Shown piece by piece: positions 1-32,000 of a stretch of DNA of 32,000 nt (position 1 is its first letter; each line of letters begins with the position of its first letter). The notes under the pieces are model-generated. The model saw only the letters and a program-made list of their open reading frames with translations, ran no database searches and was not told the origin of the DNA. The stretch spans positions 1,470,834 through 1,502,833 of the forward strand of contig NZ_JAXHCI010000002.1 in NCBI RefSeq assembly GCF_042466455.1, written 5' to 3'. Made by a program: the position numbers and the translations under genes. Source of the stretch: Loktanella sp. R86503. GTDB taxonomy: Bacteria > Pseudomonadota > Alphaproteobacteria > Rhodobacterales > Rhodobacteraceae.

Positions 1-9
1 ACAAGTAAC

Positions 10-726
10 CTAAAGGCTGCGGGGTCTGCGCGGGGCCTGCATGGCCATCACGCAGATCAGGATGACAATGCCTGTGATGGCCAGCGCGGTGACGACAAAG
101 GTCGTCATCCCGTTGGCCACACAAATCCCGACCAGCGCCCAGATGACCGCCGCAATATAGCTGGATGAATCGACCCGGCGATAGGTTGCAATCGTCACGC
201 CAAGCGCCGCGATGATGCCGGCAATGGCCCAGCCGAAACTGTCAAAGCCGATGTTGTATCCCGCCAGCGTGGTCGCCAGCGACACAAAACTGGCCGCCGT
301 CAGCCATCCGGCATAAAGCCCCACCGGCCCGCGCAGCCACCACCGGTCCAGCGGCGGCGTGCGGATCAGGGCGGCAATCGCGGCGCTCGCCATGATGAAA
401 ATCGTGATCGTCGCCCAGATCACGCTGACCTGCGCGATCAGCAGCCATGGCACGCCCACCGCAAGGCTGATGCACAGCGGCAACCGGGCCGCGTCCCAGT
501 CCGCGTCGTCCTTGCGATACATCACGCCATAAATCGACGAGGCGATCAGCCAAAGGTAAATCGGCCCCCAGATCGCAAAGGCATAGCCCGCCGGTTGGAC
601 CGGCGGGTTGATCTGCGGATTGGGCAGCATGTCCGATGCAAAACCTGCAAAGTCGCCCGAAAAAAACGGGGCGACCGCGAAGGCAAGGCTCAGGGCGAGC
701 GTGAGATAAGCGAGACTATGTTTCAT
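10..726 (-). CDS. Trp/Tyr-rich polytopic membrane protein, TspO/MBR-like (function uncertain)
   Basis: 238-aa ORF with several hydrophobic segments. Motifs YAFAIWGPIYLW and DRWWLRGPVGLYAGW resemble TspO-type proteins. Family call is from memory only. Confidence 0.6.
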   Translation of the reverse strand: MKHSLAYLTLALSLAFAVAPFFSGDFAGFASDMLPNPQINPPVQPAGYAFAIWGPIYLWLIASSIYGVMYRKDDADWDAARLPLCISLAVGVPWLLIAQVSVIWATITIFIMASAAIAALIRTPPLDRWWLRGPVGLYAGWLTAASFVSLATTLAGYNIGFDSFGWAIAGIIAALGVTIATYRRVDSSSYIAAVIWALVGICVANGMTTFVVTALAITGIVILICVMAMQAPRRPRSL

Positions 727-768
727 ATGCAGCCAACGCCGCCCGCGCCCTTATTGTTCAGCGCTACG

Positions 769-2061
769 TTAGATTAAATCGCCTGTTGCCGAAATCGTGT
801 TTTTGCCACCCAGATAGGGGTGCAATGCAGCGGGCAAAACAACCGACCCGTCAGCCTGCTGACCGTTTTCCAGCACTGCGATCAATGTGCGTCCCACAGC
901 AAGGCCAGAGCCGTTCAGCGTATGCACAAATTCCGGCTTTCCGCCGTCCGCAGGCTTGAACCGCGCATTCATGCGCCGCGCCTGATAATCACCGCAGGTC
1001 GAGATAGAGGAGATTTCGCGGTAGGTATCCTGACCGGGCAGCCACACTTCCAGATCATAGGTGCGGCGCGCACCCGCGCCCATGTCCCCTGCGCAAAGCA
1101 GCATGGTGCGGTAAGGCAGGTCCAGCTTTTCCAAAATCGCCTCTGCGCATTTTGTCATGCGGGTGTGTTCGGCGTCGCTGTCATCGGGGTGGGTAATGCT
1201 GACCATTTCGACTTTTTCGAACTGGTGTTGGCGCAGCATACCGCTGGTGTCGCGGCCTGCGCTGCCTGCTTCGGAGCGAAAGCAAAGCGTATGCGCGACA
1301 TGGCGGCGGGGCAGGGTGGCGGCGTCGACGGTGTCGCCATTCACAAGGTTGGTCAGCGTTACCTCTGCCGTGGGGATCAGCCACCAGCCGTTGGTGGTCT
1401 GATAGCTGTCCTCGCCGAACTTGGGCAGCTGGCCGGTGCCATAAAGCATTTCTTCGCGCACGATGACGGGCGTGTTTGTTTCGGTCAGGGCGTGTTCATC
1501 GACATGGGTGTCGATCATGAACTGGGCCAGCGCCCGGTGAACGCGGGCCACAGCGCCGCGCAGCACGACAAAGCGCGAGCCGGACAGTTTTGCACCAGCG
1601 GCAAAATCCATGCCAGCCTGCACGGCAGGGATGTCGAAATGTTCCAGGGGCTTGAAATCGAATGTGCGCGGTGTGCCGGTGCGCTTTTGCTCGACGTTGT
1701 CCGCCTCGTCCTTGCCGGGGGGCACATCGGCGTAGGGCAGGTTAGGGAGGGCGATCAGCATATCCGCCAGCTGGGCATCCAGCTCTTTTGCACGCTCGTT
1801 CAAGGCGGCGATTTCCGCTTTCTTGTCGGCCATCAGGGTGCGCAGGCGGGCGAATTCGGCCTCGTCGCCGCTGGCCTTGGCCTTGCCCACGTCCTTGGCG
1901 GCGGCGTTGGCGGCGGCCTGCGCATCCTCTGACTGTTTGATCGCGGCGCGGCGGTCGGCATCAAGGGCCAGCAATTCGCCGGACACCGGTGTAAGGCCGC
2001 GCAAGGAAAGGGCGGCGTCAAACGCGTCTGGAGTCTCGCGGATCATGCGAATGTCATGCAT
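769..2061 (-). CDS. serS: Seryl-tRNA synthetase
   Basis: Start trimmed to the ATG at 2061 ([14 protein letters not shown]...), giving 430 aa. It has the N-terminal coiled-coil arm and class II core motifs ([46 protein letters not shown]). The 63 upstream codons of the tracked ORF look non-coding. Confidence 0.95.
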
Positions 2062-2328
2062 GGGTCTGGTCCTTGTTTCCGATATGATTAGCGCGGGTAT
2101 GCACCATTGGCGCACCGCGTTGAAGGGGAGAAAGCCGCGCGCGCCTGCGCGATTGTGATGGCACGGGGCGGACATTCGCGCCGCCCGCCATTGACGGCTG
2201 GCCCGATCACCCCGATATCGCGGCAATCGTGCACGGGTTGCGGTTGCCAATCCGGCGCCCCAGACCTAATGTGCGCCGACTTTGACGCGGGGCCAGTGCC
2301 CGGCGCAGTGAACTGAAAAGGAACCGCC

Positions 2329-2610
2329 ATGCAGGGCAGCCAATCGCTTATTTTGATGATGATCATCTTCGGGATCATGTATTTCCTGTTGATCCGTCCC
2401 CAGCAGAAAAAGCTGAAAGAACATCAGGCGATGGTGAACGCGCTGCGCCGGGGCGACCGCGTCATCACGCAGGGCGGGATCATGGGCAAAGTCACCGCCG
2501 TGAACGACGCCGACAAGGAAGTCGAAGTCGAAATCGCAGCCGGCGTGAAAGTCCGCGTGATCCGCTCGACCATCGCGACTGTCCTGAACAAGACCGAACC
2601 GGCGAAGTAA
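2329..2610 (+). CDS. yajC: Preprotein translocase subunit YajC
   Basis: 93 aa with a single N-terminal TM segment followed by LLIRPQQKKLKEHQAMV..GDRVIT.GGI.GKV, the typical YajC pattern. An AAGGAA-type RBS lies upstream. Confidence 0.93.
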   Translation: MQGSQSLILMMIIFGIMYFLLIRPQQKKLKEHQAMVNALRRGDRVITQGGIMGKVTAVNDADKEVEVEIAAGVKVRVIRSTIATVLNKTEPAK

Positions 2611-2644
2611 GCCGCGACACCTTTGGTCCAAGGGGCTTTGCTAC

Positions 2645-4276
2645 ATGCTGCATATTTCTGCTTATAAGCAGGTCATGATCTGGCTGACCGTCGTGGTTGG
2701 TCTGGCGCTGGCCCTGCCGAACGCTTTCTATTCGCGGGTTGAAACCCACAACGACGCCATTGCGCAGGGGCAGGACGATACGTCCTGGCCCGGCTTTTTG
2801 CCGTCGGGGCTGGTGAACCTTGGGCTTGACCTGCGCGGCGGTGCGCATCTGCTGGCCGAGGTGCAGACCGCTGACGTCTATGCCACGATCATGGATGCCA
2901 CCTGGCCAGAGGTGCGCGATGCGCTGGCGGCTGACCGGGATACGGTCGGTTTCGTCACCCGCGAAGCCAGCCGTCCGGACGAGCTGATTGTGCGGATTTC
3001 CGAACCCGCAGGGGCGGCGCGTGCGCTGGAAATCGTACGCGGGCTGGCCCGTCCGATCACATCGCTGACCGGTGTCGGGTCCACGGATATCGAAGTGACC
3101 GGCAACGGGCCGCTTTTGACCGTGCGTCTGTCAGAGGCGGAAAAGCTGGCGGTCGATGACCGCACCATGCAGCAATCGCTGGAAATCATTCGCCGCCGGA
3201 TCGACGAGGTCGGCACCCGCGAGCCGACGATCCAGTTGCAGGGCGACACCCGTATTCTGGTCGAAGTGCCCGGCGTCGGGTCCGCGCAGGAAGTCAAAGA
3301 CATCATCGGCACCACCGCGCAGCTGACCTTTCAGCCTGTGATCGGCGGTGCCGGCAGTGCCAGTGATCCGGTTGGCGCAGGTCAGGAAATCCTGCCCAGC
3401 GTGGATGCACCCGGCACCTTTTATCTGCTGGATACCGGCCCTGTTGTCAGTGGCGAGGAGCTGGTCGATGCACAGCCTGCCTTTGACCAGAACGGGCGGC
3501 CGGCCGTGAACTTCCGCTTCAACGTGTCTGGCGCGCGCAAGTTCGGCGATTACACGCTGGACCACATTGGCGAACCTTTTGCCATCGTGCTGGATAACGA
3601 AGTCATCAGCGCGCCGACGATCCAAAGCCATATTCCCGGCGGCTCTGGCATCATCACCGGCAATTTCACGGTCGAAGAATCGACCAACCTTGCCGTGCTG
3701 CTGCGGGCAGGGGCCTTGCCCGCAAAGCTGAACTTTCTGGAAGAGCGGACCATCGGCCCGCAGCTCGGGCAGGATTCGATCGATGCGGGCAAAAAGGCCG
3801 CGGTTGTCGGATCGCTTTTGGTGATTGGCTTTATGTGGATGACCTACGGGCTGTTCGGCTTTTTTGCCAACATCGCGCTGATTATCAACATGGGCCTGAT
3901 TTTTGGCGGGCTGTCGTTGCTGGGGGCCACGCTGACCCTGCCGGGTATCGCGGGTATCGTGCTGACTGTTGGCATGGCGGTTGACGCCAACGTGCTGGTG
4001 TTCGAACGCATCCGGGAAGAGCTGAAAACCTCTAGGGGGCCGGCCCGCGCAATCGAACTGGGGTATGAGCGTGCCTTGTCAGCCATCGTCGACGGAAACG
4101 TCACAACCCTGATCACGGCTTTTATCCTGTTCTATCTTGGCTCCGGTCCGGTGCGCGGTTTCGCCATCACACTGGGTTTGGGTATTCTCACCTCGATCTT
4201 TACCGCGATCTTTGTCACGCGGTCGCTGATCGTCATCTGGTTCGCCTGGCGGCGGCCGAAAACAATCGAGGTTTAA
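2645..4276 (+). CDS. secD: Protein translocase subunit SecD
   Basis: 543 aa with an N-terminal TM, a large periplasmic domain and a C-terminal 5-TM block (GIAGIVLTVGMAVDANVLVFERIREE). It sits between yajC and secF. Confidence 0.95.
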   Translation: MLHISAYKQVMIWLTVVVGLALALPNAFYSRVETHNDAIAQGQDDTSWPGFLPSGLVNLGLDLRGGAHLLAEVQTADVYATIMDATWPEVRDALAADRDTVGFVTREASRPDELIVRISEPAGAARALEIVRGLARPITSLTGVGSTDIEVTGNGPLLTVRLSEAEKLAVDDRTMQQSLEIIRRRIDEVGTREPTIQLQGDTRILVEVPGVGSAQEVKDIIGTTAQLTFQPVIGGAGSASDPVGAGQEILPSVDAPGTFYLLDTGPVVSGEELVDAQPAFDQNGRPAVNFRFNVSGARKFGDYTLDHIGEPFAIVLDNEVISAPTIQSHIPGGSGIITGNFTVEESTNLAVLLRAGALPAKLNFLEERTIGPQLGQDSIDAGKKAAVVGSLLVIGFMWMTYGLFGFFANIALIINMGLIFGGLSLLGATLTLPGIAGIVLTVGMAVDANVLVFERIREELKTSRGPARAIELGYERALSAIVDGNVTTLITAFILFYLGSGPVRGFAITLGLGILTSIFTAIFVTRSLIVIWFAWRRPKTIEV

Positions 4277-4280
4277 GATC

Positions 4281-5252
4281 ATGCGTTTGCGTTTGATTCC
4301 CGACGATACCAAGATCAACTTTTTCAGCTACGCCAAGCTGACCTTTGGCGGATCAATTGTGCTGCTTGTTCTGTCGGTCGTCGCCTTCTTTGCGTTCGGC
4401 CTGAACTACGGCATCGATTTCAAGGGCGGCACCACTATCCGCACCGAAAGCACGCAAAGCATTGATGTCGGTGCCTACCGCGCCGCGCTGGAACCTTTGC
4501 AGCTGGGTGATGTCGCCATCACCGAAGTGTTCGATCCCGGCTTTGGCCCCGACCGCAACGTGGCCGAAGTGCGTATTCAGGCGCAAGGCGATGCAGAAAG
4601 CGTCGCGCCCGAAACCATCGCCGCAATGGAAGCCGCAATGACGGCGGTTGATCCAAACGTCACCTTCGCCTCTGTCGAAAGCGTGGGACCCAAAGTGTCA
4701 GGAGAGTTGATCGGCTCTGCCATCCTGTCCGTTGTCGGTGCCATCGGAGCGATCGTGGTCTACATCTGGTTGCGCTTTGAATGGCAGTTTGCCATCGGTG
4801 CCATCGTCGCGCTGGTGCATGACGTCGGCCTGACCATCGGCTTGTTCGCGCTGCTGCAAATTAAGTTCGATCTGGCGATCATCGCGGCCCTGCTGACAAT
4901 CGTAGGTTATTCCATCAACGATACCGTGGTCGTGTTTGACCGGGTTCGGGAAAACCTGCGCAAGTTCAAGGTCATGCCTTTGATCGAGGTGCTGAACCTG
5001 TCCGCCAATGAAACCCTGTCACGGACCATGATGACATCGGGCACGACCCTGCTGGCGCTGATCGCGCTGCTGGTGCTGGGCGGCGATGTGATCCGGGGCT
5101 TTGTGTTCGCCATCACTTGGGGCATTATTGTCGGCACCTATTCGTCGATCTACATTGCGAAAAACATCGTGCTGATGCTGGGCGTCAAACGCGACTGGTC
5201 CAAAAAGGACCCGCGCACCGTGGGCCGTTATGCTGACGTGGAAGGCAAATAA
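4281..5252 (+). CDS. secF: Protein translocase subunit SecF
   Basis: 323 aa with SecF motifs (GIDFKGGT, GYSINDTVVVFDRVREN). It starts 4 nt after the secD stop. Confidence 0.95.
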   Translation: MRLRLIPDDTKINFFSYAKLTFGGSIVLLVLSVVAFFAFGLNYGIDFKGGTTIRTESTQSIDVGAYRAALEPLQLGDVAITEVFDPGFGPDRNVAEVRIQAQGDAESVAPETIAAMEAAMTAVDPNVTFASVESVGPKVSGELIGSAILSVVGAIGAIVVYIWLRFEWQFAIGAIVALVHDVGLTIGLFALLQIKFDLAIIAALLTIVGYSINDTVVVFDRVRENLRKFKVMPLIEVLNLSANETLSRTMMTSGTTLLALIALLVLGGDVIRGFVFAITWGIIVGTYSSIYIAKNIVLMLGVKRDWSKKDPRTVGRYADVEGK

Positions 5253-5606
5253 ATGCGTCTGACCGAGATCACTTACGACAATGCGAAACCCATCGACGGC
5301 TACGGCCCCGGTTTCTTTCGCATTGGCGGCAAGGTGATCGAGGGGGCCGTGACCGTCATGCCGTCAGGCGTGGCCAGCTGGGGTGGCTATGACGACACTG
5401 AAGCCTTGCTGGCCATGGTAGACAAGGTGGATGTAATCTTTGTTGGTACGGGGGCGGAAATCGCCCACACCCCAGCCGCCTTTCGCGAGATACTAGAGGC
5501 GGCGGGCCTTGGCGTGGAAACCATGGCCTCCCCCGCCGCCTGCCGCACCTACAACGTGTTGCTCAGCGAAGGCCGCCGCGTCGCGCTGGCACTGTTCCCG
5601 GTCTGA
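5253..5606 (+). CDS. Mth938-like (DUF498) domain protein
   Basis: 117 aa. The ATG directly abuts the secF TAA. The pattern [13 protein letters not shown]...VIFVGTGAE...[28 protein letters not shown] matches the Mth938/NDUFAF3-like family as I recall it. Confidence 0.8.
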
Positions 5607-5611
5607 CCGCC

Positions 5612-6226
5612 ATGTTGCAAGTCCGCGCCCTGCGCTGCGCGCGCGGCGGTGTGCCGGTGCTGGACGGTCTGTCCTTTGACGTTAAGGCGGGCGAGGCGCT
5701 GATCCTGCGCGGACCGAACGGCGTTGGTAAAACGACCTTGCTGCGCACGCTTGCGGGGCTGCAGCCCGCGCTGGATGGGACTGTCACCTATCTGGACGGC
5801 ACAGGTGCCTATGCCAGCCATGCCGACGGGATCAAGACGGCGCTGACTGTCGCTGAAAACCTGACTTTCTGGGCGCACGTCTATGGCCGCGATGTGCCGG
5901 ACAGCGTCTATGCCGCCTTTGATCTGGATGCGCTGCGCAACCGCGCTGCTGGCACGTTGTCGGCGGGGCAAAAGCGGCGACTTGGCCTTGCGCGTCTGGG
6001 CGTCATCGGGCGGCGTGTGTTGTTTCTGGACGAACCGACGGTCAGCCTCGACGGCTTTTCCGTGCGCATGTTCGCGGACTGGATGCGCGATGTGCATCTG
6101 GCGGGCGGCGGCTGCGCGGTCATTGCAACTCATATCGACCTTGGCCTTGATGCGCCCGCGCTGGACCTGACGCCCTATCTGGCACAGCCTGATGCGGATG
6201 GCGGCGCGGACGAGGCGTTTTTGTGA
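5612..6226 (+). CDS. ccmA: Heme exporter ATP-binding protein CcmA
   Basis: 204 aa with Walker [13 protein letters not shown] signature LSAGQKRRL and Walker B LFLDEP. It is followed by ccmB, ccmC and ccmD. Confidence 0.9.
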
Positions 6227-6879
6227 TTGCCCTGCTGCGCCGCGATCTGGCACTGGCTGTGCGGGCCGGCGGCGGCTTTGGCCTTGGCCTTGCGTTTTTC
6301 CTGATTGTCGTCGTGCTGGTGCCCTTTGGCGTCGGCCCGGACCGCAGCACCCTGGCCCTGATCGCACCCGGCATCCTTTGGGTCGCGGCGCTGCTGGCAG
6401 CGCTGCTGTCACTGGACCGGATATTCGCACTTGATTTTGAAGACGGCTCGCTGGCGCTGCTGGCCACCGCACCGCTGCCGCTGGAAGGTATCGCGCTGAT
6501 CAAGGCATTGGCGCACTGGATCACCTCTGGCCTGCCGCTGACGCTGGTCGCCCCGGCGCTGGGATTTTTCCTGAACATGGACAGCGCCGCCTATGGCTAT
6601 CTGCTGGTCAGCCTTGCCCTTGGCACGCCCGCGCTGTCGATGATCGGCAGCTTTGGCGCGGCTTTGACGGTGGGCCTGCGGCGGGGCGGGCTGTTGCTGT
6701 CATTGCTGGTGCTGCCGCTTTATGTGCCGACGTTGATCTTCGGGGCAGAGGCCGTGCGCCGCGGCGTCGATGGAACCGGCGCTGCCGCACCTTTGATGCT
6801 GATGGGGGCGATCACGCTGGGCTGCTTTGCCCTGCTGCCCTTCGCCGCTGCGGCAGTATTGCGCATCAACCTGCGGTGA
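6223..6879 (+). CDS. ccmB: Heme exporter membrane protein CcmB
   Basis: 218-aa polytopic membrane protein. Its GTG start overlaps the ccmA stop (GTGA). It occupies the canonical position between ccmA and ccmC. Confidence 0.9.
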
Positions 6880-6921
6880 TCGGGGATTGAGGGGCGCAGG
6901 GCCCCGGGATAGGGATAACAC

Positions 6922-7650
6922 ATGTCGATCTGGGAATACGCCAATCCGAAACGGTTCATGGACTGGACCGCGCCCGTCATGCGCGTGGCCTTTGCCGTGG
7001 CAGCAGCCTGTCTGGTCGTCGGCCTGATCTGGGGCTTCTTTTTCACCCCGGACGAAGCGCGTCAGGGCGCGACGGTCAAGATCATCTATCTGCACGTGCC
7101 AAGCGCGTTGATGGCCATCAATGCGTGGTTCATGATGCTTGTAACATCGCTGGTCTGGCTGGTACGCCGGCACCACGTCAGCGCATTGGCCGCCCGCGCC
7201 GCTGCGCCCATCGGCATGGCCATGACCGTGATCGCGCTGATCACCGGTGCAATCTGGGGCAGCCCCATGTGGGGGACCTATTGGGCGTGGGATCCGCGCC
7301 TGACCTCCTTTTTGATCCTGTTCTTGTTCTATCTTGGTTACATCGCGCTTTGGGCCGCGATCGAAGATCCGGATACGGCGGCCGATCTGACTTCGGTGCT
7401 TTGCCTCGTCGGGTCGGTCTTTGCGATCTTGTCGCGCTATGCGGTCAATTTTTGGAACCAGGGCCTTCATCAGGGCGCGTCACTGTCGCTTGATAAAGAA
7501 GAGAACGTCGCCGACGTATTTTACCTGCCTTTGCTGGTCTGCATCGCAGGCTTTGTCGCGCTGTTTGTCGCTCTTGTCCTGCTGCGTACTCGCACTGAAA
7601 TCCGCGCCCGTCGGACAGCCGCCCTCATCGCAAGGAGCCAACGTGCCTGA
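6922..7650 (+). CDS. ccmC: Heme exporter/heme-handling protein CcmC
   Basis: 242 aa with the Trp-rich WWD-type motif (WGSPMWGTYWAWDPRLT) characteristic of CcmC. Confidence 0.92.
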   Translation: MSIWEYANPKRFMDWTAPVMRVAFAVAAACLVVGLIWGFFFTPDEARQGATVKIIYLHVPSALMAINAWFMMLVTSLVWLVRRHHVSALAARAAAPIGMAMTVIALITGAIWGSPMWGTYWAWDPRLTSFLILFLFYLGYIALWAAIEDPDTAADLTSVLCLVGSVFAILSRYAVNFWNQGLHQGASLSLDKEENVADVFYLPLLVCIAGFVALFVALVLLRTRTEIRARRTAALIARSQRA

Positions 7651-7783
7651 TCTTGGAAAATACGCCCTCGAAGTGCTGACCGCTTATGCCGCCAGCATCG
7701 CCGTGCTTGCCGTACTGATCTTGGCAAGCCTGCGCCGGTCCCGCCGCGTCAAGGCCGCACTGGAGGCTGTTGAACGTGGCTAA
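7643..7783 (+). CDS. ccmD: Heme exporter protein CcmD (small single-TM protein)
   Basis: GTG at 7643, preceded by AAGGAG (7632-7637), overlaps the ccmC stop. The 46-aa product (VPDLGKYALEVLTAYAASIAVLAVLILASLRRSRR...) has one TM segment and a basic tail. The longer tracked ORF (7421-7783) overlaps ccmC and is rejected. Confidence 0.7.
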   Translation: MPDLGKYALEVLTAYAASIAVLAVLILASLRRSRRVKAALEAVERG

Positions 7784-8315
7784 AGTTTCACCTCTGCTTG
7801 TCGTCCCGCCGGTCATTTTTGCCGCGCTTGCCGGATTGTTCTGGGGCGGGCTGATGCGTGAAAACGCCGGCGAACTGCCGTCGCAATTCATCGGTCAGCC
7901 TGCGCCGAACCTGCCGGACGAAGCGGTCGCAGGCACACCCCTGCTGACCGCCGACGATCTGCAGACCGGCGAGATCACGATCGTCAATTTCTGGGCCAGC
8001 TGGTGTCCGCCTTGCCGCGCCGAGCATCCGACATTGCAAGCGCTGTCCGATCAGGGATACCGCGTCGCAGGCGTCAATTTCCGCGATCAGGCAGATGATG
8101 CCGCCGGCTATCTGGCAGAGGAAGGCAACCCGTTCTTCGCGACAGGCTTCGACCTGCGCGGCCGCGTTGCCATCGACTGGGGCGTGACCGCGCCGCCGGA
8201 AACCTTCATCGTCGGTCCCGATGGTACGGTGCTTAGCCGCTTTATCGGGCCGCTCGTCGGCTCCGATTATGAACAGCGATTTCTTCCGATGCTTGAAGCC
8301 GCAACCACCAATTAG
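7776..8315 (+). CDS. ccmG: Thiol:disulfide oxidoreductase CcmG/DsbE (HelX-like)
   Basis: Membrane anchor plus a thioredoxin fold with WASWCPPCRAEHP. GTG at 7776 is preferred because GGAGG lies at 7763-7767. A TTG at 7770 is an alternative start. Confidence 0.9.
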   Translation: MAKVSPLLVVPPVIFAALAGLFWGGLMRENAGELPSQFIGQPAPNLPDEAVAGTPLLTADDLQTGEITIVNFWASWCPPCRAEHPTLQALSDQGYRVAGVNFRDQADDAAGYLAEEGNPFFATGFDLRGRVAIDWGVTAPPETFIVGPDGTVLSRFIGPLVGSDYEQRFLPMLEAATTN

Positions 8316-8324
8316 CGGCGTCCC

Positions 8325-8455
8325 CTTCTTCTGGTCAAAAATATCCCGGGGTGCGGGGCAGCGCCCCGCCAGCCGAATTTTCGACGAAAATTCGGCATTT
8401 GCCATTGCGTCGCAATGGCAAGGCCTCCGGCGGGGATATTTTTAACCAGAAGAAG
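8325..8455. other. 131-nt nested inverted-repeat element (long outer stem enclosing three perfect hairpins)
   Basis: The outer arms 8325-8347 and 8433-8455 are complementary at 22 of 23 positions. The inner hairpins are 8353-8359/8363-8369 (7 bp), 8372-8381/8387-8396 (10 bp) and 8399-8408/8412-8421 (10 bp). The element lies between the convergent ccmG and acnA genes. Confidence 0.6.
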
Positions 8456-8465
8456 ACTGGACATG

Positions 8466-8497
8466 AAAAAGGCCGCGCTGAGAGGCGCGGCCTTTGG
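8466..8497. terminator. Bidirectional rho-independent terminator (ccmG / acnA)
   Basis: GC-rich stem AAGGCCGCGC (8469-8478) / GCGCGGCCTT (8485-8494). It is flanked by an A-run on the left and a short T-run on the right. Confidence 0.6.
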
Positions 8498-8514
8498 TCG
8501 TTTAAATTGGTGCC

Positions 8515-11289
8515 TTACTGCGCCTTGGCGAGGTCGCGCAGCACGTAGTGCAGCACGCCGCCGTGTTCGATGTATTCGATCTCGATCGCGGTATCGATGC
8601 GGCATTTGATGTCGATGGTTTTGGTTGTGCCATCGGCCGTCGTGATATGCGCTTTCACCACTTCCAGCGGCTTGATTGTATCAAGGCCGTCAATGCTGAC
8701 GGTTTCTTCGCCAGTCAGGCCCAGTGTCTTGCGCGTATCGCCGTTCGTGAATTCGAACGGAATAACGCCCATGCCGACGAGGTTGGAACGGTGGATGCGT
8801 TCAAAGTTTTCGGCGATGACGGCTTTGACGCCCAGCAGGGCCGTGCCTTTTGCGGCCCAGTCACGCGAGGAACCTGCGCCGTACTGCTCGCCCGCAAAGA
8901 TGACCAGCGGCGTGCCGGTTTCCTCATAGGCCATGGCGGCGTCGAAGATCGAGGTCTGGTTGCCGTCGGGGCCTTTTGTGTATCCGCCTTCGACGCCGTC
9001 CAGCATTTCGTTCTTGATGCGGATATTGGCAAAGGTGCCACGCATCATGACTTCATGGTTGCCGCGGCGCGAGCCGTAGGAGTTGAATTCGCGCACGGGC
9101 ACCTGATGTTCCAGCAGGTACTGACCGGCCGGACTGGTTTCCTTGAACGAGCCGGCGGGGCTGATGTGGTCGGTCGTAACCATGTCGCCCAGAACGGCCA
9201 GAACCTTGGCGTCCTTGACGTTGTGGATCGTGCCTGCGTCCTTGGACATGCCTTTGAAGTAAGGCGGGTTCTGAACGTAGGTCGACTGGGGCGGCCAGTT
9301 GTAGGTTTCGCTGTCGACAACTTCGACAGCCTGCCACTTTTCGTCGCCTTTGAACACATCGGCATATTTCGACATGAAGGCTTCGCGGGTTACGGTTTTT
9401 TCGACCAGATCGGCGATTTCCTTTTGTGTCGGCCAGATGTCTTTCAGGAAGACATCGTTGCCATCCTTGTCCTGACCCAGCGCATCCTTGGTGATGTCGA
9501 CGTTCATGTCGCCGACCAGCGCATAGGCCACAACCAGCGGCGGGCTGGCCAGGTAGTTGGCGCGCACGTCCGGCGAAATGCGGCCTTCGAAGTTGCGGTT
9601 ACCGGACAGGACCGACACGCCGATCAGGTCGTAATCATTGATCGCCTTGCTGATTGCCGGCTCTAGGGGGCCGGAGTTGCCGATGCAGGTCGTGCAACCG
9701 TAGCCGACAAGGTGGAAGTCCAGCGCGTCCAGATCCTCTTGCAGGCCTGCGGCCTCCAGATACTCGGTCACAACCTGAGAGCCGGGCGCGAGAGAGGTTT
9801 TGACCCAAGGCTTGCGGGTCAGGCCAAGGGCGCGCGCCTTACGGGCCACAAGACCGGCACCGATCATCACGTAGGGGTTGGATGTGTTGGTACAGGAGGT
9901 GATCGAGGCGATCACGATCGAGCCGTCGTGCAGCTGGTAGTTGCCGTCGTCGGTCTGCACATAGCCCCGCTTGTGGTGCCCTTCGTCGCCGGGGATGTCG
10001 CGCGGTTCTGGCTGGCCGCCTTCACCTTCCCAGCGGATTTCTGCATTGGCAGAGGTATCCTTGCCTTCGCGGATTCCTTTGACGTACTGACCAAACGCCG
10101 TGCCGGCGATATCGAGGTTGATGTGGTCCTGCGGACGTTTAGGGCCAGAGATGGCGGGCACAACGGTGCCCATGTCCAGCTCCAGCGTGTCGGTGTAGAC
10201 CGGTGCGTAGTCGGCATCGCGCCAGAAGCCGTTCGCCTTGGCATAGGCTTCGACAAGAGCAATCCGGTCTTCGTCGCGGCCTGTCAGGCGCAGATATTTC
10301 AGGGTTTCGTCGTCGATAGGGAAGTAGCCGCAGGTTGCGCCGTATTCGGGGGCCATGTTGCCAATCGTGGCGCGGTCCGCCAGCGGCAGGTGATCAAGGC
10401 CGGGGCCGTAGAATTCGACGAACTTGCTGACCACGCCCTTTTCGCGCAGCAGCTCTACAACCTTCAGCACCAGGTCGGTGGCGGTGGTGCCTTCGGTCAT
10501 CTCTCCGGTCAGTTTGAAGCCGACGACTTCGGGGATCAGCATGGAAATCGGCTGGCCCAGCATCGCGGCTTCTGCCTCGATCCCGCCGACACCCCAGCCC
10601 AGAACGGCCAAACCGTTGACCATGGTCGTGTGGCTGTCGGTGCCGACAAGCGTATCGGGGTAGGCGACGGTTTCGCCGTTCTGGTCGGTATCGGTCCAGA
10701 CGGTCTGGGCCAGATATTCCAAGTTTACCTGGTGGCAGATGCCTGTGCCCGGCGGTACAACGCGGAAGTTGTTGAACGCGTTCTGGCCCCACTTCAGGAA
10801 CTGGTAACGTTCCATGTTGCGTTCGTATTCGCGGTCGACGTTCATCTGGAATGCGCGCGGGTTGCCAAATTCGTCGATCATCACCGAGTGGTCGATCACA
10901 AGATCGACAGGGGCCAGCGGATTGATCTGCTGGGCGTCGCCGCCCAATGCCACGATGCCGTCACGCATGGCCGCAAGGTCCACCACGGCGGGCACGCCGG
11001 TGAAGTCCTGCATCAGCACGCGGGCCGGACGATAGGCGATTTCGCGGGGGTTCTTGCCGCCCAGGGTGGCCCATTCGGCAAATGCCTTGATGTCATCTAC
11101 CGTGACGGTCTTGCCGTCCTCGAAACGCAGCATGTTTTCCAGCACGACCTTCAGCGCGGCAGGCAGCTTGCTGAAATCGCCTAGACCGGCCTGCGTGGCG
11201 GCGTCAATCGAATAGTAGGAGACCGACTGGTCGCCGACCGTCAGGGTCTTGCGGGTTTTTGCGGTATCAGTGCCGACTGTGACTGTCAT
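8515..11289 (-). CDS. acnA: Aconitate hydratase A
   Basis: About 924 aa with aconitase motifs (GTDSHTTM, SCTNTSNP, GCTTCIGNSG, AGEQYGAGSSRDWAAKG). The start is set at the ATG at 11289 (MTVTVGTD...), which has an AAAGGGA RBS. The alternative is the ORF start at 11328. Confidence 0.95.
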   Translation of the reverse strand: MTVTVGTDTAKTRKTLTVGDQSVSYYSIDAATQAGLGDFSKLPAALKVVLENMLRFEDGKTVTVDDIKAFAEWATLGGKNPREIAYRPARVLMQDFTGVPAVVDLAAMRDGIVALGGDAQQINPLAPVDLVIDHSVMIDEFGNPRAFQMNVDREYERNMERYQFLKWGQNAFNNFRVVPPGTGICHQVNLEYLAQTVWTDTDQNGETVAYPDTLVGTDSHTTMVNGLAVLGWGVGGIEAEAAMLGQPISMLIPEVVGFKLTGEMTEGTTATDLVLKVVELLREKGVVSKFVEFYGPGLDHLPLADRATIGNMAPEYGATCGYFPIDDETLKYLRLTGRDEDRIALVEAYAKANGFWRDADYAPVYTDTLELDMGTVVPAISGPKRPQDHINLDIAGTAFGQYVKGIREGKDTSANAEIRWEGEGGQPEPRDIPGDEGHHKRGYVQTDDGNYQLHDGSIVIASITSCTNTSNPYVMIGAGLVARKARALGLTRKPWVKTSLAPGSQVVTEYLEAAGLQEDLDALDFHLVGYGCTTCIGNSGPLEPAISKAINDYDLIGVSVLSGNRNFEGRISPDVRANYLASPPLVVAYALVGDMNVDITKDALGQDKDGNDVFLKDIWPTQKEIADLVEKTVTREAFMSKYADVFKGDEKWQAVEVVDSETYNWPPQSTYVQNPPYFKGMSKDAGTIHNVKDAKVLAVLGDMVTTDHISPAGSFKETSPAGQYLLEHQVPVREFNSYGSRRGNHEVMMRGTFANIRIKNEMLDGVEGGYTKGPDGNQTSIFDAAMAYEETGTPLVIFAGEQYGAGSSRDWAAKGTALLGVKAVIAENFERIHRSNLVGMGVIPFEFTNGDTRKTLGLTGEETVSIDGLDTIKPLEVVKAHITTADGTTKTIDIKCRIDTAIEIEYIEHGGVLHYVLRDLAKAQ

Positions 11290-11374
11290 GGCTATCCCTT
11301 TGGGGTTGAGGACTGTGGCTTGCGCCACTTTTGCCCCAAGCCGCGCAGCCGTTCAAGGGGTTGTGGCGAAAAAA

Positions 11375-11392
11375 GGTATACAATTGTATACC
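11375..11392. promoter_or_regulatory. Perfect 18-bp palindrome GGTATACAATTGTATACC (candidate operator)
   Basis: The sequence is exactly self-complementary. It lies in the 229-bp divergent region between acnA and the DUF1223 gene. A related GGTTTATACC is at 11408-11417. Confidence 0.4.
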
Positions 11393-11518
11393 GGCTGGGC
11401 GCGTGACGGTTTATACCGCACATCGAGGGCCTTCACCGGATGTCGCAAATCCTTGATTGGTCATTACAATGTCTTTTTCATAAACGATAGAAACAGAAAT
11501 TTTGTGGAAAGTACCCTC

Positions 11519-12232
11519 ATGCGCCATGTCTTCGCCGCCTCTGTCATCGGAGCGATCTTTGCCGGAACCGGTCTGGCTGCGCAGGATCGGGGTATTCAGG
11601 ACTGGGGTACGGTGGTGGAGCTTTACACCTCTCAGGGTTGTTCAAGCTGCCCGCCTGCGGACCGGATCTTTGAACAGATTGCCGACCGCGATGATGTGAT
11701 CGCCCTGGCGCTGCATGTGGATTACTGGGACTATATCGGCTGGAAGGACGATCTGGGCAGCCCTGCCTTTACCGCCCGTCAGCGTGGATATGCCCGAGAA
11801 TGGCAGGCGCGAAATGTCTATACGCCGCAAATGGTTGTAGCAGGGGTCAAGGAACTGGTCGGCAGTCACCCGGTCAAGGCGATGGATGCGATTACCAGCC
11901 ATCCGGCCCAGAATAACCCCGTGCAGATGTCATTGAGCCGGACTGGCGATGTCGCAACTGTCAACGCCACGGCCGTCGGTGCCGTGCCGCCGCGCGCGCT
12001 GGTGCAGATTGTCCGCTATACGCCGCGCGTCACGCGCGACATCCACAAGGGCGAGAACGCGGGCAAAACCGTTATTTACCGCAACGTTGTCACCAGCTGG
12101 GTTGAGGCAGGCGAGTGGAACACTGGCCAACCCCTGTCGCTGAATGTGAATGTGACCGGCGATGCGCCAGTGGTCGCCATTATTCAGGACGGCCCGGCGG
12201 GTGCGATTCTGGGTGCGGTGCAGCTGCGTTAA
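11519..12232 (+). CDS. DUF1223 domain secreted protein
   Basis: The ATG at 11519 gives a signal-peptide-like N-terminus (MRHVFAASVIGAIFAGTGLAAQ). It then reads VELYTSQGCSSCPPAD...HVDYWDYIGWKD, typical of DUF1223. The upstream part of the tracked ORF overlaps the acnA promoter region. Confidence 0.8.
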   Translation: MRHVFAASVIGAIFAGTGLAAQDRGIQDWGTVVELYTSQGCSSCPPADRIFEQIADRDDVIALALHVDYWDYIGWKDDLGSPAFTARQRGYAREWQARNVYTPQMVVAGVKELVGSHPVKAMDAITSHPAQNNPVQMSLSRTGDVATVNATAVGAVPPRALVQIVRYTPRVTRDIHKGENAGKTVIYRNVVTSWVEAGEWNTGQPLSLNVNVTGDAPVVAIIQDGPAGAILGAVQLR

Positions 12233-12236
12233 CGCC

Positions 12237-13184
12237 TTATTTCCAGCGGCGGTGCACCCAGAACCATTGTTCGGGGTGATCGGCGATCCGCGCCTCCAGC
12301 CGTTTTGTTGCCTCGGTCATCATTGTCAGCGGATCACTGTGGGCAATGGGCGATTCGACGACCACGTCAAAGGACAGGCCGTCGGGCTGGCGAATCCCGA
12401 AGTAGGGCACCAGCAAGGCGTCAAAGCGCAATGCCATTTCCGCGGCCGCCATGGATGTCAGCGCCGGACGATGCAGAAAGTCAATCGCGGGCGCACCGTA
12501 GACGTGAACGTCAAACAAAAGCGTGCCCATGCCGCCGGCCTTGATATGGCGGGCAAAACCCATCGTGCCGCGCTTGCCTTGAGCAAAGACGGGGCCACCC
12601 CAACTGGTCATCGTTTCGCGGTAGTGCGCATCAACATAGGCGTTCGCCATCGGGCGATAAAGTCCGCCGATGCGCGCGCCATCGCGGGTCAGGACGTGGC
12701 GGGGGGCTTCGAAGTTACCGAAATGGGCCGTCAGGAAAATGATCGGGCGGCCAGCAGCCATTGCCTTTTGCACCGCATCAACGCCGTCACCGCGCGGCAA
12801 GGTCTGTGACAGTTGCGCGGCAAAATCGCGGTTGGCATAGTTTTCCATCAAGGTGCGGCCGAAATTGTCCAGCACACGGGTGGCCAGATCGCGGCGGGCG
12901 GATGTGTCCATCTGGGGATAGGCATCTGCCAGGTTGACCATGGCGCGGCGCCGGTAGCCTGCCAGCGGACCAATAACGCGGGCGACAATTGCCCCCGTAC
13001 CGCGGACCCGCATGCGATAGGGCAGCAGGTTCATGCCGCCGATAAGGGCGCGCAGGACCAGATTTTGCAGCCATTGCGAACGGCTGCCGTCAGGCACTGC
13101 GACGGCTGCCGTGGTGTCGGTCTGGGCGATACCGGTCTGTCTGGCATCGGTCCGGGCGTTATCAGTCTGGGCGTTATCGGTCAT
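12237..13184 (-). CDS. Lysophospholipid/lipid A biosynthesis acyltransferase family protein (LpxL/HtrB-like)
   Basis: 315 aa. The layout resembles late lipid A acyltransferases (N-terminal TM, FLTAHFGNFE H-box-like motif, PEQWFWVHRRWK C-terminus). The N-terminus carries a pentapeptide repeat. Confidence 0.8.
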   Translation of the reverse strand: MTDNAQTDNARTDARQTGIAQTDTTAAVAVPDGSRSQWLQNLVLRALIGGMNLLPYRMRVRGTGAIVARVIGPLAGYRRRAMVNLADAYPQMDTSARRDLATRVLDNFGRTLMENYANRDFAAQLSQTLPRGDGVDAVQKAMAAGRPIIFLTAHFGNFEAPRHVLTRDGARIGGLYRPMANAYVDAHYRETMTSWGGPVFAQGKRGTMGFARHIKAGGMGTLLFDVHVYGAPAIDFLHRPALTSMAAAEMALRFDALLVPYFGIRQPDGLSFDVVVESPIAHSDPLTMMTEATKRLEARIADHPEQWFWVHRRWK

Positions 13185-13214
13185 GGCAATCAGGTAGTGC
13201 CCTGCCGCGTCTTT

Positions 13215-13247
13215 GAAAAGCCCCGCATTTCACGCAGGCATGCGGGC
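13215..13247 (-). terminator. Putative rho-independent terminator downstream of the fliG-like gene
   Basis: On the minus strand, stem CCCGCAT/ATGCGGG (13240-13246 / 13222-13228) is followed by GCTTTT. It begins 12 nt after the stop codon. Confidence 0.5.
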
Positions 13248-13258
13248 AGGGGGTCTGA

Positions 13259-14332
13259 TCACTCTTCCGCGTCCGGGTCGATCAAGCTGATGGTGCCGTC
13301 GTCGGCCAGGGCGCGGATGGCGGTGCTGACCGCATTCATCGCGGCTTCACCGTCGACCGTTTTGGGTGTGCCGCGTTCGGCGGCTTCTTCTTTCATGCTG
13401 GCGGCCATACGCTGCGAAATGCAGTCGAGGATGAAATTTGCCGCTTCTTCCCTTTTGCCGCCGGTGCCGAGGGCAAAGGCCATGGCCGTCGCCAGATCGC
13501 CTGAATCAATGGCGCGGATGCAGTTGGGCATGTGAATTGGACGCACGCGGGCGGGAATGTCTTCAAAGGTAAAGATGGCTTTGCGCACATCCTTTGCGAA
13601 ATCGGCGTCGGATTCGTCAAGGCCCACCAGAACATCATCGCGGGTCAGCGCCGGGCTGGAGTTCAGGATGGCCCCAACCCGTTCGACAGGTGCCTTTTCA
13701 AAAGCGGTCAGGCGGGTGCGGCAATAGTCAGATACCAGCGCCTGCCCGATCCGTAGGACGGCATCGGGGGCTATGTCCGCCGTCTGGCGCACGGCAAAAG
13801 TAATGCGCCGGGCGCGTTCACCGGGCAATTTGCCCAGCACTTCCGCCGCGCGGGCGACAGGCAGTTTGGATAGCAGCACCGCACCGATCTGGATGCTTTC
13901 GTTTGACAGGATCTTGACCACTTCGTCAGTGGTCAGGTTTTGCAGCCGGATGAAAGGGTCGCGTCCTGTGCGATTATCCATCTGGTCGCGCAGTTTGTCG
14001 GCCAGATGCGGCGAAATTTGGCCAGATAACGCTTCGAGTGCGGCATCAACGTTGCCGGGGGCAGACAGGCCGATGGCATCCAGCAAATCGGCAAATTCGG
14101 TGGCCACTGCGTTGACCGTGTCCCGGTCAACCAGCCGGATCGCACCAAGTTCACGTGCTAGGTCTTCCTGCACATGATCGGGCATGGATGATAGGGCCAG
14201 TTTGTTGCCATCGCTGATCAGCAATTGCACGATCAGCGCCGCCTTGCGTTTACGTGACAAACGCAGCGTGCCGGATGCGCCGGGCGCACCCGCGGGTGCA
14301 GAATCAGAAAGGGGATGAAGGGCATTGAGCAT
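13259..14332 (-). CDS. fliG: FliG-type flagellar rotor/motor switch protein homolog
   Basis: 357 aa with a three-domain FliG-like layout. The N domain is RKRKAALIVQLL...MPDHVQEDLARELG. The middle domain is NESIQIGAVLLSKLPVARAAEVLGKLP. The C domain is VRKAIFTFEDI...ISQRMAASMKEEAAERG. An AAGGTGG RBS precedes it. Confidence 0.8.
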   Translation of the reverse strand: MLNALHPLSDSAPAGAPGASGTLRLSRKRKAALIVQLLISDGNKLALSSMPDHVQEDLARELGAIRLVDRDTVNAVATEFADLLDAIGLSAPGNVDAALEALSGQISPHLADKLRDQMDNRTGRDPFIRLQNLTTDEVVKILSNESIQIGAVLLSKLPVARAAEVLGKLPGERARRITFAVRQTADIAPDAVLRIGQALVSDYCRTRLTAFEKAPVERVGAILNSSPALTRDDVLVGLDESDADFAKDVRKAIFTFEDIPARVRPIHMPNCIRAIDSGDLATAMAFALGTGGKREEAANFILDCISQRMAASMKEEAAERGTPKTVDGEAAMNAVSTAIRALADDGTISLIDPDAEE

Positions 14333-14376
14333 GGCCCCACCTTACCGGCAGAGCGGTCAACGAATGGTAAACGCCC

Positions 14377-14868
14377 TTAGCCTTTGGCGTAGTTCACCGA
14401 CATGCCGCGCAGCGCTTCGATGGCGTCCGGCGACAAATCTTCTATGGATTTGGTCGCGTTGTGCAGTTCGGTCAGCACGCCGGCCAAATCCTGAATTTCG
14501 CCGTCGGTAAATTCGCGGTCTGCCCGCGCAAAGCTGCCAAAGCTGCGGCTGCCATCGGTTTCAAGCGCACAAACAACGCCGTAGTTCAGCCCGTGCTGTG
14601 CGGCCCGTTGCATGACCCGCGACGGATCATCCGTCAGATCGGACCAGCGGCAGCTGCCGTCATTGTTAAAGCCCCAGGATACGGTCGGATCGGCCATCAC
14701 CAAAGCGTGCAGAGAATAATAGGTCGTCCAGGCCTTTGGATAGGCCTGAAGCAGAAAGGTCGGAGTCGTATAACGGATGTGAAAGGCCAAGGCGTAGCCT
14801 GCAGGCGCAAGGCCTGATGCATCTTCAAGCCGCTTCATCATCTGCGCGATGTCCGACATTTTCATCAT
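14377..14868 (-). CDS. LuxR-family autoinducer-binding-domain protein lacking the HTH DNA-binding domain
   Basis: It is paralogous block-by-block to the N-terminal domain of the LuxR at 14985-15593 (RWSDL/RWSDM; SRSFGSFARADREFTDGE / HRSFASFIRPDREFEDLE). It ends at LSPDAIEALRGMSVNYAKG*, just after the first HTH-domain helix. The start is ambiguous: ATG at 14868, 14865 or 14859, or GTG at 14922. Confidence 0.8.
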   Translation of the reverse strand: MMKMSDIAQMMKRLEDASGLAPAGYALAFHIRYTTPTFLLQAYPKAWTTYYSLHALVMADPTVSWGFNNDGSCRWSDLTDDPSRVMQRAAQHGLNYGVVCALETDGSRSFGSFARADREFTDGEIQDLAGVLTELHNATKSIEDLSPDAIEALRGMSVNYAKG

Positions 14869-14966
14869 CCTGTGGCCCGGTCTTTCAGTTTCATTTACAG
14901 TAAAAAGCTGATTTGCTTTCACTCTCGGGTGTCATACTATCCAAAAGTGTAATTCGCATCTCAACT

Positions 14967-14982
14967 ATAAGGCGACGTTAAC
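14967..14982. promoter_or_regulatory. Near-consensus CtrA-type box ATAA-N7-TTAAC in the divergent luxR / luxR(N-only) promoter region
   Basis: ATAAGGCGACGTTAAC has one mismatch to TTAA-N7-TTAAC. It lies 3 nt upstream of the luxR ATG and 45 nt upstream of the tracked minus-strand ORF start (14922). Confidence 0.25.
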
Positions 14983-14984
14983 TG

Positions 14985-15593
14985 ATGGTCCGACAGATGA
15001 CGCCTCAGGACGTTCAACGTGTTTCGCCATCCGGACACTACATCGCGCTCCGTATCGGTTTTGCCTTCCCGATGGAAGAGATCAACGCGCTGCCGACAGA
15101 ATGGGTTGACCACTATACTAAAAATCGTCTGATGCTGTTCGACCCCGTCATGCGATGGGCCTATGCCAACACCGGCTTCAGGCGCTGGTCGGATATGCGC
15201 GGCGATGATCCTCATGGTGTTTTGACCATGGCCTCTGCCTTTGGGTTGCGTTTCGGCCTGACGGTTGCCGTCTTTGATGAAAACCTAGAAGGCCACCGCT
15301 CGTTTGCAAGTTTTATTCGCCCCGACCGCGAGTTCGAGGATCTGGAAGCGCGGCTGCTGGTGGCGTTTCTGACCCGCCGCCACCATGAAATGCTGCCGCC
15401 CACCAATCTGACCAATGCCGAGCTGGAGGCTTTGGCTATGGTCAAAGATGGCAAGCGGCTCAAGCAGATTGCGTTCGATCTGGGCGTTACCGAAGGGGCG
15501 GTCAAGCAGCGGCTGAAAAACGCAAAGGTCAAGCTGGGGGCCAATACCAGCACGCAGGCCGCAACGATGGCGCGGCAATTCAAGCTGATCTGA
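14985..15593 (+). CDS. luxR: LuxR-family AHL-responsive transcriptional regulator
   Basis: 202 aa with an autoinducer-binding-type N domain. It has a C-terminal GerE/LuxR HTH (LTNAELEALAMVKDGKRLKQIAFDLGVTEGAVKQRLKNAKVKLG). It lies immediately upstream of luxI. Confidence 0.88.
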   Translation: MVRQMTPQDVQRVSPSGHYIALRIGFAFPMEEINALPTEWVDHYTKNRLMLFDPVMRWAYANTGFRRWSDMRGDDPHGVLTMASAFGLRFGLTVAVFDENLEGHRSFASFIRPDREFEDLEARLLVAFLTRRHHEMLPPTNLTNAELEALAMVKDGKRLKQIAFDLGVTEGAVKQRLKNAKVKLGANTSTQAATMARQFKLI

Positions 15594-15610
15594 CCTTTGC
15601 CAAGCCAGCG

Positions 15611-15625
15611 TTAATACTTTGTTAA
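15611..15625. promoter_or_regulatory. Perfect CtrA-type box TTAA-N7-TTAA upstream of luxI
   Basis: TTAATACTTTGTTAA lies in the AT-rich luxR-luxI spacer, 115 nt upstream of the luxI ATG. Confidence 0.4.
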
Positions 15626-15640
15626 TAGCTGTAGCAATTA
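15623..15640. promoter_or_regulatory. lux-box-like imperfect palindrome TAATAGCTGTAGCAATTA
   Basis: 14 of 18 positions are self-complementary. It contains a CTGTAG core reminiscent of lux/tra boxes. It lies 100 nt upstream of luxI and overlaps the second TTAA of the CtrA-type box. Confidence 0.3.
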
Positions 15641-15739
15641 CCCCTCTGGGGTGTGCGATCCAAAGGCTGTCCGCACTGCGGTTGAGACTCGTCCGGGCGT
15701 AATGACTAAAAATGGATTCATCCTAAAGGAGAATCCACC

Positions 15740-16390
15740 ATGGAAAACATTACCTTCAATCTGGCGACCCTTCACCGGCACGGCACTGCGTTTTACGATT
15801 TCCTGCGCCTGCGCAAACGGTTTTTCGTCGACACGCTTGGTTGGAACATCCCCCATGATGACCAGGTCGAGATGGATCAATACGACAATCCCAACGCCTG
15901 GTATTCACTGGTCATGCGCGATGGTGCCGTCATCGGCGGCGCGCGTGCGATGGCGACAACGGCGACCTGGGGCAGCCACAGCTATATGCTGCGCGATGCG
16001 GTGCATGGAAAGCTGATCGACATACCGCCGCAGGTGCTGGGGCAAGATATCGTCAGCGCGCAGACGTGGGAATGCACCCGGCTTGTCATGTCGGAAAGGG
16101 TTGAAACGCAGGCGGATCGCAGCGTCTGCCTGACCATGATCGTGCAGGGGCTGATCAACGTCGCGGCCGATCAGGGGGCGACGCAGCTGATGTCACTGTC
16201 GCCGCTGGCCCTGATGCGGGCGCTGCGGCAGCTGGGGTTCGGTGCGCAGCGGATCGGTGCGCCCTATACCAATGACAATGATGGCCGGCGCTATGCGGTG
16301 CTGTCGATGCCGGTGATCCATGGCATTGCCGCCATCCCGCGCGATGCGCGCCGGGCGCAGGCGCAGCCCGTGCATGCGCCGATCCGTTAA
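15740..16390 (+). CDS. luxI: Acyl-homoserine-lactone synthase (LuxI family)
   Basis: 216 aa with LRLRKRFFVDTLGWNIP...EMDQYD...WECTRLVM, the LuxI-family N-terminal signature. An AAGGAG RBS is at 15726-15731. Confidence 0.9.
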   Translation: MENITFNLATLHRHGTAFYDFLRLRKRFFVDTLGWNIPHDDQVEMDQYDNPNAWYSLVMRDGAVIGGARAMATTATWGSHSYMLRDAVHGKLIDIPPQVLGQDIVSAQTWECTRLVMSERVETQADRSVCLTMIVQGLINVAADQGATQLMSLSPLALMRALRQLGFGAQRIGAPYTNDNDGRRYAVLSMPVIHGIAAIPRDARRAQAQPVHAPIR

Positions 16391-16394
16391 CGCA

Positions 16395-16434
16395 ATATGG
16401 CCGGGCGCTGTCTTGCAGGCCCGGCCATATTTTC
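16395..16434. terminator. Bidirectional terminator between luxI and purB
   Basis: 12-bp perfect stem ATATGGCCGGGC (16395-16406) / GCCCGGCCATAT (16419-16430), followed by TTTC. Confidence 0.65.
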
Positions 16435-16450
16435 ACGCCGTCAGGGGCGA

Positions 16451-17758
16451 TCAGTCCTTGCCGAACACGCGGGCAAAGATCGTGTCGACATGCTTGGTGT
16501 GATAACCGATGTCGAACTTTTCCTCGATCTGTTCCGGCGTCAGGGCGGCGGTCACATCGGCGTCGGCCAGCAGCTCTGTTTTAAAGTCGGCCCCTTTTTC
16601 CCAAACCTTCATCGCGTTGCGCTGCACCAGCTTGTAGCTGTCCTCGCGGCTGACGCCGGCTTGGGTCAGGGCCAGAAGCACGCGCTGCGACATGACCAGA
16701 CCGCGGAACTTGTTCATGTTCGCCAGCATGGTTTCGGGATAGATCACCAGCTTTTCGATCAGGCCGGCCAGACGGTTCAGCGCGAAATCTAGGGTGACGG
16801 TGGTGTCTGGGCCGATGGTCCGCTCGACAGACGAATGCGAGATATCACGCTCGTGCCACAGGGTGACGTTTTCCAGCGCGGGGGTCACGGACATGCGCAC
16901 CAGACGGGCCAGACCGGTCAGGTTTTCAGTCAGCACCGGGTTACGCTTGTGCGGCATCGCGGACGATCCCTTTTGACCGGGGGAAAAGAACTCCTCGGCC
17001 TCAAGCACTTCGGTGCGCTGCATGTGGCGCACTTCGGTGGCGATGTTTTCCATCGAGGATGCGATCACACCCAGCGTGGCAAAGAACATTGCGTGACGAT
17101 CGCGCGGAATGACCTGCGTGCTGATCGGCTCTGGCGTCAGGCCCAGCTGCTTGCAGACTTGCTCTTCGACAGCCGGATCAATGTTGGCAAAGGTGCCGAC
17201 AGCGCCAGAGATTGCGCCGGTCGCGATTTCAGCGCGGGCGTTGACCAGACGGGCGCGGCCCCGGTCCATTTCGGCATAAAAGCGGGCAAAGGTCAGGCCC
17301 ATCGTCGTCGGTTCGGCATGGATACCGTGGCTGCGGCCGATACGGACGGTGTCCTTATGTTCATAGGCACGCTTTTTCAGGGCGGCCAGCACGCGGTCCA
17401 TATCGGCCAGCAGGATGTCGGCGGCGCGCACCAGCTGGACGTTGAACGTGGTGTCCAGCACATCAGAGGATGTCATGCCTTGGTGCACAAAGCGTGCCTC
17501 GTCTGCTCCGATATGTTCGGACAGGTGCGTCAGGAATGCGATGACGTCGTGCTTGGTGACGGCCTCGATTTCGTCGATGCGGGCGACGTCAAAGGTGACG
17601 TCTTTTGCCTTCCAGACGGCATCGGCATTTTCGCGCGGGATCACGCCCAGATCGGCCATGGCATCGCAGGCATGTGCCTCGATCTCGTACCAGATTTTGT
17701 ATTTCGTGGCCGGGTCCCAGATGGCAACCATTTCGGGACGGGAATAACGCGGGATCAT
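16451..17758 (-). CDS. purB: Adenylosuccinate lyase
   Basis: 435 aa starting MIPRYSRPEM...; it has the fumarate-lyase signature GSSAMPHKRNP. Confidence 0.95.
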   Translation of the reverse strand: MIPRYSRPEMVAIWDPATKYKIWYEIEAHACDAMADLGVIPRENADAVWKAKDVTFDVARIDEIEAVTKHDVIAFLTHLSEHIGADEARFVHQGMTSSDVLDTTFNVQLVRAADILLADMDRVLAALKKRAYEHKDTVRIGRSHGIHAEPTTMGLTFARFYAEMDRGRARLVNARAEIATGAISGAVGTFANIDPAVEEQVCKQLGLTPEPISTQVIPRDRHAMFFATLGVIASSMENIATEVRHMQRTEVLEAEEFFSPGQKGSSAMPHKRNPVLTENLTGLARLVRMSVTPALENVTLWHERDISHSSVERTIGPDTTVTLDFALNRLAGLIEKLVIYPETMLANMNKFRGLVMSQRVLLALTQAGVSREDSYKLVQRNAMKVWEKGADFKTELLADADVTAALTPEQIEEKFDIGYHTKHVDTIFARVFGKD

Positions 17759-17840
17759 GGGCAGAACCTTTCGGGATTGGCAGCGGCGCTGGGGGCGTCA
17801 TACTGGGACAAGGCCAGAATGAAAAGAAGCGGAGGCTGCC

Positions 17841-18278
17841 GTGACGGAAAGCAAATGGCTGAATGGTCGCTCTCGGGACGATTTTTTGGGCGATTGGCTG
17901 CTGACACGCCGGATAGAGGACCGCCGCGCGGGGCAGGCGGGCCTGTTTGAAGGCACAGCGCGTTTCGTGGCGGACGGCGACAGTGGCGCGATCTATGACG
18001 AATCGGGAATGTTGCAGATCGGCAGCGCCGCCCCGCTTAAGGCCGAGCGGCGCTATCTGTACGACTTTTCCGTCGGTCTGATCACGATCCGCTTTGCCGA
18101 CGGGCGCGATTTCGTCCAATTTAACCCCGCATCGACCCACGAGGCTGTGCACGCCTGCGATCCCGACACCTACCGCGCGCGCCACGATTTTAGCCGCTGG
18201 CCGCAATGGCACGCCGTCTGGACCGTCACCGGCCCGCGCAAGGATTACACGATGCGCTCGCTTTGGCAGCGCCGCTAG
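17841..18278 (+). CDS. Hypothetical protein, DUF6314-like
   Basis: 145 aa with a GTG start preceded by GGAGG (17831-17835). The FLGDWLL.R.I.D...G.F.G.A.F pattern is recalled as DUF6314. The family call is tentative. Confidence 0.65.
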   Translation: MTESKWLNGRSRDDFLGDWLLTRRIEDRRAGQAGLFEGTARFVADGDSGAIYDESGMLQIGSAAPLKAERRYLYDFSVGLITIRFADGRDFVQFNPASTHEAVHACDPDTYRARHDFSRWPQWHAVWTVTGPRKDYTMRSLWQRR

Positions 18279-18294
18279 GGCGCTGCCGAACGGA

Positions 18295-18897
18295 TTAGCG
18301 CGCAGATCCGATAAAACCACCCGCATAAGCCGCCGTGTCATTTGCGCCGTTGAACGCGCCGATGATACGGGTGTTGTCCGCGCGGCCCTGCAGATCGCCA
18401 GTTACGCCGCGCCACGTTGTGGTGCCTGTAAAGGCGGGGCCAGTGGCATTCATCTGGCCGGAAACCTGCAAGCCATCGCCGCTGCCGGTCACGCGGCCGG
18501 TGCCAAGGGCGATGTTGATCGGCAGGCTGCCCTCTGCCTCTGTGACTGTCGTGCTGCTGTTGGTGTCGCGCACTTCGCTAAGCTGAAAATCAGCCGTGAA
18601 ACGGGCGGTGCCGGTGGTGGGCCGCGTTGTGATGCCGGCAGGATTGATCAGGGCAGAACGTGCCGAAATCGTGTTTCCTTCGGATTCGACCAGATAGGCA
18701 TAGCCCGATTTGGTCTGACCAATGTCGCCAACTGACAAGGCCCCGCCAGAGGCGTCATCTGCAGTGGCAGAGCCGGTGATCACGCCCTGCGCGTTGACCG
18801 CAGCAAAGCCAGCCGCCGTTGTGATGGCATCGGTGCTAGAGCTGCCGCATGCCGCGAGGGACAAAAAAGGAAGCGAGAAAAGCGCGCGAGAGAGCAT
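18295..18897 (-). CDS. Lipoprotein with TbpB/fHbp-like C-terminal beta-barrel features
   Basis: Signal peptide plus lipobox (LSLAAC). The composition is G/T/S-rich beta-strand type. The C-terminal ...AYAGGFIGSAR resembles transferrin-binding-protein-like surface lipoprotein barrels. The family call is tentative. Confidence 0.75.
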   Translation of the reverse strand: MLSRALFSLPFLSLAACGSSSTDAITTAAGFAAVNAQGVITGSATADDASGGALSVGDIGQTKSGYAYLVESEGNTISARSALINPAGITTRPTTGTARFTADFQLSEVRDTNSSTTVTEAEGSLPINIALGTGRVTGSGDGLQVSGQMNATGPAFTGTTTWRGVTGDLQGRADNTRIIGAFNGANDTAAYAGGFIGSAR

Positions 18898-19042
18898 TTG
18901 AAATGACTTTCAGGTTGGTTGCATCCGTTATCTAGCCGAAGTTTTCGCCCATCGGTGCAATATCATCGGCGACGGACTGCGCGGCCCATGCGCTGTGGCT
19001 GCGAATACACATCCGGTCATGTCCAAACGGCCCTTTGAACGC

Positions 19043-19070
19043 AAAAAGGGCACCCCGATGGGGTGCCCTT
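19043..19070 (-). terminator. Rho-independent terminator of glnA
   Basis: 11-bp perfect stem AAGGGCACCCC (19046-19056) / GGGGTGCCCTT (19060-19070). On the minus strand it is followed by a T-run (the plus-strand A-run at 19043-19047). It ends 22 nt past the glnA stop. Confidence 0.7.
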
Positions 19071-19092
19071 CGTGGCCGTAATCCGTGATGGA

Positions 19093-20511
19093 TTAGCAGC
19101 TGTAGTACATCTTGTACTCGATCGGGTGCGGTGTGTGCTCGTAGGCGTAAACCTCTTCCCACTTCAGACCGATGTAGCCTTCCAGCTGGCCTTTGGTGAA
19201 CACGTCGCCAGCAAGCAGGAACTCGTGGTCCTTCTCCAGCTCTTCCAGGGCTTCACGCAGCGAGCCGCAGACGGTGGGGATTGCGGCCAGTTCTTCTGGC
19301 GGCAGATCGTAAAGGTCTTTGTCGGACGCGGGGCCCGGATCGATCTTGTTCTTGATACCGTCAAGGCCGGCCATCAGCAGTGCAGCAAAGCACAGGTAGG
19401 GGTTGGCTGCGGGATCGGGGAAACGTGCCTCGACGCGCTTTGCCTTGGGGGATTCGGACCATGGAATACGCACGCAGCCCGAACGGTTACGCGCAGAGAA
19501 CGCACGCAGAACCGGGGCTTCGAAGCCGGGGATCAGACGCTTGTAGCTGTTCGTGGTCGGGTTGGTGATCGCGTTCAACGCCTTGGCGTGCTTCAGGATA
19601 CCGCCGATGAAATACAGCGCTTCCTGGCTCAGGTCAGCATATTTGTCGCCTGCGAACAGCGGCTTGCCGTCTTTCCAGATCGACATGTTGACGTGCATAC
19701 CGGTGCCGTTGTCGCCGGACATCGGCTTTGGCATGAAGGTTGCCGACTTGCCGTAGGCCTGGGCCACGTTGTGGATGACGTACTTGTACTTCTGGATCTC
19801 GTCAGCTTGCTTGGTCAGCGTGCCGAAAATCAGGCCAAGTTCGTGCTGGCAGGATGCAACTTCGTGGTGGTGCTTGTCGACCTTCATGCCCATGCGCTTC
19901 ATGGTGGACAGCATTTCGCCGCGCATGTCCTGCGCATCGTCGATCGGGTTGACGGGGAAGTAGCCGCCTTTGACGCCCGGACGGTGACCGGTGTTGCCCA
20001 CGCCGGTTTCCGAACGGAAATCGGTGTCGGTGTTCCATGCGCCGTCGATAGCATCGACCTGGAAGGACACCTTGTTCATCGAAACGCTGTAACGCACATC
20101 GTCAAAGATGAAGAATTCGGCTTCGGGGCCGCAATAGAACGTATCGCCAATACCCGAGGACTTCAGATAGGCTTCGGCCTTTTCTGCAGTGCCGCGCGGG
20201 TCGCGGTCATAGGGTTCCATCGTGTCGGGCTCTGCCACGGTGCAGTGCACGCAGATGGTTTTTTCAGCGTAGAACGGGTCGACATAGGCGCTGTCCACGT
20301 CAAGAACGAGCTTCATGTCGGACTTGTCGATGGATTTCCAGCCGGCGATGGACGAGCCGTCGAACATGAAGCCTTCTTCGACGAAGTCTTCGTCCACCAG
20401 ATCCGCCACGATGGTGACGTGCTGCAGTTTGCCTTTAGGATCGGTGAAGCGGATATCGACGTAGTCGGCCTCTTCATCCTTGATCATTTTTAGAAAATCT
20501 TTGGTGCTCAT
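19093..20511 (-). CDS. glnA: Glutamine synthetase, type I
   Basis: 472 aa with GSI motifs ([25 protein letters not shown], and the adenylylation-loop region NLYDLPPEE equivalent, DLYDLPPEE). Confidence 0.97.
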
Positions 20512-20562
20512 CGAGAGAGGTCCTTTTCAGTCTTGATCGTGTGGTGGGTTGCGACGCTGCGC

Positions 20563-22593
<2,031 letters not shown>

Positions 22594-22596
22594 AAA

Positions 22597-22623
22597 AGGC
22601 CAAAGCTGCCAGGGCTTTGACCT
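22597..22623. terminator. Putative bidirectional terminator (nnr / Hint gene)
   Basis: Stem AGGCCAAAGC (22597-22606) / GCTTTGACCT (22614-22623) pairs at 9 of 10 positions. An A-run precedes it and TT follows it. Confidence 0.5.
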
Positions 22624-22650
22624 TTGAAGTTCATGCATCACCTGAAGAGT

Positions 22651-23118
22651 TCAGACAGCGGCGGTGCCCATTTCGATACCGTCAGCATAGACAATGTGCT
22701 GGCGATCGAATGTCAGGGTGTAGACTGTCATCTCGCAGGCGTCCTGCACCGCAAGGAACTCGCCGTCGACAAGGCGCTGCGCCTCGATCATGGCGGCGGG
22801 GCTGCCGAACAGCGCCTCTGCGCGCCAATCGCGGATATGGATCTGGGTGCCGGGGGCGACAAGCATGTCGCGGTCGGGGCGGGTATGGCCAAGGCTGCCG
22901 GCCTTGATGCGGATTGGCGCAACGCGCAGGGTTTCGGCGGTGATCGATCGCAGAACCGCAGTGCCGCTGTCGCGGGTAATGATCCGGGTGCCGGGCGTCA
23001 GGTCGTCGACCCGCATCTCTCCGTTTAAGGTGAGGATGGTGGTATCGGCGCATACACCCGACGTCAGTGTAACGGCTGATTTGGCGAGTGTATCGCGAGT
23101 CATTGTCCCGGTCTGCAT
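22651..23118 (-). CDS. Small stand-alone Hint (Hedgehog/intein-like) domain protein
   Basis: 155 aa from the ATG at 23118 (alternative ATG at 23103). After about 22 residues it reads CADTTILTLNGEMRVDDLTPGTRIITRDSG, a Hint N-terminal block with the nucleophilic Cys. The C-terminal block is YTLTFDRQHIVYADGIEMGT. Confidence 0.8.
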   Translation of the reverse strand: MQTGTMTRDTLAKSAVTLTSGVCADTTILTLNGEMRVDDLTPGTRIITRDSGTAVLRSITAETLRVAPIRIKAGSLGHTRPDRDMLVAPGTQIHIRDWRAEALFGSPAAMIEAQRLVDGEFLAVQDACEMTVYTLTFDRQHIVYADGIEMGTAAV

Positions 23119-23291
23119 GGCGTATTTCCCGCTCTTGCTAATGTCTGCCTCAATGTGTTGACGAGAATTACGGCGCAAAAAGGGCAGACTTCCACCTTTT
23201 TTACGATGACGATTTGCACTCGCATCCCTGTGTGACCTTTGATAGACACCGCGCAAAGCCGGGGGTGAATGGCATTCGCCCCTGTTTTAAT

Positions 23292-23375
23292 GCGGGTGTG
23301 GCGGAATGGTAGACGCACCAGATTTAGGTTCTGGCGCCGCAAGGCGTGGAGGTTCGAGTCCTCTCACCCGCACCA
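23292..23375 (+). tRNA. tRNA-Leu (anticodon UAG)
   Basis: 84 nt folded by hand. Acceptor stem GCGGGTG/CACCCGC; anticodon stem CCAGA/TCTGG with loop TTTAGGT. It has a long variable arm (CGCCGCAAGGCGT), T-loop TTCGAGT and an encoded CCA. Confidence 0.93.
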
Positions 23376-23400
23376 AGATTTATAGACAGAAGGAAAACCC

Positions 23401-24735
23401 ATGCAGGTCAAAGAGACCCAGAACGAAGGCCTCAAGCGCGGATACACCATCACGGTGACGGCAGCTGAACTTGACGACAAAGTGGTCGGCAAGCTGAAAG
23501 AAGCGCAGCCCGAAGTCGAGATGAAGGGTTTCCGCAAGGGCAAGGTCCCGATGGCCATGATGCGCAAGCAGTTCGGCCCGCGCCTGATCGGCGAAGCCAT
23601 GCAGGAAGCCATCGACGGTGCGATGAACGACCACCTGACCACATCCGGCGACCGCCCCGCGGCCCAGCCAGAGATGAAGATGGCCAATGAGGACTGGAAA
23701 GAGGGCGACGATGTTGTCGTCAACGTGTCCTATGAAAAGCTGCCTGACGTGCCGGAAACCGACCTGAGCAAGGTTAAGCTGGAGCGTATGGTCGTCAAGG
23801 CAGACGATTCGGCTGTCGAAGAGGCGCTGAACAATCTGGCCGAAAGCCCGCAGGCTGTGGCCTATGAGGCCAAGGACGGCGCGGCAGAAGACAAAGATCA
23901 GGTCGTGATCGACTTCGTCGGCAAGATCGACGGCGAAGCCTTTGAAGGTGGCGCTGGCGACGATTATCCGCTGGTTCTGGGCTCCAACAGCTTTATCCCC
24001 GGGTTCGAAGATCAGCTGGTCGGCACCAAGGCTGGCAAAGAAAAGGCCGTTACGGTCAGCTTCCCCGCCGAATATCAGGCTGCCCATCTGGCCGGTAAAG
24101 AGGCCGTCTTTGACGTGACCGTCAAGGAAGTGCGCGCGGCTAATGCGCCCGCAATCGACGACGAGCTGGCCAAGAAGTTCGGCGCAGAAGATCTGGACGC
24201 CCTAAAGGGCCAGATCCGTGAGCGTCTGGAAGCTGAATACAACGGTGCATCCCGTGCTATCGCCAAGCGCAAGTTGCTGGACGAGCTGGACACGCTGGTG
24301 TCTTTCGATCTGCCGGAGTCGCTGGTCGAAGCTGAGGCAAACCAGATCGCGCACCAGCTGTGGCACGAGGAAAACCCTGATGTTCAGGGCCACGATCACC
24401 CAGAAATCAACCCGACGGACGAGCACAAGACGCTTGCACAGCGCCGGGTGAAGCTGGGTCTGCTGCTGGCCGATATCGGTCAGAAGGCAGAGGTGAAGGT
24501 CACCGATCAGGAAATGACCCAAGCGATCATGAACCAGGCACGTCAGTACCCGGGTCAGGAACGTCAGTTCTTTGAATTCGTGCAGCAAAACGCCCAGTTC
24601 CGCCAGCAGCTGCAGGCCCCGATGTTCGAAGACAAGGTCGTTGACCACATCTTTGAAAAGGCGACTGTCGCTGAAAAGACCGTCACCAAAGAAGAGCTGC
24701 AGACCGCTGTTGAGGCGCTGGAAAGCGAAGACTGA
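23401..24735 (+). CDS. tig: Trigger factor
   Basis: 444 aa starting [14 protein letters not shown]...; the central FKBP-type PPIase region reads [38 protein letters not shown]. An AAGGAAAA-type RBS precedes it. Confidence 0.95.
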
Positions 24736-24766
24736 ACATAGCCCTTCTTTCACGAAGGCTTGTTGG

Positions 24767-24796
24767 AATGGCACCCCGGATTGGGGTGCCATTTTT
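24767..24796 (+). terminator. Rho-independent terminator of tig
   Basis: 11-bp perfect stem AATGGCACCCC (24767-24777) / GGGGTGCCATT (24783-24793), running into TTTTT. Confidence 0.75.
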
Positions 24797-24884
24797 CGTT
24801 TGCCCTTGTTGCCGCAGGGGCAATGGCCCATAGTTAGGGGAACGGTGGCCTCTTGGCCGCGTCAATTCCATAAGATCAGGCCCG

Positions 24885-25376
24885 ATGATGTCCCTATGGC
24901 GCATTGCAGTCCTTGGCGTCGTGCTTGCTGCAACACAGTTTGCAGGTAGTGCGATTGCCTGTCCGAACCCCGACATGGCGGCCGCGCGGCAGATCAGCAG
25001 CAACGGGGCCGCGCTGCGGCTGGGTCAAAGCCGCCGCGTCTTTGCCGGTGGTAAAGCAGGGTTGGATGGCTGCGCCCATATTGCCCTGCCGCACATACCT
25101 ACCGCGCAGTTCAACGACGCGCCCGGGTTTAGCGCGGACTTAAGCGGGATGATCGGCCTTGCGATGGAAATCCGTGCCGAAAGCGATTGCGCGACGGCGC
25201 TTTTGGTGCGGACCGATGGCGGGCACTGGTATTTTGACGATCATGGCCGGGGGGCTGGCCAGCCGCGCCTTATCTTGCGGCGGCCGGGCAGCGGTGAAAT
25301 CACCGTCTGGTTGGGCACGCCGGATGGCCGGCAATGCCGGGCCAGATTGAATTTGCAGACCTACGCCGGACAGTAG
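24885..25376 (+). CDS. Secreted hypothetical protein (Cys-containing, no recognised family)
   Basis: 163 aa with a signal-peptide-like N-terminus (MMSLWRIAVLGVVLAATQFAGSAIA). The mature part has 4 Cys. No motif recognised. Confidence 0.65.
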   Translation: MMSLWRIAVLGVVLAATQFAGSAIACPNPDMAAARQISSNGAALRLGQSRRVFAGGKAGLDGCAHIALPHIPTAQFNDAPGFSADLSGMIGLAMEIRAESDCATALLVRTDGGHWYFDDHGRGAGQPRLILRRPGSGEITVWLGTPDGRQCRARLNLQTYAGQ

Positions 25377-25404
25377 CGGGCCACCCGCAGGGCGGATGGC
25401 CCGC
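25376..25404. terminator. Hairpin between convergent genes (putative bidirectional terminator)
   Basis: 13-bp stem GCGGGCCACCCGC (25376-25388) / GCGGATGGCCCGC (25392-25404) with one mismatch and a 3-nt loop. The flanking T-run is weak. Confidence 0.55.
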
Positions 25405-25409
25405 TTGAT

Positions 25410-27368
25410 TTACAGAACCATACGATAAAGCGCGAAACCTTCGGGCGTGTCGCCCGCGGGTTCGATGGAAACGCTTTCGACTGCGCTGGCATATTGGGCC
25501 GCGTTGGGGCCGGTTTCGAACAGCGCCGTCGTGCCGGGCATCGGTTTGAAGGACCAGTTCGCATCAGCGTTGGGGCTGATGGTGCCCTGATCGACGATGT
25601 AGCGCACGATCACGTCGCGGTTGGTATCGGGACCTTCAAAGACGATTGTGCTACCATCAGCGCCAGGAAAGCTGCCGCCGCCGCTGGCGCGGTAGTTGTT
25701 AGTGGCAACGATAAATTCTGCATCTGGATCAATGGGTTCGCCGTTGAACTTCAAGTCAATGATGCGGTTTGCATCCGCAGCGACGACGGCACCGTCACGA
25801 TCAAATCGGGACGGTTGGCTTAGGTCGATTTGATAGGTGACGCCGTCGATCACGTCGAAGTTGTAGCTGGGGAACTCTGCGTTCAGCAGTGGCGCGTCCT
25901 GCGCGCCTTCTTCGATCTGGTTGAACATGCCGGCGCTGCGTTCCAGCCAATCCTTGACCTGCGCACCGGTGATTTTCACGGCGCGGACGGTGTTGGGATA
26001 AAGGTAAAGGTCAGCGACGTTCTTGATCGCGACATCACCCTTTGGCACGTCGGTGTAATATTCCGGCCCTTGCCGGCCACCAGCCTTGAACGGTGCAGCG
26101 GCGGAAAGGATCGGAAGCCCTTCGTTTTCAGTGCCTTGCATCATCTGCTTAATGTACCAAGTCTGGGCGTTGGACACGATCTGGACAGAAGGGTCATCCG
26201 CAACCAGCGCAAAATAGCTGTAAAGCGGCGCATCGGTCTGGCCGACGGCGCGGCGGACATAGGCCAGCGTTTCGTCGTGTTCCTGCTGCACGGCGTCGAG
26301 CACCTTTTGATCGCTTTCGACCAAAGCGGTAATGCTGCGATCTTCGTTGCGCTGGGAAATCGGGCGCGCTTCGGATGTGTGGCTGACGATTTTCCAATCG
26401 CTGCCGTCGCGTTCCAGCATCAGGTCGATCAGGCCCATATGACTGCCCCAGAAGCCGCCCATGACTGCCGGTTTGCCCATCAGCGTGCCGGCGGCGACGT
26501 CGACACCGTCAAAGCCGTCATAGGACGAGGAGGGGAAGACCAGGTGGCTATGGCCGGTCATAACCGCATCGATTCCATCAACCCCTGCCAGCGGGATCGA
26601 GGCATTTTCCATGCCATCCTCTGCCGTTGCCGCGCCGATGCCTGAGTGGGACAAGGCGATGATGATTTGCGCGCCTTGTTCCTTCATCTGCGGCACGTAA
26701 GCCTGCGCGGTGGCAACGATATCGCGGGTTTGCACTTTACCGTCCAGATGCTGGCGGTCCCAGTTCATGATCTGCGGCGGCACAAAGCCGATCAGGCCGA
26801 TCTTGATAGGGTGCTTTTCGCCAGCGCCGTCTGTCAGTTCGCGGTCAATGATGACGTAGGGCGCAATCAGCGTGTCATCGTCCAGCGGGGTCGCGCCCAT
26901 GGTTTTCACAACGTTTGCGCTGACCACTGGATAATTTGCCCCAGCTAAAGATTTCGTTAGGAAATCGAGGCCATAGTTAAATTCGTGGTTGCCCAAGGTG
27001 GATGCGTCGAAGCCCAGCGTATTCATCGCAGCGATCACGGGGTGCATGTCGCCTTCTTTCATGCCGCGCTCGTAAGCGATGTAATCGCCCATCGGGTTGC
27101 CCTGAAGGAAGTCGCCGTTGTCGAGCAGAAGGGAGTTTGTCGATTCGGCGCGGGTGTTTTCGATGATAGAGGCTGTTCGCGCTAGGCCGACCGTGTCGAC
27201 AGGCTGGTCCGCGTAATAGTCATAGGGAAAGACATGCACGTGCAGGTCGGTGGTTTCCATCAGACGCAGGTGGACCTGATTGGCCTGCGCGCGTGCTGAA
27301 AACGGGTGCAGTGCGATAAAGCCAGCGGTAGAGGCAAGGAAGGACCGGCGGGACAGGGTGAATGACAT
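25410..27368 (-). CDS. cpdB: Bifunctional 2',3'-cyclic-nucleotide 2'-phosphodiesterase / 3'-nucleotidase (CpdB-like)
   Basis: The ATG at 27368 gives a Tat-type signal (MSFTLSRRSFLASTAGFIAL). It has metallophosphoesterase motifs (DLHVHV, DNGDFLQGNP, GNHEFNYG, GHSH) and a 5'-nucleotidase C-terminal domain. Length 652 aa. Confidence 0.9.
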   Translation of the reverse strand: MSFTLSRRSFLASTAGFIALHPFSARAQANQVHLRLMETTDLHVHVFPYDYYADQPVDTVGLARTASIIENTRAESTNSLLLDNGDFLQGNPMGDYIAYERGMKEGDMHPVIAAMNTLGFDASTLGNHEFNYGLDFLTKSLAGANYPVVSANVVKTMGATPLDDDTLIAPYVIIDRELTDGAGEKHPIKIGLIGFVPPQIMNWDRQHLDGKVQTRDIVATAQAYVPQMKEQGAQIIIALSHSGIGAATAEDGMENASIPLAGVDGIDAVMTGHSHLVFPSSSYDGFDGVDVAAGTLMGKPAVMGGFWGSHMGLIDLMLERDGSDWKIVSHTSEARPISQRNEDRSITALVESDQKVLDAVQQEHDETLAYVRRAVGQTDAPLYSYFALVADDPSVQIVSNAQTWYIKQMMQGTENEGLPILSAAAPFKAGGRQGPEYYTDVPKGDVAIKNVADLYLYPNTVRAVKITGAQVKDWLERSAGMFNQIEEGAQDAPLLNAEFPSYNFDVIDGVTYQIDLSQPSRFDRDGAVVAADANRIIDLKFNGEPIDPDAEFIVATNNYRASGGGSFPGADGSTIVFEGPDTNRDVIVRYIVDQGTISPNADANWSFKPMPGTTALFETGPNAAQYASAVESVSIEPAGDTPEGFALYRMVL

Positions 27369-27541
27369 AACGACGCTTTCACATTGGAAGAAACTAGCTT
27401 CAGTTTGAAAGCGATGGATGACGTTGTCACGACAAAGGGTGACAAACCGGCGGTTTACTGCGCCAGTTTGGCGGTTTTCTGATCGATTGGTCAAATATGT
27501 GCCACCCGTCGCCTGCGACCGATGCGGCGGGCGGCTATTCT

Positions 27542-28597
27542 TTAGTGGCGCGGATAGTCATCCCCGCCAAAGCTGCGCGGGATGCGGGCCGTGCGATCGG
27601 CTGCAATGCGGCGGGCGCGGGATTGTCGGCCCAGTTGGCCAAACAGCGCACCAGCGGCCAGCGCCAAAAGCGGGACGCCGATAAAGGCCGCCTTGCGGGC
27701 GCGGTCTGCATCAACGATCACGCCATGATCCGACGCGCGGTCGCTGTAGGATCCGGCGGCGCTGGCGGGGTAATCGACAGGATCATACAGATTGCCAGCT
27801 TCCACACCTGGGGCCGGGCGGTCGGATTTCTGGCCGCTGATCCCGTCTTTGGACATCCGCCTGTCCAGATAGTTCGGCATCAGGAATTGGCCAAAGACCA
27901 GTTTCAGTACGGAACTGCCGACAAAGATCTCTCTGGCGTTTGTGTCGATGGCTTGCATGACAGCGTCGGCAGCGACCTGCGCGGTATAGATCGGCGGGGC
28001 CGGTTGCGGTTGGCGCGACAGGCGGCTGCGGGCCCAGTCGAATTGCGGCGTATTCATCGCTGGCAATTGCACAAGGGACAGGCCGATGGGCGAACCTTCG
28101 GCGATCAATTCAGAGCGGACGGAAGAGGTGAAGCCGTTGATGGCATGTTTGGCGGCGCAATAGGCCGATTGCAGCGGCACGGACCGGTAGGACAGGCCAG
28201 AGCCGATATTGACGATATTACCGCCCCTCATATGGCGCAGGGCGGCGCGGGTGCCGTTGACCTGACCCATCAGCGTCGTGCGGATAATACGGTCGAAGTC
28301 TTCGGCGGGGGTGTTTTTGAACGCGGAAAAGCTGGTTGCCATGGCGCAGTTTACCCAGACATCCGGTCGGCCAAGGCGGTCCACCAGATGATCCGCCGCG
28401 GCGTCAAGTTGGCCCGTATCGCCGGCATCGGCCCCGTATGTAGCAACGCCGATCTGTTCGAGTTCGTCCAGCCGCATGCGCCCGCGGGCGATGACTCCGA
28501 CCGCATAGCCGCGCCCGCGCAGGGCATCGACAACAGCGCGACCGACGCCTGCACTGCCGCCAATGACGATAGCGACCTTATTTTTAGATGATGACAT
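27542..28597 (-). CDS. Short-chain dehydrogenase/reductase with C-terminal hydrophobic anchor
   Basis: ATG at 28597 with an AAGGAGA-type RBS. It has the Rossmann motif IGGSAGVGRA, catalytic YCAAK, and a C-terminal segment AAFIGVPLLALAAGALFGQL. Length 351 aa. Confidence 0.85.
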   Translation of the reverse strand: MSSSKNKVAIVIGGSAGVGRAVVDALRGRGYAVGVIARGRMRLDELEQIGVATYGADAGDTGQLDAAADHLVDRLGRPDVWVNCAMATSFSAFKNTPAEDFDRIIRTTLMGQVNGTRAALRHMRGGNIVNIGSGLSYRSVPLQSAYCAAKHAINGFTSSVRSELIAEGSPIGLSLVQLPAMNTPQFDWARSRLSRQPQPAPPIYTAQVAADAVMQAIDTNAREIFVGSSVLKLVFGQFLMPNYLDRRMSKDGISGQKSDRPAPGVEAGNLYDPVDYPASAAGSYSDRASDHGVIVDADRARKAAFIGVPLLALAAGALFGQLGRQSRARRIAADRTARIPRSFGGDDYPRH

Positions 28598-28663
28598 GAT
28601 CAGTCTCCTTTGACAGACAATGCCGCACCGGCCGCTTTGGTTCATTCGGAGCGTTTAAAATAC

Positions 28664-28690
28664 AAAAGGCCGCCCCCGCAGGGACGGCCT
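28664..28690 (-). terminator. Rho-independent terminator of the rpsF-rpsR-rplI operon
   Basis: Stem 28667-28676 / 28681-28690 with one mismatch. On the minus strand a T-run follows (plus-strand AAAA at 28664-28667). Confidence 0.6.
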
Positions 28691-28712
28691 GATGTGTTCG
28701 CAAGCGTTGTGC

Positions 28713-29288
28713 TTACTCTTCGTCGTCGTTCCCGGCAGAACCCAGATCGTCGAACAGTTCCTGAATTTCGAATTCAGCTGCTGCTTCTTCCTCAGCGGCG
28801 AGTTCCTGAATGGACTTGCCGGCGGCCTGAAGCTCTGCCTCTTCCTTGGAGCGGGCGACGTTCAGTGTGACCGTTGCCGTGACTTCGGGGTGCAGGTTCA
28901 GTGTGACGTCGTGCAGGCCCAGATCCTTGATCGGACCCTGCAGAACGACCTGGTTGCGGTCGATCTTGAAGCCGTTTTCGGCAGCTGCATCAGCCACGTC
29001 ACGCGGTGTGACGGAACCGTAAAGCGAGCCGGCGTCGGAAGCGGAACGGATGATGACGAAGGATTCGCCGTCGATCTTGTCAGCTTCAGCCTGGGCAGTC
29101 GCACGCGTTTCGGCGTTGCGGGCTTCCAGGGCAGCTTTTTCAGCTTCGAAGCGGGCCAGGTTTGCGGCGTTCACGCGCAGACCTTTGCCTTGCGGCAGCA
29201 GGAAGTTACGGGCGTAACCGTCCTTGACGTTCACGACTTCACCCATTTGACCAAGCTTGGCCACACGTTCCAGAAGAATGATTTGCAT
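28713..29288 (-). CDS. rplI: 50S ribosomal protein L9
   Basis: 191 aa starting [36 protein letters not shown]; it has an acidic C-terminal tail. Confidence 0.95.
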
Positions 29289-29300
29289 GATGTATGCTCC

Positions 29301-29528
29301 TTACTTCACGGCGTAGGGCAGCAGGGCCAGGAACCGTGCGCGCTTGATCGCTTGTGCGAGCTTGCGCTGGTTCTTGGAGCCGACGGCGGTGATACGGGCG
29401 GGGACGATCTTGCCGCGCTCAGAGATGTAGCGCTGCAGGGTGCGGGTGTCTTTGTAGTCGATCGCGGGGGCGTCTTCACCCTCGAACGGATCGGACTTAC
29501 GACGACGGAAAAATGGTTTCGTTGCCAT
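29301..29528 (-). CDS. rpsR: 30S ribosomal protein S18
   Basis: 75 aa with IDYKD...[42 protein letters not shown]. Confidence 0.95.
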
Positions 29529-29554
29529 GATTTATGGTCCTTTCCTGATCTGAA

Positions 29555-29908
29555 TTAACGGCGCTCGCGACGGGTGTCGCGTTCGTCGCGCTTTTGCATC
29601 TGCACGGAAGGCAGTTCGGCGTGTGCGTCGACCTTGATGGTCAGAACGCGCATCACGTCTTCATGCAAGCGCATCAGGCGTTCCATTTCCTGCACAGCGG
29701 ACGCAGGCGCGTCAGAGCGCAGAAAGGCGTAGTGGCCCTTGCGGTTCTTGTTGATCTTGTAGGCCATCGTCTTGACGCCCCAGTATTCACTGTCGACCAG
29801 CTTGCCGTCGTTGTCGGCCAGCACTGTGCCAAAGTGTTCGATCAGGGCTTCTGCTTGCGTGTTGGACAAGTCCTGACGCGCAATCATCACATGCTCATAA
29901 AGCGGCAT
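29555..29908 (-). CDS. rpsF: 30S ribosomal protein S6
   Basis: ATG at 29908 (MPLYEHVMIARQD...), 117 aa, with an acidic/basic C-terminal tail. Confidence 0.95.
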   Translation of the reverse strand: MPLYEHVMIARQDLSNTQAEALIEHFGTVLADNDGKLVDSEYWGVKTMAYKINKNRKGHYAFLRSDAPASAVQEMERLMRLHEDVMRVLTIKVDAHAELPSVQMQKRDERDTRRERR

Positions 29909-30044
29909 GGCGTTCCTTTTCATATTGTTCGACGCATTTCATAGGACGGGACCAATACCTTCCGCACCCCGACCACGAGAGACTGCGCAGTGAATAACCA
30001 TTGCGGAAGTGGGCCGCTTATACACAAAGCGGGGGATGGCGCAA
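29909..30044 (-). promoter_or_regulatory. Putative rpsF promoter and structured 5' leader
   Basis: On the minus strand, TTGCGC (30044-30039), a 16-nt spacer, then TATAAG (30022-30017). The predicted roughly 100-nt leader has 5' CTTCCGCA (30009-30002) complementary to TGCGGAAG (29966-29959). Confidence 0.3.
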
Positions 30045-30217
30045 CCCGCGGCTTGCGCGGTGGGTGCGATTGCATCGGGGCAGGATGCGTTAACCATTAG
30101 GGCAGTCAGACTAACAAAAGTCTAATTCCTAACATGACCTTAACGATGCCATGTTTTTGCCGCGAAGTCAGGGCCTTTTCAAACGACGTCAATCATCAGC
30201 AAAGAAAAGGTCCAATC

Positions 30218-30799
30218 ATGACGGACATGCCAGATACCAGCCGCGCCGTAACAATCGAGCAGCGCCGCCTTAAACAGGCAGATCTGGTTGTGACGGGCTT
30301 TTCTATACAAGAGGCCTATTGGGGATACCGCATCATACCAGAGGGCGCGCCGCCGCTTCGGCTGGTGGCGATGCAGGCGGCTGCAATGCTGGGCGGGGCT
30401 GCGCTGATTGCAGGTTCTGTTGCGCTGATGTTCATGAGCCGGTCGACGGATTTCATGTTCATGGTTCCGGCAATCTTGTTGCTGATGGCGTTGGGAACGT
30501 CGCTGATGTGGTTCGCAAGCCGGGGCACCATGATCAATATCGAGGTGGATGCGATGGCCGGCGAAGTGCGCGAGGTCGTCAGAAACCGGACGGGCGGGCT
30601 GTCCGTAATTTCCCGCTACGGGTTCGACTGCGTGGGCAGCGTCTTTATCCAGCGGCCTGCTGCGGGACCGGCGACACTGATGCTTCGCTATCGCAACACG
30701 GCGCGGACACTGGCGGTTGCATCGGGGTCAGAGGCGGATCTGGCGCGGCTGCGTGACCGGATGGGTCGCGATCTGATCGTAAAACGCGAGGCGGTTTAA
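30218..30799 (+). CDS. Hypothetical membrane protein (two TM segments plus C-terminal soluble domain)
   Basis: The ATG at 30218 gives 193 aa. Two hydrophobic segments (LRLVAMQAAAMLGGAALIAGSVALMF; FMVPAILLLMALGTSLMWF) are followed by about 90 soluble residues. No motif recognised. Confidence 0.6.
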   Translation: MTDMPDTSRAVTIEQRRLKQADLVVTGFSIQEAYWGYRIIPEGAPPLRLVAMQAAAMLGGAALIAGSVALMFMSRSTDFMFMVPAILLLMALGTSLMWFASRGTMINIEVDAMAGEVREVVRNRTGGLSVISRYGFDCVGSVFIQRPAAGPATLMLRYRNTARTLAVASGSEADLARLRDRMGRDLIVKREAV

Positions 30800-30956
30800 G
30801 TGGTCATGGCCGCGCAGTCGCGCGGCCGTTTCTGGCCGGTGTGACACGCGGCGGGGCATTGCCGAACACAATCTGTTCATTCTTGCTGGATTGCCCTGCG
30901 GCATTGGCGGCGTCATCTGTTGGTGCAAGTTCAACAACCACCGGAGAGACCAGACC

Positions 30957-31532
30957 ATGAAGATCCTGACGACGTCCGCCGCCGCCCTGACCCTGCTGGC
31001 CGCACCCGCATTCGCAGCGCCAGAGGCTTATACGCTGGACCCAAGCCACAGCCAGATCGTGTTCGATTACAACCACCTTGGTTTTTCCACCGGGATGGGC
31101 ATGTTTTCGGGCTTTGAAGGCACGATACAGTTCGATCAGGAAGATCCGGCCAATTCGTCCGTCGAAGTCGCGTTCCCCGTGCGCAGCATGATGACCGGCT
31201 GGGAAGGCCGTTTCGAGCATTTCATGTCCGATGACTTTTTTGGCGCAGGCGAAGACGAGATGGTGACGTTCAAGTCCACCGCCATCGAAGTGACCGGCGA
31301 CAACACCGCGTTGATCACCGGCGATCTGACGCTGAACGACGTAACCAAGTCGGTTGTTCTGGATGCCAAGCTGAATCAGGCCGCCGATCACCCGATGGAA
31401 GGCAAGCCTTGGGCTGGCTTTGACGCGACCACGACGCTGCTGCGTTCCGACTACAACGTTGGCCAGTTCGCGCCCTTCGTCAGCGATGAAGTGAACGTGA
31501 AAATTTCGATCGAGGCGATGAAGGCTGAATAA
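30957..31532 (+). CDS. yceI: YceI-family periplasmic polyisoprenoid-binding protein
   Basis: ATG at 30957 with a GGAGAG RBS. It has a signal peptide (MKILTTSAAALTLLAAPAFA) followed by YTLDPSHSQIVFDYNHLGFS...F.G...FD, the typical YceI pattern. Length 191 aa. Confidence 0.88.
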   Translation: MKILTTSAAALTLLAAPAFAAPEAYTLDPSHSQIVFDYNHLGFSTGMGMFSGFEGTIQFDQEDPANSSVEVAFPVRSMMTGWEGRFEHFMSDDFFGAGEDEMVTFKSTAIEVTGDNTALITGDLTLNDVTKSVVLDAKLNQAADHPMEGKPWAGFDATTTLLRSDYNVGQFAPFVSDEVNVKISIEAMKAE

Positions 31533-31583
31533 GCCAGGGCGATGCCTGCGGCGCGCTGTGCTGCGGCTTGGCTAGGATAAAGG

Positions 31584-31617
31584 ATGCGGGGGCGGGAAAA
31601 CCGCCCTCGCATTTTTG
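31584..31617 (+). terminator. Rho-independent terminator of yceI
   Basis: Stem ATGCGGGGGCGG (31584-31595) / CCGCCCTCGCAT (31601-31612) with one mismatch, followed by TTTTT. Confidence 0.65.
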
Positions 31618-31632
31618 CATTTTAGGGGGCGA

Positions 31633-32000
31633 TCAGATCGCCTTTTGATTGACGCGCTTTGACAGCTCTGCCGCGCTTTCCTTGCGTTCACTGTAGCGGT
31701 CAAGCAGGTAGTCTTGATTGCCGCGGGTCAGGAGTGTGAATTTCATCAGCTCCTCCATCACGTCGACGATTCGGTCATAGAACGGCGAGGGCTTCATGCG
31801 GTCCGCATCGTCGAATTCCAGAAATGCCTTTGGTGTGGAGGATTGGTTGGGAATCGTCAGAAGGCGCATCCAGCGGCCAAGGATGCGCAGCTGGTTGACG
31901 GTGTTGAAGCTTTGGCTGCCGCCGCTGACCTGCATGACGGCCAGCGTTTTGCCCTGCGTGGGGCGCACGCCGCCAAGGGAAAGGGGAATCCAGTCGATTT
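31633..32000 (-). CDS. arsH: ArsH-type NADPH-dependent FMN reductase (C-terminal part; the gene runs off the window)
   Basis: The reading frame stays open upstream of the tracked GTG through to position 32000 ([32 protein letters not shown]...). The C-terminus [19 protein letters not shown]...DRYSERKE matches my recollection of ArsH. Confidence 0.8.

Follow-up and report, generated by a model that had tools for sequence, protein, structure and literature searches.

The stretch of DNA analysed here, 32 kb from Loktanella sp. R86503 and referred to below as the window, carries two divergent genes for LuxR-type proteins, only one of which encodes a complete regulator: the product of the minus-strand gene has a ligand-binding domain and ends before the HTH proper. 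Is this gene the truncated remnant of a duplicated luxR, or does it encode a receptor that is by nature devoid of a DNA-binding domain, and what could such a receptor do beside a full-length LuxR and a LuxI-type synthase of acyl-homoserine lactone (AHL)?

The short protein and its full-length neighbour

The list of open reading frames (ORFs) of the window contains a minus-strand ORF at 14377..14922 that opens with a GTG. This start was rejected: no homologue reaches into the segment 14860..14922, and RefSeq takes a downstream ATG for the same protein (WP_386681336.1 of Loktanella sp. R86503, annotated at 160 aa). The homologues begin at M22 of the long ORF, almost all of them measure 159-166 aa and they share their end point. 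The start of the gene, hereafter the short gene, is the ATG at 14857-14859, with an AGGA upstream, and its product of 160 aa begins with MSDIAQ (Table 1). Since the short gene starts at this ATG, the spacer that separates it from the LuxR gene is 125 bp long (14860-14984), and not 62 bp as given in a preliminary description of the locus.

Table 1. Coordinates of the genes and candidate elements discussed in the text (window positions)
Feature	Position	Strand	Remarks
fliG, flagellar motor switch protein	13259..14332	-	FliG_N, FliG_M, FliG_C; 44 nt downstream of the short gene
HTH-less LuxR-type receptor gene (short gene), classed as CerN-type	14377..14859	-	160 aa; stop TAA 14377-14379
Upstream stretch of the longest ORF (GTG start)	14860..14922	-	non-coding; 5' leader and promoter region of the short gene
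Conserved box TAYACTTWWGGAYAGTA (minus-strand reading)	14935..14951		candidate LuxR (CerM/GtaR-like) operator
Sigma-70-like promoter candidate for the short gene	14936..14964	-	TTGAGA, 17 nt, GATAGT; consensus scan 9/12, weak pattern match
Full-length LuxR, classed as CerM-type, divergent partner of the short gene	14985..15593	+	202 aa, or 198 aa from the ATG at 14997
AHL synthase, LuxI type	15740..16390	+	downstream of the LuxR gene, same strand; Pfam Autoind_synth, E 8e-15
purB, adenylosuccinate lyase	16451..17758	-	synteny marker of the D topology

Scanned against Pfam, the short protein matches Autoind_bind (E-value of 5.3e-14; 52 bits for a cutoff of 23) and, even at E<=1, shows no match to GerE, which bears out the first impression that this LuxR paralogue has kept its autoinducer-binding domain. 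All six residues of the AHL pocket, WYDPWG (W57, Y61, D70, P71, W85 and G113 in TraR numbering), are present. The AF2 model (pLDDT of 92) has the fold of a LuxR ligand-binding domain, and structural comparison ranks the corresponding domains of SdiA, RhlR, TraR, LasR, QscR and CviR highest, with a probability of 1.0 for the first three. The long helix at the C-terminal end of this domain (residues 119-136) is kept, and a helix at 144-152 precedes a short strand at 156-159. A ligand-binding domain and a linker are followed by the counterpart of the first GerE helix and by a brief conserved tail. The protein had been described as stopping inside the first helix of the HTH domain; it ends 8-10 residues past the equivalent of this helix, and it is the HTH proper that is missing. 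Without a GerE-type HTH, the short protein is not a canonical LuxR-type quorum-sensing transcription factor. It had also been argued that no HTH remnant could follow the stop codon, the next gene being only 44 nt away (14333-14376), and this held: a tblastn search, with the HTH of the neighbour LuxR or of CerM (see below) as query, turned up no other HTH remnant in the 32-kb window.

The plus-strand gene (14985..15593) does encode a complete LuxR, as had been stated, with both Autoind_bind and GerE (residues 141-196). Its pocket also reads WYDPWG, and W57 is kept in 26 of 27 LuxRs of this neighbour type, that of the window among them. The alignment of the two proteins across the ligand domain, another of the initial observations, covers 143 residues with 35% identity and an E-value of 8e-30 and runs through LSPDAIEAL in the short protein and LTNAELEAL in the LuxR; this helix is the start of the neighbour's GerE match (residue 141). 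When the two families are aligned profile to profile, the register stays the same (lSpe..e.Lr.mSv against LT.AELEALrMV). Where the LuxR gene starts is ambiguous (14985-14997): the ORF gives 202 aa (MVRQMTPQ...), RefSeq takes the second ATG for a protein of 198 aa (WP_386681338.1), and both candidate start methionines are conserved among Loktanella orthologues. The product of the next gene (15740..16390) is named acyl-homoserine-lactone synthase in RefSeq.

Conservation and genomic setting of the short gene

Relatives of the short protein are numerous: a profile run against 1.84 billion cluster representatives returned 1260 of them at E<=0.001 and 177 at E<=1e-30, and among the best 150 matches, representatives of clusters at 50% identity, 83 are 150-185 aa long. 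The search with the single sequence gave about 90 clusters, 40-89% identical to the short protein and nearly all of about 160 aa. Once the window protein and CerN are added to the 83, Autoind_bind is found by Pfam scan in all 85 short members and GerE, or any other HTH domain, in none. The WYDPWG pocket is invariant in the 27 short-family members that were aligned, and most clusters of the single-sequence search display a similar conserved tail, ...LSPE...LRKMSV..THPGS or NYAKG. Among four Loktanella orthologues the dN/dS of the short gene ranges from 0.07 to 0.20, comparable to that of the neighbouring LuxR, i.e. the gene is under purifying selection. We rejected a strain-specific truncation, or a decaying pseudogene, on three grounds: length and end point are conserved across genera, dN/dS is low (the above 0.07-0.20) and no HTH remnant is left. 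The end point of the protein is a feature of the family, no accident of one strain, and the short form is an intact receptor, widely conserved across many genera, that has by nature no DNA-binding domain. A few family members exceed 160 aa, e.g. P0121 (246 aa) and P0235 (367 aa), and one long member has an extension of about 200 residues ahead of the short-type domain; P0121 and P0235 lie on short contigs and so may be either fusions or artefacts of gene calling.

When one genome of each species was scanned, relatives were placed at 217 positions, the best 80 of which were analysed as loci. The short form is encoded at each of these 80 loci, which disposes of the suggestion that the orthologues could be full length and the window copy a strain-specific pseudogene. 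A gene for a LuxR of roughly 202 aa diverges upstream of the short gene in 80 cases out of 80, and in 75 luxI lies beyond it. Of the 77 loci with room for fliG, 65 have this gene after the short gene, on the same strand and at a median distance of about 38 nt, so that the fliG neighbour is also conserved in relatives; the other 12 are without it. A tblastn match to purB at more than 80% identity was obtained in 59 of the 80. In the window, the 44 nt that separate the short gene from fliG contain no terminator-like site, and the two genes are probably co-transcribed, judging from this layout. The FliG of the window scores 90 bits against the TIGR00207 model, far below its cutoff of 227, and is for this reason considered a divergent FliG. 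Pfam scans of 26 window ORFs revealed no flagellar gene other than this fliG, and a fliG placed apart from the other flagellar genes has also been reported for D. shibae. The remaining genes of the window are housekeeping ones (serS, secDF, ccmBC, acnA, an lpxL-like gene, glnA, glnB and tig); upstream of the gene for the trigger factor there is a tRNA gene (23292-23372; Rfam RF00005, 57.9 bits).

Loci of this kind have long been known as the D topology. As defined in the section of the review by Cude & Buchan (2013, PMC3824088) that deals with topologies, fliG lies upstream, opposite to luxRI, and adenylosuccinate lyase downstream, and examples come from Loktanella, Octadecabacter, Oceanicola and Roseobacter sp. 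CCS2. The window locus matches this definition: purB, luxI, luxR, then the short gene and fliG. For each D locus the review tabulates the locus tag of a second luxR; its topology section treats the locus as luxRI plus neighbours, and neither there nor in the passages of the main text that contain the relevant terms is the missing DNA-binding domain of the second luxR mentioned (PMC3824088).

A second divergent pair was found on a 598-kb plasmid of Loktanella salsilacus (L088; NZ_CP072993.1, 370282-371510), flanked by IS elements and phn genes. Its short protein has 162 aa and is 45% identical to that of the window; its LuxR has 204 aa and is 72% identical to the window LuxR. Neither luxI nor fliG was found beside this pair, and because it stands without them, we regard the short gene and the LuxR gene as the core unit.

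Relation to CerN/CerM, TrlR and GtaR

An HTH-less LuxR-type protein of this kind is already known, and the precedent is CerN of Cereibacter sphaeroides rather than TrlR. CerN and CerM were described in 2024 in this single species (Hernandez-Valle et al., PMC11655674). Loss of cerN or cerI abolishes Fla2 motility and lowers CtrA, and deletion of cerM suppresses both defects; CerN is needed for motility and for ctrA expression. CerM occupies its sites without AHL, GST-CerN pulls down His-CerM only when AHL is there, and DNA binding by CerM is reduced only by CerN plus AHL, as seen both in EMSA and with a lacZ reporter in E. coli. The authors link the pocket substitution W57F of CerM to the behaviour of this protein, and it is they who likened CerN to TrlR (PMC11655674).

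CerN was not among the best 120, nor among the best 150, matches of our protein searches. It was recovered by searching metagenome contigs for a 20-mer, the published cloning primer of cerN, which matched two long contigs. In the locus obtained in this way (L081), cerI, cerR and cerM are on one strand and cerN diverges on the other, and the termini of CerN, MVNVPSV... and ...ATLRH, agree with the primer predictions. Both CerN and the window short protein are 160 aa long; they are 39% identical (BLASTP E-value of 4e-36), and hhalign aligned the profile of the short family with CerN over 159 of 160 columns with a probability of 100. CerN has Autoind_bind only, the WYDPWG pocket and the same C-terminal end point as the short protein of the window. 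The divergent order of the genes is the same too, with a LuxR partner of roughly 195-202 aa, and CerM is 40% identical to the window LuxR (E-value of 6e-46). The differences concern the surroundings, the pocket of the partner and the evidence available. In C. sphaeroides, cerR-cerI adjoins the pair, the synthase is of a different type (the window LuxI is 31% identical to CerI and 34% to the LuxI of the rplQ-luxR-luxI loci discussed below), and neither fliG nor purB is a neighbour. CerM has W57F whereas the window LuxR keeps W57. Finally, it is in C. sphaeroides alone that function has been tested.

Class membership was assessed with HMMs of the short, neighbour and GtaR types built without any protein from C. 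sphaeroides. CerN scores 154.6 bits with the short family, 137.6 with the GtaR type and 104.2 with the neighbour type; CerM, for its part, scores 154.2 bits with the neighbour type, 120.3 with the GtaR type and 109.0 with the short family. A neighbour-joining tree (numpy implementation, with bootstrap) recovered the split between 'short forms plus CerN' and full-length forms with a bootstrap of 27%, a low support that leaves the tree indecisive, and the split 'neighbour LuxRs plus CerM' with 56%. When single sequences are compared by BLASTP, the window short protein and CerN each score higher with P0097, one of the two GtaR-type proteins included, than with one another. On the strength of its sequence the window pair is filed as CerN/CerM-type; a single origin of all short forms, CerN included, seems likely. 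The present analysis adds how broad the family is and how it is usually arranged, with LuxI and fliG, and it recognises the 'second luxR' of the D topology as CerN-type. In Rhodobacterales the unit formed by a DNA-blind AHL sensor and a full-length LuxR makes up a large and conserved family: relatives occupy 217 sites in the species-representative genomes, and no fewer than 83 of the 50%-identity clusters consist of short forms. In its usual form, with an AHL synthase of its own and fliG, this unit is the long-known but unstudied D topology. The label 'LuxR family transcriptional regulator' is misleading for the short proteins, because by their domain content they should be unable to bind DNA by themselves.

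The comparison with TrlR of Agrobacterium tumefaciens, drawn at the outset, holds only in part. TrlR too has an AHL-binding domain without a DNA-binding domain and, as summarized in the CerN paper, it inactivates TraR by AHL-dependent heterodimerisation (PMC11655674). What remains of the likeness is a DNA-blind LuxR acting on its neighbour, for which CerN is the precedent. According to the same summary, TrlR is a frameshifted recent copy, 88% identical to TraR (PMC11655674), whereas the paralogues of the window are 35% identical and the short form belongs to an old conserved family under purifying selection; the short protein is no TrlR-like recent truncated copy. Moreover, the target of TrlR, TraR, is presented as requiring AHL for DNA binding.

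Among full-length proteins, those nearest to the short protein are LuxRs of 203-207 aa, 43-47% identical to it over the ligand-binding domain, which sit in an rplQ-luxR-luxI-rarA context (L083-L087). For many of these LuxRs, though not for all, HTH-type matches are on record in Pfam (PF08281, PF13384). No short partner gene is called in the rplQ-luxR-luxI-rarA loci examined. In the review by Cude & Buchan, L17 figures among the neighbours of luxRI operons (PMC3824088), and because the L17 gene here matches that neighbour, we tentatively assign the rplQ-context LuxRs to the GtaR/LuxR1 type (R. capsulatus gtaRI, D. shibae luxR1I1), which is full length and has another genomic context. GtaR falls in one orthogroup with CerM and CerN (PMC11655674). 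The short protein is nearer to these GtaR-type LuxRs (43-47%) than to its own neighbour (35%). Such values suggest that the short form and the GtaR type either split from each other after the neighbour type had branched off, or have changed at a slower pace than the neighbour type. D. shibae LuxB was also considered as a relative; the plasmid matches at E<=1e-8 included none from Dinoroseobacter.

Possible modes of action and the intergenic spacer

The reading that we consider the probable one, with real reservations, is that of a co-receptor of the CerN type: once loaded with AHL, the short protein would bind the neighbour LuxR and change its DNA binding. In such a scheme the short protein would be a functional co-receptor for the AHL made by the adjacent LuxI, and it would associate in its AHL-bound state with the divergently encoded LuxR, which most likely would be released from operators that it occupies without signal. 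The consequences could extend to ctrA and to flagellar motility, if the experiments in C. sphaeroides are a guide. The pair may in addition autoregulate through the conserved box of the 125-bp spacer, and co-transcription of the short gene with fliG could tie the circuit to motility. On the side of the window protein and its family, the scheme starts from domain content, fold, pocket, end point, purifying selection, pairing with a LuxR and homology to CerN/CerM. The AHL-dependent hetero-association, the loss of DNA binding and the effect on ctrA and motility would carry over from C. sphaeroides by analogy. For Loktanella, Yoonia and Octadecabacter the scheme offers a hypothesis of how quorum sensing might reach motility.

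Several points count against the co-receptor model. Identity to CerN is only 39%, and the split that joins the short forms is recovered in only 27% of bootstrap replicates; the spacer contains no canonical GtaR/CerM palindrome, and the locus of C. sphaeroides differs from that of the window. The main uncertainty concerns the direction of the effect on the LuxR. Because it keeps W57, unlike CerM with its W57F, the window LuxR may bind AHL itself and may then behave unlike CerM.

This last point is also what could speak for a dominant-negative anti-activator comparable to TrlR, which would form inactive heterodimers with the AHL-bound LuxR and so damp or delay the activation of luxI and other targets. 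A LuxR with the complete WYDPWG pocket, unlike CerM, could be a classical AHL-activated activator, the architecture of the short protein is that of TrlR (a ligand-binding domain and no DNA-binding domain), and the mechanism of TrlR, as summarized in PMC11655674, stands as a precedent. Yet the LuxR on which the homologue CerN acts needs no AHL for DNA binding, CerN itself is required for quorum-sensing output, and a protein 35% identical to its partner and anciently conserved is not what a derivative like TrlR, frameshifted and 88% identical to TraR, would lead one to expect. We regard the anti-activator as unlikely. The antiactivator or AHL sink of the preliminary description thus survives as regards hetero-association with the neighbour LuxR, for which CerN is the example, and not as regards the notion of a brake or sink, since CerN is an AHL-dependent relief switch.

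A target other than DNA is a further possibility, to which we give a low probability: the short protein could be an AHL-sensing adaptor that makes the flagellar motor, or its assembly, respond directly to the AHL level, for instance via FliG. The linkage to fliG is indeed tight (fliG follows on the strand of the short gene in 65 of 77 loci, about 38 nt away at the median, with no terminator), the fliG of the window is isolated from other flagellar genes, and the conserved C-terminal tail (MSV..THP / NYAKG) is without an assigned role. Were this true, it would represent a post-transcriptional output of quorum sensing by a LuxR-type domain. But it is the partnership with a LuxR that is universal (80/80), while fliG is missing in 12 of the 77 loci that could accommodate it and next to both CerN and the L088 plasmid copy; no LuxR-FliG contact is in evidence, and co-transcription alone would explain the linkage as regulatory coupling.

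Even less probable, in our opinion, is a passive sink or buffer that sequesters the signal and sets a threshold with no protein partner. The pocket is intact and the gene adjoins that of the synthase; however, the plasmid pair of L. salsilacus exists without luxI, CerN binds CerM, and a sink would need neither the strict pairing with one type of LuxR nor the conserved C-terminal elements, i.e. the tail and what is left of the first GerE helix. As for a decaying remnant of a duplicated luxR, which has the missing HTH in its favour and nothing more, we give it practically no credence in view of the end point and length conserved across genera, the dN/dS of 0.07-0.20, the invariant pocket, the lack of an HTH remnant downstream and the phenotype attached to the homologue CerN.

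In the spacer, the box TAYACTTWWGGAYAGTA is the only long block conserved among five intergenic regions of the Loktanella clade, and it has a 9-nt core, TTTTGGATA, in common with BS1, a site experimentally bound by CerM (PMC11655674); its putative role as operator is a lead only. The -10 element of the sigma-70-like promoter candidate overlaps this box. The canonical 22-bp GtaR/CerM palindrome, RACMTGTCYWWWWRGACAKGTY, was discarded as a candidate, no match being found in the window within 3 mismatches.

Another motif emerged closer to the short gene in other loci. The 80 loci (about 1.9 Mb, both strands counted) contain 36 copies of GGCAAC-N4-6-AAGCGAG, every one of them just upstream of the short luxR, 10-13 nt from its ATG (loci L006-L080; e.g. 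L011:5960-5985). Rfam had no match for this conserved upstream motif. The GG-N10-GC spacing of the motif resembles that of a sigma-54 -24/-12 promoter and, should it be one, the transcript would start at or near the ATG of the short gene. The window holds a degenerate relic of this motif on the minus strand, at about 14886-14902.
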